Origin: a virus
Length of the DNA stretch: 64,000 nt
IMG/VR virus record: IMGVR_UViG_3300046660_000367
Span: 34,276 to 98,275 of that record
Reading direction: 5' to 3' (one strand)
Positions within the stretch are counted from its first letter, which is position 1, and each line of letters opens with the position of its first letter. A program made the position numbers and the translations under genes. The notes below the pieces were generated by a model. The model was given only the letters and a program-made list of their open reading frames with translations. It was not told the origin of the DNA and ran no database searches. This document shows positions 1 through 64,000 of the stretch, piece by piece.

Positions 1-633
1 CTAGTTGCTATTTGGTGACAAAAGTCGGCCGACCGTGCGCCGCCAGCGCCCGCGCGCGTTGCGCCTGCGCGAAGTTGCAAAAAAGACAACATCAGTAACC
101 CAAGGAACCCCATTGCCAAAGCAACAGCACAAGAAGACTGCACCCCTACGGGGCGCACAAGGTAGCGGGCCTACGGCCCTATAGACTCAACACCGAAACG
201 CTGCCGCCAAGGGCTAGAGCAGGGCGATTTACCCTCCGGGCTAAATCGTCGGCCATCCCGCCGACTCGGCGCAGGGACGCGCCTCCCTGCCGTGCCGATT
301 GCCCCCTGCTCGGAAACGCAACGGGGCCTCGAACTCAGCAGAGTCTACAGGTGGAAAGCGCAATTCCTGTGCCAGTGGCCGGGGCGAACCGGGGTTTCTG
401 TTCTCGTAAGAGAACGGCCTCTAAAAACGCAGGCGTGGCGGTTTTGCGCAGCAAAATCGGGGCGCAACAACGCGAGAGCGTTGGGGGTTATTGTTGCCAG
501 TGAACAAGTCTCCTGGACCGGGTTTAAAGTAAGTATGAACTCACACAGGTAGCGGCTTGGCTAGGGCATAAGACAATACGTAAGAAGGGACGCGATAAAA
601 TAATGAATGTAATCAATTAGTTGCACGATTTCA

Positions 634-673
634 AATTGCAGGAACTGAAACTAAACTTTCAGTTCCTGCAATT
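634..673. repeat. Perfect 17-bp inverted repeat in the AT-rich region upstream of rep (candidate origin/operator)
   Basis: AATTGCAGGAACTGAAA-ctaaac-TTTCAGTTCCTGCAATT. Confidence 0.8.
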
Positions 674-849
674 ACTCTTTCAGTTTATGGTCTGTTTTTG
701 ATTGAAGTTCTTTCAAACGGTGAAAGAGCAGGCATCAAAAATTCATCCAAATTGATTGAACTCTTTGATGGATTATCTTTCATCACGTGAGAAATGTTAC
801 ATCAAAAAACCTATCGTTATGATTGACACTGCTGATGTGATGTTGTTTA

Positions 850-1485
850 ATGCAAAGGTTTCCAAAATTCAAACGTGCCATGAAACCTATCCTGCCATCC
901 ACGCCCCCTGTTCTCAAGACGCGACGCGGTGATATCGTGTACGAGTCTAATCCCTTTCTGAAGGGGGCTGTGGCCAACACCAATCGAGGGGTTAAGCGCA
1001 TCACCAGCCAAGACAGCGAACGTATGCTTGTCGTTAGCGAAAAGAGCGGCGAGGTGCTGGGCGGGGCTGGGTTCTGGCAAACCAAGCAAGTCGATAAGAC
1101 CCAATTCATCAAGCTATACGTCAACGGCGTCAAGGGCCTGGCCGACTTGACCAGCGCTGGCACCAAGTTGTTCGGCGTCCTTTACATGGAAATGCAGAAG
1201 CAGATGGGTGAGGATCAAATCTTCCTTAGCCACACGCATCTGGACAAGGCGATCTTTCCCGATTTGAGTCCGGCAACCTTTTCGCGCGGCGTGCGCGAAT
1301 TGAAGGACAAGAATTTCATTGCGCCCATGATGACGCAGGGCTGGTTTTTTGTGAACCCCGATTTCATCTGGAACGGCGACCGCCTGGCGTTCGTGCAGGA
1401 GTACCGCCTGCGCGACCAGGACCGGACGCCTGCCCCCGGCCCTGTTGAGGCTGTCACTCACACCGACACGGACGAAGAAGAATGA
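850..1485 (+). CDS. RepL/RepA-like plasmid replication initiator (wHTH)
   Basis: VDKTQFIKLY, TFSRGVRELKDKNFI and FFVNPDFIWNGDR motifs typical of RepL-family initiators; AT-rich upstream region; start may be 880. Confidence 0.75.
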   Translation: MQRFPKFKRAMKPILPSTPPVLKTRRGDIVYESNPFLKGAVANTNRGVKRITSQDSERMLVVSEKSGEVLGGAGFWQTKQVDKTQFIKLYVNGVKGLADLTSAGTKLFGVLYMEMQKQMGEDQIFLSHTHLDKAIFPDLSPATFSRGVRELKDKNFIAPMMTQGWFFVNPDFIWNGDRLAFVQEYRLRDQDRTPAPGPVEAVTHTDTDEEE

Positions 1486-2012
1486 GAGTCAACGCGCATA
1501 AGCGAAGTGCGCTCCTGGCGTCGAAGATGATCATCGGCGCCTCGCCGACGCCCGAGACCGAGCAGCAGCTGCGCAGCGAGCAAGGCTATCCGCCTGATGC
1601 GGAAGTGACCATGTCAGTGTTCGAGGTCGAGATCGACAACACCATCCGCTACTGCTGCTGGTCTGGCGGCGCGCTGATCCCTGACCCCGACGGCTCGGGC
1701 CACCCCGTTCCGCACCTGACGCCTGCCGGCGTCGGCGCGTGCGAAGCGCTGCTGCGTCTGCCGTACCTGTACGGCCCCGACGGTGAATTTCTGCACACCT
1801 TGGTCTTTCACGGCATCGCCGTAGGTAAGACGCCGCTGCGCGACAAGGTCATATCCGCGTTTCGTATGACGGCCGATGTCAACGCGGTGATCTGTTTCGT
1901 CGGCGACCTGGCCAAAGAGCTGAACGGCAAGATGGGCGTTACCTTCAACGTCTGTGACGCCGTGCCGATCGGCGAGATCGCCGGCATGCGCCGGCCTGGC
2001 GAGTCCCGTTAG
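1482..2012 (+). CDS. hypothetical protein
   Basis: 176-aa ORF overlapping the rep stop codon. Confidence 0.6.
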   Translation: MRVNAHKRSALLASKMIIGASPTPETEQQLRSEQGYPPDAEVTMSVFEVEIDNTIRYCCWSGGALIPDPDGSGHPVPHLTPAGVGACEALLRLPYLYGPDGEFLHTLVFHGIAVGKTPLRDKVISAFRMTADVNAVICFVGDLAKELNGKMGVTFNVCDAVPIGEIAGMRRPGESR

Positions 2013-2026
2013 CGCAGCTGGCCGAG

Positions 2027-2371
2027 TCAGCTGCCAGTTGTAGCCGCGACTTCGGGGAACAGCCAGCCGGGCAAGTGGTTCTGTTCATACACCATCGCCA
2101 CGTCAACCAGCGCATCGAGCAGCGCTTCCTCGGCTGGCGTGAGCGCAGCTTCGGGCAGGTCCATCAGCTCACTGATCTCGCCCATGATGACGTCGTACAG
2201 CGGTGGCAGCGGCAGCGCATTGGCGTCATCTGGTCGGCGCAGGCTGCGCGCACGCCGGGCCGCCGGCGCCTTCGCGGCCGTCAGCTCGGCGATTTTGCTC
2301 TCGGCCGCCTGCAGCGCGGCCAGCGCCTCGATGTGGGATAGCTCGCACAGTGGCTTCGGCGTATTAGTCAA
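2027..2371 (-). CDS. protein whose C-terminal half resembles the N-terminal domain of HigA-type antitoxins, with no HTH
   Basis: YDVIMGEISELMD...TPAEEALLDALVDVAMVYEQNHLP pattern. Confidence 0.5.
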   Translation of the reverse strand: MTNTPKPLCELSHIEALAALQAAESKIAELTAAKAPAARRARSLRRPDDANALPLPPLYDVIMGEISELMDLPEAALTPAEEALLDALVDVAMVYEQNHLPGWLFPEVAATTGS

Positions 2372-2676
2372 GGCGCCGTTCTCCTAATTAGGAACTGCGT
2401 GCGGTCCTGGTCCTTCAGCCAGATCGGCGGGGCGCCCTGGCCGGTCCAGGTCTTGCCGGTGAGCGGGTCAGCGTACAGTGCTTCCTTTTTCGGCCGAATA
2501 CGCACCGGCGGTTTCAGCACCAGGCCGAGGTCGGTGGCGCCGATGCTGTAGTCGGCCATCATGGTCTTGATCTGCGCGATGGCGTCACCGCGCCCCTCCA
2601 TAATGAGCAGGGCGGCGCGCGCTTGCAGGTCGGCGATCTGTTTCTGAATTTGTTGTACTTCGCTCACGGTACTCAT
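2368..2676 (-). CDS. H-NS family nucleoid protein (betaproteobacterial type) with altered AT-hook
   Basis: N-terminal coiled coil; AIAQIKTMMADYSI..TDL; YADPLTGKTWTGQGAPPIWL. Confidence 0.8.
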   Translation of the reverse strand: MSTVSEVQQIQKQIADLQARAALLIMEGRGDAIAQIKTMMADYSIGATDLGLVLKPPVRIRPKKEALYADPLTGKTWTGQGAPPIWLKDQDRTQFLIRRTAP

Positions 2677-2915
2677 GGTGCGCTTTCATCCCTATTCGCT
2701 AAGGCGACAGGCACGCCGCCGCGTGTTTTCGTCCCCCACGGCGCGCGCGGCTTCGCTTCAAGGTCGGCCATGGTCATGCCGGCGTCCTGCATCAGGGCCA
2801 GTATCTGCTGGGTGGCCTGGGTGCGCGCCATCCGTTGGGCGTCCAGCGCTTCTTCCTCCAGCCGGCTGATCTCGGCGCGCAGTTTGCGGTAGTGGGCAAG
2901 GTAATCGATTTCCAT
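2673..2915 (-). CDS. H-NS N-terminal (oligomerisation) domain-only protein
   Basis: YRKLRAEISRLEEEA...QILALMQDAGMTMADL; no TWxGxGR DNA-binding domain. Confidence 0.6.
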   Translation of the reverse strand: MEIDYLAHYRKLRAEISRLEEEALDAQRMARTQATQQILALMQDAGMTMADLEAKPRAPWGTKTRGGVPVALANRDESAP

Positions 2916-3006
2916 TTTTGTTTCCTTCGGTTAGTGTGGTTTGTGTAGATGCTGCGTCGCCCCGTAGCAGTTTGACGCGCGCCATGGGGTCAGAATAGTG
3001 ACTCAT

Positions 3007-3255
3007 TTAGTGTTTGGCGGCGTGCCGTTGCCGCAGCTTATCGAGCTTGCCCGAGGACACCTCGAATCCGTCGCCGAAGGCGCTCAGGTATTGTTGGAAC
3101 GTCGCCTCATCGGGTAGGTTATTGTGCACAATCTGGCTGATGGCCAGCCCGCCAGCGATGTAGCCGAATACATGCATCGAATCTAGCGGGGGCAGCTCCA
3201 AGTGTTTCGCCAGTTCGGCAATCGCGCGCAGGAAGGCCGCTTGTTTCTCGTTCAT
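3007..3255 (-). CDS. hypothetical protein
   Basis: MNEKQAAF start with SD, coupled to neighbouring genes. Confidence 0.55.
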   Translation of the reverse strand: MNEKQAAFLRAIAELAKHLELPPLDSMHVFGYIAGGLAISQIVHNNLPDEATFQQYLSAFGDGFEVSSGKLDKLRQRHAAKH

Positions 3256-3584
3256 GGCAGCGTCCTTTGTATGGTTTCCCACAGCGCACACGCGGCTTGC
3301 GCGGCCTGGCGCCGGGACATGCCGGGCGGGTCTTCTTCGGTGCCGCCGAAGCAGCTGCAGCGCCGCAGCTGGTGGCCAACTGAACCGATCACGCCGCGCA
3401 TGCGGCACTCGTAATGGGTCACCTGGTCGGCACCATCGATGGTGCCGATGTCGCCCTCGGCGATCGCTTCCCCGCACAGCAGGCAGGCCTGCCCAATCGG
3501 CGGTGCGACCTGGCGTTCGTAGTCCTTCATCATGTGGGCCGGGCCGAAGAAGCCGATGGCGAAAGGGAAATCGTCGTCGCTCAT
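3252..3584 (-). CDS. hypothetical Cys/His-rich protein
   Basis: CLLC...HYEC...CSC motifs, coupled ORF. Confidence 0.55.
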   Translation of the reverse strand: MSDDDFPFAIGFFGPAHMMKDYERQVAPPIGQACLLCGEAIAEGDIGTIDGADQVTHYECRMRGVIGSVGHQLRRCSCFGGTEEDPPGMSRRQAAQAACALWETIQRTLP

Positions 3585-3814
3585 GGGAATTTCCTGGTGA
3601 AGGTGGCGCTGCGGCGGTAGCACTTGGCGCTGCTGTCGTACTCCATGTTGGCTGGCGCCGCCTGTTGATAATGGCTGATATCGTAGCTGGCCTGCGGCGT
3701 CGAAATGCCGTAGAAGTCCTCGATGACGACGCGGTTGAGGGTGCCGTAGTAGTCGAGGACCATGTCGATGAAGCGCAGGCGCGCAAGCTGCGCCGCGTTG
3801 TTCGGGCCGGTCAT
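3581..3814 (-). CDS. stand-alone winged-HTH resembling the N-terminus of CapW/BrxR WYL-family repressors
   Basis: RLRFID...GTLNR..I...YGISTPQASYDI..Y...AP.NMEYD...KCY. Confidence 0.7.
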   Translation of the reverse strand: MTGPNNAAQLARLRFIDMVLDYYGTLNRVVIEDFYGISTPQASYDISHYQQAAPANMEYDSSAKCYRRSATFTRKFP

Positions 3815-3983
3815 GGCGACTCCTTACGTCGGGCGGTCAACGCCCACGCCCACGCGCACACGCCAGCGCAGCCAAGCGAGAACGCGCCGAACAGGTACGA
3901 CCACCAGCCGGCCGGCTTGCACAGGTCGTGGACGGCGCAGGCCAGGTTGAGGACAACACCGACAATGGATAGGCGCTTCACGT

Positions 3984-4250
3984 TCATGGCAGCTTTCCCC
4001 GCGCCGGCACGTACCGCCGTATCTGCGCCAAGCTGATGCCGCAGTGTTCGATCATGGCCAGCTGTACGGTTGCGCCAAGATGGAGGTGGCCGTTGCGGAT
4101 TTTACTGAGTCCCGGCCGGGAAATGCGCAGGGTCGCCGCCAGCATCGCATCGTTCTGCGCGCAGGTTTGCACGATGACAAAATCGAGCAGGGCGTTGTTC
4201 GCTATGCGCTGGTGATCGGTGACGATGGCGGCTTCGTTCATGCTGCTCAT
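3984..4250 (-). CDS. small HTH protein of a family common in Oxalobacteraceae (paralog of 11241-11474)
   Basis: NALLD...NDAMLAATLRISRPGLSKIRNGHL.LGA. Confidence 0.65.
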   Translation of the reverse strand: MSSMNEAAIVTDHQRIANNALLDFVIVQTCAQNDAMLAATLRISRPGLSKIRNGHLHLGATVQLAMIEHCGISLAQIRRYVPARGKLP

Positions 4251-4648
4251 ACAAGCGTCCCCAGGTCGGCGATGCCGACCATCAGCGACGGCGGGCGCGG
4301 CAGCTCGATGCCGACCGGGCGCCACATGTGCAGGCAATAGGTATGATTTGATATCCAATCAGCGCGGGGAGGGTGGTACTGCACTACGCAGTCGTCATCA
4401 TCCCAAAACAGGTCCTTGATTTCGCACAGTTCCGCCCACAGCGGGCAGCGGTCGGTGCGCGACACGGAAACGTGTTCCCAGCGCGATCCGCCCTGGTCGG
4501 CGCCGTCGCTGGCGATCACTTTCAGGCGCGTGCCGTTTTTCAGCGTGACCAGGAAGGCGCCGTTGTTCCCGTCCTTGGCGCTGGTGGCGTAGGCGCTGCC
4601 GCGCACGATGCGGAATTTCTCGGGGACGCGGAACGTCATGGGCGCCAA
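4247..4648 (-). CDS. conserved phage hypothetical protein
   Basis: GNNGAF...IASDG...WEHVSVS...P.W.E.C.IK..FW...QYHPP...NH.YCLH.WRP pattern. Confidence 0.7.
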   Translation of the reverse strand: MAPMTFRVPEKFRIVRGSAYATSAKDGNNGAFLVTLKNGTRLKVIASDGADQGGSRWEHVSVSRTDRCPLWAELCEIKDLFWDDDDCVVQYHPPRADWISNHTYCLHMWRPVGIELPRPPSLMVGIADLGTLV

Positions 4649-4989
4649 CCGGCCATGGTGTCCTTGGCAATGGCGGCGTTGAGGACCATGCCGGTGTCGC
4701 TCGACTTGAAACCGGGGAAGCCCTTCTGGTATTCAGCATCAAGCCGGTCGGCCGCACCCAGCAGGGCCGCGTCGTATTCCTCGTCGGTGAATACCTTCTT
4801 CTCGATCAGCAGGAAGGTCACGGCGCTTAACTCGGCGCGCAACATGATGGTCGCCTCGCGGTGGTCGCGCACGGCCTGGCACTCCGGGTCTTCCTTGGTG
4901 CGGGTGCCGAGCTGCCAGCTGGCGAACACGCTGCGCCATTTTGTCAGGCGGTTGAGGGAGGTGGTCAGCGCCTTTTGCAGTGGAGTCAT
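4636..4989 (-). CDS. hypothetical protein
   Basis: coupled ORF in leftward operon. Confidence 0.6.
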   Translation of the reverse strand: MTPLQKALTTSLNRLTKWRSVFASWQLGTRTKEDPECQAVRDHREATIMLRAELSAVTFLLIEKKVFTDEEYDAALLGAADRLDAEYQKGFPGFKSSDTGMVLNAAIAKDTMAGWRP

Positions 4990-5201
4990 GCCTGTTCTTT
5001 CGGGTTGGGTTGTGGGGTCACGTCAGCGTCGGCCCGGACGTGCACCACGGTGCCGTCAGGTGCGGTGCAGTAGGAGAACATGCCGTCAATGTTGCCCAGC
5101 CAGTAGACCGTGTCGCAGTCAACCGGCGGGGCACCTGGCGGCACTTGCAGGCCCCCGTCGATGGTGAAGTAGCTGCAATTGGGCAGGTTCCATAATTTCA
5201 T
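4986..5201 (-). CDS. hypothetical protein
   Basis: coupled ORF with SD. Confidence 0.55.
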   Translation of the reverse strand: MKLWNLPNCSYFTIDGGLQVPPGAPPVDCDTVYWLGNIDGMFSYCTAPDGTVVHVRADADVTPQPNPKEQA

Positions 5202-5791
5202 CAGCTTTGCTCCTTGAAAGGGCGTGGGGTGTTGGCACGCTCGGCGCGCAGCGCGTTGCGGTCGGCGTTGGCTGACTCGTAGCGCTGCCAGCCCTGGTCG
5301 GCACGCAGCGTCTCAGCGGCCAGCTGGCGGTGCAGGCGGGCGTTTTCGGCGACAATGGCGTCGTAGTCGGTGGCACCGGCCAGATGCAGCGCGAGGTCGC
5401 GCGGGTAGCCACTCCTGAGCAGGTTCACATGCAGCTTGGCCGGGTCATGCCAGACCGCTTCCAGCTCGGCGATGCGGCTGCGGGCCGCCTCGGCCTTGGC
5501 GGGCAGGTCGGACCAGTCGTGCAAAGTCAGCGGCGGCGGCGGGCCTTTCAGGCCGGCGGCCACGCCGGTCAGCAGGGCGGCAAGTCGGTCGCGCAGGGCG
5601 TCGTCGTCCTGGATTTCCTCGGCCAGCTGCTCGACCGACTCGAAGAACCGTTCGATCGCCGCGCGCGATCCGGCCAGGTGCGCCACCTCGATCATGGCCG
5701 TGCCGGGCCTCACCATCACACTTTCGAGTGATGCCCTTGCTGCGGCGATGCGTGTCTTCCAGAGGCCGGATATGGTGTCGCTGTCAGTCAT
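5201..5791 (-). CDS. hypothetical coiled-coil protein
   Basis: coupled ORF with SD. Confidence 0.55.
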   Translation of the reverse strand: MTDSDTISGLWKTRIAAARASLESVMVRPGTAMIEVAHLAGSRAAIERFFESVEQLAEEIQDDDALRDRLAALLTGVAAGLKGPPPPLTLHDWSDLPAKAEAARSRIAELEAVWHDPAKLHVNLLRSGYPRDLALHLAGATDYDAIVAENARLHRQLAAETLRADQGWQRYESANADRNALRAERANTPRPFKEQS

Positions 5792-6047
5792 CTTCGTTTT
5801 CTCCTTGTGAACGTATCCATTCCGCGCGCCCGCCGGTCGGTTCCATTTCTTCCCAGGTGGCGCGGTAGTAGGCCTGGCCGCCGCGCTCGCCGTTCTCGCC
5901 CAGCGCCTGCACGTAGCCCTGCGCGCCCCATGGCTTCGGCTCGGTGACGACGAACATGCAGGCGCAGAACATGGCGTTGCGCGTCACGTCCGGGTCGGGG
6001 TTGAGCTGCATGATGTCGCCAACAGCCAGGTCGGGGACCGGCGTCAT
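5784..6047 (-). CDS. conserved phage hypothetical protein
   Basis: GDIMQLNP...VVTEPKPWGAQGYV...QAYYR. Confidence 0.6.
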   Translation of the reverse strand: MTPVPDLAVGDIMQLNPDPDVTRNAMFCACMFVVTEPKPWGAQGYVQALGENGERGGQAYYRATWEEMEPTGGRAEWIRSQGENEDD

Positions 6048-6541
6048 TGGCACTCCTTGGTGGCCAGCGCGTGCAGCTGCGCGGCCAGGTCGGTGACTTC
6101 GGCGAACACGTAGTCGATGATGCAATAGCGTTGGGGCTGGTTGAACAGCTCGATACCGTCAAAATTGGAAATGCCAAGCTCCTTTATGTGCGCCGCCATG
6201 CCCGGCGAGAAATCCCAGCTGTGGCCGCAATCAAAACCCAGCCACCACAACGGTGTGCTGTCGTTCAGCGGCGGGTCAAGGCGCAGCGAGGCCAAGGAAA
6301 ATTCGTTGGCAAAGTTGATGTCGCCATGGGCGTGCAGCGCGATGTTTCTATACTCCTTGCCGTGCAGCGGATGCCCCGGCAAGAGGCCCACATAGCCGCA
6401 CAGGTGGCCGAAGTCCGCGCGCGCGATCATGCACTGCAAGCCGGTCTGCGGATCGACCCACAGCAGCATATCCGGCTCGCTCTGCCACGGGCCGTCGCCC
6501 CAGGTGCTTTTATCGTCGAGGCGGTATTCAATTTTCTGCAT
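6044..6541 (-). CDS. conserved phage hypothetical protein
   Basis: GHLCGYVG..HPLHG...HG...WWLGFDCGH motif. Confidence 0.7.
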   Translation of the reverse strand: MQKIEYRLDDKSTWGDGPWQSEPDMLLWVDPQTGLQCMIARADFGHLCGYVGLLPGHPLHGKEYRNIALHAHGDINFANEFSLASLRLDPPLNDSTPLWWLGFDCGHSWDFSPGMAAHIKELGISNFDGIELFNQPQRYCIIDYVFAEVTDLAAQLHALATKECQ

Positions 6542-6558
6542 GGTCTCGTTCAGTCGGT

Positions 6559-6765
6559 TCAGATCACCATGTAAGTATTCATGCGGCCATCAGGTTTCTT
6601 GACCATGAACACGCTGCCTGACTCCACTTCCTGGATCATCGTTTCGTACAGGCGCAGTGCGTTGGCGATGACTTCGGCGTGCGTGCCTTCCGTGATCTTG
6701 CACAGCGCGTCTAAGCGCTCGCTGGCTTCGTGCGGCATGGTCACTGTGTATTCTTTATCACGCAT
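6559..6765 (-). CDS. ribbon-helix-helix (CopG-like) regulator
   Basis: YTVTMP.E...RLDAL....T.AEVIANALRLY. Confidence 0.6.
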   Translation of the reverse strand: MRDKEYTVTMPHEASERLDALCKITEGTHAEVIANALRLYETMIQEVESGSVFMVKKPDGRMNTYMVI

Positions 6766-6861
6766 GTGTACTCCGTTCGTTAAACTGAGGGTTGTTGGCC
6801 TATTCACAATGTTATCAATTTGACATAATGTTGATTATGCGAAACACTTGTTGTGCAAAGA

Positions 6862-7056
6862 CTAATCATCGCCGGGGACCTTGGGTACAACCTGGGCTGC
6901 CGTTACGGCGACCAAGCACAGACACAGCAACGCCAGTAGCGGTTTCCCTTCGTTGAACATCACCAGCGTGCCGTATGCGGCATACACGCCTGTTGCGTGC
7001 TGCACCACCAAGGCGAAGCGGGCAAACAGGCGTAGCAGGTTAAGGCTCATGGGCAT
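6862..7056 (-). CDS. small membrane protein
   Basis: two hydrophobic stretches. Confidence 0.45.
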   Translation of the reverse strand: MPMSLNLLRLFARFALVVQHATGVYAAYGTLVMFNEGKPLLALLCLCLVAVTAAQVVPKVPGDD

Positions 7057-7289
7057 GACTCCGTGGGCTTGGCCAGCACGAACTGCACGCGCACCTGGTA
7101 GCCGAGCGCGGCGGCGATGGCGTTGATGGTCAGCACCGTCAGCGTCTGGTTGCCGCGCTCGATGTTGGTGATGCTGGTGCGCTCGACTCCTGCCAGCTCG
7201 GCCAGCTGGGCCTGGGTCATGCCGCGCAGCTTGCGCAGCGCCTTGATGGTCTGGCCCAGCCCGTTGTTCTTGTCCATGTGCGCAGTCAC
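7047..7289 (-). CDS. XRE-family HTH transcriptional regulator
   Basis: IKALRKLRGMTQAQLAELAGVERTSITNIERG. Confidence 0.85.
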   Translation of the reverse strand: MTAHMDKNNGLGQTIKALRKLRGMTQAQLAELAGVERTSITNIERGNQTLTVLTINAIAAALGYQVRVQFVLAKPTESCP

Positions 7290-7296
7290 CTGGCCA

Positions 7297-8148
7297 TCAC
7301 GCCTCGGGCATCCCGGCCAGAAAGCCAGCGACCAACTGCAGGCGCAGGTCGGTGGTCTCGAACTGGCCGTTCTTGATCATCAGGCTGCGCAAAATGTCGA
7401 GCCGCCCGCGCTTGGTGCCATCGTATTTGACCAGGGTTTCCGGGTTGACGCCCCTGGCATCGAGGATCGCACGCACGTTGGCCAGCGTCGTTGCGAGCTG
7501 GGCCTTGTCGGCAGGGCTGGCCAGGAAGTGGGTGAAGCGGCCGTGTTCCTGGCCGGCCAGCTCGTGCGCGTACTGCACGTCGCCGCAGCGCCGGTCGAGG
7601 CCAGCGCCGGTGATCGGCGCCTTCCCCTGCCAGTATTGGTCGGCCGTTTCAACTGTCAGCAGCAGGATTTCCTGCTGGCCCGGCATGTTGGCGATGCGCC
7701 CGCCGTACTGCGCCCGCAGCGCCGCCATTTTCGCCGGCGTGTTCACCGGCTGTGCCCACGCCTCTGACAGCAGGATGACCACGTCGGCATCCATTTCGTC
7801 GGCCAGCAGCCGGGTTTCCTGCGCCATCAAGTCGCGGTCTTCCGGGTCGCCCATGCGCATTGTCGGCTGCGACACCAGCCCCTTGGCGGTGTTCATCACG
7901 ACAATCTCAGGCGCCACTTCCCTGCCCTGGCAGATGGTGGTGCGCGCCGTCAGTGCTATGTTCTCGGCGATGGCCATGAGGTGGGGCGGGATCGGCACCT
8001 GGCTGTCGTCGTGGAAGCGCATGCAGTTGCCACAATAGCGCTGGCTCACGTCGTCAATGTTGTGGCTGACCAGGCTGCAGAAGTGGCACTTGATCGCCGT
8101 GCCGTCGTCAAGGATGGTGTAGCGCAGCTTGGTGTAGGTGTCGGTCAT
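7297..8148 (-). CDS. hypothetical protein with N-terminal Zn finger
   Basis: IKCHFC...RYCGNC. Confidence 0.6.
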   Translation of the reverse strand: MTDTYTKLRYTILDDGTAIKCHFCSLVSHNIDDVSQRYCGNCMRFHDDSQVPIPPHLMAIAENIALTARTTICQGREVAPEIVVMNTAKGLVSQPTMRMGDPEDRDLMAQETRLLADEMDADVVILLSEAWAQPVNTPAKMAALRAQYGGRIANMPGQQEILLLTVETADQYWQGKAPITGAGLDRRCGDVQYAHELAGQEHGRFTHFLASPADKAQLATTLANVRAILDARGVNPETLVKYDGTKRGRLDILRSLMIKNGQFETTDLRLQLVAGFLAGMPEA

Positions 8149-8393
8149 GGCGTGTGCTTCCGCGGCGTGATGGTGGCCATGTTCTCGCGCACCGCGAAGC
8201 GCGCCAGCGTCAGCGTCCGGCCAGTTCCGTCGGCGACCTGCTGTGCCAGCTTGCGCAGGGTTTCGACGCGGGCGGCGTCGGCCCCAACCAGGGGCATCAT
8301 CATGCCGTTCAGCTGGATCGCCGGTATCCCCTCCCCCAGGTCCTCGGTGGCAATAAAGGCGTACAGCTCAGTGATGATGTGTGGGTCGGGCAT
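8145..8393 (-). CDS. hypothetical protein
   Basis: coupled ORF. Confidence 0.55.
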   Translation of the reverse strand: MPDPHIITELYAFIATEDLGEGIPAIQLNGMMMPLVGADAARVETLRKLAQQVADGTGRTLTLARFAVRENMATITPRKHTP

Positions 8394-8455
8394 AGAGCAA
8401 CTTGTAGTTTAAAAAACAGCAGGCATATTAGGTAGCATTGACGCTTTATGCAACT

Positions 8456-8908
8456 TTATTTCTTTTCAGAAGGTTTGTAGTGTTCGGCCAGCAACTTATC
8501 GATGAAGTCGAACAGGCACGCTTCCACCAACTTCTGGTGTGATTTCATGCGCGGCACGTTGTCCACGATCCACTTCATCTTGGCGTGGGTGACGCCGTCG
8601 AACTTGAGGTTGACGTGCTTGGCGACCTTGCGGTCGGCGTGCTGCCACGGCGGCACGTGCGGCTTCTCCTTGGCCGCTGGCGCGACCTCGGCCGCCTGCG
8701 GTGTGGCTGGCTTTGCCGCCTTCTTGCGTGCCGCTGGCTTGGCCGGCATCGCAGCTGGCGTCTCCGGGGGGGCGACGGGGGCTGCTGGCGGCAACTCGGC
8801 GGCTGCGATGAACTGGTCTTCGGCAGCCTGGCGCGCAGCGGTCGTACCGGCGATCGGCAGCGGCTGGCGAAACTTCTTCACGGCCACGGTCTTTGCCGGC
8901 GCGGTCAT
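8456..8908 (-). CDS. ParA partner / centromere-binding protein (type Ib, RHH-like C-terminus)
   Basis: directly downstream of parA; disordered Ala/Pro N-terminus then PPW...VNLKFD...KMKWI. Confidence 0.6.
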   Translation of the reverse strand: MTAPAKTVAVKKFRQPLPIAGTTAARQAAEDQFIAAAELPPAAPVAPPETPAAMPAKPAARKKAAKPATPQAAEVAPAAKEKPHVPPWQHADRKVAKHVNLKFDGVTHAKMKWIVDNVPRMKSHQKLVEACLFDFIDKLLAEHYKPSEKK

Positions 8909-9573
8909 GATGCCACCCGCTCGTCTACCCACACTTCGGCTGCCAGCGCCGCCATTTCTGCCACGGCCTTGTCGTCGGTTTCGGCGCGCGGGTACTCGCT
9001 GGTGGCGCGGCCGTCGCGGGCGCAGCGGCGGTAGGCCTTGCGCGAATGGACTTCGGTGGCCAGGATCGTGTAGTTCTGCATGTCGGCCAGCGCTTCACGC
9101 ATTTCCGCCACGTCCTGCTGCTGGGCGTTGGTGGGGGCGCAGTTGACCAGCAACACGGCGGCGAGGCCTTCGTTGATGGTGCGCACCTCGCCCACCAGCC
9201 TATCCATGGTGAAGGTCGAGAAGATATCGAACTGCGACGGTTCGCAGGGCGTGACGATCAGGTCCGCTACCATCATCGCGGCGCGCAGCTCGATCGAGTC
9301 CTGGCCACCGGCGTCGATGACGATGTGGTCGTATTTGTCCTTGAGGGCGCGCACTTCCTCCTTGAGCGACTTGCCGCGCAGGCCGATGCAGGTGATCGCC
9401 GGCAGAATGCCTTCCTCGCGCCGCGCTGCCGCCCATTGCTGCGCCGATCCCTGCTTGTCGGTGTCGATCAGCAGCACGTCCTTGCCCTGAGCCGCGCACG
9501 ATACCACCAGGTTGACCGCGATCGTGCTTTTGCCGACCCCGCCCTTTTCCGCTCCTACCACGACGATTGCCAT
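8905..9573 (-). CDS. parA: ParA family partition ATPase (short type Ib)
   Basis: deviant Walker A EKGGVGKST, LLIDTDKQGS, IVIDAGG, PCEPSQFD; no N-terminal HTH. Confidence 0.92.
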   Translation of the reverse strand: MAIVVVGAEKGGVGKSTIAVNLVVSCAAQGKDVLLIDTDKQGSAQQWAAARREEGILPAITCIGLRGKSLKEEVRALKDKYDHIVIDAGGQDSIELRAAMMVADLIVTPCEPSQFDIFSTFTMDRLVGEVRTINEGLAAVLLVNCAPTNAQQQDVAEMREALADMQNYTILATEVHSRKAYRRCARDGRATSEYPRAETDDKAVAEMAALAAEVWVDERVAS

Positions 9574-9599
9574 ACCGCCCCCTTGTTTAATGTGATGAC

Positions 9600-10065
9600 A
9601 AAAAGGAAGTATCTCATACGAATATGTGCAATGCAATGCTAATCATACAAATGTCGATCTGTATTGATAGGCATTAATCCACATAAGATAGGTTAAATTA
9701 GATTAATAGCAATTAAGTTAATGCTGAATACAATAAGTCACAGTTAATCGGCATTAATCTCATTAATGCCGATGAATATCATTTTAAATAAATTGGACCG
9801 ATATAAGACAACATAATTTTAATTAGCATTGCATTTATTGCATTAGTTTAATGTAAGTCTAATTTAATTGGTGCTGATCTATAGTAAACAACATAAGCTA
9901 ACATTATGCACTCCAACATAAATGTAATTGGTGTTGATAAGCACTAATTAGATTAAATTTAATTTGTGCAAATTTGATCAAAGTTAATCAGTGCTGATTA
10001 CAATTGCACAAACTTATACTTGTATGTGCAACTTTGTGCTATTTTGTGCAAAAAGTTGCACTAAT
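9600..10065. promoter_or_regulatory. very AT-rich non-coding tract with about 10-bp periodic TAA/TTAA motifs; candidate centromere and par promoter
   Basis: gcattaatcc acataagata ggttaaatta gattaatagc aattaagtta ... continuing for more than 300 bp upstream of parA. Confidence 0.6.
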
Positions 10066-10069
10066 GCCA

Positions 10070-10543
10070 TTATGTGTTTGCCACGGTGAGCAGGCGGCGC
10101 AGGGCGCTGTAGTTGGCAATTGACAGCCCGTTGGCCGGGTCGGTGAGTATCCAGCGCGGGCCGTGCATGTCGTCTATATCGAGGATATCGTCCACGATGG
10201 CATAGGTGATGACCTCCGGGTGGGCGGCCAGCCAGGCGGCGATCTCCATGGCGCGGGTGCCGGTGACGTTGATCGGCGTCACGTCCATGATCGGCAGGTC
10301 GAAGGCGTTGGCGGCCTCGTGCGCGGTGCAGGTGTAGCGCCAGTCCGACGACAGGACGACCGAGCAGCCGGTCTCGCGGCACAGGCGCCGCACCAGGCCG
10401 ATGGCGACATGGTCGAACTTGGCCATGTCGCCGGGCCGGAACGAGTGCGGAAAGCCACCGAACGCCATCTGGCTGCGGCCGCTGTTCAGGACGCCGTCGA
10501 TATCGAGGAATAGGACCTTGAGGCCGGGTTTAGCTGTTGACAT
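10070..10543 (-). CDS. HAD-superfamily protein (Swiss-Army-knife RNA-repair type)
   Basis: VLFLDIDGVLN, VVLSSDWR, YAIVDD motifs. Confidence 0.8.
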   Translation of the reverse strand: MSTAKPGLKVLFLDIDGVLNSGRSQMAFGGFPHSFRPGDMAKFDHVAIGLVRRLCRETGCSVVLSSDWRYTCTAHEAANAFDLPIMDVTPINVTGTRAMEIAAWLAAHPEVITYAIVDDILDIDDMHGPRWILTDPANGLSIANYSALRRLLTVANT

Positions 10544-11228
10544 AGATGGTGGTGAGCGCTTCTTTGAGTTTGTCCATGCCGCCCATGACGAGCATGGGTT
10601 CCTGTCCGATCGACTTGAGCAGCTCGACGTGTTTGTGGCTGACGAATTTCGTCATGACCACGACCTTGTGGCAAGCGCGCAAGCCATGCAGTTTGGCAAT
10701 GCAGTCGGCATCATATATCGTCAGCTTCAGTTCGTTGCCGAATTCGCGGACGATATGCTCATGGTGGATATTGAACAGGCCGATGACAGCGACATGCTTG
10801 CGGTACGCCGACGGCGTCTTGACGGCGGGGCGGTCCTCCGCATCCTTGCGCTGTTGCGTAACGCGGGCCGCTTCCAGTGCGTCACGGATTGCCGTTCTGT
10901 CCTTGGGCTTCGGTCCAGGCTTGGCACGCACCGGCGCGGGCGGGGTCACCTCGGCGCTTGGCGCCGGCTGGGCCTCCAGCGGCAGGGCAGACTGCACCGG
11001 GGGCAGCACCCGCTGCGTTTCCTCCCATCCTGCGCGCCCGCCGATGCGCCAGTCCTCCCATGTCAGCAACAGCTCGGCTGGGTCAGGGGGCAGCACGCGC
11101 CCCGGTTCGGTGAGGAAGGTGGCGATGCGCTGACCGACCACGCCCAGGTGGTCGGCGAACTGCGCGTCGGCCCGGTTGCGGAAGATGCGGCCATCGTCGG
11201 ACAGATAGGCGGTGATTTCCTGTGTCAA
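10530..11228 (-). CDS. hypothetical protein with DUF2325-like C-terminus
   Basis: KVVVMTKFVSHKH...GGMDKLKEAL. Confidence 0.55.
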   Translation of the reverse strand: MTQEITAYLSDDGRIFRNRADAQFADHLGVVGQRIATFLTEPGRVLPPDPAELLLTWEDWRIGGRAGWEETQRVLPPVQSALPLEAQPAPSAEVTPPAPVRAKPGPKPKDRTAIRDALEAARVTQQRKDAEDRPAVKTPSAYRKHVAVIGLFNIHHEHIVREFGNELKLTIYDADCIAKLHGLRACHKVVVMTKFVSHKHVELLKSIGQEPMLVMGGMDKLKEALTTIYVNS

Positions 11229-11240
11229 GGCCGCCTCCGC

Positions 11241-11474
11241 TTAGTAGTTCGGGTAGTACAGCAGCGTGCGCAGATCGGCGATCGACATGCCGGTGTAGTC
11301 GTGCAGCTTAATGAGCAGCGCTGCCGTGACGGGCAGGCGGTCATGGCGCACCTTGGACAGTGCCGGTGGCGACACCCCGACAGCACGCGCCAGGGCCGCG
11401 TCGTTCTTCAGGTTTTTGATTTCCAGCACGCTGTCCAGGAAATGGTTCGGGTTTTGCGGTGCTTTATTGGGCAT
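11241..11474 (-). CDS. small HTH protein of a family common in Oxalobacteraceae
   Basis: NPNHFLD...LKNDAALAR...PPALSKVRH.RLPV.A.LLI..H..TGMSI.DLR. Confidence 0.75.
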   Translation of the reverse strand: MPNKAPQNPNHFLDSVLEIKNLKNDAALARAVGVSPPALSKVRHDRLPVTAALLIKLHDYTGMSIADLRTLLYYPNY

Positions 11475-11497
11475 GGTGCATCCTTTATGGTGGGGAA

Positions 11498-11890
11498 TTA
11501 ATCGAATTGCACGCCCAGCTCCTGGGCGGCGTAGGCTTCTACCTGCTGCATGAACTGGCTGAATTCTTCGACGTTCAAGTCGGTCGAGGACATCGCCCGC
11601 ACGCCACCGCCGGGCAGGTCGATGACGCCGACAAACCGGCGCTTAAATAGCTCGTGCCAGCTCTCCTTGTCGTACTGGCGCCCATCCACCCACGCCTGCT
11701 CGGTGATCGCGCCCAGCACGGCCGGCCCGAAATAGCGCCGGTTCTGGTCCAGCGAACGCTTGGACTTGTAGAAGCTGACCGTCACGGCCAGGAACTTGCC
11801 CTCGCGGGCGAACACCTGCCAGTTGGCCGTCAGGAAGGCGACCAGGCCGGCAAGGTGCTGCGCCTCGCGTAGGACAAAAAGGCGCTGCAT
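11498..11890 (-). CDS. ninB: NinB/Orf family recombination protein
   Basis: RSLDQNRRY...ESWHELFK...SSTDLNVEEFSQFMQQVEAYAA. Confidence 0.8.
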   Translation of the reverse strand: MQRLFVLREAQHLAGLVAFLTANWQVFAREGKFLAVTVSFYKSKRSLDQNRRYFGPAVLGAITEQAWVDGRQYDKESWHELFKRRFVGVIDLPGGGVRAMSSTDLNVEEFSQFMQQVEAYAAQELGVQFD

Positions 11891-12228
11891 CAGTGGTGGT
11901 GCTTGTTCGGCGCTGGCGTTATGGCCACTGGAGCAGCAGGGGCGTCGGTCGCCAAGGCGATCACTTCGCGGATGCGCGCCGTGAAGATGTCCACGCCAGT
12001 AACGGGGTCAGCCGCGAATTCCACAAACAGCGTGCCCATGCAGTCGGCGATCTGCGTCAGCGCCAAGTTCAGGGCGTGCTGCTTTGCGGCGGTCGTGTCA
12101 AAGTCATTGGCCGCATCCAGTATGGAATCGACGAAGCAGGCGAAGCACGGCATTTGGACATCGGGGCCGTAGTGGGGCAGGTCCATTTCGTCGTCGGCGG
12201 CGTCGGTCAGGTCGGTGAAGTCGGTCAT
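11890..12228 (-). CDS. hypothetical protein
   Basis: coupled acidic ORF. Confidence 0.55.
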   Translation of the reverse strand: MTDFTDLTDAADDEMDLPHYGPDVQMPCFACFVDSILDAANDFDTTAAKQHALNLALTQIADCMGTLFVEFAADPVTGVDIFTARIREVIALATDAPAAPVAITPAPNKHHH

Positions 12229-12719
12229 GGGCAGTCTTTCAATGGCAGTTGCAGCGTTGGTGTGGCCGAGCTGCGCAGCACGTCATCAACTTGCGTGCGC
12301 ACTTCCTGTGATGGAAAGGATTTGAAGGTCTCGTACTCGCTGATCTGCGAGTTGTTGATGACGCCACCCGTCCGCTCGGCCAGCTCGGTCTGTTTCAGCT
12401 CCCTGCTCAAGCGCAGGAAGCGCGCTTCGGATGCCCAAAGCTCATCTGCGGTAAAGAAGGTGGACATGCCCTTGCTGGCAGCTGCGGCCGCCGCAGCCAG
12501 TGCCGCCTCCTTGGTGGCTGCGCGAAACGCGGTGCAGTAGCCAAACCAGAGGCTGGAAAAGGCGTCGCTAAAGTCACTCGCGCTGGCAATGCGACCGCCG
12601 ATATCGCGCAGCAGGTCCATCAGGTCCTTGGCGAAAGCAGCGTGTGCCTCGTCTACCGTGTCGGTTTCCAGAAGGAATACGCCGAACCGCTTGTCGAGTA
12701 GGGTCTTGGTGTCGATCAT
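12225..12719 (-). CDS. protein with C-terminal XRE HTH
   Basis: RFLRLSRELKQTELAERT....SQISEYE. Confidence 0.6.
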   Translation of the reverse strand: MIDTKTLLDKRFGVFLLETDTVDEAHAAFAKDLMDLLRDIGGRIASASDFSDAFSSLWFGYCTAFRAATKEAALAAAAAAASKGMSTFFTADELWASEARFLRLSRELKQTELAERTGGVINNSQISEYETFKSFPSQEVRTQVDDVLRSSATPTLQLPLKDCP

Positions 12720-13267
12720 CAGAATTCCCCCTGATTGACCATGGCCAGTGCCAGGCCGCGGCCGTGGCGCGCGCGCAGCTGGGCCTTGGAATGGCCAGCG
12801 GTGTCGTTGAGGATGGTCAGGTCCCGCAGGAATGGGATATCGTCCATCGGGAAGTCGGCGTTGCGGGCTGGCGCGCGTTCCGGCGGTGGTGCCTGGCGCT
12901 GCGGCGCTGGTGCGCTCTGGCCGCCACCCTCGGGGCGCCCGCCCAGCATCTGCATGGACTCGGCCACGATGTCGGTGGCGTACTTTTCGACGCCGTCCTT
13001 GTCGGTGTACTTGCGCGTTTGCAGGCGCCCCTCGACGTAGACCGACGATCCCTTTTTCAGGTACTGGCCGACGATCTCGGCCAGCTTGCCGAAGAAGCTG
13101 ATGCGGTGCCATTCGGTCGATTCCTTGACCTCGCCGGTATTCTTGTCCTTGTTCTTGTACGAGGTGGCGACGGCGATGTTGGCGATCGCATCGCCCGATG
13201 GCATGTAGCGCATTTCGGGATCGCGCCCGAGGTTACCGACAATGATGACTTTGTTGACAGATGCCAT
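12719..13267 (-). CDS. ssb: single-stranded DNA-binding protein with an extension after the acidic tip
   Basis: [18 protein letters not shown]...TEWHRI...[12 protein letters not shown]; DDIPF followed by 36 extra residues. Confidence 0.95.
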
Positions 13268-13282
13268 GGGATTCCTTGGTGG

Positions 13283-14014
13283 TTAGAGTGGGTGTTCCGC
13301 GTGGATGCGCTCGATGTAGGCGGCGATGTACTGGCGTGCCGCGATCACCTTGCGCATGATTTTTTGTTCCAGCGCGCGGTCGCGCTGGTAGTGCACGACG
13401 GTTACCCGCAGGTGTTCGGGCAGCGCGTCAACTTCGTGCAGCTCGCGCTGCTCGTAGCGAATCAGTTCTTCAGGCGTGTCCACCAGGCAGTAGGCCACTT
13501 CCGCCGCCTCGGCGTCCCACAGCCACATGTAGCCGCGCATCTGCCACTCGTAGTCGCGGTCCTCGCCTTCCTCGGCCGTCATCGGGAACGTAGCGCGCGA
13601 CCAGCTGGACTTGGTATCGACGATCTTCTTGCCGGTCCAGATATCGCACTCACCGGTGATGTAGTCGTTCTGGCGTCGTTCGGTGTTCTTGACGTAATTG
13701 GTGAAGAAGCGCGAGTTGTAGAGGGCGATGGCGTCGTTCTCGACGATCACGCCCTTGTCCAGGTACTTGCTGGTGACGACCTCGTGGAAGTCGAGCATGA
13801 ATTCGCGCGCCCACTTCTTCAGGTAGGTCTTGGCGCCGGCCGACAAGCTGTAGTCGAACAGCTCGGCCAGCTGCGCCTGTTCCTCGTCGCTCTTGACCTT
13901 CTTCTTGGCGATGACGGCCGTGTCCTCATCGAGCAGGGCCGGGTCGATCGCCTTCGGATCGGTCATCAACTGGCCCAGGCTGGAGCAGCGCATGCGGAAT
14001 TCGGGAACGATCAC
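13283..14014 (-). CDS. YqaJ/lambda-exonuclease-like nuclease
   Basis: RCSSLG.LMT, KG...E..AI, TGECD, DTKSSW, YEWQMRGYMWL. Confidence 0.8.
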   Translation of the reverse strand: MIVPEFRMRCSSLGQLMTDPKAIDPALLDEDTAVIAKKKVKSDEEQAQLAELFDYSLSAGAKTYLKKWAREFMLDFHEVVTSKYLDKGVIVENDAIALYNSRFFTNYVKNTERRQNDYITGECDIWTGKKIVDTKSSWSRATFPMTAEEGEDRDYEWQMRGYMWLWDAEAAEVAYCLVDTPEELIRYEQRELHEVDALPEHLRVTVVHYQRDRALEQKIMRKVIAARQYIAAYIERIHAEHPL

Positions 14015-14517
14015 GCGGCCGGCTCCGCTTCGACGGCGGCCAGCTCGGCCTCCTGGGCCAGTGACAGGGCAAACTTGTCGCGCAGGGTGGCCGCCGCGAA
14101 GGTGCCTGCCTTGATGCCGGCCAGCGCCTTGCTGAAGCGGGCGGCAGCCAGCGGCTCCTTCTCCAGGGGCGGAATTTTCGCGCGGATGCGCAGGCACTCG
14201 ACCATGTCGGAGCCGAGCTTGGTGGTGGAAGCGTACAGCGTCACGCGCTGGTTCGCCCAGTCCTCGATGTAGGGGCCGTACAGCTTTTCCAGCGTCTTCT
14301 GGTTGGTGACGTTCAGGATCATCGGCTTGTGCCCAGCCAGGTACATCAGGCTGTGGTCTTCCTTCTTCCCGCCCATCATCGTGACCGTTTCCTTCTGCAC
14401 GTAGTTGATGGTGACGGTCATGTCGGCGCCGTTGGGCAGCGCGTAGGCGCCGATGAAGCGCGGATCGGTCAGCTGCTTCCAGTGGGTCTTGCTCAGTAGC
14501 GCGGCGACCTGGCTCAT
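14011..14517 (-). CDS. phage recombination-associated protein (probable exonuclease partner)
   Basis: THWKQL.DPRFIGAY.L...KPMILN.TN...EDW....VTLY...ECLRIR; lies upstream of exonuclease and ssb. Confidence 0.65.
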   Translation of the reverse strand: MSQVAALLSKTHWKQLTDPRFIGAYALPNGADMTVTINYVQKETVTMMGGKKEDHSLMYLAGHKPMILNVTNQKTLEKLYGPYIEDWANQRVTLYASTTKLGSDMVECLRIRAKIPPLEKEPLAAARFSKALAGIKAGTFAAATLRDKFALSLAQEAELAAVEAEPAA

Positions 14518-14936
14518 GCGCGGCCCTCCAGTTCGGTGTCGATCCAGGCATCGACAAAGGCGTCGGCGCGGTTTTCGCGCATCTGCTTGAGCAGGGCCAG
14601 CTCCATGGCGATCAGGCCGCGGTCGGTGAAGTAGGGGCGCAGGTCGCTGCCGGCCGCCAGCGTGACCAGCACGCCGCGCTCGGCGTCGGCGAAGTGCAGC
14701 GGCTGCGCTGACTTGATGCGCAGAATATCCAGGCACTCCTGTTCGCCCGGCTCGTCGCTGGGGTCGCCATTGGGCAGGTACATCGCCGCCAGGCGCGGCG
14801 CGGTGTAGTCGTAATCGACCAGCAGCTGGGCCGGGGCGGTGAGAACCGGCAGCGCCGCCGGCTCGTTGCGTTCGCCGCGCAGGTCGGCGGCGCACACCCC
14901 GAGGGCGAGATAGGGGAAGGTGTAAGAGGTTTTCAA
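14514..14936 (-). CDS. hypothetical protein, first gene of the PL operon
   Basis: TTG start after AGGAG. Confidence 0.5.
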   Translation of the reverse strand: MKTSYTFPYLALGVCAADLRGERNEPAALPVLTAPAQLLVDYDYTAPRLAAMYLPNGDPSDEPGEQECLDILRIKSAQPLHFADAERGVLVTLAAGSDLRPYFTDRGLIAMELALLKQMRENRADAFVDAWIDTELEGRA

Positions 14937-14977
14937 CCGCACTCCTGTTTTCGTTGAGGCAACGGAAAACAGTGTAC

Positions 14978-15031
14978 GTAAGGTAAACTTACTTCTGCAA
15001 GACAATATTGCTAAATGCAAGTTTAGCTTGC
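14978..15031. promoter_or_regulatory. OL-like triple operator, consensus CAAG-N5-CTTG
   Basis: TAAGgtaaaCTTA 14979, CAAGacaatATTG 14998, CAAGtttagCTTG 15018; 19-20 bp spacing. Confidence 0.7.
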
Positions 15032-15164
15032 GGTGTTGTGGCTAAAGTAACTGTTGCTTGCTTACCAATAATCGACGGCGATCAATCGTTCTCAATCGTT
15101 TTCACTGTTCTGGTGCTTGTCCGATGGCGTCCGATGGCGTCCATCGGCACCTGGCGCGGGACGC

Positions 15165-15190
15165 AAAAAAGCCCCGCACGCGGCGGGGCT
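15165..15190 (-). terminator. intrinsic terminator downstream of cI
   Basis: AGCCCCGC...GCGGGGCT hairpin followed by a U-run on the minus strand. Confidence 0.75.
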
Positions 15191-15212
15191 GGTTGGCGGG
15201 GATGGGGCCAGG

Positions 15213-15857
15213 TCAGGCGAAGGTACTCTGCGCCACGATCACCCGGCCGAGGACCGGCGGCAGCTGGTCCGGCTGGTAGGTTTCGGGCGCTGTCGCCGGC
15301 TGGTCGGTGCGCAACTCGATGCTGCCGTCGGCGCGCATGAACACGCGCCGCACCAGCAGGCCGTGGGCCGTTTGGAACACGTAGATTTTTGACGACACCA
15401 GCGTCTTGTCGGCGGCATGGACGAGCAGCTGGTTTCCCAAGGACATGCTGCTGTCATTGGAGATAACGACCACGCAGTCGCTTGCGCGAGCGCCCAGGTC
15501 GGTCAGCAAATCCTTGCGATACGCATACGTATCCTTGCCGTCAAGGTGATCGACGACCTCATCATGGTAGTTCACGGTGGGACCCTTTTTGAACGCCTCT
15601 GCATACCGGGGTATGAAGGCATATTTATCGTTGGGGTCCACGTTAGCACTAATTCCAAGGGTCAAGTATTCGACCGTCGTTTTTAATGCGTCGGCGACTT
15701 TTTTTGTGAGGTGGCGGCGTGGCGCTGTGCCTTTTTGGTCTTCCGGCAGCTCCCACAGCAGCACCGTTTGACGCGAGACACCGACCGTGTCGGCCAACTC
15801 CTGGGGCGACAGCTTGAGTTCCAAGCGGCGCTCTTTAATTCTCGAATGTATGTCCAT
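15213..15857 (-). CDS. cI: CI-like repressor (XRE HTH plus degenerate S24 domain)
   Basis: RIKERRLELKLSPQELADTVGVSRQTVLLWE; C-terminal DSSM...LLV...YVF...LLVRRV; divergent from a cro-like gene. Confidence 0.85.
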   Translation of the reverse strand: MDIHSRIKERRLELKLSPQELADTVGVSRQTVLLWELPEDQKGTAPRRHLTKKVADALKTTVEYLTLGISANVDPNDKYAFIPRYAEAFKKGPTVNYHDEVVDHLDGKDTYAYRKDLLTDLGARASDCVVVISNDSSMSLGNQLLVHAADKTLVSSKIYVFQTAHGLLVRRVFMRADGSIELRTDQPATAPETYQPDQLPPVLGRVIVAQSTFA

Positions 15858-15873
15858 GAGACAGCATGGTACT

Positions 15874-15927
15874 ACAAGTCTGTCTTGCGGTTTGAAATAA
15901 TATCTTGCAAGTGCAATGTTATCTTGT
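15874..15927. promoter_or_regulatory. OR-like triple operator
   Basis: CAAGtctgtCTTG 15875, AAATaatatCTTG 15895, CAATgttatCTTG 15914. Confidence 0.7.
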
Positions 15928-15941
15928 CAAAATCAGTCCCT

Positions 15942-16529
15942 ATGATAAAGATATCCAAGCGCATCCAAGACATCATCCGCTCCCGCGAGTGGGTCGCACT
16001 GGACACCGTCGCCAAGCACGCTGGGTCGAAATCGGCCCTCGGCGACCTGTTTGGTGTGAGCTACCAGGCGGTGCAGAGTTGGTACAGGAACCGCGTGCCG
16101 TTGCAGCACTGCCCGATCATGGAGACCATGACACGCGGCGCAGTGCAGTGCGAACAGCTGCGCGCCGATTACAGCAAGCTGTACGAGCGGCCATACCGCA
16201 AGGCGCACAACATTTACCGCGCCGGCGATCCGCCACGCATCTACATCGCCGGCCCGATGACAGGCTACCCGGAGCTGAACCATCCCGCCTTCCACGCCGA
16301 GGCGGCCCGCCTGCGCGCCGCCGGCCTGAACGTGGTCTGCCCAGCCGAGGTCACGCTGGACGGCAATCCCACCTGGTTCGACTACATGCGCGCCGATCTG
16401 CGTCTGATGATGCAGTGCAGCACCATCTGCCTGCTGCCAGGCTGGCGCCGCTCGAAAGGCGCACGCATTGAATACTTCATCGCCAAGTGCCTCGGCTTCG
16501 AGGTGATGGTCGCCGGGGAATTGGCATGA
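15942..16529 (+). CDS. Cro/YdaS-like HTH fused to DUF4406 (nucleoside deoxyribosyltransferase-like) domain
   Basis: GSKSALGDLFGVSYQAVQSW...VP..C..ME..T.GAV.CEQLR.D, then IYIAGPMTG...N.PAF...YMR.DL...LPGW..SKGA.IE. Confidence 0.8.
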   Translation: MIKISKRIQDIIRSREWVALDTVAKHAGSKSALGDLFGVSYQAVQSWYRNRVPLQHCPIMETMTRGAVQCEQLRADYSKLYERPYRKAHNIYRAGDPPRIYIAGPMTGYPELNHPAFHAEAARLRAAGLNVVCPAEVTLDGNPTWFDYMRADLRLMMQCSTICLLPGWRRSKGARIEYFIAKCLGFEVMVAGELA

Positions 16530-16957
16530 AGCGCAGCGGCCCGCTCAAGCGCAGCACCCCGATGCAGCGTAGCCCGATGGCCCCGCCGAAAACGGGTGCG
16601 CCGGCCAAAGGCGCCAAGCCGAAGCGGGCCAAGAAACTGACCTCACACGAGCGCCCGGTCAGCGCCGCCGAGAAGGCGCTGTGGGACCGTATGGCCAGCG
16701 AGATCGGCTGCATCGCCTGCCGCGTGGCCGGCCGCGCCACCAGCGAGTACGTGTCGATCCACCACATTGACGGGCGCACCCGTCCTGGTTGCCACCTGCT
16801 GGTGCTGCCGCTGTGTGCTGGTTGCCACCAGCAGGGCACCGGCAACGACAAGAGCCTGGTCGCGGTGCACCCGAACAAAGCCCGCTTTGAAAAGCTGTAC
16901 GGCAGTCAGCTCGAACTGCTCGACATGATCCACGCTATCCTCGGAATGCAGCCATGA
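16526..16957 (+). CDS. Ref family recombination-enhancement HNH-like nuclease
   Basis: basic N-terminus; GCIAC...SIHHIDGRTRPGCH..VLPLC..CHQ...HP.KARFE..YG. Confidence 0.8.
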   Translation: MKRSGPLKRSTPMQRSPMAPPKTGAPAKGAKPKRAKKLTSHERPVSAAEKALWDRMASEIGCIACRVAGRATSEYVSIHHIDGRTRPGCHLLVLPLCAGCHQQGTGNDKSLVAVHPNKARFEKLYGSQLELLDMIHAILGMQP

Positions 16958-17922
16958 CCGACAACGATTTGCTCGACCCGAACGTCCCACTGCACTGCCT
17001 GCGCCTCGATGGCGGCACGCAGTCGCGCGCTGCCATGGATGACGCCGCGATCGCCGAATACAGCGAGGCGATCCGCCAGGGCGCCACGCTGCCGCCGCTG
17101 ATCGTGTACTACGACAGTGTCGATTTCTGGCTGGCCGACGGTTTCCACCGCTACCACGCCTACCGCGCCGCCGGCGTGGAACAGGTGATGACCGATGTGC
17201 GCACCGGCTCCAAGCGCGACGCAGTGCTGTTTTCGGTCGGCGCCAACGCCGCGCACGGCCTGCGCCGCACCAACGAGGACAAGCGCCGCGCGGTTGAAAC
17301 GTTGCTGGCCGATGCCGAGTGGGCGGCGTGGACTGACGTTGCCATCGCCAAGGCATGCGGTGTTTCGTCGAACTTTGTGGGTGATGTACGCCGTCACATT
17401 AATCCGATTAATGTGACGACATCAGCCGAGCGCACTTACACCACCAAGCACGGCACCACGGCCACGATGAAAACGGCCAACATCGGCAAGGCCAAGCCGG
17501 CAGAGCCGCCCGCTACCGAAGCATCGGACCCCGCCACGGATGCGCCGCCCGATCCGGTCCTGGCCAAGGCTCGTCCTGTAGAAATCCCAGGGCGCTTGGC
17601 CGCCGCCGAACCGGACGGCCCGGCCCCTGCCGAACTGGACGCGCTGCGCGCCGAAAACGCTGCCCTGCTCGCGGAGCTGGACGACCTGAAGGCCGATCTC
17701 GCCGAAACGCTGGCCGACAACGAAATGATGGGGCGCGTGTTCGACGCCGACGACAAGGTCAAGGCCTCGATGGATGAAGCGCGCCGCCAGAAGGCGCTGG
17801 CCGACAACGCCGAGCGCACGTTGGCAGCTCGCTCGCAGGAGTTCAACGAGCGCGCGCGCAATGTTGTGTACTGGAAGAAGCGCGCCGAGAAAGCCGAGCG
17901 CGAGCTGGAAAAGGCGGCCTGA
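16954..17922 (+). CDS. ParB/Srx-like N-terminal domain protein with HTH and coiled coil
   Basis: DGGTQSR...PP.IV.YD...WLADGFHR...N..HGLRRTNEDKR..V...IAK.CGVS. Confidence 0.75.
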   Translation: MTDNDLLDPNVPLHCLRLDGGTQSRAAMDDAAIAEYSEAIRQGATLPPLIVYYDSVDFWLADGFHRYHAYRAAGVEQVMTDVRTGSKRDAVLFSVGANAAHGLRRTNEDKRRAVETLLADAEWAAWTDVAIAKACGVSSNFVGDVRRHINPINVTTSAERTYTTKHGTTATMKTANIGKAKPAEPPATEASDPATDAPPDPVLAKARPVEIPGRLAAAEPDGPAPAELDALRAENAALLAELDDLKADLAETLADNEMMGRVFDADDKVKASMDEARRQKALADNAERTLAARSQEFNERARNVVYWKKRAEKAERELEKAA

Positions 17923-17923
17923 C

Positions 17924-19423
17924 ATGCAGCCCGCCGCCTACGTCAACCACAAATTCCCTGAGCCACGCCCGTTCCAGCAGTCGGCGCGGGCACTACTGCG
18001 CGAGGCGTTCGCCGCCGGCCACCGCTGCCAGATGGTGATGAGTCCGACCGGCTCGGGCAAGACCATCTTGGCGATGTTCCTGATTAACGAGTCGCTGGCG
18101 CGCGGCAAGCGGGTGATCTTTGTGGCCGACCGCCGCACCCTGATTAACCAGACTTCCGAGGTGGCCGATTCGCTGGGCCTGTCGCATGGCGTGCTGATGG
18201 CCGACAGCCTGCGCTTCGACCCGGATGCGCCGTTCCAGATCGCCAGCGCGCAGACCCTGGCCATGCGCGACTGGCCGGATGCCGACCTTATCATCATCGA
18301 CGAGGCGCATACCCAGCTCAAGGTGTGGACCGAGCATATCCAGACCTGCCGCGCCGCCGTCATCGGTCTGTCGGCGACGCCGTTCTCGGCTGGCCTGGGC
18401 AAGCTGTTCTCGAACCTGATCAACGCCACCACTATGGCCGAATTGACCGCGTCCGGCGTGCTGGTGCCGATGCGCGTGCTGTCGTGCACCAAGGTCAATA
18501 TGAAGGGCGCGGCCACGGCCGGCGGCGAGTGGACGGTCGAGGCGGCCGGCGCGCGCGGCATGCAGATCATCGGCGACGTGGTGCAGGAATGGCTGCGCCA
18601 CGCCGACGGGCGCAAGACCATCGTGTTCGGCGCTACCATCGCCCACTGCGAGGCGCTGTGCGCGGAGTTCACCGCTGCTGGCGTGCTGGCGGCCTGCTTC
18701 ACCGCCGAGACCACCGACAGCACACGCGCCGACCTGCTGGCCAGCTTCCGTGGCCCTGACGCGCTGCTGCGCGTGCTGATCTCCGTCGAGGCACTGGCCA
18801 AGGGCTTCGACGTGCCGGACGTGGCCTGCGTGTGCGACGTGCGCCCGCTGCGCAAATCGCTGTCCACCGCGATCCAAATGTGGGGCCGCGGCCTGCGCGC
18901 CTCGCCCGACACCGGCAAGACCGAACTGCTGCTGCTTGACTTCTCGGGCAACATCGTGCGCTTTGCCGAGGACTTCGAGGCGCTGTTTCATGACGGGCTG
19001 GGATCGCTCGACAGCGGCGAAAAACTCGACAAGGCGGTGCGCAAGGACCGCGACGATGACCACGAGCCAACCGGCTGCCCGAAGTGCCACTACAAGCCGT
19101 TCGGCAAGTGCTGCATGTCCTGCGGCTTCGAGATCATCAAGCAGAACCTGATCGAACACGAAGCCGGCAAGATGGTCGAGTTCACTGTCGGCAAGAACAA
19201 GGTTGGCGACAAGGCCAGCGTGTGGGCGCAGTGCGTGACCCTGATGCGCACCACCGGCGCCCCGGCCACCGCGCCGCAACGCGCCGCCTACCTCTACAAG
19301 AGCATCACCGGCGCCTTCCCGCGCAGCCTGCCCGACTTCCACGCCGTCGCTGCCGTCAGCGTCACGCGCGGCGTGATGAACAAGCACAAGGCCAACAAGA
19401 TCGCCTACCGGAGGGCGGTATGA
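17924..19423 (+). CDS. SF2 DEAD/DEAH-box helicase with Zn ribbon
   Basis: PTGSGKT, IIDEAH, LSATP, GFDVPD, QMWGRGLR, CPKC..CMSC. Confidence 0.92.
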   Translation: MQPAAYVNHKFPEPRPFQQSARALLREAFAAGHRCQMVMSPTGSGKTILAMFLINESLARGKRVIFVADRRTLINQTSEVADSLGLSHGVLMADSLRFDPDAPFQIASAQTLAMRDWPDADLIIIDEAHTQLKVWTEHIQTCRAAVIGLSATPFSAGLGKLFSNLINATTMAELTASGVLVPMRVLSCTKVNMKGAATAGGEWTVEAAGARGMQIIGDVVQEWLRHADGRKTIVFGATIAHCEALCAEFTAAGVLAACFTAETTDSTRADLLASFRGPDALLRVLISVEALAKGFDVPDVACVCDVRPLRKSLSTAIQMWGRGLRASPDTGKTELLLLDFSGNIVRFAEDFEALFHDGLGSLDSGEKLDKAVRKDRDDDHEPTGCPKCHYKPFGKCCMSCGFEIIKQNLIEHEAGKMVEFTVGKNKVGDKASVWAQCVTLMRTTGAPATAPQRAAYLYKSITGAFPRSLPDFHAVAAVSVTRGVMNKHKANKIAYRRAV

Positions 19424-20271
19424 CGTTCACCCAATTCGCCAGCCTGTACGGCCTGATCCTGCCCGACCTGTACCCCAGCGAGCGGGTGCGCCGCTGCCCG
19501 ACCGAACAGCATCCGCGTACCAAGGACGGCGCCTATTTTTGGGACGGCCGCCGTGGCTGGGTGTCGGACTGGTCGAATGGCGCCGAAATCCACTGGTACG
19601 ACAACCCGGACGCCAAGGGCTTCACCGACGCTGACAAGAAGGCCTGGGCCGAGCGCAAGCGCGCGCAGGAGCGCCGCCAGGCCGAGGTGCACCGTCAGGC
19701 CGAGCGCACCGCCGCCGCCATGCTGGCCGCCTGCAAGCCGGACGAACACATGTATTTGCGTAGCAAGCAGCTGCCTGACGTGCGCGGCCTGGTCAATGAC
19801 GAGCGCGAGCTGATCGTGCCGATGCGCACGCTGGAGTCGAACCAGCTGGTTGGCGCCCAGGTCATCAAGTGGCTGATGGACGAGCGCGAGTGGCAGAAAA
19901 AGATGATCTACGGGACCCGCGCCAAGGGCGCCGTGTTCCGGCTGGGGAACCCGCGCGCACCCGAAACCTGGCTGGTCGAGGGCTACGCCACCGGCCTGAC
20001 CTTGGCCATGGCGATCCGCCAGCTGAACCAGCAGGCGCAGGTGCTGATCTGTTTTTCGGCCAGCAACCTGACCCATGTGGCGGCGCAGGTGAAGGGCCGC
20101 AAGTTCGCCTTCGCCGACCACGACAAGAGCGGCACTGGCCAGCGCGCCGCCGAACAGGCGCAACTGGCGTACTGCATGAGTCCGGTCGAGGGCGAGGATG
20201 CCAACGACCTGTACGTGCGCGCCGGCCTGATGGCGGTGAGCAAACTGATGATGGAGGCGCGCACGCGCTGA
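19420..20271 (+). CDS. TOPRIM-domain primase
   Basis: YLRSK, LIVPM, VEGYATG, FADHD...G, DAND motifs. Confidence 0.85.
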   Translation: MTFTQFASLYGLILPDLYPSERVRRCPTEQHPRTKDGAYFWDGRRGWVSDWSNGAEIHWYDNPDAKGFTDADKKAWAERKRAQERRQAEVHRQAERTAAAMLAACKPDEHMYLRSKQLPDVRGLVNDERELIVPMRTLESNQLVGAQVIKWLMDEREWQKKMIYGTRAKGAVFRLGNPRAPETWLVEGYATGLTLAMAIRQLNQQAQVLICFSASNLTHVAAQVKGRKFAFADHDKSGTGQRAAEQAQLAYCMSPVEGEDANDLYVRAGLMAVSKLMMEARTR

Positions 20272-20588
20272 CGGGACCACAGGTGGCGCGGACGACACCT
20301 TAAAAAACGTGCATGGGCTTGCATCGGCCCCCACCGCGCAAAGACTGGCCCTGCTTAACCTTGCAGGCGTGCCAACGCAGCGTAGCTGAAGCGACTGCAA
20401 GCAAGGCGGCGGGGGCAAATGGTGAGACAACCCGGTGCCGAGTGAATTCAGCCTCCAGGAGGGCGTGGTGTCCGGCTGTATGGACATGGCGCGGGATGAG
20501 AGCCTGCCACCACGGCACCCCTCTCACCTTTGGAGGGCCGTGGGCCACTGGTTTTCGATTTTCAACCACAACGACAGAATGGGCAATC

Positions 20589-21257
20589 ATGAAAACAGAA
20601 ATCATCGCCATCCAGGACCGCAGCGGCTCGATGGCGCCGCTGCACCGTGACGTGGTTGGCGGCTACAACAGCTTCCTGGCCGAGCAGCGCGCCGTGCCGG
20701 GTGAGGCGCGCATCACCTGCGTGCAGTTCAACGACGAGGTGCGCACCCTGTACCAGGCGGTGCCGCTGGACTGTCTCAAGGACATGAGCGTCGCCGACTA
20801 TCTCCCGACGGGCGGCACGGCGCTGCTTGACGCGATCGGCACCACGCTGGAAGCACAGGGCAAGCGCATCGCCGACGAGGGCTGGGCCGAGCTGGTGATT
20901 GTGCACATCAACACCGACGGCGAGGAAAACGTCAGCCGCAAGTACACGCTCGATCAGATCAAAACCATGATCTCGCAGAAGCAGGAGAAGGGCGGCTGGA
21001 AGTTCCTGTTCCAGGCGGCCAACCAGGACGCTTTCGCCGCCGGCAGCAAGTACGGCATCAGCGCGGCGACCACCAGCAACTTCACCGCCAGCGCGGCCGG
21101 GCTGCGCGAGGCCTACGGCTCGACCAGCATGTCGGTCACCAACTTGCGCACGGCGAGCGCGCAGCCGCCGGCCGATGCGATCGCCAGCGTGCCGCTGCCG
21201 CAGTCGCAGCCGTCCGGCGTGCTGCCTGACGCGATTGCCGGCCTGCAGCAGCCGTAA
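20589..21257 (+). CDS. vWA domain protein
   Basis: MIDAS DRSGSM, GGTALLDAIG, TDGEEN.S. Confidence 0.85.
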   Translation: MKTEIIAIQDRSGSMAPLHRDVVGGYNSFLAEQRAVPGEARITCVQFNDEVRTLYQAVPLDCLKDMSVADYLPTGGTALLDAIGTTLEAQGKRIADEGWAELVIVHINTDGEENVSRKYTLDQIKTMISQKQEKGGWKFLFQAANQDAFAAGSKYGISAATTSNFTASAAGLREAYGSTSMSVTNLRTASAQPPADAIASVPLPQSQPSGVLPDAIAGLQQP

Positions 21258-21553
21258 TGGCCCGCCCGCACGCTGTCAGCCGTCGCCCGAAGATTTGGGT
21301 GACGAAGGAATTCGCGTGCGACTTCCGCTATGTCGTGTGGTTTTACGACATGACGGAGGCCGAGGCCGAGGAATGGCGCGAGCTGGTGCGCGTCAGCCCC
21401 GGCCCGATGATGGACTACATCGCCACGCTGGCGATGGCACTGCGCAATGGCTACACCCAAACCGCCAAGAACAACTACGTGCGCCTCAATACGTGGCTGC
21501 TGGATACCTGGCGCCAACCGATCACCAAGTACAGCGAAGGAGAACAGCCTTGA
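21257..21553 (+). CDS. hypothetical protein
   Basis: coupled ORF. Confidence 0.5.
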   Translation: MARPHAVSRRPKIWVTKEFACDFRYVVWFYDMTEAEAEEWRELVRVSPGPMMDYIATLAMALRNGYTQTAKNNYVRLNTWLLDTWRQPITKYSEGEQP

Positions 21554-21936
21554 AACTGCCGCCGAAGACCTCGCGCGCCATGGCCATCGTGCAGGCGCTG
21601 CGCCAGTGCGGGCCGGTGACCTTGAGGGAGGGGATCGAGCTGCACGGCTCGTTCAACAACAAGATGACGCTGGCCCGCATGGGCGATCTGTACGAGGAAC
21701 TGGTGTCGGTCGGCTGCCTGGAACGGGTCGGGACGCGCTACTGCGTCACCGAGGCGGTGCTGTCCCACTACGACCCGCGCCCGAAGGTGGCCGCGCCGCT
21801 GGTGCCGCCGCGCGAGGTGAACCGTTTCACGCCGCCGCTGGATCGCCGCTACTTCCTGTCCGCGCGCGGCACCCGCGAGGGCAGCAACGATCTGCGCGAC
21901 GTGCCGAGTAAGTACGCCGAGCTGGAAAAAGAGTAG
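21550..21936 (+). CDS. hypothetical wHTH-like protein
   Basis: TTG start after AGGAG. Confidence 0.5.
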   Translation: MKLPPKTSRAMAIVQALRQCGPVTLREGIELHGSFNNKMTLARMGDLYEELVSVGCLERVGTRYCVTEAVLSHYDPRPKVAAPLVPPREVNRFTPPLDRRYFLSARGTREGSNDLRDVPSKYAELEKE

Positions 21937-21963
21937 GTCCGAGTCACTTCAACGGGAGAAAGC

Positions 21964-22431
21964 ATGTTCGGATGGCTGAAAAAATGGGGACCGGCGGCAC
22001 GCAATGCGCGCGACGAGCGGGAAATCGAGGCAGCGATCGAGCGCACGGCGGCGATGGCGGCGGCGATCAACGCGCGCCGCGCCCGCGAGAAGGCGGCCCA
22101 GGACGCGGCGCGCGCCGCGGTGACGGCCCGCTGGGAGGCGGCACGTGCACAGCAAAATGAGCGCACGGCATTCGAGCGCAATGTGATACGCGACATGCAA
22201 CGCGAGCGGGAGGCCAAGCTGGCGCCGCGACCGCCTGCGCAACCGAAGCGTGACAGCGAATCGACCCCGGCACCGGACACCATGCCGCTCGATATGGGCA
22301 CGCCGGTGTATCTGGTGCCGATCCACCATCTGCCTTCGACCAGCGACTGGTGCGCCTCGTCCGGCAGCGATGCGTCCAGCTCGGACAGCGGTAGCAGTGA
22401 CAGCGGCGGCAGCTGCGGGGGTGGCGATTGA
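21964..22431 (+). CDS. hypothetical protein with Ser/Gly-rich SSDSGGSCGGGD tail
   Basis: SD plus ATG; low-complexity tail. Confidence 0.55.
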   Translation: MFGWLKKWGPAARNARDEREIEAAIERTAAMAAAINARRAREKAAQDAARAAVTARWEAARAQQNERTAFERNVIRDMQREREAKLAPRPPAQPKRDSESTPAPDTMPLDMGTPVYLVPIHHLPSTSDWCASSGSDASSSDSGSSDSGGSCGGGD

Positions 22432-22790
22432 AGCGCCCCGGTTCCCTGCCCAAGCGCCCGAAGTACGGCAACAAGAAGGTCGAGATCGACGGCCAGCACT
22501 TCGATTCGCAGGCCGAGGCGGCGCGCTGGATCGAGCTGAACCGCCTGCAGCAGCGCGGCAAGATCACCGACCTGCGCCGCCAGGTGACATTCGAGCTGGT
22601 GCCGTCGGTGCGCTTCTTTGGTTCAACGCGGGCCACGCCGGCACTGCGCTACGTCGCCGACTTCAGCTACACGCTGGCGGCCACCGGCAAGCCGGTCATC
22701 GAGGACACCAAGGGCGTACTCACGCGCGTCTACAAGATTAAGAGGCACCTGATGAAGGCGCTGTTCAACATCGACATTCTGGAAACTTAG
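22428..22790 (+). CDS. DUF1064 family putative endonuclease
   Basis: KYGNKKV.IDG..FDS..EA...L.RQV.FEL...YVADF.Y...IEDTKG. Confidence 0.88.
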   Translation: MKRPGSLPKRPKYGNKKVEIDGQHFDSQAEAARWIELNRLQQRGKITDLRRQVTFELVPSVRFFGSTRATPALRYVADFSYTLAATGKPVIEDTKGVLTRVYKIKRHLMKALFNIDILET

Positions 22791-22801
22791 GAGCTGACGG
22801 C

Positions 22802-23338
22802 ATGGCACAACTGGCACAGCGTTACGTGCGCGCGGTCGGGTCGGGCAATCTGCGCTCCGACGAACTCCACTTCGACACCGATGTGCTGGCGGCGATGGCG
22901 CTGTCGTCCACCTATGGCGGGTTGCTGTTCCGCGCGAAGTATTTCAACGACCCGGCCAGCTACCGGCGCCTGCTCAACCAGTGGACGTGGATTGTGTCCA
23001 CCAAGGCGGAGCGGCGCGGCTGGCCGGTGCATATCCCGGTTGACAAGGTGGCCCGTATCTCCTTGCGTATATGGGCCAATGACGTGTGCCCGGCGTGCAC
23101 AGGGCGCAAGATGGTGACGATTTTCAACACACCCAGTCTGTCGGATAAGGCTTGCCCGTTGTGCAATGGCACCGGCAAGACCGAGCTGCGCTGTGACCAA
23201 AGTTTGCGTGATTACGTGCTGGACATGATCGAGGAATTGACCGCCGACGAGCGCAAGGCCGGGGCGCGCGGCGCCAGGAAACTTGGCAAACAGAACAGCG
23301 ACATCAGCGATTTCATGCCGGCGCAAAAAAATGCTTGA
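22802..23338 (+). CDS. antitermination protein Q-like
   Basis: CPACTGR...CPLCNGTG Zn finger; last gene of the early rightward operon. Confidence 0.65.
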   Translation: MAQLAQRYVRAVGSGNLRSDELHFDTDVLAAMALSSTYGGLLFRAKYFNDPASYRRLLNQWTWIVSTKAERRGWPVHIPVDKVARISLRIWANDVCPACTGRKMVTIFNTPSLSDKACPLCNGTGKTELRCDQSLRDYVLDMIEELTADERKAGARGARKLGKQNSDISDFMPAQKNA

Positions 23339-23535
23339 GTTTACGGCAAGGCACCTTTATGCTTGGCGCACTGCTGAGTTGATCGGGTTGTACTGCCCAC
23401 TTTGGACCCCTTTGCTTGGCATAATTCGGGCAAAACCCGTCTTTTTTTACGGGTGGCGCAAGCAGCCGGTTGGTAAAGGACGGCGACCCTTGATGCCCTT
23501 GTTCGCCCGTACCACAGCATTTCCCTTTTCGCAAC

Positions 23536-23567
23536 AAGCCCGCTCCCTCACCAGGCGCGGGCTTTTT
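23536..23567 (+). terminator. terminator in late leader (tR'-like)
   Basis: AAGCCCGC...GCGGGCTTTTT. Confidence 0.55.
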
Positions 23568-23650
23568 GCATTGGTTTACAGCTTTCGGGGCGCAAGACGC
23601 AAGACCACACCCCTATACCCGCCCGATCGGGCCTCTATAGGAGCATCACC

Positions 23651-23896
23651 ATGACGATTTCATCCGTGCGCGCCAAGATGGTTTGCAACAGCACGTCGCA
23701 GCCGACCCCCAGCGGCGCGGTCACGCGGGTTGACCTGGGCTGCGTCTACTCGAACGACAAGAGCGAGAACGCCGACTTCACCCGCTACACCCCATGGGGC
23801 AGCTGCCAGATGGGGATCGACGCCGAAGCGGCTGCCGCGATGTTCTTCGAGCCGGGCAAAAAGTATTACGTGACCTTCACCGAAGCGCCCGACTAA
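23651..23896 (+). CDS. conserved phage hypothetical protein
   Basis: VRAKM...EN..F..YTP.G...FEPGK.YYV.F; AGGAG SD. Confidence 0.7.
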   Translation: MTISSVRAKMVCNSTSQPTPSGAVTRVDLGCVYSNDKSENADFTRYTPWGSCQMGIDAEAAAAMFFEPGKKYYVTFTEAPD

Positions 23897-24161
23897 GCAC
23901 GCTTGATTAGCTGATCTGGCCTTATTAGCTGCACAGCTAATCAGGCCGTTTCAGCTAAACCAACCCGCAGGAGGTTGCCATGCCGACCGTGACCGCGCCG
24001 TCAAAAGAGGCTGTCCGACTATACCTGCAGGAGCGCGCCAACGCGCCCACGCCACCGGGCACGCCTGCGGAAATTCGCCGCCAGCTCGGCTGGTGGCTGC
24101 TCCCGCACAACAATCTCCCGCCAGGCTCACGCTGAGACTGACGCCGACGTTCGCCTAGTTT

Positions 24162-24187
24162 AGCCCGCCTTGCGCGGGTTTTTTTTT
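24162..24187 (+). terminator. intrinsic terminator
   Basis: AGCCCGC-cttgc-GCGGGTT plus T-run. Confidence 0.65.
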
Positions 24188-24198
24188 GGAGTTCCGCC

Positions 24199-24618
24199 AT
24201 GGCTCTCGATACCCAATTGTCTAACGCTGCCGTCAACGCCGAAGGCGACGCCATGGCGACGCTGCTCAACAACGGCTATCTGCGCCTCTATAGCGGCAGC
24301 AAGCCGGCCACCGCCGACACGGCGCTGTCGGGCAACACGCTGCTGGCCGAACTGCGCTTTGGCGCCACCGCGTTCGGCGCGACCGCTGCCGGCGTGATGA
24401 CCGCCAACGCCATCACCGCCGACTCGTCGGCCGACAATTCCGGCACGGCGACCTGGTTTCGCGCGCTGAAGTCGGACGGCACCACCGCCATCCTGGATGG
24501 CACGGTGGGCACCTCCGGCGCCAACCTGAATATCGCCACCACCACCATCACGGCGGCGCAAACGGTGTCCTGCTCGGCGTTTACGCACACGCTCAACAAA
24601 GCCACTTCGGGCCTGTAA
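24199..24618 (+). CDS. virion structural protein (paralog of 56202-56972)
   Basis: LYSGSKPATAD...LLAEL...GTATWFR...DGTVGTSGANLN. Confidence 0.7.
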   Translation: MALDTQLSNAAVNAEGDAMATLLNNGYLRLYSGSKPATADTALSGNTLLAELRFGATAFGATAAGVMTANAITADSSADNSGTATWFRALKSDGTTAILDGTVGTSGANLNIATTTITAAQTVSCSAFTHTLNKATSGL

Positions 24619-24648
24619 GCGGGCGCGGGCAGACGGTAGGGGCGCGGC

Positions 24649-27357
24649 ATGGCGACTTTCTACATGGACCTGGTGGGCGGTAACGATTCCAACAACGGCA
24701 CCTCGTTTGCGAATCGCTGGAAGTCCTTTGCCTCCGGCGCGACCGCCGCGCGCACCGCGCCGGGTGACACGATCCGCGTCATGTCCTCCCCCGATCCCAC
24801 GCTGGTAGGCAACGCCACCTGGACTCAAAACAGCAAGACCATCACGCTGGCGTCTGCCGTCACCCTGAACATCACCGATTGCGAGACTGCCTGGACGGCC
24901 AGCGCGAACGTCACCAGCACCGCCGACACCGCGCAGTTCAAGGAGAACACCAGGTCGGCCAAGCATGTGATCGCGGGAGCGTTCACCACCGGCTTGTGCG
25001 CCTATCTCGCCCCGCTCAACATATCCGGTGTGTCGATCAGCAACCGCGCGTCCAACATCGTCGGCGCAGCCTCACTGACCTTGGCCGTGAATGCCAACGC
25101 GGACGAAGGTCTGCAAACCATCACATTGCCGTTCAGCGTGCTATACAACGGAGTTTATTACAGCACGGTAACGGTATCGTCAAATAGCTGGATGGCATTC
25201 GGCAGCACCTCGACCAACGCATATTCCGGCCTGTCAGCGTCAAACCCGCCGCTGCCGACCATCCTGATCGGCGCCAGCGACGGAAGCTGGCAGCGCGTGT
25301 ATTACGGCACCGAGGGCAGTACCTTCCGTATCCGGGTCGAAGGCACGAATGCTACTTCCGGCACTGTAGGATCACCGACGTGGGTGTGGGAGATCACCTT
25401 TGACTCGACTGCCCCAGGCACCATCAAGATCGATATGGCGAGCAACAGCTACCGTGCCACGCCGGTATCGGGCCTGTCGGATGGGCTTGGCAACTACATC
25501 GCCACCTTTGCCAGTGGAGTGTCGAACACCGGCTACACACTAACTCAAACAGCCACGCCCCTGACCTTAGACTTGTCGGGCTACCAGCAGGTCAGTTTTT
25601 GGGTGTACGCCAACGCCGCCATCACCGCCAACACCTTGTCGCTGCGCCTGTGCACCGACACCGCTGGCGCGACCTCAGTCCACACGATCCCTATCCCGTC
25701 GAACAACCAGGCTTCGCTGTGGTGGCCGGTAACGGTGGACCTGGGTACGAACATGAATTCCGCCATCAAGTCGGTCGCGCTGTACCAGGACGTGGATATC
25801 GCGGCAGTCACGGTGCAGATCGATAACATCATCGCCTGCAAGGCGGTCAGCAGCGCCAATTCGCTCTCGCTGACCTCGCTGATCGGCAAGGTGTGGAACT
25901 TGAACTGGGCGGCATCAACCACCTATGCCGCCAACGATATTCGTAAGCCGACACCACAGAACCGCAATGGCTTTCGCTACAAGGTGACAGCAGGCGGCGG
26001 CGGTAATTCTGGCAGCACAGAACCGACTTGGCCGCTGGAGATCGGCGCGACCATCACTGATGGCGCGCTGACCTGGGCCTGCGACGATCTGGAGGACACT
26101 TGGTACGGCATCCAGTCGATCAACGGCACCACTGTCAAACTCGATAATGGCCCGCAGACGCTGGGTAACGCGGGGCGTGGCTATGCAGGCACTACTGAGA
26201 CGGTGGCCACCTACAAGCGCGAAACCATCAAGCAGGCGATGGTTGGTACGTTTACCGCATTTAATGTTGTACAAGAGGCCGGCACGGTAGGTAGCCCGAT
26301 CACCTACAGCGGTGGCTGGAACAGTACGGACATGGCCACGCAGACCGGGGAAACCTGGATCGATGGACAGCATGGCAGCTACAACTACGGCTACCACCTG
26401 AACAACGTCTCGTACCTCACGTTCGACAACCTGAACACCGTGCGCTGTTATCAAGCCCTGGTGGGGTTGTCCACCATGGCCGGCCTACTCATTAAGAACT
26501 GCCACACCAACAACAACCTCGACACCGCGATATCGTTTGGTAACAACGGCCTCAACGCGCCATCCTCTGTAATTGGCTGCGTGGCCGACAACAATGGCTA
26601 TGCAGGGCTTAGCCTCGCCAATCCCATGGTGGGGGTCCGCCGCGCGTCCATGAACAGTAACAACCAATATGGCGTGATAGTTACTGGCGGAACTAATCAA
26701 AACCCCTTCCAGGACATCGCTGCCAAAAATAACAGCCAGGTCGGCTTTATGCTATCGGGGGCAGCCTTTCCGATAAAAGTGGCGCGGCTGGTAACTGCAT
26801 CGAACGCCAGTGCAGGGGTGTCTATCGGTGCGGGGGTAATTCTGCTCAACAGCTCCATTACCGACACCACCAAGTTCAGTGGATTTAACGTTGGCAGCAA
26901 TCTCAGCGTGTATTCGCAAAAAGACGGCGGGGTGGCCGATACGCACGTTATCACGACGTATGGCGGTACGATCATTTCCACCACCGACCAGCGCCATACT
27001 GTACCGGGGATTGCCTGGAAATTCCGCCCCACCGACACCTACCGGATTGCATCCTACCCGCTCGCCTTGTCGGTGGCCAAGATCGCCTGCGCGGCGAACG
27101 CGGCTGTTTCCGTGTCGATCTGGACCCGCCGTGACAACACCAACATCAAGGGCCAGTTGATCCTGCGCGGCGGGCAGATCGCCGGTGTCCCCAGCGACAT
27201 CGCCGTGAGCTGCACACCGTCCATCAACACCTGGACCCAATCTGGCAACCTCACCTTCACGCCGACCGAGGCGGGCGTGGTGGAGCTTTTCTTTGAGGTG
27301 TGGGACGGCGTGGGCACCAGCAATGCGTTCTGGGTCGATGACGAGTTGATCAGCTAA
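24649..27357 (+). CDS. large tail-spike/adhesin-like protein with beta-helix region and inserted NIDO-like domain
   Basis: FYMD..GGNDSNNGTSFANRWKS start; NN..G-spaced pectin-lyase-like repeats; Thr/Ser/Asn rich. Confidence 0.7.
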   Translation: MATFYMDLVGGNDSNNGTSFANRWKSFASGATAARTAPGDTIRVMSSPDPTLVGNATWTQNSKTITLASAVTLNITDCETAWTASANVTSTADTAQFKENTRSAKHVIAGAFTTGLCAYLAPLNISGVSISNRASNIVGAASLTLAVNANADEGLQTITLPFSVLYNGVYYSTVTVSSNSWMAFGSTSTNAYSGLSASNPPLPTILIGASDGSWQRVYYGTEGSTFRIRVEGTNATSGTVGSPTWVWEITFDSTAPGTIKIDMASNSYRATPVSGLSDGLGNYIATFASGVSNTGYTLTQTATPLTLDLSGYQQVSFWVYANAAITANTLSLRLCTDTAGATSVHTIPIPSNNQASLWWPVTVDLGTNMNSAIKSVALYQDVDIAAVTVQIDNIIACKAVSSANSLSLTSLIGKVWNLNWAASTTYAANDIRKPTPQNRNGFRYKVTAGGGGNSGSTEPTWPLEIGATITDGALTWACDDLEDTWYGIQSINGTTVKLDNGPQTLGNAGRGYAGTTETVATYKRETIKQAMVGTFTAFNVVQEAGTVGSPITYSGGWNSTDMATQTGETWIDGQHGSYNYGYHLNNVSYLTFDNLNTVRCYQALVGLSTMAGLLIKNCHTNNNLDTAISFGNNGLNAPSSVIGCVADNNGYAGLSLANPMVGVRRASMNSNNQYGVIVTGGTNQNPFQDIAAKNNSQVGFMLSGAAFPIKVARLVTASNASAGVSIGAGVILLNSSITDTTKFSGFNVGSNLSVYSQKDGGVADTHVITTYGGTIISTTDQRHTVPGIAWKFRPTDTYRIASYPLALSVAKIACAANAAVSVSIWTRRDNTNIKGQLILRGGQIAGVPSDIAVSCTPSINTWTQSGNLTFTPTEAGVVELFFEVWDGVGTSNAFWVDDELIS

Positions 27358-27368
27358 GGAGGGCGGCC

Positions 27369-29528
27369 ATGGCGAACCCTCCCGATCCATCCAACGTTAA
27401 ACTGCTGTGTCACTTCAACGGCAGCGACGGCCAGACAACGACTACCGATTCGTCGCTGAATGCACGTACCTTAACTGCAAACTCCACCTACGGCGGCGTG
27501 CTATCGACTGCACAAAGCAAATTCGGAGGCGCATCACTCGCATTAGGCGGGGTTAATGGGTCAGCCGTGCCGTATTCGGGCTTTTTTGCGGCCGACAGCG
27601 ATGATTTTGCTTTTGGTGCCGGTCAATTCACGATTGAATCGTGGGCCTACTTTGCCGCAGCCCCCGGTGGCTCCGTACTTTCCATCATGCAGCAATGGGG
27701 GAGCGCGCCTAATCTAGGCTTCTTCTTCGGCATGGTCAGCGGAGCTTTGGCGTTCTACTACTCCACTACGGGGTCAGACAACCCGAACGTCGGCGCGGCG
27801 TGGACCCCAACACTGAATACGTGGTATCACATCGCCGTTGACCGCGATGCCTCTAACGTGCTTCGCGTCTACGTGGATGGCGCGGTACTGGCCAGCGCGA
27901 CCGTAGCGTCAACGTTATTTAATAGTAACCTTGCCGTGGTTGCTGGCGGGCTTTCCTCATCTTGGCCCGGCATCAATGGCTATGTCGATGATCTGCGCGT
28001 GGTCAAGGGGGAGGCGGTCTACGGTGGCGCGTTCACCCGGCCTGCCGCCGCGCTGCCGGACCCGGTGTTGACCATGGCACAGCGCATCGCCGGTATGGAC
28101 TGGGCTTTTGCTGGCCAGCCGTTCGTGCAGGTTGCCAAATCCGGCATCGACACCAGCACCCTGGACGTGGCGCAGGACGGCCAGCCCTTCTCGGCCTCCT
28201 ATGTACTGGCCAGCAGCGGCTCGGCCGCCAGCGGCAGCACCCGCCAGGCGCAAACCGTGACGGCCACCGGATCAACCGGCGTGAATGCCACGGTGGCCAC
28301 CAGCCAGGGGCAGCGCGCCACTGCCACGGCGGCACTGGCTGCCAACGCCACGGCTGCCACAGCCCAGGCGCAGACTGTTGGTGCCACGGCCACGCTGGGC
28401 GCGGACACGACCGCCAGCACCGGCCAGGCCCAGTCTGTGGCCGGGGCACTGGCCAGTAGCGAAGGGGCGACACAAGCGTTCACCGCACAGGCGCAGAGCG
28501 TGGCAGCGCTGGGCGAGGTGCGCAGCGACATGACAGCGGCCACCAGCCAGGCGCAATCCGTCGCCGCGGTTGCGGCAGTGGGCGTGGGCGCCACGGCCAG
28601 CACGGCCCAAGCGCAGAGCATCACAGCGACAGCGGTTGTCGCTGCGGCTGTGAGCGTGGCAACAAGACAAGGCCAGAGCGCAAGCGCAACCGGCCAGATC
28701 GCGGTGGACGCGGTGATCACCACCAGCCAGGCACAGTCCACGACCGCCAGCACCGCGCAAGAATTAGTCTGCAGCGTGGCCACCGGCCAGGCGCAGGGCA
28801 GTATCGCTGCTGCCAGCGTGGCCGTGGCGGCATTGGCCGGCACCGCGCAGGCCGGACAGGCAGCGCAGGCGCAGGGCCAGGTTAGTACCGATGCGCTGGC
28901 GGCGACCGCACAAGGCCAGTCGGCCAGCGCTGCCGCCGCGTTGTCAGCTTCGGCCAGCGTGGCGACTGCGCAGGCGCAGCGCGTGGCGGCCACCGGCCAG
29001 AGCGGCAGCGACAGCCAGAGCAGCAGCAGCCAGGCCCAAAGCAGCAGGGGCGATTTACTCGCCATCAGCGACGGGCAGGGCGTACAGACCTATCAGGCAG
29101 GTCAGACGGTGCAGGCCAGCGGCGAGCTGTCGGTGGCGTTCGCGGTCGAGACGCAGCAGGGGCAAGTAACCATTGCCAGCCTCGGCGTGGCCATGGACAG
29201 CAGCGCGACCACGGCGCAGGCGCAAGGCACGCATGGCGTGATTGTCGCGGGCGTGGACGGCATCGCCAGCACCGGCCAGGCCGGGCAGTCGGTCCATGGC
29301 AGCATCATCGAGTTTGTGCAGCAAGTGGGCGCCATCGCGGTGGGCCAGATCAGTGTGCGCCAGGCGGTCAGCGGGCAATTCGGGATGGCGCTGGCGGTGC
29401 AAGTCCATAGTTGCCTCCGACAGCGCCAGGCAGTCAACGGGCGGGTCGGGATGACGGCATCGGTGCAAGCCCATAGCCGCATCCGGCCAGTCCTGGCTGC
29501 TTACACCAATTTGAGGCCCGCACAATGA
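27369..29528 (+). CDS. LamG/ConA-like domain tail-fibre protein with about 19-aa (A/S)TxQAQ repeats
   Basis: LLCHFNGSDG.TT..DSS, FTIESW, NTWYHIAV.R, GYVDDLRVVKG.A.Y; repeat stalk. Confidence 0.75.
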   Translation: MANPPDPSNVKLLCHFNGSDGQTTTTDSSLNARTLTANSTYGGVLSTAQSKFGGASLALGGVNGSAVPYSGFFAADSDDFAFGAGQFTIESWAYFAAAPGGSVLSIMQQWGSAPNLGFFFGMVSGALAFYYSTTGSDNPNVGAAWTPTLNTWYHIAVDRDASNVLRVYVDGAVLASATVASTLFNSNLAVVAGGLSSSWPGINGYVDDLRVVKGEAVYGGAFTRPAAALPDPVLTMAQRIAGMDWAFAGQPFVQVAKSGIDTSTLDVAQDGQPFSASYVLASSGSAASGSTRQAQTVTATGSTGVNATVATSQGQRATATAALAANATAATAQAQTVGATATLGADTTASTGQAQSVAGALASSEGATQAFTAQAQSVAALGEVRSDMTAATSQAQSVAAVAAVGVGATASTAQAQSITATAVVAAAVSVATRQGQSASATGQIAVDAVITTSQAQSTTASTAQELVCSVATGQAQGSIAAASVAVAALAGTAQAGQAAQAQGQVSTDALAATAQGQSASAAAALSASASVATAQAQRVAATGQSGSDSQSSSSQAQSSRGDLLAISDGQGVQTYQAGQTVQASGELSVAFAVETQQGQVTIASLGVAMDSSATTAQAQGTHGVIVAGVDGIASTGQAGQSVHGSIIEFVQQVGAIAVGQISVRQAVSGQFGMALAVQVHSCLRQRQAVNGRVGMTASVQAHSRIRPVLAAYTNLRPAQ

Positions 29529-29851
29529 CCACGATCACCTTACTGTATATCGGCAACGACAATATCCTGGAAGTGTGCCATGTGCGCCAGGAACTGACCG
29601 GCGACTTTCTTAACAGCGCCACGGTGTCGGTGACGCTGTTTGACGAGGACGGCACGGAAGTGACAGGCGACACCTGGCCCAAGCCCATGCCCTATGTGGA
29701 CAGCAGCAAGGGCGTGTACCGCGCCCTGCTGCCGGCCAGCCTGGACTTGCTGCCCAATGGGCGCTATGTGGCGGAGATCAACGTGGACGCGGGGGCCGGA
29801 TTGCTGGGCCAGTGGAGCGTCAATTGCGTGGCGCGCGTGCGCGACAGTTAA
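29525..29851 (+). CDS. small Ig/BppU-like structural protein
   Basis: beta-rich 108 aa, coupled to the fibre gene. Confidence 0.5.
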   Translation: MTTITLLYIGNDNILEVCHVRQELTGDFLNSATVSVTLFDEDGTEVTGDTWPKPMPYVDSSKGVYRALLPASLDLLPNGRYVAEINVDAGAGLLGQWSVNCVARVRDS

Positions 29852-29864
29852 AAACCGCCCCGGA

Positions 29865-30140
29865 TTAACCGGAGTGATCATCCAGCCACTCTCCCGAATG
29901 ACCTTCCTCGTTCAGACTTTGCACCACGGAACCACCACCTTGCGCATCCAAGCTCTTGAGCTTGTCGATGAGTTGTGACGCCTCGGCCACGTTCAGGCCT
30001 TTGATCCAGCTTTCGACAGTGCCGCTACGCGCTCGCATGGTGACGCCAAAGTCCTTGTAGCGCCGATCCATGAAGCGTACCGAGTAGCCGTTCTTGGCGA
30101 GCAGCGTCAGAATGTAATTCGTCTGCTTTTCCGTCGTCAT
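29865..30140 (-). CDS. hypothetical protein
   Basis: TEKQ.NYI..L...EASQLIDKLK motif. Confidence 0.55.
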   Translation of the reverse strand: MTTEKQTNYILTLLAKNGYSVRFMDRRYKDFGVTMRARSGTVESWIKGLNVAEASQLIDKLKSLDAQGGGSVVQSLNEEGHSGEWLDDHSG

Positions 30141-30159
30141 GATTAGCTCCCCATGTAAG

Positions 30160-30726
30160 TTAAAACGGCAACCGCCGGCAATCGTGGGCGAACCGAACCA
30201 GCGCGTGCAGCAGGTCTACTCCAGGCTGCGTGTCGGCGTCGAAGCTGGGATTGAGCGCTTTCGCGGCATCGACAGCAGCGGTGAGGCCCTTGCGCACCAC
30301 CTCCTGCCCGGCCTCGTCCAGCGGTGGTGGGGCGGCTTCCTCGCGCACGATCTTGTTGTCCTGCGTGAGGTACAGTTCGCGGTCCGTCAGCATGATGTCC
30401 GCATACACCCACGGCCATTGGGTGAAGCGTTCCATATGGTATCGCTCCAGATGCAAGCGTTTCGATTTTTCATGCCGGTCGGTTTCAGCTTCAAACCATG
30501 CGAGGTTGGGTGGCAGGTCGAATATGCCGTCGTTGACCCAGCTGCGCAGCATGTTTGCGTCAGCGTCCGTGGCATCGGCGGGGATTTGCGGCTTGGCCGG
30601 TCCATCGAAGGGGTCAGCCTCGGGCATGAACCAGGCCGGAATGTCACGCGGGGCGCGTGCGGCGAAGTAGTCGAGCAGCGTGGCGCTCGATGCGGGGATT
30701 TCTGCGGCTGGCGATGTGTCGTTCAT
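30160..30726 (-). CDS. hypothetical protein
   Basis: LLDYFAARAP...QWPW.YAD.ML; AGGAG SD. Confidence 0.6.
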   Translation of the reverse strand: MNDTSPAAEIPASSATLLDYFAARAPRDIPAWFMPEADPFDGPAKPQIPADATDADANMLRSWVNDGIFDLPPNLAWFEAETDRHEKSKRLHLERYHMERFTQWPWVYADIMLTDRELYLTQDNKIVREEAAPPPLDEAGQEVVRKGLTAAVDAAKALNPSFDADTQPGVDLLHALVRFAHDCRRLPF

Positions 30727-30752
30727 GTGGTTCTCCTGTTGGTGGTGGGTAG

Positions 30753-31193
30753 TTACTGCAAAGTAGGCAACAGCAGCGGCTGCGCGTTCCGATAGCGCTC
30801 CTGGTAGCCGTCCTCCCAAGGAAAGGCGCCGTTCTGCGGATCGGGCCAGACCACTTGCAGCGCGCGGTAATCGGGATTGCGGTACAGCGCCTGGAACATG
30901 AACTGGTCGGCCATGGCGCGCTCGGCCTGGACCAGTTGCACGTCAGCGGCCAGCACGTCCTGCAGGCGGGTATAGCTTGGCAGGACTTCGCCGTCGCTCA
31001 TGCGCTGGGCCAGCGTGTTCAGCGCGAAGCCGGCGACCTCGAAGGGCAGCGAGAAGGTGATCAGTTCGGGCAGGTGCTTGTCGGTCAGGCCGATGGTGTA
31101 GGCGAAGCTGGGCGTGTCGTTACTGCCGCCGACTAGCTGCACCATCCAGCCGACGCGGGCGATGATCTGCTCAGGGGTTTCAAGTTTGCGCAT
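30753..31193 (-). CDS. DUF4262 domain protein
   Basis: GWMVQ.V...FAYTIGL....PELI...ALQVVWPD..G.FPWE..Y...QPLL. Confidence 0.8.
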   Translation of the reverse strand: MRKLETPEQIIARVGWMVQLVGGSNDTPSFAYTIGLTDKHLPELITFSLPFEVAGFALNTLAQRMSDGEVLPSYTRLQDVLAADVQLVQAERAMADQFMFQALYRNPDYRALQVVWPDPQNGAFPWEDGYQERYRNAQPLLLPTLQ

Positions 31194-31195
31194 GG

Positions 31196-31942
31196 TCAGC
31201 TCCCCATGAACACTTCAAACAGCGGCACCGAACCACCAGAGGCAACAGGGGTCAGGTTCTCGAAGAACACATGGTCGCCAAGGTCGTCTTTGATGACCGA
31301 CTTGTGCAGCAGCCAGATGATCTCGGCATAGCTCATGTCGTGCGTGCCGTCGCCGATGTGCTTGATGTTTTTCTTGCCCCGGAACCGCCAGCTGCGCGGG
31401 AACCGAATGTCCAGCTCAGTCAAGCCGGACAGTGCGGCCAGCCGGGTAACGTCATACGGCTTGATTGCCGGGTTGTCGCCGTGGATATCCTGCTCCTGTA
31501 CCGCTACAGCCGCCATAAATGCAGCGGGCGACTCGGGCAGGTTTTCGGGGAGCATGGGCCATTGAAAACGGCGTCCGAACAGCGGATGCAGTTCTTCTTC
31601 CGTGTATTCCTCGTCGTCCTCGTCGTCCTCGCACTCCGGTTCGGGCATGAAGCCCTCGGCCAGCGCGACCTGCTTCGATGTAGTGTAGAAGGTGGCGTAG
31701 TCATCGGCGACACTGCCGTTGTCTTGCAGATCGATGCCAAGCGCCTTCCAGCGGTCGAGCAGGGCAACGGCATCGGCCAGCGCCGTGCGGAACTCGTCGA
31801 AGCTGGCCGCGTCGATGGCGAGGTACTTGTTGCGCCACAGGTAGCTGTAGGTGGTGCCTTCGGGCGCGTTGCGGATGGTGGCGGCATCCTCGGCGCTCAG
31901 GCCGGGATGGACGGTTTCCTGCGGGGTCTTACGCTTGGTCAT
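31196..31942 (-). CDS. hypothetical acidic protein
   Basis: SD plus ATG; two-domain appearance. Confidence 0.6.
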   Translation of the reverse strand: MTKRKTPQETVHPGLSAEDAATIRNAPEGTTYSYLWRNKYLAIDAASFDEFRTALADAVALLDRWKALGIDLQDNGSVADDYATFYTTSKQVALAEGFMPEPECEDDEDDEEYTEEELHPLFGRRFQWPMLPENLPESPAAFMAAVAVQEQDIHGDNPAIKPYDVTRLAALSGLTELDIRFPRSWRFRGKKNIKHIGDGTHDMSYAEIIWLLHKSVIKDDLGDHVFFENLTPVASGGSVPLFEVFMGS

Positions 31943-31952
31943 GCTGGTTCTC

Positions 31953-32174
31953 CTAAAGCTCATTGAAAAAAGGGTCATCGGTCGTGCTGCACACCATTCG
32001 AGCGTGGCACGCGGTCCATGCTGGCCCCACACTTTCCAGCACCGCCGCTTCCGCGTGCGCGAGAGCGGTTGCGGTCAGCAAGAAGCGTGCATAGATGTTT
32101 TGCGGGTGGTTCTTGACGACGACGTAATACACCCAGCGTTTGGCCGGGTCGCCGGGCGGGTTATGAATCGGCAT
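31953..32174 (-). CDS. hypothetical protein
   Basis: AGGAG SD. Confidence 0.5.
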   Translation of the reverse strand: MPIHNPPGDPAKRWVYYVVVKNHPQNIYARFLLTATALAHAEAAVLESVGPAWTACHARMVCSTTDDPFFNEL

Positions 32175-32352
32175 GCTGGTTCTCCTGTTTGGGTTGGGCT
32201 GCAAGTTCGGCCTGGTACTCTTTCCACAGGACCGAACGGTAAAGGGTGGATAAGGCGATGCCGACCCGCTTGGCCGCGGCGTAGCCGGTCATCCCGCCGC
32301 GCACGAGTTTCATTACCTTGACCATTTCTACTGATGTGCGTCGTCCGCTCAT
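32161..32352 (-). CDS. small HTH protein
   Basis: GMTGYAAAKRVGIALSTLYRS. Confidence 0.6.
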   Translation of the reverse strand: MSGRRTSVEMVKVMKLVRGGMTGYAAAKRVGIALSTLYRSVLWKEYQAELAAQPKQENQHADS

Positions 32353-32497
32353 GTTGGCTCCTTGTTCTGTTGTTGCTGGTTCCCGCTGTGCTTTGCAGCG
32401 GGATTTTAAGCCATCCCCCGCATTGGGGATGCCGACCGGGTTGATCGCCGGTCGTTGTCGCTGTTAATTCAGTTCAATCTCCTTGGTGGTGATGCGG

Positions 32498-32656
32498 TTA
32501 GCGGGGGTTCAGGCCGTTGCGGTCGCCGAGTGCGCCGCCAATGGCGACGACCAGTCGGCCAATCGCCAGGTGTTCCGCAATCCAGTCGCTGATGCTGTGC
32601 TGCGACATCAGTTCGACCAGCGCCACGATAACGATAGCGGCAAGTTTCACGCGCAT
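32498..32656 (-). CDS. small hydrophobic peptide
   Basis: AAGGAGG SD; MRVKLAAIVIVALVEL. Confidence 0.45.
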   Translation of the reverse strand: MRVKLAAIVIVALVELMSQHSISDWIAEHLAIGRLVVAIGGALGDRNGLNPR

Positions 32657-32834
32657 GGATACCTCCTTAGTAGTAAGCGGTGGACGCTGCCCTGCGGTGC
32701 AGGGCAAACCGTCCGTCTATCCCATGACTGCTCTTATCGTTATTCAGCGCTCGCGCTCTAGTGGCTGCGGCCTGTTGCTGCTGGTGCCAAAGCCCCATCT
32801 TGTGGGGCAGAGGGTGCAGCATGGGCGGGCGGCG

Positions 32835-33083
32835 TCAGCGTGGTGGGATAAGCGCCTTCGGCGGCGGCAAGATTGAGCGGAAGACCTTGCACGCCGCTTC
32901 GCGCTTCTCGCGCATTTCACTGGAGCCGTACCAGTCTGGCCCCTCGACCCAGCAGGGGGCGGCATTGGGCAGGCTGCAAACCACTAGCTCCAGATCGGTG
33001 TCGATTTCACGCAGCAGACGGCGTAGGTGGGACGCTTCGGCGGCGTTCGGCTTGCGGTCGGACAGGGCGATGAAGTGGGACAT
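32835..33083 (-). CDS. hypothetical protein
   Basis: GGAG SD. Confidence 0.5.
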   Translation of the reverse strand: MSHFIALSDRKPNAAEASHLRRLLREIDTDLELVVCSLPNAAPCWVEGPDWYGSSEMREKREAACKVFRSILPPPKALIPPR

Positions 33084-33106
33084 GATGTTCTCCAGTGGAC
33101 CAGGTG

Positions 33107-33295
33107 TCATACGTTGACAACTTCAGCTTCAGGATTAATGTCGAAGTCTGCATTGACGCAGTGCGGGCCTTTTGTATTTATTTTGAAGCCGTCTTCACTA
33201 GGGTAGCAGGCAGCTGCGTAATCGAGCGCGTCGCTTTCGTTGCCGATGATAGTGGCGACATGCAAACTGTTTTCGTCAAGAATGTAGAAGTTCAT
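33107..33295 (-). CDS. hypothetical protein
   Basis: AGGAG SD. Confidence 0.5.
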   Translation of the reverse strand: MNFYILDENSLHVATIIGNESDALDYAAACYPSEDGFKINTKGPHCVNADFDINPEAEVVNV

Positions 33296-33400
33296 GGTGT
33301 TCTCCTGTCCTGGCCGCGCCGGGTGCACAGCTCCTACTGCCAAAGCCCCATCGTGTGGGGCAGTGGCGGAACATGGGGCGGGGCGGATCGTCAGTACGCG

Positions 33401-34159
33401 CTACGAGCGGTCGATAATCTCCTGACCGTCGATGCGGTCGGCGAGGTAGTGCGCTTTAAGCTCCGCTTTCAGGTCGTCTTCGTCGTCTTCGTCGCGGCAG
33501 CCAACACCGTCGATCTCGTCGAGCAGGTCGATTACTGTGTCGCGGGAAAGGTCAGCGATGGCGACCAGCACGCCGTCGGCCTTCTCGCCATCGGCGTGTG
33601 GGGCGGGAGGCTCGATCACGGTCCAGCCGCGCGCACGCATGATGTAGGCGACAGTCTGCAAAGTGTCGTGCGGCACGTCGGCATCATCGACCGAGATCAT
33701 GGCGCGGCACTCGGGGCAGACCCCGGCTGGCACCAGTTCGCCAGCGCTGATGCGTTCGTGGATATGGTGAAGGTGGTGCAGTCCGTCCATATCGTCCATG
33801 GTGCCGGTCCAGTCGCAATCGGGGCATTCATACACGGTGGCTGACGGGGCCGGGGCAGGGTGTTCGACCGTCTCGCCATTGACCTCGTACAGGCTCGGCG
33901 TGCCGCGCAGGCTAACTTCGCCTATGATCGGATCGCCGCTGCGCCATGCGCCGAAGTTGGTATCTGCGCAGTGCAGTGCCCCTTTCAGCTGGAGGCGTGC
34001 GTCAGCCTCGTCGCTGGCCTTGACGCGCAGCGCAGCGGCCAGGACGACATCGAAGGCGTATTCGTTTTGCTGAGTGGCTGGCGCGGCGGCGGGTTCCCCA
34101 AGTTGGTACATGTTGTCGCGCCGGAGTCCTTCCAGCAGCGTGGTGGGTTTCTGTTCCAT
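33401..34159 (-). CDS. acidic multi-domain hypothetical protein with Zn ribbon
   Basis: CPDCDW...PAGVCPEC. Confidence 0.6.
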   Translation of the reverse strand: MEQKPTTLLEGLRRDNMYQLGEPAAAPATQQNEYAFDVVLAAALRVKASDEADARLQLKGALHCADTNFGAWRSGDPIIGEVSLRGTPSLYEVNGETVEHPAPAPSATVYECPDCDWTGTMDDMDGLHHLHHIHERISAGELVPAGVCPECRAMISVDDADVPHDTLQTVAYIMRARGWTVIEPPAPHADGEKADGVLVAIADLSRDTVIDLLDEIDGVGCRDEDDEDDLKAELKAHYLADRIDGQEIIDRS

Positions 34160-34240
34160 GGTGTTGCTCCTTTCATGTGGTGGTCGGGACAGTTCCCGCT
34201 CATGCGCCCTGGCTCGCAGGACGCATGCGCTGGTGCTGTC

Positions 34241-34483
34241 CTAGCCCTCGTTCTGCAGCGGGTCGTAGCCCAAGGCAGCGACTCGGTGCGCGGCGATGTT
34301 CAGGTCTTTGCCGTCATCGTCGCACGCATCCTCGTCGGCCATTTCCGGCAGGGCGTCGGGTCGCGCTTGCCAGTAGTCGTACAGCTTTTCGGCGTCGGCC
34401 ACGCTGCGCAGCCCTGCGGCCATGTCCTCGTCTTGCCAGCCCAGCCAATCCGCAATGGCGACGGCTTTTTCGCGTGTATTCAT
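34241..34483 (-). CDS. hypothetical protein
   Basis: GGAG SD, acidic. Confidence 0.55.
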   Translation of the reverse strand: MNTREKAVAIADWLGWQDEDMAAGLRSVADAEKLYDYWQARPDALPEMADEDACDDDGKDLNIAAHRVAALGYDPLQNEG

Positions 34484-34507
34484 GTTGTTCTCCAGTCGTG
34501 GGTGGGC

Positions 34508-35059
34508 TTATTCGGGCAGGGGCTTGAATAGCAGCGCGCCGTCGATGATCGGCTCCCACGGGATCGGGCCGGTGGTGTCAAGCGGGACGCGCCCGATGTA
34601 GGTCGGTTCGGTGTCGGTGTCCAATTCGTAATGCTTGCGCCACGCGATCATCGCGTCGTCGGCGGTGGACGCACGCACTAGCAGGTCTTGGTCGCCCTCG
34701 TGGTCGCGCACATAGAACATGGGCAGCACCGGTTCCTTGTGTTCGACCAGCTGGTAGCCGCAGTAGGCGACGTTGCCAACGATGATGGCCGGGTAGTCGT
34801 AGCCATCGGCGGCGCTGGTGGGTGCTTCCAGCACCAATGGGGACCACGGTTTCCAGCCAGTGACGGCCAGGGCGGTGTGGTAGGTGTCGGTGTCACGGAA
34901 TTGCACGGTGGTGGTGTACTTCTGCTCGAAGTGTGTCACGCCAGCGACAACCAGCCGGTAGCTCGGCGCGGCCTGCGAGATTTCTTCCTGCTGCGCCTCG
35001 CTCAGGCCGTCAGGGTAGGGGAACGGGTAGCCGTTCGATAGAATCAGGTTCATGGTCAA
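34508..35059 (-). CDS. hypothetical protein
   Basis: SD, coupled ORF. Confidence 0.55.
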   Translation of the reverse strand: MTMNLILSNGYPFPYPDGLSEAQQEEISQAAPSYRLVVAGVTHFEQKYTTTVQFRDTDTYHTALAVTGWKPWSPLVLEAPTSAADGYDYPAIIVGNVAYCGYQLVEHKEPVLPMFYVRDHEGDQDLLVRASTADDAMIAWRKHYELDTDTEPTYIGRVPLDTTGPIPWEPIIDGALLFKPLPE

Positions 35060-35469
35060 GCTCCTTGGTCTTCGGTTGCGCCATCATTGGTGACAGCGGC
35101 GGGGGATACCCCGGCTTCCTCGTCAGTGATCCATATCCAGGCCATGACATAGGCCCCCGGATCGTCGCCACGCGAGACCACGGCGGGAACATCGACCTCC
35201 AGTTCACCTTCGCTCACGTGGCCGAGCGCTGCGGCGACGTAGGGATTGCTCGCGTCCTCGCCGAACAGCGGCACCACGTCGCAGAAAACGACGCCGGGCT
35301 GCCCCAGCTCCTTGGCCAGCGCGAGCAGGTCGCCGGAGTGCAGGTCGATGGCGGCGGACATGTCGTTGGTGTCGATCCAGGCAGCGGTATTGCGCAGCGC
35401 GAAGCGGATGGCTTGCAGTTGCTGCGCGGTGAGCGCGTACAGCGTCGGTTTGTCGTCAGTCTGGTTCAT
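35056..35469 (-). CDS. hypothetical protein
   Basis: EGELEVD..AVVS.G.D.GAYVMAWIW. Confidence 0.6.
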   Translation of the reverse strand: MNQTDDKPTLYALTAQQLQAIRFALRNTAAWIDTNDMSAAIDLHSGDLLALAKELGQPGVVFCDVVPLFGEDASNPYVAAALGHVSEGELEVDVPAVVSRGDDPGAYVMAWIWITDEEAGVSPAAVTNDGATEDQGA

Positions 35470-35932
35470 GTGCGGCTCCTTGGAGGATGGTGATGGTTTG
35501 CATGTTGCCCAGCTTGCCACGGTGGGCGCAGTCGTTGCACTCAGCGTAACTGTCGTTGTCCCATTCCATGTCGCCGCTGGGGCCGTCCTGCACATCATGG
35601 TCATCATCGGGCAGGAACTCGACGATGACCGATTGCAGCACGTCGAGCTTGAAGGTATGCCCGCCGCACGCTGGGCAGGTGTATTCCGGCTCGTCCTCGT
35701 CTTCCTCGTCATCGTCCGGCATGGTGGTAGGCAGGTGCGTGTTGAAACGCGCCATGTCGGCCTCGATCCGGCTCAGCCAGCGCGGCGCGATCTCCACGCC
35801 GTTCTCGTAGCCGAATTTGATCTGGCCGGCCTTGACCATGGCGTACACGCGGCCCATGGCCGGGTGCAGGCCGGTGTCGTTGGGATGGACGTGAGCCAGG
35901 TAGGCGGCGTCGAAAGTGTCAAAGCGTTGCAT
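35456..35932 (-). CDS. hypothetical Zn-ribbon protein
   Basis: CPACG...EWDNDS..ECNDC. Confidence 0.6.
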   Translation of the reverse strand: MQRFDTFDAAYLAHVHPNDTGLHPAMGRVYAMVKAGQIKFGYENGVEIAPRWLSRIEADMARFNTHLPTTMPDDDEEDEDEPEYTCPACGGHTFKLDVLQSVIVEFLPDDDHDVQDGPSGDMEWDNDSYAECNDCAHRGKLGNMQTITILQGAAHEPD

Positions 35933-36005
35933 GGTGTCCTCCGTATGGGTGGTGGATCGGGACAGCTCCCGCGTCAGCGCCCCGTCAAGAGGCGCTGACA
36001 CTGGC

Positions 36006-36554
36006 TCAGTCCTTCTGGTTGATCGGGTTGTCAGGATCGGCACCGGGCGTGCCCCAGCCGAACAGCGAGCCGTTGAACATGGCTCTGGCTTGTGCTGGGG
36101 TGACGCCGCTGGCCTCGTTCAACGCAGCGGCGGTCATATTGGTGTAGATCGGGTTGTAGCCCGTTTCGCCGCGTGTCACGCTGATGACAGGCGGGATGCC
36201 ATGCGGGCCAGTGCACAATCCGGTGTTCTCAACGAACGCCTGCGGTGGCAGCTTGGCGAGGTTGGCGGGGTGGAGCAGACGGTCCTGAATCGCCTTCTTT
36301 TCCGCCTGATAGGCCGGTTCAAACTCGGCCACGGTGCCGTCATAGTCGCAAGCGAGGCAGGTGCAGGGCGATTCGTCGTGCCATTCGTGGCCGGTGCCGC
36401 CGTTGTGCGCTTGGTCCTCGTCGGTGCCGTCCGCAGTCAGGCGCACCTTGACGGTGGCGGTGATGTCAAGCTGGTCGCTGGCCCCGCACTGCGGGCAGAA
36501 CAGGCCGAACTGGTTGTCGCATGCGGTCAGGTTGGGGTGGGTGTGCATGGTCAT
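36006..36554 (-). CDS. hypothetical Zn-ribbon protein
   Basis: CPQCG...EW.DES.C.C.AC; GETGY...N...GVTPAQA.AM..GSLFGW..PGADP. Confidence 0.65.
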   Translation of the reverse strand: MTMHTHPNLTACDNQFGLFCPQCGASDQLDITATVKVRLTADGTDEDQAHNGGTGHEWHDESPCTCLACDYDGTVAEFEPAYQAEKKAIQDRLLHPANLAKLPPQAFVENTGLCTGPHGIPPVISVTRGETGYNPIYTNMTAAALNEASGVTPAQARAMFNGSLFGWGTPGADPDNPINQKD

Positions 36555-36883
36555 TCTCCTTTGACGGTGGCGAGGTTGGCGAAGGCGCGGCGCAGCGTGC
36601 CCCACGGCAGATCGAAACGGGGATCGCTGGCGCGCTTGGCATCGGCGGCGAGGAAGTCGCGCACTGCATCGGCCAGGATGGCGTGGGCCGGGAGCGCCTC
36701 GATCATGGGTTGCACCAGTTCGATATCGGCGATCTTCGCTTCCAGTTCGGCGCAGGTTTCTGACTCGGCGTCGTCATCCTGGCTAGAGGCCAGATCGTCG
36801 TTCAGGGTGGCCAGCAGCTCGGTGATGCAGTAGTCGATGACGGCCCCGGCGTCGGGGAAGAATCTAAGGTCAGTCGTTTTCAT
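36551..36883 (-). CDS. hypothetical protein
   Basis: AAGGAG SD. Confidence 0.55.
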   Translation of the reverse strand: MKTTDLRFFPDAGAVIDYCITELLATLNDDLASSQDDDAESETCAELEAKIADIELVQPMIEALPAHAILADAVRDFLAADAKRASDPRFDLPWGTLRRAFANLATVKGE

Positions 36884-36909
36884 GGCATAACTCCTTGGTG
36901 GCTGGTCAG

Positions 36910-37179
36910 TTAGTTCTGGCAGTTATCGCACAGCCCGATCTGGCCCGATTCCAGCGGGTTGGCGCAGCGTTCGCAGTAGGTGCTGCCCATCGGGTCTTCA
37001 TCCTCGTCCTCATCAGGTTGAGGGTAGGCGCGCAGGTCGATGCGCTCGCCGACACCCAGCACGGCGCAATGATCAATATCGTTGATCGGCATCCAGTCCT
37101 GTTCATCGACGCTGAACACCCGCACGATGGCGTCGGGCGGCAGTGTGGCGAGGCTGGCAATCAGTTGTGTGACGTTCAT
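36910..37179 (-). CDS. hypothetical protein
   Basis: MNV.QLI..L..LPPDA.V; C-terminal CxxC..CxxC. Confidence 0.55.
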   Translation of the reverse strand: MNVTQLIASLATLPPDAIVRVFSVDEQDWMPINDIDHCAVLGVGERIDLRAYPQPDEDEDEDPMGSTYCERCANPLESGQIGLCDNCQN

Positions 37180-37256
37180 GGTGATCTCCTTGCTGGTGGG
37201 TGGTGGATCGGCATAGTGCCCGCGTGAGCGCCCCGCGAGAGGCGCTGACACTGGCA

Positions 37257-37619
37257 TTAGGCCGCATGCGCCCGCTGGGCCTCCTTGGCGTCCTTGGCGG
37301 CATAGTATGCCTTGACCTCAGCCAGGATGGCATCGAGCTGGCCCAGCGCCTGCGCATGCACCAGTGCTACCGTTTTCTCAGTGCTGCGCGCGTTGGCGTC
37401 CAGTGCCACGGTCTTGCTGTAGTCGCCGAACAGCTCAAACGACATGAAACCGCGTTCGACCTTGTGTACGGACGCAAAGGCGCTGACGCCAGCGGCACGG
37501 CCATTCGATTCGCGCTTGCTGGTGTTGAAGCGCAGCACGCGGGTGCCCTCCAGCGCTACATCGGTGGTGGCCTGCCAGCCGCGATGCTTGCTCTTTTCCA
37601 GCCTGACTTGATGTTCCAT
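37257..37619 (-). CDS. hypothetical protein
   Basis: AAGGAG SD. Confidence 0.6.
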   Translation of the reverse strand: MEHQVRLEKSKHRGWQATTDVALEGTRVLRFNTSKRESNGRAAGVSAFASVHKVERGFMSFELFGDYSKTVALDANARSTEKTVALVHAQALGQLDAILAEVKAYYAAKDAKEAQRAHAA

Positions 37620-37695
37620 GACGATCTCCTTGAGTGAGTGACGAGGGGGAGTGACGAACGACGAACCGGGGCGCGTGGCCCCGGCAATACGCGGG

Positions 37696-38544
37696 TCAGG
37701 CTTTCAACGTGGCCATGCGCTCGGCCAGGACCCACAGAGCTTTGTTCAACCGCAGGTCCTCATTGACCGACTTGATGGCGCGCGTGCGCATCCGTTTGCC
37801 AGTGGTGCCGCGCCCAGCAATGCCGCCCTTGACGAAATTTTCCTGCACCACGTTGAAGGTGGTCCACAAGTCGGGCAGCGTGTCATCACGGCGTTGCGGG
37901 CGCAGCAGCGCAGCAGGCTCAAACGGCGCGGTGCTGTTGCCGTCCAGGTCGGCAGGGTAGCGTAGCTGCACAGCGGCGGCGGCAAACGCGGCCTGCTCGC
38001 CCCGGTCAAGCTGGATACGCTTCATGACATCGACATGCTCCAGTACCTGCGGCATGGTCTCTATGATGCGGCAGCAACCGTCGATCACCATGCCGCCCAC
38101 GTTGCTAGAGTGGCGCAGGCTGATCGCGCCCAGGTCGCTGGATTTGACCATCAGGCCATTGGAGCATTTGAGGCGGAACAGGCCCGCTTCGAGCTGGAAG
38201 CCGCTGGAGCGGTCATGCGAGTTGACCAGTACGATTTCAGGGATTTCAGGTTCCAGCTCGCCATGTTTCGCATAGAAGTGATGACCAGGATTGAGCGCCT
38301 GACGGTCAACCATGTCCTGCGCACGTTGAAAGCGGACCATGTGCTTAGTGAATTCGCCCTTGCCCTCAATGCGGCAAGCGCTTTGCTGGGCCTTGACCGG
38401 CATGAAGCCCTCTTTGCGCATCATTTCCACTACGTCGATGGTCGGAATGAAGGCGTACTTGTCGGACACCTCGGCCCATGCCGTGGTGGCGAAGATCGAT
38501 GGGGCGGCGCGCAGGAGCTGCTGATTCGTCAGAGCGGCAATCAT
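37696..38544 (-). CDS. DUF932 (DUF945-like) domain protein
   Basis: APSIFA...SDKY.FIPT...EGF.P...KHMVRF...EIVLVNSHD.SS.FQL.AGLFRL.CSNG. Confidence 0.88.
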   Translation of the reverse strand: MIAALTNQQLLRAAPSIFATTAWAEVSDKYAFIPTIDVVEMMRKEGFMPVKAQQSACRIEGKGEFTKHMVRFQRAQDMVDRQALNPGHHFYAKHGELEPEIPEIVLVNSHDRSSGFQLEAGLFRLKCSNGLMVKSSDLGAISLRHSSNVGGMVIDGCCRIIETMPQVLEHVDVMKRIQLDRGEQAAFAAAAVQLRYPADLDGNSTAPFEPAALLRPQRRDDTLPDLWTTFNVVQENFVKGGIAGRGTTGKRMRTRAIKSVNEDLRLNKALWVLAERMATLKA

Positions 38545-38634
38545 GATGATTCCTTTCAGAGAGATAGCAAGTGCGGGCGGAATAGCCCGTTCCTCCACTA
38601 TATAGCATTACGCTACATACTTCAAGGATGAGAT

Positions 38635-39195
38635 ATGGCTACCATTACAGGTGAGCCAGCGCAGTATGACTTTGATGCAGCCGAGCTGGAGTATCACGCG
38701 GGGGGCTGGTCGATCAATGCGCTGGCCAATAAATACAGCATCCCGGAGGCCACGCTGCGCCGGCATGCGAAGAAGCACGGATGGGTGCGAGGCAATGTCG
38801 ATCTGAAGCGCACGATGGTGCGCGAGGCCATGGCGGGCTTCTCACTTGACGAACAGGTGACGAACGACCTTACTATTACTCAAGTTCGTCAACTGCGTGC
38901 TGACGCCGCCAGCCAGGACGTGGCCGACATGAACATGGGCTTAACGGTGGCCCGCAAGTGCATGGCGGCGCTGCTGGTCATGTGCGACCAGGTGGAGCAT
39001 CCGAAGGAGGTGAAACTGATCGTGGAGGCCAACAAGGGCGCGGTCGAGACCATCCGCAAGATACGTTCGCTGGACGCTGACGACGCGCCCGAGGCATCCG
39101 TGACGGTGGATATCGGCGACGGCTTCGCCGAGCTGCGCGCGGCCTTTAAGCGCCGCCTGGAGCAATCTACGGGCGATGCTGACGCCAGCGAGTAG
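38635..39195 (+). CDS. terS: terminase small subunit
   Basis: N-terminal HTH (SINALANKYSIPEATLRRHAKKHGWVR); upstream of terL. Confidence 0.7.
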   Translation: MATITGEPAQYDFDAAELEYHAGGWSINALANKYSIPEATLRRHAKKHGWVRGNVDLKRTMVREAMAGFSLDEQVTNDLTITQVRQLRADAASQDVADMNMGLTVARKCMAALLVMCDQVEHPKEVKLIVEANKGAVETIRKIRSLDADDAPEASVTVDIGDGFAELRAAFKRRLEQSTGDADASE

Positions 39196-39205
39196 GGGAC
39201 AGACG

Positions 39206-39234
39206 AAAAAAATCCGGCTGTGGGCCGGATTCTT
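39206..39234. terminator. hairpin terminator between convergent genes
   Basis: A-run AATCCGGC-tgtgg-GCCGGATT. Confidence 0.6.
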
Positions 39235-39450
39235 GGGTGGCGCTGGGTCTGTCACGATTCCACTATGTCGAGGTCGCGCAGGTCGGCGGCGAGGTAGGCG
39301 CAGAATTGGGCGAACGACCAGTCAGGGTTCCAGGTGCCGCGCGGTATGGCGCGCATCACCTTGACGCAGAAGTCGTCCTCATGTTCCGCAGTCCACACAT
39401 GCGTTGCTCCGCTCTGCTTGGTTTCAGTAATGGTCAGCATAGTAGTGCCG

Positions 39451-39870
39451 TCAGGCGTCGGTGATGCGGTCGGCGAAGTGCTGCTCTACTTCGGCCACGG
39501 ACAGGAACGTTTCAGCCCAATCCAGCGCTTCTTCCGGCGTCATCGGCACGAGATCGGACCCGCCAGAAAACCCATTGTTGCCGACTGGCTGGCGGAAGCG
39601 CGACATTGCCCCACCCTCACCAGCCAGGAAGTAACGGCGCGAGGTTGGCGTGACATACAACGTGGCCTCCCACCACGAAAAGTCACTCCGTCCCACTCCG
39701 CTTGCGGATGCGCTGCCCACCACTTCGGCCTTGTCGCTGTCGTAGCGCACGCCGTTGATGATCTTTTTCATGCCGCCATCCTTTGGTGGTTTGGGTTCAT
39801 TCAGCTTGTCGTACTCCTCCGACGACACGCCACGCGAGAGGGCGAAGCGTTTGTGTTCGGTGCGATTCAT
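39451..39870 (-). CDS. conserved phage hypothetical protein between terS and terL
   Basis: KKIINGVRYD..KA...TLY.T...RYFLAGEGG.MSR. Confidence 0.65.
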   Translation of the reverse strand: MNRTEHKRFALSRGVSSEEYDKLNEPKPPKDGGMKKIINGVRYDSDKAEVVGSASASGVGRSDFSWWEATLYVTPTSRRYFLAGEGGAMSRFRQPVGNNGFSGGSDLVPMTPEEALDWAETFLSVAEVEQHFADRITDA

Positions 39871-39980
39871 GTAGACCTCCATTCGCTGATTGTGCGGGGC
39901 ACATGCACCCGCTAGGTGCAGTATAGACACGCACCCGCAGAGTGCAAGGACAAACACCACTTGCAACACTGGACCACACG

Positions 39981-41597
39981 ATGCTGACACTACCCACTGA
40001 AATCCGCGCCGCGCTGCAGGCCGCGCCGTTCGCCAGGGTGGCCGACTTGTGGGAGTTGGTCGAACGCCAGTACGGCATGCCTGGCAAGGCCTGGCTGGGG
40101 AGGAATGATCGGTTCTACTTGCTGACGCGCCTGCTGCACCGGCTTGATGCGGTGCATCCGTGGCTGTACGCGCGCTGCCGCGAGCTGGAAGCGGCCCCGG
40201 ATGGGCACCTGGACCTCTGGGCGCGCGAGCATTACAAGTCAACCCTTGGGACGTTCGCTGGCATCATCCAGGAGCTACTGATTAACCCTGAGTGCACCAT
40301 CGGGATTTTCAGCCACACCAAGCCGGTCGCCCGCAAGTTCCTACTCCAGATCAAGCAGGAGCTGGAAGCGAACAGGGAGCTGCAAGAGACCTACCCGGAC
40401 GTGCTGTACGCCGACCCGCGCAACGAGTCGTCCAAGTGGTCCGAAGAAAAAGGGATCGTGGTACGCCGCCGCAGCAACCCAAAAGAGGCGTCAGTCGAAG
40501 CACATGGGCTGGTGGATGGCCAGCCAACCGGGGCGCACTTCATGCTGCGCGTATATGACGACGTTGTCACCCGCGAGTCCGTCAGCACGCCGGACCAAGT
40601 GAGCAAGACCACCAGTGCATGGGAGCTGTCCGACAATCTGGGCGCACGCGGCGAGGACGGCAAGACGCGCGCATGGCATTTTGGGACCCGCTACAGTTTT
40701 GCCGACAGCTACAACGACATTCTGGAGCGCGGCGCGCTGATTCCGCGCCTGTTCGCCGCCACCCACAACGGCATGCCCGATGGAGTGCCGGTATTCCTGA
40801 CGCCCGAAGCGTGGGCCGCGAAGAAGCTGGTGCAGGGACCAGCGACGATAGCGTGCCAACAACTGCAAAATCCCGCCGCTGGCAATGAGGCTATGTTCCG
40901 CAAGGAGTGGTTGAGCTTCATCGACATCAGGCCCGCAACCCTGAACGTCTACATCATGGTGGACCCGGCCCACAGCAAAAAGAAGGGATCGGACAACACG
41001 GCGATGGCCGTTGTCGGCATCGACAGCGGCGGCAACAAGTACCTGCTGGACGGCTACCGCCACAAGATGGGCCTACGCGAGCGCTGGGAAGCCCTGCGCG
41101 GCCTGCGCAAGGTGTGGCTCGCACAACCGGGCGTGCAGATGGTGCGCGTCGGATATGAGCGTTACGGGATGCAAGCGGACCTTGAGTATTTCGAGGAACA
41201 GATGCAGCGTGACAAAGACGCATTCGAGATCGCGGAGTTGAACTGGACCAGCGACGGTGCGCAGGCCAAGGACGACAGGGTGCAGCGTTTGCAGCCCGAC
41301 TTCATGGCGCACAAGTTCTTCCTGGCTGCGGTGACGCAGACGGAGACCAGCAACCAACGCCGCATCCGCGAGCAGGGGCAGGCCTTCCGCATCTTCAAGC
41401 CAGTCAGCCGCAGAGATCACGAGGGCAACGTGTATTCGTTGAACAAGGGGTTCCTGGAAGAATTCCTCACGTATCCCTTCAGCGCCAAGAAGGACCTGAT
41501 CGACGCGGTGAGCCGCATCCATGACATGGAGCCGGTGCCGCCAACCCTGATCGACGAACGGATGCTGGAGCCGGAGACCTACGCCGACGGCATGTAA
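39981..41597 (+). CDS. terL: terminase large subunit
   Basis: AREHYKST (Walker A variant), YDDVV (Walker B), GTRY, nuclease VDPA...SD.TA, KDLIDA. Confidence 0.9.
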   Translation: MLTLPTEIRAALQAAPFARVADLWELVERQYGMPGKAWLGRNDRFYLLTRLLHRLDAVHPWLYARCRELEAAPDGHLDLWAREHYKSTLGTFAGIIQELLINPECTIGIFSHTKPVARKFLLQIKQELEANRELQETYPDVLYADPRNESSKWSEEKGIVVRRRSNPKEASVEAHGLVDGQPTGAHFMLRVYDDVVTRESVSTPDQVSKTTSAWELSDNLGARGEDGKTRAWHFGTRYSFADSYNDILERGALIPRLFAATHNGMPDGVPVFLTPEAWAAKKLVQGPATIACQQLQNPAAGNEAMFRKEWLSFIDIRPATLNVYIMVDPAHSKKKGSDNTAMAVVGIDSGGNKYLLDGYRHKMGLRERWEALRGLRKVWLAQPGVQMVRVGYERYGMQADLEYFEEQMQRDKDAFEIAELNWTSDGAQAKDDRVQRLQPDFMAHKFFLAAVTQTETSNQRRIREQGQAFRIFKPVSRRDHEGNVYSLNKGFLEEFLTYPFSAKKDLIDAVSRIHDMEPVPPTLIDERMLEPETYADGM

Positions 41598-41861
41598 GCC
41601 AGCGGCCCGCCGCACCGAAGCCACGGAGGACACCATGCGTACCCGCTGCCGTCGTCGCTACACCGAACCCGGTCCCATCGTCCAGGCCCTTGCGATGCTG
41701 CTCGGGCTGCTGATGCTGGCCGCAGCAACCGCTGCGGTGGTGCTGCTGGCGCGCTCGCTCAACCCCTGTTTCTGCTGGTAGGAACATACCAGCGCATCCA
41801 TTTAAACGCCGCCACGGCCCGCTATGCAAGCCGGATTGCGGCTTTATCGGAGAAACCACGC

Positions 41862-42119
41862 ATGGAACTGCCCGAACTGGTGTGCGGCGTCACGCACATG
41901 CTGGAACACGCGCTCTACGAGCATATCAAGGACTACCAGGGCAGACAGCCGCTGCGCTTCGAGCTGCACCCGGCGCTGAAGCCCGAGCTGTACAGCGAGC
42001 AAAGGTTCTATCGGGACCTGATCGCACCTGACCAGTTCCACGGCGTCGAGATCGTGTTCACCGTGCAGGCCAGCCAACCGCGCCTGATCACCTACCGCAA
42101 TGAAGTGCAGTACATCTGA
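41862..42119 (+). CDS. hypothetical protein
   Basis: GGAG SD. Confidence 0.5.
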   Translation: MELPELVCGVTHMLEHALYEHIKDYQGRQPLRFELHPALKPELYSEQRFYRDLIAPDQFHGVEIVFTVQASQPRLITYRNEVQYI

Positions 42120-42133
42120 CCCAAGGACACGCT

Positions 42134-42400
42134 ATGCCCAAGCTCATGCCACCGCTGCCACCGTCGCCAGTGCAAGCCCCGATGCCACCCCAGCCGGTCG
42201 CCAGTGTCGCGCCGGTGCAGCAGCCGCCGATGCCGCCCGCGCTGTCGCCGATGGCCCGCCCGCCAGTCGCTGCCAGCCAGCGCGTGGTGCCCAGCGTGAC
42301 GACCCCGCGCGGCGTGGTGCGCACCGACACGCATAACGCCGCCAACAACCATGTGCCAGCGTCCGCCAAGCACCAGGGCCGCGGCTTCAAAGGGGGCTGA
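42134..42400 (+). CDS. Pro-rich hypothetical protein
   Basis: AAGGA SD. Confidence 0.45.
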   Translation: MPKLMPPLPPSPVQAPMPPQPVASVAPVQQPPMPPALSPMARPPVAASQRVVPSVTTPRGVVRTDTHNAANNHVPASAKHQGRGFKGG

Positions 42401-42592
42401 CATGCTTGATCCAACCATCCCCAGCTTCACCGACCAGCTCTGGTCCAACGAGGTCGGGCTGGCCGACCCGGAAGCGAACACGCCATCCCCCGGCGGCACC
42501 TACACGTTCAGCAATGGGCGCACGCGCACCGACAACACGCTGTACGACCCGCGCCCGCTGAACGAGGCACCGCCACCTTGAAGGAGCCGCCC

Positions 42593-42814
42593 ATGCCTTA
42601 CCTGATTTGGCAGATATCGCGCCGCTGCTGGCGCGGTGCCGACCTGTTCAACATGACGCCGCGCGGCCAGTACCTGATGCTACGCAGCCGCCAGCGCTAC
42701 GCCCAGCGCGCCGACGCCTATCTGCCCAGCCTGGAACCCCTGCGCGGCGAGATCGGGACCATCGAATCCTTCCGCTTCATCGGCAGCGTGGCAGACGCGG
42801 CGCCTGCACTGTGA
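42593..42814 (+). CDS. small protein ending in a capsid-like GEIG motif
   Basis: AAGGAG SD; LRGEIGTIESFRFI. Confidence 0.5.
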   Translation: MPYLIWQISRRCWRGADLFNMTPRGQYLMLRSRQRYAQRADAYLPSLEPLRGEIGTIESFRFIGSVADAAPAL

Positions 42815-43072
42815 GCTTCCCACGCACCCGCCAAGAGGCCATGGACGAGAAGCGCGATCTGGCGCGCGCCGACTACGACGCGCTGCCGGAAGCGATCAAG
42901 CACTACTACAGCTGGGAACAGTACCAGTGGCTATCGGATAACGAGAAGGCCAGCTTGATCCAGTCCGAAACAGAGCCAGACCAGTACGACAACTGACGCC
43001 CGCGCCGCCGGTGCGCTGCGTCCCAAGCTGGGAAGACCGGGCAAGGTCAACCCCTCAAACAGGACCACCCCA

Positions 43073-43429
43073 ATGACACGACTGCTCAACGGCCTGGACG
43101 AAACGGCTGTCACCACCGCCAACGACCACATCATGGCCAAGACCATGGCCGATGCGCTGGTGGCGCACTATCCCGCGCCGCACTTGTGGGCGGTGTCGGC
43201 TGACTCCAAGACCGGGCTGTGCATCATCCGCAACCTGCTGCTGTCGGGGAACATGGGCTTTGTCCTCAAGATTCCCGATATCTACAGCGCCAGTGCGTTC
43301 AAGGCCGATGTGATCCGTGCGGGCGGCGAACTGCTGGAGCGCTACCGCCTGAACGTTGGCCGCTTCAACGAGCAGCAGTACGCGGACCTTAAAACCGACT
43401 TCAAGGGCGAATTCACATTCGACACATGA
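43073..43429 (+). CDS. conserved phage hypothetical protein
   Basis: L..HYP..HLWAV...GGELLERYRL. Confidence 0.65.
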   Translation: MTRLLNGLDETAVTTANDHIMAKTMADALVAHYPAPHLWAVSADSKTGLCIIRNLLLSGNMGFVLKIPDIYSASAFKADVIRAGGELLERYRLNVGRFNEQQYADLKTDFKGEFTFDT

Positions 43430-46400
43430 TGACCACTTCCCCTCCCGACTGGCTGACGCTGGCACGCGATGCCTACACCGCGTCCACGTCCTACTTTGAC
43501 GCTTCGATCCGGCAGCAGATCGAGGCCGACTTGCGCCAGTCGCAGGGGCAGCACCCGGTCGGCTCCAAGTACCTGGCCGACAAGAGCCGGTCGCGCCTGT
43601 TCCGGCCCAAGACGCGCGCCACGATCCGCAAGAATGAAGCGGTGGCCGCCGAAGCCTTCTTTTCGACCAAGGACGTGGTGCAAATCGGCGCGGAGAACGA
43701 CAACGATCCGGTGCAGCAGGCCAGCGCCGCCATGATGTTCGAGCTGCTGCAGTACCGCCTGACCAAGAGCATTCCATGGTTCCTGACCTTGGTGGGCGCG
43801 TACCAGGATGCGCAGACAGTGGGTGTCGTCGCCAGTTACCAGTATTGGGAATACAACGAAAAGAAGAAGCTGGACCGCCCGCAAGTGCGCCTGATCCCGA
43901 TTGAAAACCTACGTTTTGACCCTGGCGCTTCCTGGACCGATCCGGTCGGCACCAGCCCCTATTTGGTCGAGCTGATCCCGATGTACCTGGGCGAGGTCAA
44001 GGCGCGCATGAACACGCCGGACCCGAAGACCGGCGAGGCCAAGTGGAACCTGCTGCCAGACGCCGTCATCATGTCGGCCACCAAGAGCTACGGCGACACC
44101 ATCCGCATGCAGCGCGAAGGCCAGCGCATGGACAGCAAGAGCCAGCAGCAGGCCAACAACGCATTTAACATCGTGTGGGTACATAAAAACATCGTCAGCG
44201 TGGACGACGAGGACTACGTGTACTACACGCTCGGCTGCGAACACCTATTGAGCGAGCCAGTGCCGCTGGACCAGCGCTACTTCCACGGCAAGCGGCCTTA
44301 CGTCATCGGCTCCTGCGTCATCGAGACGCACAAGAACTATCCGTCGTCGGTGCCGCGATTGACACGCGACGTGCAGGCCGAGATCAACGAGGTGGCCAAC
44401 CAGAGGATAGACAACGTCAAGCTGGCGATGAACAAGCGCTACTTCGCACGACGCAACAAACAGGTCGATATCCGCAGCGTCACGCGCAACGTGCCGGGCA
44501 GCGTAACACTGATGCAGGACGTGGACGACGTGAAGGTGGTCGAGTTCAACGACGTGACCGGCAGCAGCTACAAAGAACAGGAAGTTCTCAATCTGGACTT
44601 TGACGACATGGCGGGCGCGTTCTCCGGTTCGTCAGTGCAGTCGAACAGGAAGCTAAATGAAACCGTCGGCGGCATGAAGCTGCTGGACACCAACGCCAAT
44701 CAGGTCAGCGGCTACCAGCTACGCACCTTTGTGGAAACCTGGGTCGAGCCGGTGCTGCGCCAGATCGTGCTGCTAGAACAGTATTACGAGACCGACGAAA
44801 CGCTGGTGGCCTTGTGCGGCGACGCGGCGCAGCTGGCGCAGAAGTTCGGCATCGATCAAGTCACCGACGACATGCTGATGCAGGAATTCAGCTTGAACGT
44901 GAATGTCGGCATGGGCGCGACCAACCCGCAGGACCAAGTGAAACAGTTCATTAGCGGCATGACGGCGCTGCGCGACATGCTGGCCGACGGTTCCCTGATG
45001 AAGCTGGGCCTGAAAGTCGAGGAAGTCATCAAGGAATTGTTCGGCAAGCTGGGCTACAAGGACGGCGGGCGTTTCTTCGACATGAAAAACGAGGACCCGC
45101 AGCTGAAACAGATGCAGGCCACCATCGACCAGCTGCAACAGGCGCTGGACGCCAAGATGGACCCGAAGATCATCGACGCCACGGTGCGCAAGATCGACGC
45201 CGAGATCGCCAGCATGGGCGTCAAGGACAAGGTGCAGAACGCGAACGCGGTCAAGCAGGGCACCGAGGCCCAATTCAGCGCCATGCAGACCGCCGAAGTC
45301 ATCGCCGCCGTGCCTGCTGTCGCACCGATTGCCGACGAGCTGATGCGCGCCGCAGGCTATACGCCACCCACACCGGCAGGCGTGGACCCGAATTTCCCGC
45401 AACCGGGGATCGCCGACCCGAACCTGGGCATCAAGGACGTACAGAACAAGCGCACCGGCATCGGCTTCATGCCGGGCGATGGCAGCGCACCGCCACCGCT
45501 ACCCCCGCCGTCAACCACCTTGCGCCCCGCAGGACCGGCGACACCGGGCGTGGGCGAGCGCCAGGGCATCGAGACCACGCGGCCCGACTCGATTGCGCAA
45601 GCGGCGTTTGCTGACGGCGGCATGATCCGCCCGACCCAGTTCAGCGGCACAGGGGATTACATCAATACCCTGCAAAAGGGCGGCGACTTCATCAACTCCG
45701 ATGGCGAGACGGACAACTTGAACCACTACACCGCAGCGCTGTCGGCGATGGGGCTGGCCCCGAACGCGATCAACAACAGCCCGCTGGCTGATGGGCTGGC
45801 CAATTCCACGTTCAACACCGGAGACATGGATGCCAACAGCGGCATTCAAAGCATGCTGGACGAATCGGCCTTCAACACCGGGCGCCTGGCTGATGGCGGC
45901 CTGATTGGCGACGCGCTCAACAGTTACGATAACTGGTCGCAGAACCACCCAGCCGCCAAGCTGGCCCTTGACGTGCTGCCGGTGACGAATGTCGTCACCT
46001 CGGCCATGGACGTGGCCAACGATCTGCACAAGGGCGAGTATTGGACCGCTGCCGGTGATGCGCTGGGCCTGATCCCCGGCTTCAAGCTGGCCAAGACGGC
46101 GGTCATGCCAAGCAAGATCGCACAAGTGGCCGCACTGGCGTCACAGTACCGCCGCCCGATTGACGCGGCGGTCAATGCGGTGCCTGAGTACATCAGCAAA
46201 CTGCAGCCGCAGCAACATCAATTAGCACTACCGTCATCGCCAACAGACGCATCACCCTACGCCTCCTATGCCGACGGCGGCCTGATCGCCGGGCCGGGCA
46301 GCGGCACCTCTGACTCAATTGCGGCGGTCGCCAATGGCCAGCCGCTGGCCGTGTCCAACGGCGAGTACCACATTCCCGCCGCTGTCGTGTCGGCGCTGGG

Positions 46401-46590
46401 GCGCGACTTCTTCGACAAGCTGGTCGAGCAGTTCCACCAGCCGACTGACGGCACGCACGCGCCAATGCCGGCCAGTGCCGACCCGCTCGCCATGGAGCAG
46501 GGTGACTTCATTGTGCCAGCCGATGTCGTGCAGGCACTGGGCGCCGACTTCTTCGACCATCTGGTGAAACTGTACGGCGGTGCGCAATGA
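43426..46590 (+). CDS. portal protein (podovirus-like) with about 330-aa C-terminal extension
   Basis: RSRLFRPKTR, ENLRFDP, Q.EINE..NQR.DNV, ETVGGM, TFVETWVEP; position after terL. Confidence 0.85.
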   Translation: MMTTSPPDWLTLARDAYTASTSYFDASIRQQIEADLRQSQGQHPVGSKYLADKSRSRLFRPKTRATIRKNEAVAAEAFFSTKDVVQIGAENDNDPVQQASAAMMFELLQYRLTKSIPWFLTLVGAYQDAQTVGVVASYQYWEYNEKKKLDRPQVRLIPIENLRFDPGASWTDPVGTSPYLVELIPMYLGEVKARMNTPDPKTGEAKWNLLPDAVIMSATKSYGDTIRMQREGQRMDSKSQQQANNAFNIVWVHKNIVSVDDEDYVYYTLGCEHLLSEPVPLDQRYFHGKRPYVIGSCVIETHKNYPSSVPRLTRDVQAEINEVANQRIDNVKLAMNKRYFARRNKQVDIRSVTRNVPGSVTLMQDVDDVKVVEFNDVTGSSYKEQEVLNLDFDDMAGAFSGSSVQSNRKLNETVGGMKLLDTNANQVSGYQLRTFVETWVEPVLRQIVLLEQYYETDETLVALCGDAAQLAQKFGIDQVTDDMLMQEFSLNVNVGMGATNPQDQVKQFISGMTALRDMLADGSLMKLGLKVEEVIKELFGKLGYKDGGRFFDMKNEDPQLKQMQATIDQLQQALDAKMDPKIIDATVRKIDAEIASMGVKDKVQNANAVKQGTEAQFSAMQTAEVIAAVPAVAPIADELMRAAGYTPPTPAGVDPNFPQPGIADPNLGIKDVQNKRTGIGFMPGDGSAPPPLPPPSTTLRPAGPATPGVGERQGIETTRPDSIAQAAFADGGMIRPTQFSGTGDYINTLQKGGDFINSDGETDNLNHYTAALSAMGLAPNAINNSPLADGLANSTFNTGDMDANSGIQSMLDESAFNTGRLADGGLIGDALNSYDNWSQNHPAAKLALDVLPVTNVVTSAMDVANDLHKGEYWTAAGDALGLIPGFKLAKTAVMPSKIAQVAALASQYRRPIDAAVNAVPEYISKLQPQQHQLALPSSPTDASPYASYADGGLIAGPGSGTSDSIAAVANGQPLAVSNGEYHIPAAVVSALGRDFFDKLVEQFHQPTDGTHAPMPASADPLAMEQGDFIVPADVVQALGADFFDHLVKLYGGAQ

Positions 46591-46889
46591 GTGGCGTATT
46601 CGAGTCGTCCGATATAGGCGAACTGTACGCCACCGTCGAATTCGGCCTGGACATGGACCAATTCATCAAGTCGCCCATCGGCCAGTACCTGCTGCGCAAG
46701 GCGGGCGAAGAACGCATCGACGCGCTGGCCGACCTGGTCGAAGTGTCACCCGCCGACAGCGAGCGAATCCGCGCGCTGCAATCGATCATCAAACGGGCCG
46801 ACAGCCTGCTGTTCTGGATCAACGACGCGATCCAGGCGGGCAAGAACGCCGAAATGCAACTGGACCCAAGGGAGACCGTGAATGATTGA
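46587..46889 (+). CDS. hypothetical head-module protein
   Basis: coupled to the portal gene. Confidence 0.6.
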   Translation: MSGVFESSDIGELYATVEFGLDMDQFIKSPIGQYLLRKAGEERIDALADLVEVSPADSERIRALQSIIKRADSLLFWINDAIQAGKNAEMQLDPRETVND

Positions 46890-47154
46890 CTTCGACGTGC
46901 TGATGGAGCTGCTGGAGGATGCCGAAGCGCTGCTACTGGAACCGCGCGCGACCTACGACCGCGCCTTGATCGGCATCAGCGAGGGTGTTCGTGGGGCTGG
47001 CGTGGCGGTGTACGACTCGGCCAAGTGCATCGCGGCGCTGGTTGAGGACAACGAGTGGGACTATGACGAGGCGGTGGAGTGGTTCGAGTTCAACACCTCG
47101 GGCGCCTATGTGGGCGAGAAGACGCCGCTGTTCGTCAACGTGGTGATGGCATGA
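46882..47154 (+). CDS. conserved phage hypothetical protein
   Basis: VAVYD..K.I...DEA.EWFEFNT.GAYVGE.TP.F. Confidence 0.65.
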   Translation: MIDFDVLMELLEDAEALLLEPRATYDRALIGISEGVRGAGVAVYDSAKCIAALVEDNEWDYDEAVEWFEFNTSGAYVGEKTPLFVNVVMA

Positions 47155-47537
47155 GCAAGCCGGACTTGCTGGCACTGCTGCCTTACAAGGCCTTCTTCCA
47201 GCCGGACTTCATCTGGTGGCTCGATCACAACCGCGATGTGTACGACACCTTTGAACAGCAGACCCTGGCACTGATCGCCAAAGGCCACTCGCGTTCGTCG
47301 GCAATGACCATCGTGGGAGACATTCGCTATCACATGGCGATGCGGTCGGTGGACGATGGCGACTTCAAGATTTCCAATGCGCGTGCGGCCGATCTGGCGC
47401 GGGTGTTCGTCATTCGCCATCCGGTCCATGCGCTGTTTTGGGAGTACCGCCGCCCGGACTGGCGTGACTTCCTCCAGTCGCTCGGCGTGTTGCCGACGCC
47501 GCCGCAGACCGACCTGTTCGCATCAGCGCCATGCTGA
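47151..47537 (+). CDS. conserved phage hypothetical protein
   Basis: N..VY..FE...SA..I...IRYH...FKISN....LAR.F. Confidence 0.6.
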   Translation: MSKPDLLALLPYKAFFQPDFIWWLDHNRDVYDTFEQQTLALIAKGHSRSSAMTIVGDIRYHMAMRSVDDGDFKISNARAADLARVFVIRHPVHALFWEYRRPDWRDFLQSLGVLPTPPQTDLFASAPC

Positions 47538-47764
47538 CCGACGACCTGCCGCTGGACCTGCAAGAGCTGGCGCGTGACGCCCGCGTCGGCGAACCAGAGC
47601 AAAGGGCCAGCTGGCGACAACTGAAAAACTGCCTGCATTGCCAGAGCCGCACCTGGCCGATAGGCCGCAACGCCGCCGGCCAGCGCCGCGAACAGTGCCT
47701 GCACTGCGGCCAGCGCTATGTCGTGCTGGGCACACCGCGCCCCGACACGGAAGACGAAGACTAA
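47531..47764 (+). CDS. small Zn-ribbon protein
   Basis: CLHC...CLHC. Confidence 0.45.
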   Translation: MLTDDLPLDLQELARDARVGEPEQRASWRQLKNCLHCQSRTWPIGRNAAGQRREQCLHCGQRYVVLGTPRPDTEDED

Positions 47765-47875
47765 TTCGTTCCTGCCCGCTGCCGCTGGTCCCGTGCCAGT
47801 CGCGCAAGACAGGGATTTCTCTGCCCGCACGCCGACCTGGCCATGCGGGCTTTTTCATATCAGGAGCATCACACC

Positions 47876-48922
47876 ATGGCAGACAGCGCTATCCAATCGG
47901 ACGTGCCAGCACCCGCAGCAGCAGCAACCGCAGCAACCGACACCACCGAAGTACAGAAATCGTCCCGCGAGCTGGCCATGGAGGCGCTGGAAAACCGCCA
48001 CCAGCAACAGATGGCCGAAGCGAACGGCTACGAACTGCCGGTCGAGGAAGAACCGGCGCCAGTGATCGCTGCCGCACCGGCTGACCAGCTGGCCGCGCAG
48101 CTGGCCGACCCGCCCGCCGCAGCCGCCGCCGAAGTGCCCAACACCGTGCGCGTCAAGGTCGATGGCGTCGAGACCGACGTGCCGCTCGATGAAGTGGTGC
48201 GCCAGTACCAGAAGAACAGCAGCGCCGACAAGCGCCTGACCGAAGCCACGCGCCTGTTGCGCGAAGCCCAGGAAGCGCAGGCCCAGCGCCTGCTGATCGA
48301 GCAGCAGGAAGCCCAGCTGCGCGCCCAGCAAGCCAACACCGCCACACCCGACAACGCCACGACCGACAACCAGCCGGTTGACGAGTCCGGCAAAGAATTT
48401 CTCAAGGCCCTGTTTGAGGGCGACGAGGAAAACGCGCTCACCGCGCTGCAAAAGGTCATTGGAGGACGGCAGCAGACCGCTACGGCGGCTACGCCCACCC
48501 TCGACATCGACCAGATTGCCAACGCGGTGACGCAGCAAGTGCAGCAGAAGTTCGCAGTTGAGAGTGCATTAGCGCAGAACCAGCGCGACTATCCCGAGCT
48601 GTACAGCGACCCCGATATGGAGGCCCTGGCCCTGACCAAAATCCAACGCCTGCGCGAGCAGAGCGGCAGCGACTTTTTCACTGCACTGGATGCCGTCAGC
48701 AAGGACATGGCAACCAAATTCGGCTGGGCCGCGAGTGCCGCACCGGGACGTCAGGCCGATCCTGCCACAACCACGTCCTCCGCCCGAACGGCAAAGCTGG
48801 AGCAAAAACGCTCGATCGACAACGTCGCTTCGATCAACACCAAAACCACCACCACCGAACAGCAGCCCGAAAACCCCAGCGATGTTATCGCTGCGATGAA
48901 GGCCGCGCGTGCCGGGGGATAG
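47876..48922 (+). CDS. capsid scaffolding protein
   Basis: acidic/Ala-rich; VKVDGVE..V.LDE....YQK...AD.RL.EA; immediately upstream of the capsid gene. Confidence 0.8.
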   Translation: MADSAIQSDVPAPAAAATAATDTTEVQKSSRELAMEALENRHQQQMAEANGYELPVEEEPAPVIAAAPADQLAAQLADPPAAAAAEVPNTVRVKVDGVETDVPLDEVVRQYQKNSSADKRLTEATRLLREAQEAQAQRLLIEQQEAQLRAQQANTATPDNATTDNQPVDESGKEFLKALFEGDEENALTALQKVIGGRQQTATAATPTLDIDQIANAVTQQVQQKFAVESALAQNQRDYPELYSDPDMEALALTKIQRLREQSGSDFFTALDAVSKDMATKFGWAASAAPGRQADPATTTSSARTAKLEQKRSIDNVASINTKTTTTEQQPENPSDVIAAMKAARAGG

Positions 48923-48957
48923 GTGGATTCCATCTTTCTCTTTTAGGAGTACATATC

Positions 48958-50401
48958 ATGGCAGGTCAAGTCTGGCTCACCAACAGCCTGGGTAAATAAC
49001 ACTGCCCCGTCACCGAGTAATCGGCGACTGATAATTGCGTGAATTGCAGGGAACTCTGACCGCGTTAGGGCGCAGACAATCTGCAGCCAAGCCGGCACAA
49101 GCCGGAAGGTTCAACGACTATCCCGTAGGTGGGAGTAGGGGCAAGCGCCCCAAAGTGCGCAACGTCCCAAGGGACGATGAAATAGTCTGATCTTGTCAGA
49201 AATGGCAAGCAGCCGGAGTGGGAACCGGCGAGCAGCGAGTAGCGACCTCTGCTGAACAAAATGGGTTATATGTGGTCACCCAACCTCTCGAAAGTTTTGC
49301 GTATGGCCGTCCAGCCACTCACAAAATTCCGCCAATTTGCTGATATCAAGGACGCAGCTGTCCAGGGTAAAGGCATGGGCGACGCATTCCATTAACGACC
49401 TGGTGGAATTAAAACCGACTCTGATTGACTTCAACCCCCGGCAGCGGGAAAGAAGGGGCAAGCAAGCCGCAAGGCTGTGCAGCCTGAGAGACTAAGCGAG
49501 TTGGCCCCGGCAACGGGGATGCGATAGTCCGACCACGGCATATAACATCATGAACGCCGTGAGGTGGCAGAAATGACCACCCGCCTGTCAATGCAGCGAC
49601 AGGTTATCAAGTAACAGTGTGTGGAACGTTTACAGCGATGTAGCGACCCAAGGCACGACGCTCACGGAAGGCACCGCGATGCCAACCACGAACTTCGTGA
49701 TTACCCAGGGCACCATGACCATCACCGAGGCGGGCAATTCTGTGCCTTACTCCTCGAAATTGGACGACCTCTCGGAACAGCCGGTCAAGGAGATCATCAG
49801 CAAGGTCCTGAAGAACGACGCCAAAAAAGCGTTCGACATCATGGCCGAGGCGCAGTTCAAGCTCACGCCGCTGCGTGTCGTGCCAACCGGCGGCACCTCC
49901 ACCAGCGCCGTGACGCTGACCACCAACGGCACTGCGACGGCGACGAACAATGTGGCAATGGGCAAAAACCATGTGAAGGCCATCGTGGACGTGATGAAGG
50001 AACGCAATATCCCTCCATACGTGCAGGATGACTACATCAGCCTGGCCCACCCAACCACGTTCCGCCAGTTGAAGAACGACCTGGAAGCGGTCCACCAGTA
50101 CGTGGACGCCGGTTTCCAGATGATCCTCAACGGCGAGATCGGCCGCTACGAGTCGGTGCGCTTTGTCGAGCAAACCAACATCGCCAAGGCCGCGTTTGTA
50201 AACGGCCTGTCGAACTGGGCCTACTTCTTCGGCAACGACACCGTGGCCGAGGGCATTGTGATTCCCGAGGAGATGCGCGGGATGATCCCTGGCGACTACG
50301 GTCGCCAGCGCGGTGTGGCCTGGTACTACATGGGAGGTTTCGGCCTGGTTCAGACCGCCGCTGCGCAATCGCGCATCATCCGCTGGGATTCGGCCGCGTA
50401 A
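48958..50401 (+). CDS. major capsid protein (N4-gp56-like, HK97 fold), spliced: join(48958..48993,49264..49392,49622..50401), 314 aa
   Basis: AGGAG SD at 48945; joined frame MAGQVWLTNSLG|GYMWSPNLSKVLRMAVQPLTKFRQFADIKDAAVQGKGMGDAFH|WNVYSDVATQG...GEIGRYESVRFVE...DYGRQRGVAWY. Confidence 0.9.
48994..49263 (+). ncRNA. group I intron 1 (270 nt, IA2-like, no ORF)
   Basis: exon ends in U, intron ends in G; P AAUUGCAGGGAA 49042, Q AAUCUGCAGCC 49078, R GUUCAACGACUAU 49109, S AAAUAGUC about 49180; P3 UUGCGU/GCGCAA; P7.1, P7.2, P8 and P9-9.2 hairpins. Confidence 0.92.
49393..49621 (+). ncRNA. group I intron 2 (229 nt, compact, no P2/P7.1, no ORF)
   Basis: P1 AUUCCAU/GUGGAAU with U-G at the splice site; P3 CCGACUC/GAGUUGG; R CCUGAGAGACUAAG 49483; S GCGAUAGUCC 49521; P8 CCCCG-GCAA-CGGGG; terminal G. 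Confidence 0.92.
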
Positions 50402-50422
50402 TTTCGTGTAGCAGCAGCACCT

Positions 50423-50454
50423 GAAAGGCCCGCTTTCGAGCGGGTCTTTTTTTT
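50423..50454 (+). terminator. intrinsic terminator after the capsid gene
   Basis: GGCCCGCT-TTCG-AGCGGGTC plus T8. Confidence 0.85.
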
Positions 50455-50459
50455 CACCC

Positions 50460-50816
50460 CTATTCCGACGCCTGCGCCTGTTCCAAGCGCAGTTCGTCAA
50501 TCGCATATTGCGGCACCTTGTAGCCCAATGCGCGCAGCATGTCCAGCCGGTCGGCACACTCGCCCGGCGTGTCATCGTGAAACGATTCACCCGCGTGCGG
50601 CAGCGTGATATTTGCGCGCTCGCAGGTCTCAAGAAACGCCATCTGCGCGCGGTGCGCGGCCATGAATTCCTGGAAGTTGCCCGAGTTCGGCTCCGGCGTT
50701 GCCGGGACCGCGCCTACCGGCCGGTTGCCGGCCACATGCGTGGTCCAGCCGCCGCCGCCGTCGTACACGTACACATCGCATTGAAAGTCGTCGCTGCTCC
50801 AGCGGCAGTAGGACAT
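50460..50816 (-). CDS. conserved phage hypothetical protein (antisense moron)
   Basis: AGGAG SD; MSYCRWSSDDFQCDVYVY...GYKVPQYAID.L. Confidence 0.65.
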   Translation of the reverse strand: MSYCRWSSDDFQCDVYVYDGGGGWTTHVAGNRPVGAVPATPEPNSGNFQEFMAAHRAQMAFLETCERANITLPHAGESFHDDTPGECADRLDMLRALGYKVPQYAIDELRLEQAQASE

Positions 50817-50872
50817 ACAGCTCTCCTGTGGTTGGGGGAGCCGCGATTCTAACCCACAGCAAGGAGGTCGCC

Positions 50873-51121
50873 ATGACCATCGAGAACGCCGAACTGAACA
50901 CCAGCGCCGCACTGCCCGACTCCGACACCAGCTACACCGGCGGTTCCGGCGACGGCAACGATCCGTCACTGACGGCCCTGAAAGCGGGCTACGCCAAGGT
51001 GGCCGACCCCGAGAAGGTGCCGCACTACCTGCCGCAGAATACCGACGACGGCGAGAACTACGTCGGCAACCCGCTCGAACGTGGCGGCTTCCTGAACCGT
51101 CCCGAGGGCTGGGAGCGTTAA
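50873..51121 (+). CDS. hypothetical protein
   Basis: AAGGAGG SD. Confidence 0.6.
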   Translation: MTIENAELNTSAALPDSDTSYTGGSGDGNDPSLTALKAGYAKVADPEKVPHYLPQNTDDGENYVGNPLERGGFLNRPEGWER

Positions 51122-51168
51122 GCCCCGCCACTTGCCACCGCAGACCACCACCCACCAAGGAGATTGAC

Positions 51169-51438
51169 ATGTCCGACTCGAACTACAAACCCGACGGCAC
51201 CGGCGTCGTCATGGGCGATCGCAAGCCGATGCCCGACAAAGGTACGTCCACCGGCATGACCGGCTACGACACCCACAACGAAATGAGCCTGGACCAGGAC
51301 GCCACCAACACCATCGGCAAGATCACCGGCGCGACCAAGAGCGACCCGATGGACGAGTGCTACGCCGACGATCCGACCTTCGGCCCGGCCAAGGGCGATG
51401 CCGAGGAAGACGCGGCCGACGACAAGGCAGCCTACTGA
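51169..51438 (+). CDS. hypothetical acidic protein
   Basis: AAGGAG SD. Confidence 0.6.
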   Translation: MSDSNYKPDGTGVVMGDRKPMPDKGTSTGMTGYDTHNEMSLDQDATNTIGKITGATKSDPMDECYADDPTFGPAKGDAEEDAADDKAAY

Positions 51439-51683
51439 TGGCCGGCCCGACCTTCGACCGCAAGCGCCCGTTCGGCACCATTTCGGGCGACGAGTTCGGC
51501 CGCACGTACGAACAGGACCACCAGTTCTTCCTGGCCGACGGCAGCCTGTGGATTGCGCCGGAACCCGCGCCGGTGCCGGAAGTGCTGCCAGCCGAGGCAA
51601 CAAAGCCCGCGCCGAAAAAGGCCAAGGCCGCCGAACCGCTGGCACAGGACGCCCAGCTCGACGCACAGCTGGGTGCCGCGTGA
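51438..51683 (+). CDS. hypothetical protein
   Basis: FDRKRPFGTISG....YEQD...F.ADG. Confidence 0.6.
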   Translation: MAGPTFDRKRPFGTISGDEFGRTYEQDHQFFLADGSLWIAPEPAPVPEVLPAEATKPAPKKAKAAEPLAQDAQLDAQLGAA

Positions 51684-53314
51684 TCTGGCGCGTTGACGAC
51701 CCGCAGGGCGATGAAGCCAGCAAAGTGAAATTCGAGATCGTGCAATACACGCGCGGTCTCGGCCTGGACATCGGCTGCGGCCCGCATAAGGCATTCCCGC
51801 ATTTCATCGGTGTCGATAGCAAGAAGGACACCGAGTTGTTCGGTATCGACATGGCGCCGGACAACGTGGTCGAGGACGCGGCGCAGCTGCCGCAGGTCCC
51901 GACCGGCAAACTCGATTTCGTCTTTTCCTCGCATTTGCTGGAACACATCGAGGACTACCAGGGCGCGCTGCGCGAGTGGTGGCGCACCATCAAGGTGGGC
52001 GGGCACATGGTCCTGTACCTGCCGCACCGCGACCTGTACCCGAACGTCGGCCAGCCCGGCGCGAACCCGGACCACAAGCATGACTTCGCGCCGCAGGACA
52101 TCATCGACGCCATGACGGAGATCACGCGCGAGGTCGGCAACGCCTGCGATGTGCTGGTCAACGAGACACGCGGCGAGCGCATGGAATACTCGTTCCTGCT
52201 GGTGCTGCGCAAGATCGAGCGCGACGAGAACGATACCAGCTTGCACAGCTACCTGACGCCGCGCCCCACCAAGACAGCGTGTATCTCCCGCTTCGGCGGC
52301 TTCGGCGACATGATCATGGCTTCCGCCCTGCTGCCGGAACTGAAAGCGCAGGGCTACCACATCACCTTCAACACCACCCCCAGCGGGCAGGATATCCTGG
52401 CCCACGACCCGCACATCGACGACTGGCTGATCGTGGACCCGGACCAGGTGCCGAACCACCAGCTGCCGCTGTTTTGGCAAGCCATCGCGCGCCGCTACAG
52501 CAAGTTCATCCAGCTGTCCGAGTCCATCGAAGGCACCTTCCTGGCCATGCCGGGCCGCGCCAACCACGCCTGGCCGCATGCGGTGCGCCACATGGAGCTG
52601 AACCGCAACTACCTGGAATGGTGCGCCGAGCTGGCCGAACTGCCGTACCGCTCCGACGCCAAGTTCTACCCCAGCCTGTACGAGCAGGGCATCGCGGCCG
52701 GCTACCTGACCGGCATCCGCCTGTCGCGTGCACCCAAGGACCTGATGATCGGCGTGCCGACCCCGGACTGCTTTTTCATCGTGTGGGCGCTGGCCGGGTC
52801 ATCGATGCACAAGTTCTACCCGCACATGGACGCGGTGATCGCCAAGGTGCTGCTCGAACTTCCCGAGGCCGTCATCATCTTCACCGGCGACATGGCCTGC
52901 CAGATTCTGGAAGCGGGCTGGGAACTGGAGCCGCGCGTGTACCGCGAGTCGGGCAAGCAGAGCATACGTGAAACCCTTACCCTGGCCACCATGGCCGATT
53001 GCGTGGTGGGGCCGGAAACCGGCGTGCTGAATGCGGTCGCCTTCGAGGACAAGGTGGCCAAAGTGGCGCTGCTGTCGCATTCGTCCATCGAGAACCTGAC
53101 CAAGCACTGGCTCAATACCGCAAGCCTGGCGGCGCCGTTCAACCCGGACAACACGGTCTGCAACGACCAGGCCTGCCACCGCCTGCACTACGGCAGCGCC
53201 TTTTGTGTCGAGGACCTTGATACCGGCGCCTCGTCCTGCCAGAGCCACATCGCGCCGTCGCGCGTGTTCGACGCCATCAAGGCCGCCTACGCGGCGTGGA
53301 AGGAGCCGAAATGA
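51680..53314 (+). CDS. class I SAM methyltransferase fused to GT9-like glycosyltransferase
   Basis: GLDIGCG, DFVFSSHLLEH, W.RTIKVGG; RFGGFGDMIMAS.LL..LK and ADCVVGPETGVLNAVA (GT-B/GT9). Confidence 0.85.
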   Translation: MIWRVDDPQGDEASKVKFEIVQYTRGLGLDIGCGPHKAFPHFIGVDSKKDTELFGIDMAPDNVVEDAAQLPQVPTGKLDFVFSSHLLEHIEDYQGALREWWRTIKVGGHMVLYLPHRDLYPNVGQPGANPDHKHDFAPQDIIDAMTEITREVGNACDVLVNETRGERMEYSFLLVLRKIERDENDTSLHSYLTPRPTKTACISRFGGFGDMIMASALLPELKAQGYHITFNTTPSGQDILAHDPHIDDWLIVDPDQVPNHQLPLFWQAIARRYSKFIQLSESIEGTFLAMPGRANHAWPHAVRHMELNRNYLEWCAELAELPYRSDAKFYPSLYEQGIAAGYLTGIRLSRAPKDLMIGVPTPDCFFIVWALAGSSMHKFYPHMDAVIAKVLLELPEAVIIFTGDMACQILEAGWELEPRVYRESGKQSIRETLTLATMADCVVGPETGVLNAVAFEDKVAKVALLSHSSIENLTKHWLNTASLAAPFNPDNTVCNDQACHRLHYGSAFCVEDLDTGASSCQSHIAPSRVFDAIKAAYAAWKEPK

Positions 53315-53769
53315 CCGTAATCGTATGGGATGGAACCACGCTGGCGGCTGACCGCGAAGCCGGCGACAACTGGATCAAGTGCAACAGCGTGACCAAGATC
53401 GCGCGCATTGCCGGCCACCTGGTCGGCTGTGCCGGCCCGGCCTCTGCCGCGCGTGAAATGCAGGCATGGTTCGCCGGCGGCGCCGATCCGGCCACCTTCC
53501 ACGAGTCGCTACGCAAGCTCGACAGCCTGACCATGCTGGCCATCGCACCGGACGGCACTATCACGGTGTACCAGAACACGCCGTATCCGGTCATCTATGT
53601 CCCCGGCCAGATCGGCAACCGCTACGCCATCGGCAGCGGCAAGGAGGCGGCCATGGCCGTCATGCTGGCCGGGCATGACGCCCGCCGCGCCGTTGAAATC
53701 ACCTCGCTGGTGTGCGCCGGCTGCGGCAACGGCGTCGATACCCTGGAGCTGACCGATGACACTCTCTGA
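53311..53769 (+). CDS. Ntn-hydrolase, proteasome beta/HslV-like peptidase
   Basis: Thr2 nucleophile position, TVIVWDG..LAAD, KI, GCAG, YAIGSG. Confidence 0.7.
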   Translation: MTVIVWDGTTLAADREAGDNWIKCNSVTKIARIAGHLVGCAGPASAAREMQAWFAGGADPATFHESLRKLDSLTMLAIAPDGTITVYQNTPYPVIYVPGQIGNRYAIGSGKEAAMAVMLAGHDARRAVEITSLVCAGCGNGVDTLELTDDTL

Positions 53770-54415
53770 CCTGATCACGTTGTTCCGTAACGAGGTGGAC
53801 GACAGCACGGCGCCGCACCTGTGGAGCGACGAGGAAGCCATCGACTTCGCCAACGATGCCGAGGCCGAGGCGTGCCGCCGCGCGCGTCTGTTTGTCGATT
53901 CCAGCACCGCGGAAATCTGCGTCGTGGAGGTGCTGGCGACCGACAGCGGCCTGGTCACGCTCGACCCGCGCATCCTGTTCGTGCGCCGCGCCCGCATCGA
54001 GGGTTCACGCCCGCTGGCGCGCATGAACATGCAGGACATGGAATCGGACAACCCGTACTGGCAAAACGCCCCTGCAGCCTCGCCGCGCATGTTCATCACC
54101 GACTACCAGACCGGCAAGCTGCTGCTGTGGCCCATCCCGGACCAGGACGACGTGCTGCTGTTGACGGTGGTGCGCATGCCGCTGGCGGAAATGCACGACA
54201 CCGAGGACAGCCCCGAGATCGCACCGCGCTTTCACCGTTCGCTGCGCTACTGGATGATGTTCCGCGCCTACAGCAAGCAGGACAGCCAGGCCAACGACCC
54301 GAAAAAGGCCGCCGATGCGTTGGCCCTGTTCGAGCAGGAGTTTGGCAAGAAGTCGTCGGCGCTGGACGAGACCTGGATCGAGCGCGAGCAGAGCTATATG
54401 GACGGGACCTTTTAG
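53756..54415 (+). CDS. head-tail adaptor/connector protein
   Basis: MTL..L...FR..VDD....LWSDEE...F.N.AE.EACRR...PEI...FH..L..W. Confidence 0.7.
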   Translation: MTLSDLITLFRNEVDDSTAPHLWSDEEAIDFANDAEAEACRRARLFVDSSTAEICVVEVLATDSGLVTLDPRILFVRRARIEGSRPLARMNMQDMESDNPYWQNAPAASPRMFITDYQTGKLLLWPIPDQDDVLLLTVVRMPLAEMHDTEDSPEIAPRFHRSLRYWMMFRAYSKQDSQANDPKKAADALALFEQEFGKKSSALDETWIEREQSYMDGTF

Positions 54416-54642
54416 TTGCTGTAGACCCGGCTGCTTTCGGCGGGGTAGCTTGCCGAGCGCAACTTGTCGGCCAGCGTTTCCAGTGCCTTCGCCAAGTCCT
54501 CACGGTGTTGGAAATGGATAGGAAGGACGATGCCAACCGAGGCATCGTCGGCGTTTTCGACCACCAGCAAGATGGTGGCCAACGCGCCAAGGTCCATATG
54601 GACCTTGCGTGCCAATGCCATCACTTCCATATTTTCGGCCAT
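54412..54642 (-). CDS. hypothetical protein (antisense moron)
   Basis: AGGAGG SD. Confidence 0.45.
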   Translation of the reverse strand: MAENMEVMALARKVHMDLGALATILLVVENADDASVGIVLPIHFQHREDLAKALETLADKLRSASYPAESSRVYSN

Positions 54643-54909
54643 TGGCCCTCCTGAAAGATTTACAAAGGGAAAGGATTCTACATCATGCACGCCCGCCTCC
54701 GTAAAAACAGCAACTGCGGCTGCACCCTGGCCGAACTGATGTTCCTGGTCGCCCTGCACCTGTACTGGAAAGCCCACTATGCAAATCGAGTCTGAAAAAT
54801 TCTGGAAGGTGGCTGACGCCATCACCACCACCTGCCCCTTGTGCGGCTTCCTGCGCGGCCTGTCGCTGGGTATGTGCCTGGGCGCGCTGCTGATGCTGCT
54901 CGACTGATC

Positions 54910-56100
54910 ATGGCCGATCCGAGCTACGGTAAGTTCGCCGGACTGCGCAACACCGTCCCGGCCGAACGCATGAAGCCGGAAGACCTGCTGGTGGCGCGCA
55001 ACGTCGATCTCGACAACGGCCAGCGCCTGTCGCGCCGCAGCGGGCAAACCTTGCTGGTGGCGGGGTCCGTCCATTCGCTGTGGGCGGAAGACGCCACTTG
55101 CCTGTATGTGCGCGATGGCAGCATGTTCCAGCTCACGCCGCAACTGGCCAGCATCGAAGTGGCCGCCGGCTTGTCGGATGCGCCCATGGCCTACGTGCGC
55201 GTGGGCGAGCGCGTGTATCACGCCAACGGCGCCACCAGCGCGGTCTTGACGGACGGCGCCGTGCGCGGCTGGGGCATCCCCATCGACCAGATCGCCGTCA
55301 ACGCCACCCTGATCCCGACCGGCACGCTGCCGGCCGGCGTGTACCAGTTCGCCATGACCTGGTTGCGCGATGACGGCCAGGAGTCCGGCACCGGCCTGGC
55401 GACCCGCATCGATCTGCCGGCGCAGGGTGGCCTGCGCTTCAGCTGGGCCGTGCCGGACGATCTGAGTATTGTCGGCGCCATCCTGTATCTGACCGACGCC
55501 GACAGCAAAACCCTGCTGCAGGCGCTGCAAGTCGATATCGAAGCGGGACAGGCCGACTACCTGGGCGGACCGCGCTCGCTGCCGCTGGCTACCCAATGGT
55601 ACGACGTGCCGCCCGCCGGCCAGTGCCTGGCCCACTACAAGGGCCGCATCTACATCGCCGCCGGGGCGCACCTGTACGCCACCACGCCACTCGGCTATGA
55701 ATACTGCGATGTGCGCGATTTCCGCAGCTTCGACGGCAGCACCATCACCGTGCTGGGCGCGGTGGACGGCGGCCTGTTCATCGGCACCGAACGCGGCCTG
55801 TACTTCCTGGGCGGCGCCAACTTCGCCGAGAACACCCTGCAAATCCTGCTCAATAGCGCCTGCGTGGCTGGCTCACTGGCCAGCGGCGACGGCATGGCCG
55901 TCACCGGCCGCACCGAACTGTCCGGCCGCCGCGTGCTGCTGCTGACCACCGTCGATGGCGTGGTGCTGGGCCTGCCGGACGGCAGCATCCAGAACCTGAC
56001 CCTGGAGCGCTACCAGTTCACGCCCGGCGCGCGCGGCGCGGCTGTGCTGCGCCTCGATCCCACGCTGAGCCAGTACCTCATCACCACCGACCTGTCTTAA
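54910..56100 (+). CDS. tail nozzle / DNA-stabilisation-like beta-propeller protein
   Basis: FAGLRN...L..ARNVD.DN...L.RR.G; follows the adaptor gene. Confidence 0.65.
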   Translation: MADPSYGKFAGLRNTVPAERMKPEDLLVARNVDLDNGQRLSRRSGQTLLVAGSVHSLWAEDATCLYVRDGSMFQLTPQLASIEVAAGLSDAPMAYVRVGERVYHANGATSAVLTDGAVRGWGIPIDQIAVNATLIPTGTLPAGVYQFAMTWLRDDGQESGTGLATRIDLPAQGGLRFSWAVPDDLSIVGAILYLTDADSKTLLQALQVDIEAGQADYLGGPRSLPLATQWYDVPPAGQCLAHYKGRIYIAAGAHLYATTPLGYEYCDVRDFRSFDGSTITVLGAVDGGLFIGTERGLYFLGGANFAENTLQILLNSACVAGSLASGDGMAVTGRTELSGRRVLLLTTVDGVVLGLPDGSIQNLTLERYQFTPGARGAAVLRLDPTLSQYLITTDLS

Positions 56101-56143
56101 AACTTGCCAGGCGCTGCCCGCCTGCGCCAACCCATCCCACCAA

Positions 56144-56169
56144 CTCCGCTATTCGCGGAGTTTTTTTTT
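56144..56169 (+). terminator. intrinsic terminator
   Basis: CTCCGC-tattc-GCGGAG plus T9. Confidence 0.75.
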
Positions 56170-56201
56170 GCCCGTTGAGGGCTTCACTTGGAGGCTTTAT
56201 C

Positions 56202-56972
56202 ATGACCCTGCGACTCTCGGCCGGCTTGCGTAATTACGTCAACGCGGATGGTTCCATCAAAGGTGCGCTGCACAATGGCGTGATCAATATCTACTCGGGC
56301 GCACAGCCGGCCACCGCCGACGCCGCGCCCACTGGCACGCTGCTGGCGAGCATCACCGCCGCCTCGGCCAGCCGCACCGCCGAAGTGCTGGCCACTGGCA
56401 CCATGACCCTGTCCGGCTCGGCCGGCTCGGTCAACAGCGTCCTGGTCAACAGCGTCAACATCATCGACGCCTCGGTGCCGTTCAACACGAACCTGACGCA
56501 GACCATCGCCGACCTGGCCGACATGATCAACAACAGCCGCTCGGCGCCGGACTACACGGCAACCGGCGCGGGCGCCGTCTTGACCATCACCGCCCAGCGC
56601 GGCACCGGCTCGTCGCCCAACGGCTTCGTGGTCACCTGCACCTACACGACCCTGACCGGCACCTACACCAATATGACGGGTGGCGTGACGGCTGCCAACG
56701 GTCTGCGTATGGGCACCTCCACGGCTGGCGTGCTGACTAAAAACAGTACCCAGGTCTGGTCCGGTGTGGCCGGGGCCAGTGGCACCGCCGGCTGGTTCCG
56801 CTTTTCCGGTAGCGTGGCCGACAGCGGCATCATCGATTCGGTCGGCAGCGAAGTGCGCCTGGACGGTGCGATTGCCACCTCCGGCGCGCAGCTGAACATG
56901 TCATCGACCACCATCACTTCCGGCGCCACGCAAACCATCAGCTCCTTCCCCCTGACCCTGCCTACTTCGTAA
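56202..56972 (+). CDS. virion structural protein (paralog of 24199-24618 with internal insertion)
   Basis: IYSGAQPATAD...TLLA...GTAGWFR...DGAIATSGAQLN. Confidence 0.7.
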   Translation: MTLRLSAGLRNYVNADGSIKGALHNGVINIYSGAQPATADAAPTGTLLASITAASASRTAEVLATGTMTLSGSAGSVNSVLVNSVNIIDASVPFNTNLTQTIADLADMINNSRSAPDYTATGAGAVLTITAQRGTGSSPNGFVVTCTYTTLTGTYTNMTGGVTAANGLRMGTSTAGVLTKNSTQVWSGVAGASGTAGWFRFSGSVADSGIIDSVGSEVRLDGAIATSGAQLNMSSTTITSGATQTISSFPLTLPTS

Positions 56973-57002
56973 TCCGACCCTGCACGGCAACGGGAGCTAA
57001 AC

Positions 57003-59390
57003 ATGGCCACGTCCACCAAATGGCGTTTGCACTTCACCGCCAACAACAGCACGCCGACGAACGGTGTCGGCTTCGGCGACCTGCAGATGCGCACCACGGC
57101 GGGCGTGGCGCGGCCATGGGTCAAAGCCAGCGTTGATGGCACCGTCACCCACCTCGGCTCGGCCACGCTGTACGGCAGCAGTGGCCTGACGGCGCTGGAC
57201 ATCGGTAACTTCAGCGCGCACGACGATTCCATCCATGCCATTACGCTGCCGTTTCCGATCAATTTTGGCAGCGTGCCCACCTCCACCGTATGGGTGTCCA
57301 CCAACGGCTACTTGGTGTTCTCCGATCCGGGCGGGGTCGATGTCCACGGCGGCTTCACCGGCGCCAATCCGGCGCGTCCCAGCCTGCAAATCGGTGCCAA
57401 TGATGGCCGCGCCGACAACATCTACTATGGCTCGCTGGACGGCAATGCCACCTTTCGCATCCGTTTTGAAGGCAACAGCAGCTATAACAGCAGCGGCACT
57501 GCCGAGGTGTGGGAAATCACGCTCACGGCCGCCACTCCTGACAGCATCCGGTTAGACAGCCAGAGCGGCCCCGGCTTTGGCGGCAGGGGCATCGGCGACG
57601 GCAACAACAGCACCTACGTCGCCACCTTCACGGACGGCTTGACCGACGCCAGCTACAGCATCAGCACCAGCGGCACGCCTGACGAGGCCAGCGCCACCGC
57701 CTCCAGTGCCAAACCATCGGGACCGCCTTACGACTACAACCCGCCCAGCGGCATCAACGGGCTGTGGTACGACCAATGGCGCTCGGTTGAAGGGGGCAGC
57801 AGCATCGACGAGTGGTTCCAGGTCGAGTTCACCTACCCGTTCACCTGCGCCGAATACGTGCTGACGATTTGGGCCAACACCGGCTTGTCGCCCAATCCGT
57901 ACATACCCACGGCATGGACGCTGGAGTATTGGAACGGCGCCGCCTGGGCGGTGGCCGACACCCGCAGCGGCGTGGATATGACCAGCACCGGCAACGACGA
58001 CTGGACCTACACGCTCACCTATTGCGATGGCGATGTCCACCTGTCGCCGCTAACCTTGAACGCCTTTGCCAACATCACCGGCGATTACGTGGATATCGTC
58101 CTGGAGGAATTGGCCCTCGCGGCCACGCTGGTGCATGCAGCCGCCCCGGTCGCCACCAACCCAATGACCGGCGATTCGTTCTTCCCTGAACTGGAACTGG
58201 ACGCCTCGCTGGAACCGGCCCTGGCGCTGGCCGAGCTGCAACTGGCCGCCAGCGGCTACGCCGGCAACGTGGGCGATGCGCTACTCACCCTGCCGACATG
58301 GACCTTGAAGGGCGCCACCGCTGATGGCTTGATCCTGCCGCAGCTCTCGCTGGACGCCACCGGCGACGCCGCCGCCCTGATCACCGCCGACATCACCTTG
58401 CCGCAGCTGGCCCTGGCCGGTGCGCTGGATGCGGCGCTGCCCTTGCCAGGCTGGACCCTGGACGGCGCGCTGCTGGCCGGCACCGTCAGCGCTGCGCAAT
58501 TGACCTTGCCGGTCTGGACCGCTCTTGGTGATTGCGGCCTGATGGCCGATGTCACGCTGCCCGACCTGGCCGTGGACGGCGCTGGCCTGGCCGGCACCGT
58601 CGCATCCGGTGCCATCAGCATGCCGGTCTGGCTGGCCGATACAAGCGCCTATCAGGACACCACCAGTAGCGGCAATGTGACCTTTGGCCTGCTTAGTGTG
58701 GCCGGCGGCATGCTCTCCGACGCGCTGATCGATGCCAGCGTGACGCTGCCCTTGGCCAGCTTGTCGGCGACCGGGCTGGCCGGCACGGTGTCCGGCGCCA
58801 CTCTGACGCTGCCCTTGTTCACGCTGGACGGCCACGGTTACTTTGATAACATCGGCACGGCCAGCGTCGAATTGCTGGCCTTGCTGGTCAATGGCACGCT
58901 GGACAACGACCAGCCACTGGCCGCCACTGTCCCGACGCTGGCCCTGAACACCGTCCTGCGCGCCGTCACGCTGTATGACGGCGTGTTAGCCAACAGCTAC
59001 GCCAGTTTTAACGGCCTCACGCTGGCCGCCACCGAACACGGTATCGTGGCGCTGAGCGGCGACACCGACCTGGGTGCGGCCATCCGCGCCAGCGTCATGT
59101 CCGGCATCAGCGACCTCGACAGCCCGCAATTGAAGCGCGTACTCAGTGGCTTTGTCGGCTACCGCGCCAGCGGCGCCATGTCCCTTACCCTGATCACCGA
59201 CGAACACCACGAATACGTCTACCAGCTGGACCCGCGCCAGATTGCCGCCGATCTGCACCCCAGCCGTGTCAAGCTCGGACGCGGCGTGACCGGCCGCTAC
59301 TGGCAGTGGGCACTTGACAACCGCGACGGCGCCGACTTCAGCCTGGACAACTTCACCATGGAAGTGGAACCGTTGAAAAGGCGCATCTGA
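57003..59390 (+). CDS. tail fibre-like protein: discoidin-like domain with NIDO-like insert and LTLP repeat stalk
   Basis: WRLHFTAN, DEWFQVEF...PTAWTLEYWNG..W; about 20-aa xTLP repeats; C-terminal RVKLGRG..GRYWQ. Confidence 0.65.
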   Translation: MATSTKWRLHFTANNSTPTNGVGFGDLQMRTTAGVARPWVKASVDGTVTHLGSATLYGSSGLTALDIGNFSAHDDSIHAITLPFPINFGSVPTSTVWVSTNGYLVFSDPGGVDVHGGFTGANPARPSLQIGANDGRADNIYYGSLDGNATFRIRFEGNSSYNSSGTAEVWEITLTAATPDSIRLDSQSGPGFGGRGIGDGNNSTYVATFTDGLTDASYSISTSGTPDEASATASSAKPSGPPYDYNPPSGINGLWYDQWRSVEGGSSIDEWFQVEFTYPFTCAEYVLTIWANTGLSPNPYIPTAWTLEYWNGAAWAVADTRSGVDMTSTGNDDWTYTLTYCDGDVHLSPLTLNAFANITGDYVDIVLEELALAATLVHAAAPVATNPMTGDSFFPELELDASLEPALALAELQLAASGYAGNVGDALLTLPTWTLKGATADGLILPQLSLDATGDAAALITADITLPQLALAGALDAALPLPGWTLDGALLAGTVSAAQLTLPVWTALGDCGLMADVTLPDLAVDGAGLAGTVASGAISMPVWLADTSAYQDTTSSGNVTFGLLSVAGGMLSDALIDASVTLPLASLSATGLAGTVSGATLTLPLFTLDGHGYFDNIGTASVELLALLVNGTLDNDQPLAATVPTLALNTVLRAVTLYDGVLANSYASFNGLTLAATEHGIVALSGDTDLGAAIRASVMSGISDLDSPQLKRVLSGFVGYRASGAMSLTLITDEHHEYVYQLDPRQIAADLHPSRVKLGRGVTGRYWQWALDNRDGADFSLDNFTMEVEPLKRRI

Positions 59391-61417
59391 TGAATGACGA
59401 CTATCAGGATGAACCGGCCGTCACCGGCTGGCTGACCACCCAGCTGTCCGGCGACAAGCAGGCCGCCGCGCAGCATGTCGGCCATGCCCGCAAGCTGCTT
59501 GGCCAATTGCGCAGCCGAAACGGCGTCAACGCGCGCCAGGCGGCCGGCGAAGTACCGGGCTTCTTCCGCCACAACAGTGTCATGCCCGATGGCAGCCGCA
59601 TCAGCGTTGTCAGCAACAACGGGCAGGACATCATCGCGGTGCATAGCCCGCTCAGTGAGACGCCCGGCAGATTCATCCCGCCCGAGCTGCACTCCACGCC
59701 AGAACAGTCCGAGGCCACGCTGCCGGAACCGGACGTGCCGATGCCTACCTTCAGCCGCAGCAGCGAGGAAAAAAGCGAACCCTCCGAGGAAGAAGAAAAG
59801 AAAGTTGAGGAAGAACGCATTGAACCACGACCGTATATGTGGGTCGGCATCCGCATCAAGCTGGAGGAAGGGGCGCTGAACCAGATCGGAAATCCGACCA
59901 TCCCCCGGCAATCGATCCTGGCGTGCATGGTCGAGCCGGCCGTGGTGGGGCGCCAGCGCGGCATCATTGTCGCTGACGACTGGTACGCGCGCGTGATGGC
60001 CGATCTGAGCGACGATCAACCGACGCTCAGCCCCGAGCTGGGCGCCGCCTTGGGCCAGTTCCACCAGCAATGGGACCACCTGGCGGAAGGCCGCGTGCCC
60101 AGCGAAGTGCATAATCTGCAATTTGTCGATAGCGGGTCTGACGATTTTGACTCTTTCCAATTTTCGCTCAACGGCTTGCGCTGTTATGAAGCCAGCGCAT
60201 CGCAGGGGCAATTCGCGCCCTACGATCCGTACCTGCCGGACGACCAGCAGGACCGCGACCGCGATTTCAACGACGCCGTGTATGGCGATGTCTACACCCC
60301 CGAAGGTCTCGGCCGCCCGCCGTGGGACATCGTGTATGTGCTGGACCCGGAAGAAGAAGACCAAACCGATCCGTGCGACCCGCGTGAGTTGAACAGCACG
60401 GCCAGGCGCGTGCTGGAGGAGGGCGGCATGGCCAGCTTTGATGACGTGGTGCTGAACGGCGAGTACGTGTTGCACCTGGCCGCACGCGCCAGCCCGCGCA
60501 GACAAACCGACCGGCCCGGCGACAAGCCGCTGCCCGGTTTGAGTCCCGCCTATTTCTGGCGCACTGACGCCGACTATCAGGAACATTTGTTCTACCCACT
60601 GGAACCGATGCGCATGGAAGTGGAAGTGCGGCTCGACAAGGAACCGTACACGGCCATTTTCAGCTTCGACATCACCATCGAACATTACGGCGAGTGGAAC
60701 ATGAACACGCGGCCGTTCGGCGAAAAGCTGTGCACCAATTGCTGTCCCGGTTCCACCGGCGGCAACCCGCGTGAACGGAACTGGAACGGCTTCGACATCA
60801 TCATCGATGTCGAAGGCGGCGGTTGCCGCAGCGGCCTGCTCGATGATGTCGGCATGTTCAATGGCGGCGGGGCGTCCACGGAATGGGATGAATACTCGCA
60901 GAACGTGGATATCTATATGTATACGGGGGCGGGTATCAGCTACACCAACCCGATCTACCCCGGCAGCCCTATCTACGGCAGCGCGGTCGAGTACGCGGCG
61001 GCATTCATTCACAGCATTCTCGAACAGCAGACCGCCGGCATTTATGGCAGCGGCATGGTTATTTATGAGCGCAGCATCGGCGATATCGCCGGGGCGCTCT
61101 CGCAAGCCGACTCTGGTTTCGGCACCCCTGGCGCATGGGTTCACGGTATCTATCGGTATGACGTAGTTGGCAACACGTTTGCGCTGTTGCCGCGCCTGCC
61201 CGACCCGCCACTGTCGGAGCGGGACCAAAACAACCACAACCCGCTGAGTACCGACAGGGATTTGTTCCCATTTCTGTACTGGGCCTATCCCTACGGCTAC
61301 ATCAGCAAGGCCGCGTGTCGCTATGCAATCGCCCTGATCCTGGAAGGCCCCACCATGGCCAATTTATCCAATGGCACCTATGGCGACCCGGAAATGAGTC
61401 CCACTGCTTGCTGCTAA
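59390..61417 (+). CDS. hypothetical acidic virion-associated protein
   Basis: 675-aa coupled ORF in the tail region. Confidence 0.6.
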   Translation: MNDDYQDEPAVTGWLTTQLSGDKQAAAQHVGHARKLLGQLRSRNGVNARQAAGEVPGFFRHNSVMPDGSRISVVSNNGQDIIAVHSPLSETPGRFIPPELHSTPEQSEATLPEPDVPMPTFSRSSEEKSEPSEEEEKKVEEERIEPRPYMWVGIRIKLEEGALNQIGNPTIPRQSILACMVEPAVVGRQRGIIVADDWYARVMADLSDDQPTLSPELGAALGQFHQQWDHLAEGRVPSEVHNLQFVDSGSDDFDSFQFSLNGLRCYEASASQGQFAPYDPYLPDDQQDRDRDFNDAVYGDVYTPEGLGRPPWDIVYVLDPEEEDQTDPCDPRELNSTARRVLEEGGMASFDDVVLNGEYVLHLAARASPRRQTDRPGDKPLPGLSPAYFWRTDADYQEHLFYPLEPMRMEVEVRLDKEPYTAIFSFDITIEHYGEWNMNTRPFGEKLCTNCCPGSTGGNPRERNWNGFDIIIDVEGGGCRSGLLDDVGMFNGGGASTEWDEYSQNVDIYMYTGAGISYTNPIYPGSPIYGSAVEYAAAFIHSILEQQTAGIYGSGMVIYERSIGDIAGALSQADSGFGTPGAWVHGIYRYDVVGNTFALLPRLPDPPLSERDQNNHNPLSTDRDLFPFLYWAYPYGYISKAACRYAIALILEGPTMANLSNGTYGDPEMSPTACC

Positions 61418-61435
61418 CCGCCTGGAGCGTCAGCC

Positions 61436-63757
61436 ATGACTTGCTATGTTCTTTCTAATTCCGCCGGCGCGCCAGTCGTCACGGTGCAAGCCGCCGCGCC
61501 CGCCGAACCGAATATGCAGCTGGCGCCCATCACGCCGCTGGCCGAGTTTGCTGGTGCCCCAGCGGCACCGGCCGCGCCGGCGGCGGGCGCTGCCGGCGGC
61601 GCGGGTGGCGTGTCCGCCCCAGCAACGGCCACAGCCGTCTTCGTGACCTCGCCGGCATCCGGCATCGTGGGCGGCGTATTGGCCCGCTCCGGCATTCTCG
61701 CCAGTGACGCGCAAGCGCAGGCGCTGGCCACCATCGCCACCCTGGCCGCTTACGGCAGCAACATCGGGCAGGTCGCTGCGCCGAGCATCCCGCTCGGCAG
61801 CGTCACGGTGGCACCAGCCGGCGCACCACCCACCAGCTCCACCCTGACCCCAAACTTTCCCGGCGCCCCGCAAGCGCCGCTGCTATCCGACACGCCGCTG
61901 CTGAGCCTGCCCGAGCCACCGGCCTACAACGTCCCTGATCTGACCATCATCGACATCGCCCTGCCGGACCCGTTCACCGCGCTGCTGCCGAGCGCCCCCG
62001 AGCTGGCTGCCGTGCCACTGGCCCTGGAACCGGATTTCACCCTGCCGGTCGCGCCCACGCTGTTCAGTTTGGCCTTGCCCGAAGTGCCAACCATCACGCT
62101 GCCGCTGTTTACCGCCAGCCCAGGCGAGGCGCCCGATGCGCCCGATGCGCGCTTCGCCTATGCCGAAGTGCAGTACCAGAGCGCGCTGCTATCGAGCATG
62201 ACCGAGCGCCTGGCCAGCATGAGCGGCGACATGCACGACACAGGTTTGAGCGATGACGTGGAGCAGGCCATTTGGGAGCGCGCCGCCGAACGCGAAGCGC
62301 TGCTGACCCACCGCGCCGCAGGCGAGGCGCTGCGCCTGATGAAGATGCGCGGCTTCGCCATGCCGGAAGCGGCCATGGTGCGCACCGTGCAGCAGGCGCT
62401 GCAGGGCGGCCTGCGCCGCGCCGCCAGCCTGCGGCGCGACATACTCATTAAACAGGCCCAGCTGCGCCAGCAAAATTTCAAGTTCGCCACCGACACCATG
62501 GTCGCCCTGCAGGCGCGCTTGCTGGACCAGGCCAACGCCGCCCAGGCGCGCGCACTGGAATCGGCCAAGGCCATGGTGAATACCGAAATCCAGCTGTTCA
62601 ACGCCAAGGTGGCGCTGTACAACGCCAGCGTCAGTGCGTTTTCCACCAGCGCGCAAGTGTTCCGCTCGCGCCTGGAGGGGGCGCTGGCCAGCATTGAAAT
62701 CTATAAGGCGCAATTGTCCGGTCAGGAAGCCATCGGAGAAATAAATGTTCAAAAGGCAATTATCTACAAGGAACAAATTGCCGGTGTGAGCCTGATCGCC
62801 GGGGTGTACAAAACCCGCGTGGACGCCGCGCGGCAGGTGGCCGAGTCAAACAAAGTGATCGTGGAGGGCTACCGCGCCCGCGTCAGCGCGCTGGAAAGCG
62901 CAGTGCTGGCAAAATCCACGGAATACGATATGTACAGCGCCCGTATCAAAGGGCAGGCCGCCAAGGTGGCCATCTTCGCCGGACAAAACCGCGCGTTTTC
63001 TTCGCGCGTGCAGGCCTTCGAGGGCTTGACGCGCGCAAAAATCGGCGCGCAAGACCTGCGCTTTAAACAGGCCAACGAGTTCCCGCTGGAACTGTACAAG
63101 AGTCAAATGGACGCCTACCGGATCGGCGCCGAGGCGGCGGTGGACAAGCTGCGCTCGACCGCCACCCTGTTCGACGGCCAGGTGCGCGCCTTCGCCACCC
63201 AGGAGGGCGCCAAGGTGGCCAACGTCGAGGCGCAGGTGCGCGTGGCCAGCGCCAACGCGCAGGCCTCCGTGGCCCAGGCTGAATTGATGATCGAGGCGGC
63301 GCGCAGCAATCTGCAGCTGAGCGACAAGGCCGCGCAAAGCGTGCAGGCGAACATGCGCACCGCCGGCCAGCTCGGCGGCCAGCTCGCCGCCGCCGCCATC
63401 GCCGCCCAGCACGTGCATGCGTCCATCACCGAGTCGGGCCAGATGTCGGTGTCGCAGAACGACAGCATCACCGCCAGCACCTCCGTCACCAACTCGGCGC
63501 TGACCGCCACCTCCAGCAACTCCAGCACCAACACCTCGTCCAACGTCACCACTGGCACCAGCATGACGAATGCGATGAACAAGAGCGAAACCCGCTCCGT
63601 CCACTCGGGCACGAACCGCAGTATCTCCCGGCGCACGTCGGTGTCGAACTCCACCCGCGTCTCGGCGCACAACGCGACCACGCTGTCCTCCGAAAGCAAT
63701 TCGTCCATCAACAACGTGATCGCCTGCGAAGACATCACCACCCACAGCGACAAATAA
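61436..63757 (+). CDS. Pro-rich plus long coiled-coil virion (internal/tail) protein
   Basis: TGL...VEQAIWERA.ERE...RGF.MP; heptad region; Ser/Thr tail. Confidence 0.65.
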   Translation: MTCYVLSNSAGAPVVTVQAAAPAEPNMQLAPITPLAEFAGAPAAPAAPAAGAAGGAGGVSAPATATAVFVTSPASGIVGGVLARSGILASDAQAQALATIATLAAYGSNIGQVAAPSIPLGSVTVAPAGAPPTSSTLTPNFPGAPQAPLLSDTPLLSLPEPPAYNVPDLTIIDIALPDPFTALLPSAPELAAVPLALEPDFTLPVAPTLFSLALPEVPTITLPLFTASPGEAPDAPDARFAYAEVQYQSALLSSMTERLASMSGDMHDTGLSDDVEQAIWERAAEREALLTHRAAGEALRLMKMRGFAMPEAAMVRTVQQALQGGLRRAASLRRDILIKQAQLRQQNFKFATDTMVALQARLLDQANAAQARALESAKAMVNTEIQLFNAKVALYNASVSAFSTSAQVFRSRLEGALASIEIYKAQLSGQEAIGEINVQKAIIYKEQIAGVSLIAGVYKTRVDAARQVAESNKVIVEGYRARVSALESAVLAKSTEYDMYSARIKGQAAKVAIFAGQNRAFSSRVQAFEGLTRAKIGAQDLRFKQANEFPLELYKSQMDAYRIGAEAAVDKLRSTATLFDGQVRAFATQEGAKVANVEAQVRVASANAQASVAQAELMIEAARSNLQLSDKAAQSVQANMRTAGQLGGQLAAAAIAAQHVHASITESGQMSVSQNDSITASTSVTNSALTATSSNSSTNTSSNVTTGTSMTNAMNKSETRSVHSGTNRSISRRTSVSNSTRVSAHNATTLSSESNSSINNVIACEDITTHSDK

Positions 63758-63760
63758 GCC

Positions 63761-64000
63761 ATGACCATGAACCCATCCCCCCCAGCTGGCGTTGGCCAGG
63801 CCGCAAGCATGGTGGCGGGCGTGCTGATGCAATCGGCCGCGCTGGCCACCGCCTCCGCCAGCGGCGCGATGGCGGCCATCGCCTCGCTGGGCAACGCTTC
63901 CTTCCCCGCCGCCGCCGTGCAGCTGCCGCCGTTCCCGTCCATCGAGATCAGCCTGCCGCCGCTCGGCAGCGCGCCGGCCGATCCCGGCGACCTGACGGCC
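63761..64000 (+). CDS. partial CDS, probable paralog of the preceding gene
   Basis: AASMVAGVLMQSAALA...AMAAIASL resembles ASGIVGGVLARSGILA...ALATIATL. Confidence 0.5.
   Translation, partial: MTMNPSPPAGVGQAASMVAGVLMQSAALATASASGAMAAIASLGNASFPAAAVQLPPFPSIEISLPPLGSAPADPGDLTA

Follow-up and report, generated by a model that had tools for sequence, protein, structure and literature searches.

The DNA examined in this study contains a gene for the DNA-binding head alone (WHD_BrxR) of the wHTH-WYL-WCX repressors CapW and BrxR, and its product belongs to an old, mostly virus-borne clade of head-only proteins. Of the transcriptional switches known from anti-phage defence islands, WYL-domain repressors are the commonest. 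The gene was found on the minus strand at positions 3581..3814 (stop codon included) of a stretch of 64,000 nucleotides, called the window in the following, which corresponds to bases 34276-98275 of a 98,275-bp IMG/VR record. It starts with ATG and encodes a stand-alone winged helix-turn-helix (wHTH) protein of 77 amino acids, which is predicted from its sequence to be a sensor-less, probably dimeric, sequence-specific DNA binder.

The sequences in the PDB were searched with the 77-aa protein by phmmer. Residues 9-77 of the query matched residues 24-92 of the P. aeruginosa CapW chain (7tb5, E=1.7e-14), and there were further matches to other CapW proteins (S. maltophilia 7tb6, 8.6e-10; 9c5g, 2.3e-8) and to BrxR (7qfz, 1.3e-4; 7t8k, 0.02). 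A profile derived from 27 short homologs improved the P. aeruginosa CapW match to 1.5e-22. The AlphaFold2 (AF2) model of the protein has a pLDDT of 93.8 and consists of H1-H2-H3 and a two-strand beta wing. The earlier note, which was made from the letters alone, had described the gene as a stand-alone CapW/BrxR-type wHTH without the WYL sensor, and had named the lack of a structural match to the CapW wHTH as what would refute this. That comparison was run with Foldseek against the PDB and the match is excellent: the top 13 hits were all CapW/BrxR heads (TMq 0.86-0.92, rmsd 0.5-2.0 Å), and after a clear gap the next fold reached a TMq of only ~0.55. The description is thus borne out by the sequence, AF2 and Foldseek matches. 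The Pfam family PF26109 is precomputed on the 77-aa protein, and the name given in the ESM Atlas is WHD_BrxR. Scans of the protein with Pfam, PHROGs, PADLOC and NCBIfam gave zero matches, the Pfam set used in the scan being one without PF26109. The head of CapW, a CBASS repressor (7TB5 from P. aeruginosa PA17, 7TB6 from S. maltophilia and 9C5G from R. leguminosarum), is 40-43% identical to the phage protein. BrxR, the repressor of BREX and defence islands (7T8K/7T8L from Acinetobacter, 7QFZ from E. fergusonii), has the same head fold (TM 0.88-0.91), but the identity is only 28-29%.

The 77-aa protein ends at the equivalent of residue 92 of P. aeruginosa CapW, ahead of the linker and the WYL domain. 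The C-terminal WCX domain and the elements of the domain-swapped dimer are absent, as are the helices that follow residue 71 in BrxR and stabilise its dimer core. No remnant of WYL or WCX was detected near the head gene by tblastn with 41 full-length relatives as queries; a weak match to WCX regions at genome positions 2698-2916 was due to chance, with no ORF behind it. In the whole 98,275-bp genome there were zero hits to the Pfam WYL family (PF13280) at E<=10, while control genomes were positive. A split sensor, i.e. a separate WYL protein encoded elsewhere in the phage, is therefore ruled out.

The GC content of the genome is 63.7%. As chance ORFs are frequent at a GC content of ~64%, every gene call needs backing. 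The ORF at 3581-3814 on the minus strand is a real, intact gene: 570 of 1.84 billion representatives matched at E<=1e-3 when searched exhaustively with HMMER, and a syntenic sibling phage (L003, on the same contig as L017) has an intact 77-aa ortholog that is 65% identical, which excludes a chance ORF. That the gene is translated is indicated by three signals. An AAGGAG ribosome-binding site, read directly from the sequence, lies 6 nt 5' of the ATG (3820..3825, minus strand); the stop codon of an upstream hydrophobic ORF of 58 aa (3811..3987, minus strand, 74% identical in the sibling phage) overlaps the start of the head gene (ATGA); and the TGA of the head gene overlaps the likely start, an ATG at 3584, of a downstream Cys-rich ORF of 110 aa (3252..3584, minus strand). 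The Cys-rich protein, which is translationally coupled to the head gene, shows the pattern CxxC ... HxxC ... CxC and matched no family. Homologs of it were found 3' of head genes in six viral loci, and two distant heads (P0010 and P0011) carry Cys-rich N-terminal extensions.

The head gene belongs to a long operon of small accessory genes that runs leftward and also includes two H-NS-like genes, an XRE HTH gene and a DUF7694 gene. There is no intergenic region upstream that could hold a promoter or operator of its own, the gene being translationally coupled inside the phage operon, and PADLOC detected no defence systems among the adjoining genes. Across viral loci, the start codon lies 1 or 4 nt inside the upstream ORF in about 24 of the 41 loci that could be scored, with short gaps in most of the others, so the head gene is normally an internal member of an operon. 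In contrast, CapW and BrxR genes lead a defence operon or are divergent from it, and have a palindromic operator in their own promoter. Neighbour clustering of 45 loci revealed no universal partner gene of the heads. The DUF7694 gene is separated from the 58-aa ORF by a small HTH gene (window 3984-4250, minus strand; phrog_638, E=4e-4; HTH_3, E=0.08) that is missing from the syntenic sibling, which amounts to an indel of a regulator gene directly beside the head gene.

The origin from a phage, which had also been proposed from the letters, was confirmed by the genome as a whole. The record has direct terminal repeats and was judged complete. It encodes the large terminase TerL (39942-41597), a portal protein (43426-46590) and, as further tailed-phage genes, baseplate-like proteins, tail genes and a helicase. 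A CI-type repressor gene (HTH_3 and peptidase S24; window 15213-15857, minus strand) is divergent from a Cro/YdaS-like gene, which is merged with a DUF4406 domain in the ORF call (window 15711-16529, plus strand), and there are genes for a ParA ATPase (8905-9636) and a weak ParB_N-like protein (16954-17922). With the CI-type repressor/Cro-like pair and ParA together, the phage looks temperate and is probably plasmid-like. A megablast search of 12 kb gave zero matches in cultured phages, and the relatives of TerL are only ~27% identical; the phage thus has no near cultured relative that would point to its host. Burkholderiales plasmids and chromids carry the nearest full-length heads, which is at most a weak hint on the host.

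To judge the DNA-binding capacity of the head, its residues were compared with those characterised in CapW and BrxR. The recognition helix H3 comprises codons 39-52 (3659..3700, minus strand), with S38 just before this span, and the beta-hairpin wing codons 57-68 (3611..3646, minus strand), including K64 and Y66. Residues R28, S38, Q41 and S43 of the head are the conserved counterparts of R32, S42, Q45 and S47 in S. maltophilia CapW, for each of which PMC9122588 describes mutations that abolish DNA binding. Similarly, R12, S38, Q41, K64 and Y66 are identical to the equivalent DNA contacts R11, S37, Q40, K64 and Y66 of Acinetobacter BrxR as given in PMC9122589. In 85 head-only and 43 full-length sequences, the matching DNA-contact positions are 87-100% conserved. 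The residue that reads bases in BrxR, R38 (PMC9122589), is replaced by T39 in the head, a position that is hypervariable in the head-only as well as the full-length group. Such conservation of DNA contacts is expected of any DNA-binding descendant of the CapW/BrxR fold, whatever its target.

The 153 best of the 570 HMMER matches include 48 proteins that stop <=3 residues from the end of the head and 41 full-length proteins (270-330 aa), the remainder being fragment-like. In a maximum-likelihood tree of the heads, a single branch (UFboot 92 / SH-aLRT 88) parts 45 head-only proteins from the whole set of 41 full-length proteins plus three short outliers (P0083, P0136, P0140), which nest in the full-length clade and may be fragments of full-length repressors. 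A quick tree of all 153 rows agrees with this result. The window protein falls among the head-only clade, within the starred groups of the maximum-likelihood tree, and has the hallmark of the clade, a length of 70-82 aa with the ending F-x-R-x-(W/F/Y)-P right after the wing. Its nearest relatives (the sibling ortholog and P0002) are 65-68% identical.

The distribution of the clade was explored in several collections. A degenerate DNA pattern for the recognition-helix motif was run on IMG/VR and gave 45 matches in 44 contigs of 5-315 kb; 43 of these were head-only ORFs with the common end F-x-R-x-(W/F/Y)-P, the other two full-length. The ESM Atlas holds at least 16 clusters with at least 50 head-only proteins of 69-79 aa, every one with WHD_BrxR (PF26109). 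In its head-only clusters the viral share goes up to 83%, while the members of the full-length clusters are all bacterial (100%). Among plasmids, 276 records match, and 22 of the 25 among the matches listed are annotated as WYL-domain proteins; as to the remaining three, the unannotated H16 is a full-length WYL-type protein and the others are named "transcriptional regulator" and "hypothetical protein". In 50,697 records of cultured phages, a head-only gene was found just once, in Stenotrophomonas phage Sonora (gp088, QYW02189.1, "hypothetical protein"). When 185,579 species genomes were scanned for the clade motif, there were two matches, a head-only and a full-length one; these numbers are limited by the pattern and do not represent a frequency. 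Sonora gp088 and the 69-79 aa clusters of the ESM Atlas resemble the window protein in length, C-terminal end, discriminating residues and operon-embedded position. The window protein is therefore a member of a phage head-only WHD_BrxR family, yet it is just 48% identical to Sonora gp088. A further member of interest is P0015 (145 aa, 11 contigs; NCBI, ENA and Logan), in which a CI-type HTH_3 (residues 7-61) is fused to a WHD_BrxR of the head-only type (78-144); the head in this fusion could be a second DNA reader or a dimerisation module.

Head-only and full-length proteins differ systematically on the back of the head. Full-length heads carry W7, E14, R19, an invariant W22, E23, D30 and P74, whereas head-only proteins have Y/A7, R14, L19, a variable residue 22, Y23, A/V30 and R74. 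The clade-specific set was defined as positions 14 (R), 19 (hydrophobic), 22 (not W), 23 (Y), 30 (A/V) and 74 (R), and the window protein matches it with R14, V19, Y22, Y23, V30 and R74. Since the head-only clade is separate and old and its back surface has been remodelled systematically, the protein is not a freshly truncated repressor.

Most of the discriminating residues lie in codons 14-34 (3713..3775, minus strand), the end of H1 and H2, where a homodimer surface was predicted. The homodimer prediction reached an ipSAE of 0.54 compared to 0.24 for the best control, with a pLDDT of 90 and agreement of the runs in 100% of the contacts; the mark set for homodimers was reached by 20 of 30 solved homodimers and by one of 23 monomers. 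The predicted symmetric interface is formed by residues 14-15, 18-19, 22-23, 25, 27, 30 and 33-34. It holds seven of the 12 most family-discriminating positions (mean divergence 0.48 vs 0.16 elsewhere, Mann-Whitney p=6e-5), and the charged fraction at the interface positions is 0.21 in the heads and 0.46 in full-length proteins. The homodimer prediction may have passed because solved CapW/BrxR dimers were memorised by the model. According to PMC9122588 and PMC9122589, dimers of CapW and BrxR are held by linker helices and swapped WYL and WCX domains. From the modelled interface we infer that the head-only lineage may have swapped this lost mode of dimerisation for a direct head-to-head contact. 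The idea put forward in the earlier note that the protein might be a dominant-negative looks unlikely, as the elements that hold the dimer (linker helices, swapped WYL, WCX) are absent and the residues of the predicted self-interface are chemically unlike those of full-length heads.

A comparison of ten genes between the window and the sibling phage was used to assess the rate of evolution. The neighbouring genes are 74-100% identical, and the head gene ranks first among the ten in both dN (0.29) and dN/dS (0.69), a rate of change that is reminiscent of an arms race. Variable DNA-contact positions differ between the orthologs at 39 (T/E), 47 (S/R) and 48 (H/A); the substitutions are not enriched at DNA contacts, with 4 of 12 contact positions and 23 of 65 other positions changed. 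L036, a complete relative of 101 kb, has two different head-only genes in tandem on the plus strand (L036:2235-2453 and L036:2453-2683), which are ATGA-coupled and the second of which is nearly identical to the ortholog of the sibling phage.

It is plausible, if tentative, that the head is a putative signal-blind occupant of host operators of the CapW/BrxR type and has an anti-defence role. The protein would pair with itself via its remodelled, less charged H1/H2 surface, and the dimer would bind a palindrome of ~20 bp like its relatives CapW and BrxR. Without the WYL sensor, single-stranded DNA could not release the head, which would turn it into a signal-blind repressor. If the targets are host operators of the CapW/BrxR class, which is speculative, their occupation would keep WYL-controlled anti-phage and anti-plasmid operons at a basal level when infection or replication of a plasmid prophage would otherwise derepress them. 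A host target is favoured by the specific kinship with defence-associated repressors, by the trans-acting position inside an operon with no promoter or operator of its own, and by the fast evolution and the tandem paralogs. In addition, bioRxiv 10.1101/2025.11.13.688357 reports that WYL derepression raises the BREX dose enough to overwhelm phage counter-defence, and that an anti-plasmid system is controlled by a WYL repressor of its own. Both findings are relevant to a plasmid prophage and give a clear rationale for a host target.

Several observations disfavour a host target. Operators vary among CapW and BrxR proteins, so a mimic needs matched specificity, but the heads form one old clade and hence do not stem from repeated captures from hosts. 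The Sonora head is only ~50% identical to the CapW head of its host species S. maltophilia, which counts against host mimicry. As to the benefit for the phage, PMC9122588 reports for E. coli that CapW-mediated induction is not required for CBASS protection. The fusion of a CI-type HTH to a head in P0015 points to ordinary phage regulation. A more far-reaching form of the host-operator reading, in which a dedicated, fast-evolving phage family of signal-blind heads prevents CBASS, BREX and anti-plasmid systems from being boosted by damage or ssDNA, appears doubtful to us at present. Counter-defence would then hit transcription rather than the defence proteins, and tandem paralogs would cover several operators.

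It could also well be that the head is an accessory transcription factor for the phage's own genes and shares only its ancestry with CapW and BrxR. Small phage HTH proteins mostly regulate phage genes, and a small dimeric wHTH might bind palindromes in the phage genome and, for example, time accessory or maintenance genes. The age of the head-only clade and its spread across phages of 5-315 kb would suit a generic regulator, as would the P0015 fusion and the location of the head gene within a conserved syntenic operon. However, a switch of CI (HTH_3 + S24 peptidase) and a Cro-like protein is already present in the phage at 15.2-16.5 kb, no intergenic operator is found beside the head gene, which is usually translationally coupled inside operons, and the gene evolves faster than its neighbours. 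A palindrome search of the phage genome also found no operator or target DNA for the head protein. The sole recurrent long palindrome has the core CATTAAT-N3-ATTAATG and occurs in two perfect AT-rich copies of 23 and 27 bp, one ~115 bp upstream of parA (window 9749-9771) and one inside the weak ParB_N-like gene (window 17392-17418). It was set aside as a head operator owing to this location and its absence from the sibling 101-kb phage; the copies are probably candidate partition (parS-like) sites.

We consider it improbable that the head acts through protein contacts, as a poison subunit or decoy on the head or WYL surface of host CapW/BrxR, or that it targets another host wHTH-WYL regulon, e.g. 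that of DNA-damage regulators of the DriD/PafBC type. In CapW, each head packs on the WYL domain of the partner as described in PMC9122588, and in principle a free head could take this packing surface. Within the clade, conservation is indeed high in the H1 segment at the N-terminus and in the F-x-R-x-(W/F/Y)-P tail at the C-terminus. However, none of the (near-)invariant back residues of full-length heads (W7, R19, W22 and D30) is preserved in the head-only clade, the window protein included, which argues against kept contacts to WYL or linker. The clear conservation of the DNA-contact residues also speaks against it, and the nearest relatives are the defence-associated CapW and BrxR, not DriD or PafBC. 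Finally, a functionless, decaying fragment of a captured full-length repressor gene, as the three short outliers in the full-length clade may be, is highly improbable in view of the grouping of the window protein in the head-only clade, the intact ortholog of the same length with a dN/dS of 0.69, the ribosome-binding site and coupled translation, the lack of a WYL remnant and the confident fold model.

In the literature searched, we found no description or functional test of head-only phage WHD_BrxR proteins. The domain as such is already catalogued in Pfam (WHD_BrxR), and automatic names exist. New in this work are the link between the clade-defining residues and the predicted self-interface, the comparison of rates with the sibling phage, the count of operon-embedded heads and, for a complete genome, the rejection of a split sensor. 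A phage copy of the DNA-binding head alone, with the DNA contacts kept and the sensor lost, would be a simple way to disable a WYL switch and, if this is true, would establish promoter-directed counter-defence as a new class. The analogy to the viral cas genes treated in bioRxiv 10.1101/2023.06.24.545427 is conceptual only: in both cases a phage has a copy of a part of a host immune component, but the head belongs to a different protein family and would act by a different mechanism. If the heads regulate phage genes instead, they still represent an unstudied family of regulators, related by descent to host immune repressors. Uncultured phages carry the family in abundance, and phage Sonora together with S. 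maltophilia, whose CapW operator has been characterised, provides a tractable entry point.

The two H-NS-like genes in the leftward operon of the head gene are small and neighbour each other (window 2368-2676 and 2673-2915, both on the minus strand). In Pfam, one matches the Histone_HNS C-terminal domain (E=1.3e-6) and the other Histone_HNS_N (E=8.8e-5), and both match phrog_10171. The presence of such an H-NS-like phage silencer pair adjoining the head of a defence repressor is suggestive.

Follow-up and report, generated by a model that had tools for sequence, protein, structure and literature searches.

Introns that interrupt structural genes have been described in several phages. The capsid gene of mycobacteriophage LittleE harbors an intron with a LAGLIDADG-like ORF, the splicing of which was demonstrated with RT-PCR and with N-terminal protein sequencing across the junction (PMC3706429). 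A related, ORF-less intron is present in a tail gene of phages BAKA and Optimus (Pope et al., 2013; PMC3706429), and the capsid-gene intron of the lactococcal phage Tuc2009 is cited in the same study. In the Delta and Zeta groups of crAss-like phages, group I introns are reported in capsid, PolB, and primase genes, with three introns in one capsid gene (PMC10136315). The Staphylococcus phage Twort is reported to contain three small, ORF-less group I introns in a single gene, orf142 (Landthaler and Shub, 1999). A preliminary description of the locus analyzed here had placed the classic phage group I introns in nucleotide-metabolism and replication genes, a view that is outdated since capsid introns have been published (PMC3706429, PMC10136315). 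Capsid-gene group I introns are already known, and the present locus adds another case.

We analyzed a window of 64,000 nucleotides, corresponding to the right-hand part of a complete viral record (98,275 bp) with direct terminal repeats. In this window, the major capsid gene is very probably split by two ORF-less group I introns from unrelated lineages, designated type A and type B, and these look like selfish mobile elements. The locus resembles those of LittleE and BAKA in that probable group I introns interrupt structural genes of temperate phages (a lifestyle that is itself probable in the case of the window), follow an exon-final U, end in G, and are patchily distributed among relatives. 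The LittleE intron differs in that it is single, interrupts an actinobacteriophage HK97-like capsid gene, and has been demonstrated to splice, whereas the window contains two lineages 129 nt apart in the N4-gp56-family capsid gene of a proteobacterial-type phage, where splicing is predicted. The likeness to the crAss-like phages, as far as the published description of the latter goes, lies in the presence of several group I introns in one capsid gene and in the use of comparative genomics of metagenome-assembled phages; the phage order and the capsid family are different, and the comparison is one of gene location rather than of intron sequence. Similarly, what is described for Twort is comparable in that one phage gene contains several small ORF-less group I introns, and differs in that the host gene is orf142 of a Gram-positive myovirus. 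The Twort ribozymes are subgroup IA2-like.

Exon layout of the capsid gene

A search with the large ORF located downstream from the inserts returned thousands of homologs; a length of exactly 314 aa is common among the closest. JGI and NCBI annotate close homologs as 'N4-gp56 family major capsid protein'. The third exon defined below matched PHROG 1357 'major head protein' (E value of 1e-16). With TIGR04387 (cut-off of 60 bits), this exon alone scored 54.2 bits and a full-length homolog, P0004, scored 61.7 bits. P0004 is uninterrupted, 314 aa in length, and 97% identical; its alignment to the window by tblastn gave exactly three colinear pieces. Removal of the two intervening segments, 48994-49263 (270 nt) and 49393-49621 (229 nt), each located at a codon boundary, therefore restores a 314-aa frame, precisely as the preliminary description had proposed. 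The junctions that it had predicted, CTGGGT followed by GGTTAT and TTCCAT followed by TGGAAC, were also correct. The features of the gene are as follows.

48945..48949, + strand, Shine-Dalgarno AGGAG serving the capsid ATG at 48958 (read from the sequence)
48958..48993, + strand, capsid exon 1, aa 1-12 (MAGQVWLTNSLG), final base U, 12/12 residues identical to P0004
48994..49263, + strand, intron 1, type A, 270 nt, terminal G at 49263, assigned to ORF-less group I with Rfam RF00028
49264..49392, + strand, capsid exon 2, aa 13-55, final base U (codon CAU), 42/43 residues identical to P0004
49393..49621, + strand, intron 2, type B, 229 nt, terminal G at 49621, assigned to ORF-less group I by covariance model and covariation
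49622..50401, + strand, capsid exon 3, aa 56-314 and TAA stop, 250/259 residues identical to P0004 (coding part without the stop, 49622-50398, by tblastn with P0004)
50430..50455, + strand, probable intrinsic terminator downstream from the capsid gene, with a CCCGCU/AGCGGG stem and a T run behind it (by eye only)

The ATG at 48958 opens the 12 capsid codons of exon 1, which are followed by AAA and then by TAA. Inspection of the regions upstream from GTG 49619 and ATG 49261 revealed no Shine-Dalgarno sequence comparable to that of exon 1, which is the only exon to have one. Gene callers give truncated capsids that start at the last codon of an intron, among them the 260-aa and 280-aa forms found in protein databases. 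Homologs of 300 aa were considered as carriers of intron 1 and rejected: in the one case checked, P0021, the gene is uninterrupted and the call starts at Met15. This 300-aa call apparently belongs to the 22,571-bp contig that also contains locus L013.

The capsid gene sits in a normal head-morphogenesis block, with virion proteins encoded downstream, and the whole record contains only the two introns described here. The following genes are located upstream.

39942-41597, large terminase (head-morphogenesis block)
43426-46590, portal (head-morphogenesis block)
47843-48922, 359-aa ORF without family match, upstream from the capsid gene

In the annotated phage collection, no close relative of the capsid was found, and the matches obtained were limited to short segments of the intron cores.

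Structure of the two inserts

Insert 1 matched Rfam model RF00028 between positions 48984 and 49209 with a score of 72.6 bits (E value of 1.8e-16, threshold of 50 bits), the match extending over the full model (positions 1-253). In the Rfam alignment, U48993 is opposite to G49004 in P1, and P7 is formed by GACUA (49116-49120) and UAGUC (49183-49187). Type A homologs present in related contigs scored 51-77 bits with Rfam. P7 covaries among the type A copies (GACUA/UAGUC, GAUCA/UGAUC, and GACCA/UGGUC), and all of these copies (six out of six) keep both the pairing of the exon-final U with G in P1 and the G that ends the intron. Relative to the Rfam model, insert 1 contains a 33-nt insertion between P7 and the 3' strand of P3, in which two hairpins are possible (about 49121-49151). 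Subgroup IA introns have extra helices, P7.1 and P7.2, at this place. On the basis of the position of the hairpins and of the general classification rules, insert 1 would belong to subgroup IA. The preliminary description also pointed to a P10 pairing between AUAAC of insert 1 and GUUAU of the exon. This pairing is present in the window and absent from the closest intron-bearing relative, L011, in which the exon reads GAUAC; it carries little weight as evidence.

Insert 2 produced no match to RF00028 at E ≤ 10 with queries of 801 nt and 266 nt, thus remaining below the curated threshold, and only noise (12-13 bits) was obtained when insert 2 alone was searched against Rfam with lax filters. 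The covariance-model check called for in the preliminary description was therefore positive for insert 1 and negative for insert 2. Reading the lack of a match as a refutation, as had been suggested there, would wrongly reject insert 2 because the Rfam model misses the type B lineage. A covariance model dedicated to type B was built from four ORF-less copies and the proposed structure, which comprises the following helices.

49386-49392/49403-49409, P1 of insert 2, with a U.G pair at the splice site
49415-49421/49498-49504, P3 of insert 2
49429-49432/49452-49455, P4 of insert 2
49437-49439/49446-49448, P5 of insert 2
49456-49459/49482-49485, P6 of insert 2
49462-49468/49473-49480, P6a of insert 2
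49490-49494/49525-49529, P7 of insert 2
49505-49509/49514-49518, P8 of insert 2
49534-49539/49556-49561, P9 of insert 2
49563-49567/49577-49581, P9.1 of insert 2
49584-49589/49598-49603, P9.2 of insert 2

This model found many full-length relatives in unrelated viral contigs. In an alignment of 13 sequences, 96.9% of the cells corresponding to the 59 pairs of these helices were paired, versus 69.0% after shuffling (a value of 96.9% was reached in 0/500 shuffles) and 36-47% if the partners were slid, and 48 of the 59 pairs changed on both sides; the alignment was fitted to the model, so that these counts lean towards the given structure, and the margin is large. RNAalifold recovered the same helices on its own. 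The guide sequence of insert 2, GUGGAAU, pairs with AUUCCAU of the exon, and the guide of type B introns switches with the insertion site: the site at aa 55 combines exon UUCCAU with guide GUGGAA, and that at aa 35 combines exon UUCCGU with guide GCGGAA. Of the 13 aligned copies, 9 have a U.G pair at the splice site. The junction of insert 2 contains a 1-nt ambiguity (T/T), which was settled by the terminal-G rule.

In comparison to RF00028, insert 2 has the same core motifs at J6/7-P7 and J8/7-P7 (AGACUAAG and GAUAGUC, respectively) and the same overall order of the helices. It differs in the J3/4-P4-P5 region, in the lack of P2, and in the presence of an extra 3' hairpin, GGYGGCAGAAAUGACCRCC, conserved in type B introns. 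Insert 2 and 29/29 tested relatives are below threshold: at its gathering threshold, Rfam missed all 29 type B copies, which originate from 20 loci. Three other relatives that share the 3' domain of insert 2 are Rfam-positive (L093, L105, and L116, with 68, 67, and 65 bits, respectively). In these relatives, the Rfam match stops just before the extra hairpin, and the type B model matches the same elements. P5 of insert 2 comprises only 3 bp and, given this short helix and the absence of P2, the intron might need a protein cofactor.

Covariation, the match between guide and site, the Rfam-positive relatives, and the endonuclease-bearing versions described below led us to assign insert 2 to group I, and we are highly confident that both inserts are group I introns. 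Of the hallmarks listed in the preliminary description, a U preceding each insert and a G at its end are present in both cases. The U-G pair of P1 at the splice site was recovered together with P7 in the Rfam alignment of insert 1, and together with P3, P7, P8, and P9 in the covariation-supported structure of insert 2. Both inserts are also ORF-less, as it had stated: they contain only frames of 36-64 aa, which were rejected as genes since none of them matched Pfam. Single-sequence folding, which is blind to the pseudoknot, gave modest z-scores for the two inserts (-2.5 and -3.0) and was a starting point only.

Distribution and mobility of the two lineages

Roughly 80 of the 89 related capsid loci (~90%) are uninterrupted, including intron-less L010, whose product displays 98% aa identity to that of the window over exon 3. 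The introns occupy the following sites.

after aa 12, type A: window, L011, L017, L030
after aa 293, type A: L030, L033
after aa 35, type B: L017, L032, L080
after aa 55, type B: window, L011, L030, L033

YUGGGU before and GG after the splice site are common to aa 12 and aa 293, where type A is inserted, and UUCCRU before the splice site is common to aa 35 and aa 55, where type B is inserted. A hexamer common to the two sites of each lineage is the expected outcome of guide-directed spread within the gene to a second site. The exon-final base is U at 13/13 occupied sites examined, versus 19-47% in 68 distinct intron-less alleles. Contig L011, a separate metagenome contig, has the same two-intron architecture as the window. 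Between the two, the introns are 97.8% and 98.7% identical, versus 91.0% for exon 3. Between the window and L030, the identity is 91.8% for the type B intron and 80.1% for exon 3. The higher conservation of the introns could partly result from structural constraint rather than from recent transfer.

Longer versions of the type B intron (720-770 nt) are found in L033, L032, and L080 at the same two capsid sites, with P1, P3, P7, P8, and P9 kept. They contain ORFs of about 200 aa, in which the motif WLAGIIDGEG is invariant in all three. The score obtained for a relative's ORF with Pfam LAGLIDADG_3 was 18.8 bits, below the cut-off of 22.5 bits, and a PDB sequence search with the ORFs returned no match. 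For one of these ORFs, an AlphaFold model of low confidence (pLDDT of 60) was submitted to Foldseek; the top match was I-CreI (E value of 7e-6), and the other best structural matches were I-CvuI and I-MsoI. PHROGs labels the family of these ORFs 'HNH endonuclease'. The motif, the sub-threshold Pfam score, and the predicted fold point to putative LAGLIDADG endonucleases. The likeness to I-CreI-type enzymes concerns the ORFs of about 200 aa of the relatives, their single LAGLIDADG-like motif, and the predicted fold, whereas the introns of the window are devoid of such ORFs and the sequence similarity of those of the relatives is below the Pfam threshold.

The existence of intron-less relatives, of endonuclease-bearing relatives at the same sites, and of introns more conserved than the exons led us to consider the introns as selfish mobile elements. 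The pattern fits both introns of the window being elements of this type, the endonuclease gene of which would have been lost or never present.

The type B lineage extends well beyond this capsid family. A 23-nt probe from the type B 3' hairpin matched 28 viral stretches, at least 21 of which are in capsid genes. A second probe, from the type B 5' core, matched at least 120 stretches; for the 79 new loci among the matches listed, 69 matches were confirmed by the type B model (E < 1e-10). About 29 of 50 flanking ORFs among the second-probe matches listed encode head proteins, assigned to PHROG 283 (17), 1357 (8), 9953 (3), and 1328 (1). The remaining flanking ORFs among these listed matches include tape-measure, ribonucleotide-reductase, portal, and endolysin genes, and one type B copy is located in an exonuclease gene; the idea that type B is exclusive to capsid genes was therefore rejected. 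Type B introns would be enriched in phage capsid genes, an estimate that needs an unbiased census, as both probes derive from a capsid intron. The copies often number 2-5 per gene (L110, L116, L134, L169, and L193). In GenBank phage MW202674, a P22-type coat gene is listed as two CDSs, and a small 'hypothetical protein' is called inside a type B intron. Tentatively, insert 2 may represent a large, compact clade invisible to Rfam, which would prefer capsid genes and, less frequently, other late structural genes across unrelated families, and whose guide-directed insertion into look-alike hexamers would lead to 2-5 introns per capsid gene; we consider this extended interpretation possible, though less than an even bet. 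Reverse splicing into very abundant late mRNAs is one possible route for this spread.

Splicing and alternative explanations

Between the window and L011, both of which contain the two introns, exon 3 displays 49 synonymous and 6 non-synonymous differences. For exons 1 and 2 together, the ratio of synonymous to non-synonymous differences is 6:0 versus L011, 19:2 versus L030, and 26:0 versus L010. Since the differences in exons 1 and 2 are almost only synonymous, these exons are translated as part of the capsid protein. From the purifying selection acting on the exons and the restored 314-aa frame, we infer that both introns are spliced out in vivo, and efficiently. All 5' splice sites examined have an in-frame stop 0-8 codons downstream; the stop is located one codon past the splice site in insert 1, and the UAA follows it directly in insert 2. 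Such early in-frame stops are known in bacterial group I introns and keep ribosomes off the ribozyme (PMC3984707).

According to the mechanism that we propose, the late transcript would initially contain both ribozymes. Ribosomes that initiate at 48958 would stop one codon past the 5' splice site of intron 1, or immediately past that of intron 2, leaving the ribozyme cores free to fold. The internal guide of each intron would pair with the last 6-7 bases of the exon, forming a U.G wobble where cleavage takes place, and each intron would be removed by two guanosine-initiated transesterifications ending at its terminal G. The ligated message would then be translated into the 314-aa capsid protein. 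The introns may derive from endonuclease-bearing relatives through homing, or from guide-directed insertion at look-alike sites, the endonuclease gene being later lost or never there.

The preliminary description suggested a possible regulatory role, in which the ribozymes would gate capsid synthesis as a timing or metabolic checkpoint (guanosine or energy state) or as a leak-proof off switch in a plasmid-prophage state. Capsid production is anatomically dependent on two splicing steps, the exon substitution pattern indicates that the split gene persisted under selection, and the phage may well be temperate and plasmid-borne, as suggested by two genes of the window.

15213-15857, - strand, CI-like repressor (HTH_3 and Peptidase_S24)
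8905-9636, - strand, ParA-like ATPase

Against this role, both introns are lacking in L010, which has a near-identical capsid, and in ~90% of the loci, and the other relatives have one, two, or three introns at variable sites. The same lineages bear putative homing endonucleases and invade unrelated genes (several capsid families, tape measure, ribonucleotide reductase, portal), no sensor or riboswitch-like addition is visible in the introns, and no homolog of the capsid was found in the plasmid collection, which provides no support there for a plasmid prophage. The abundance of intron-free genes, the endonuclease-bearing relatives, and the higher conservation of the introns offer no support for a timing checkpoint or a prophage off switch, and we regard any such regulatory function as very unlikely.

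Somewhat more room should be left for a role in competition between phages, in which the introns, or their endonuclease-bearing parents, would target the intron-less alleles of co-infecting phages and the ORF-less copies would confer immunity. There is a precedent, since an intron-encoded endonuclease is described as mediating interference between co-infecting phages (PMC11620839). The target sequence is destroyed at occupied sites, endonuclease-bearing and ORF-less versions occur at the same sites in this capsid family, and conservation is higher in the introns than in the exons. Purely selfish homing with later loss of the endonuclease gene would give rise to this pattern just as readily, and the introns of the window, which encode no endonuclease, could offer passive protection at most; we therefore consider this explanation unlikely. 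The least probable of the readings is that one or both inserts no longer splice, the capsid gene being a pseudogene and the sequence that of a defective phage or an assembly artefact. The lack of an Rfam match for insert 2 would be in agreement with such a decay, whereas the purifying selection detected in all three exons between independent intron-bearing genomes, the ribozyme helices kept through compensatory changes, the recurrence of the two-intron architecture in the separate contig L011, and the completeness of the genome, with its terminal repeats, make a dead gene extremely improbable.

Mobile, selfish group I introns in a conserved and highly expressed phage gene being the preferred explanation, our results do not change views on how phages regulate capsid synthesis. 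In practical terms, annotation with a dedicated type B covariance model would mend many of the capsid, tape-measure, and ribonucleotide-reductase genes that now appear split in viral metagenomes. The capsid family analyzed here also provides a natural system for the study of intron spread, with four sites and two lineages, each of them located at two sites that share a guide hexamer, and with versions that contain or lack an endonuclease gene.

Truncated and split capsid proteins in public data

Public protein sets hold shortened capsid homologues of 260 and 280 amino acids (P0003, P0019, P0024, P0060 and P0071). Both forms were checked on DNA, and in each the gene call took the final codon of a type B intron (the lineage of the window's second capsid intron) as the start codon. 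At the insertion site after codon 55, the junction is GTG|TGG (window ORF at 49619), and at the site after codon 35 it is TTG|CAG (ORF at 2938 of the viral locus L032). These proteins are gene-calling artefacts derived from intron-bearing alleles.

A P22-type coat gene is affected in a GenBank record, MW202674 ('Podoviridae sp. ctn9Y15', locus L121), whose annotation breaks the coat protein into two CDS fragments and places a 39-residue 'hypothetical protein' within a type B intron.

L121:2185-3700, P22-type coat gene region with a type B intron
L121:2469-2709, type B intron, 111 bits with the covariance model built in this analysis

Rfam did not flag this intron, and the split of the coat gene therefore counts as a database mis-annotation caused by a type B intron.

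Capsid genes with multiple type B introns

In other IMG/VR contigs, three to five type B introns are packed into 1.3 to 2.6 kb.

L110:1986-3303, type B cluster
L116:1-2638, minus strand, type B cluster
L134:799-2390, type B cluster
L193:5968-7742, type B cluster
L169:2274-4513, type B cluster

Where checked, the host genes of these clusters encode major head proteins (PHROG 1357 or 283). The intron load of these capsid genes is far above that of the window's capsid gene.

Other RNA elements in further viral loci

In Xanthomonas phage CP1 (AB720063), Rfam detects a group I intron at L120:2262-2603 with 64.3 bits, which is absent from the annotation of the record. The intron covers the 3' end of ORF40 and continues into the unannotated gap ahead of ORF39. 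The polymerase gene is probably split.

L120:614-2332, ORF40, 'DNA polymerase lacking N-terminal exonuclease'
L120:2692-3399, ORF39

In the viral contig L105, an exonuclease-like gene carries a type B intron, and Rfam also reports a tmRNA match at 8844-8902 (minus strand; 55.6 bits for a threshold of 47). This match spans only 59 nt and could represent a partial attachment-site remnant of a tmRNA.

Structural and lifestyle genes of the window

43426-46590, plus strand, portal ORF, 1054 aa
51398-53314, plus strand, 638-aa ORF directly downstream of the capsid region
8905-9636, minus strand, ParA/MinD-type ATPase (AAA_31, E 6e-19)
15213-15857, minus strand, CI-like repressor (HTH_3 and Peptidase_S24)

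The portal ORF matches a portal family at residues ~285-617 and a tape-measure family at residues 905-1001; its C-terminal extension is long and unusual among portals. No PHROG match was found for the 638-aa ORF at E<=1e-5. The ATPase and the repressor both fit a phage that is temperate and possibly plasmid-borne.
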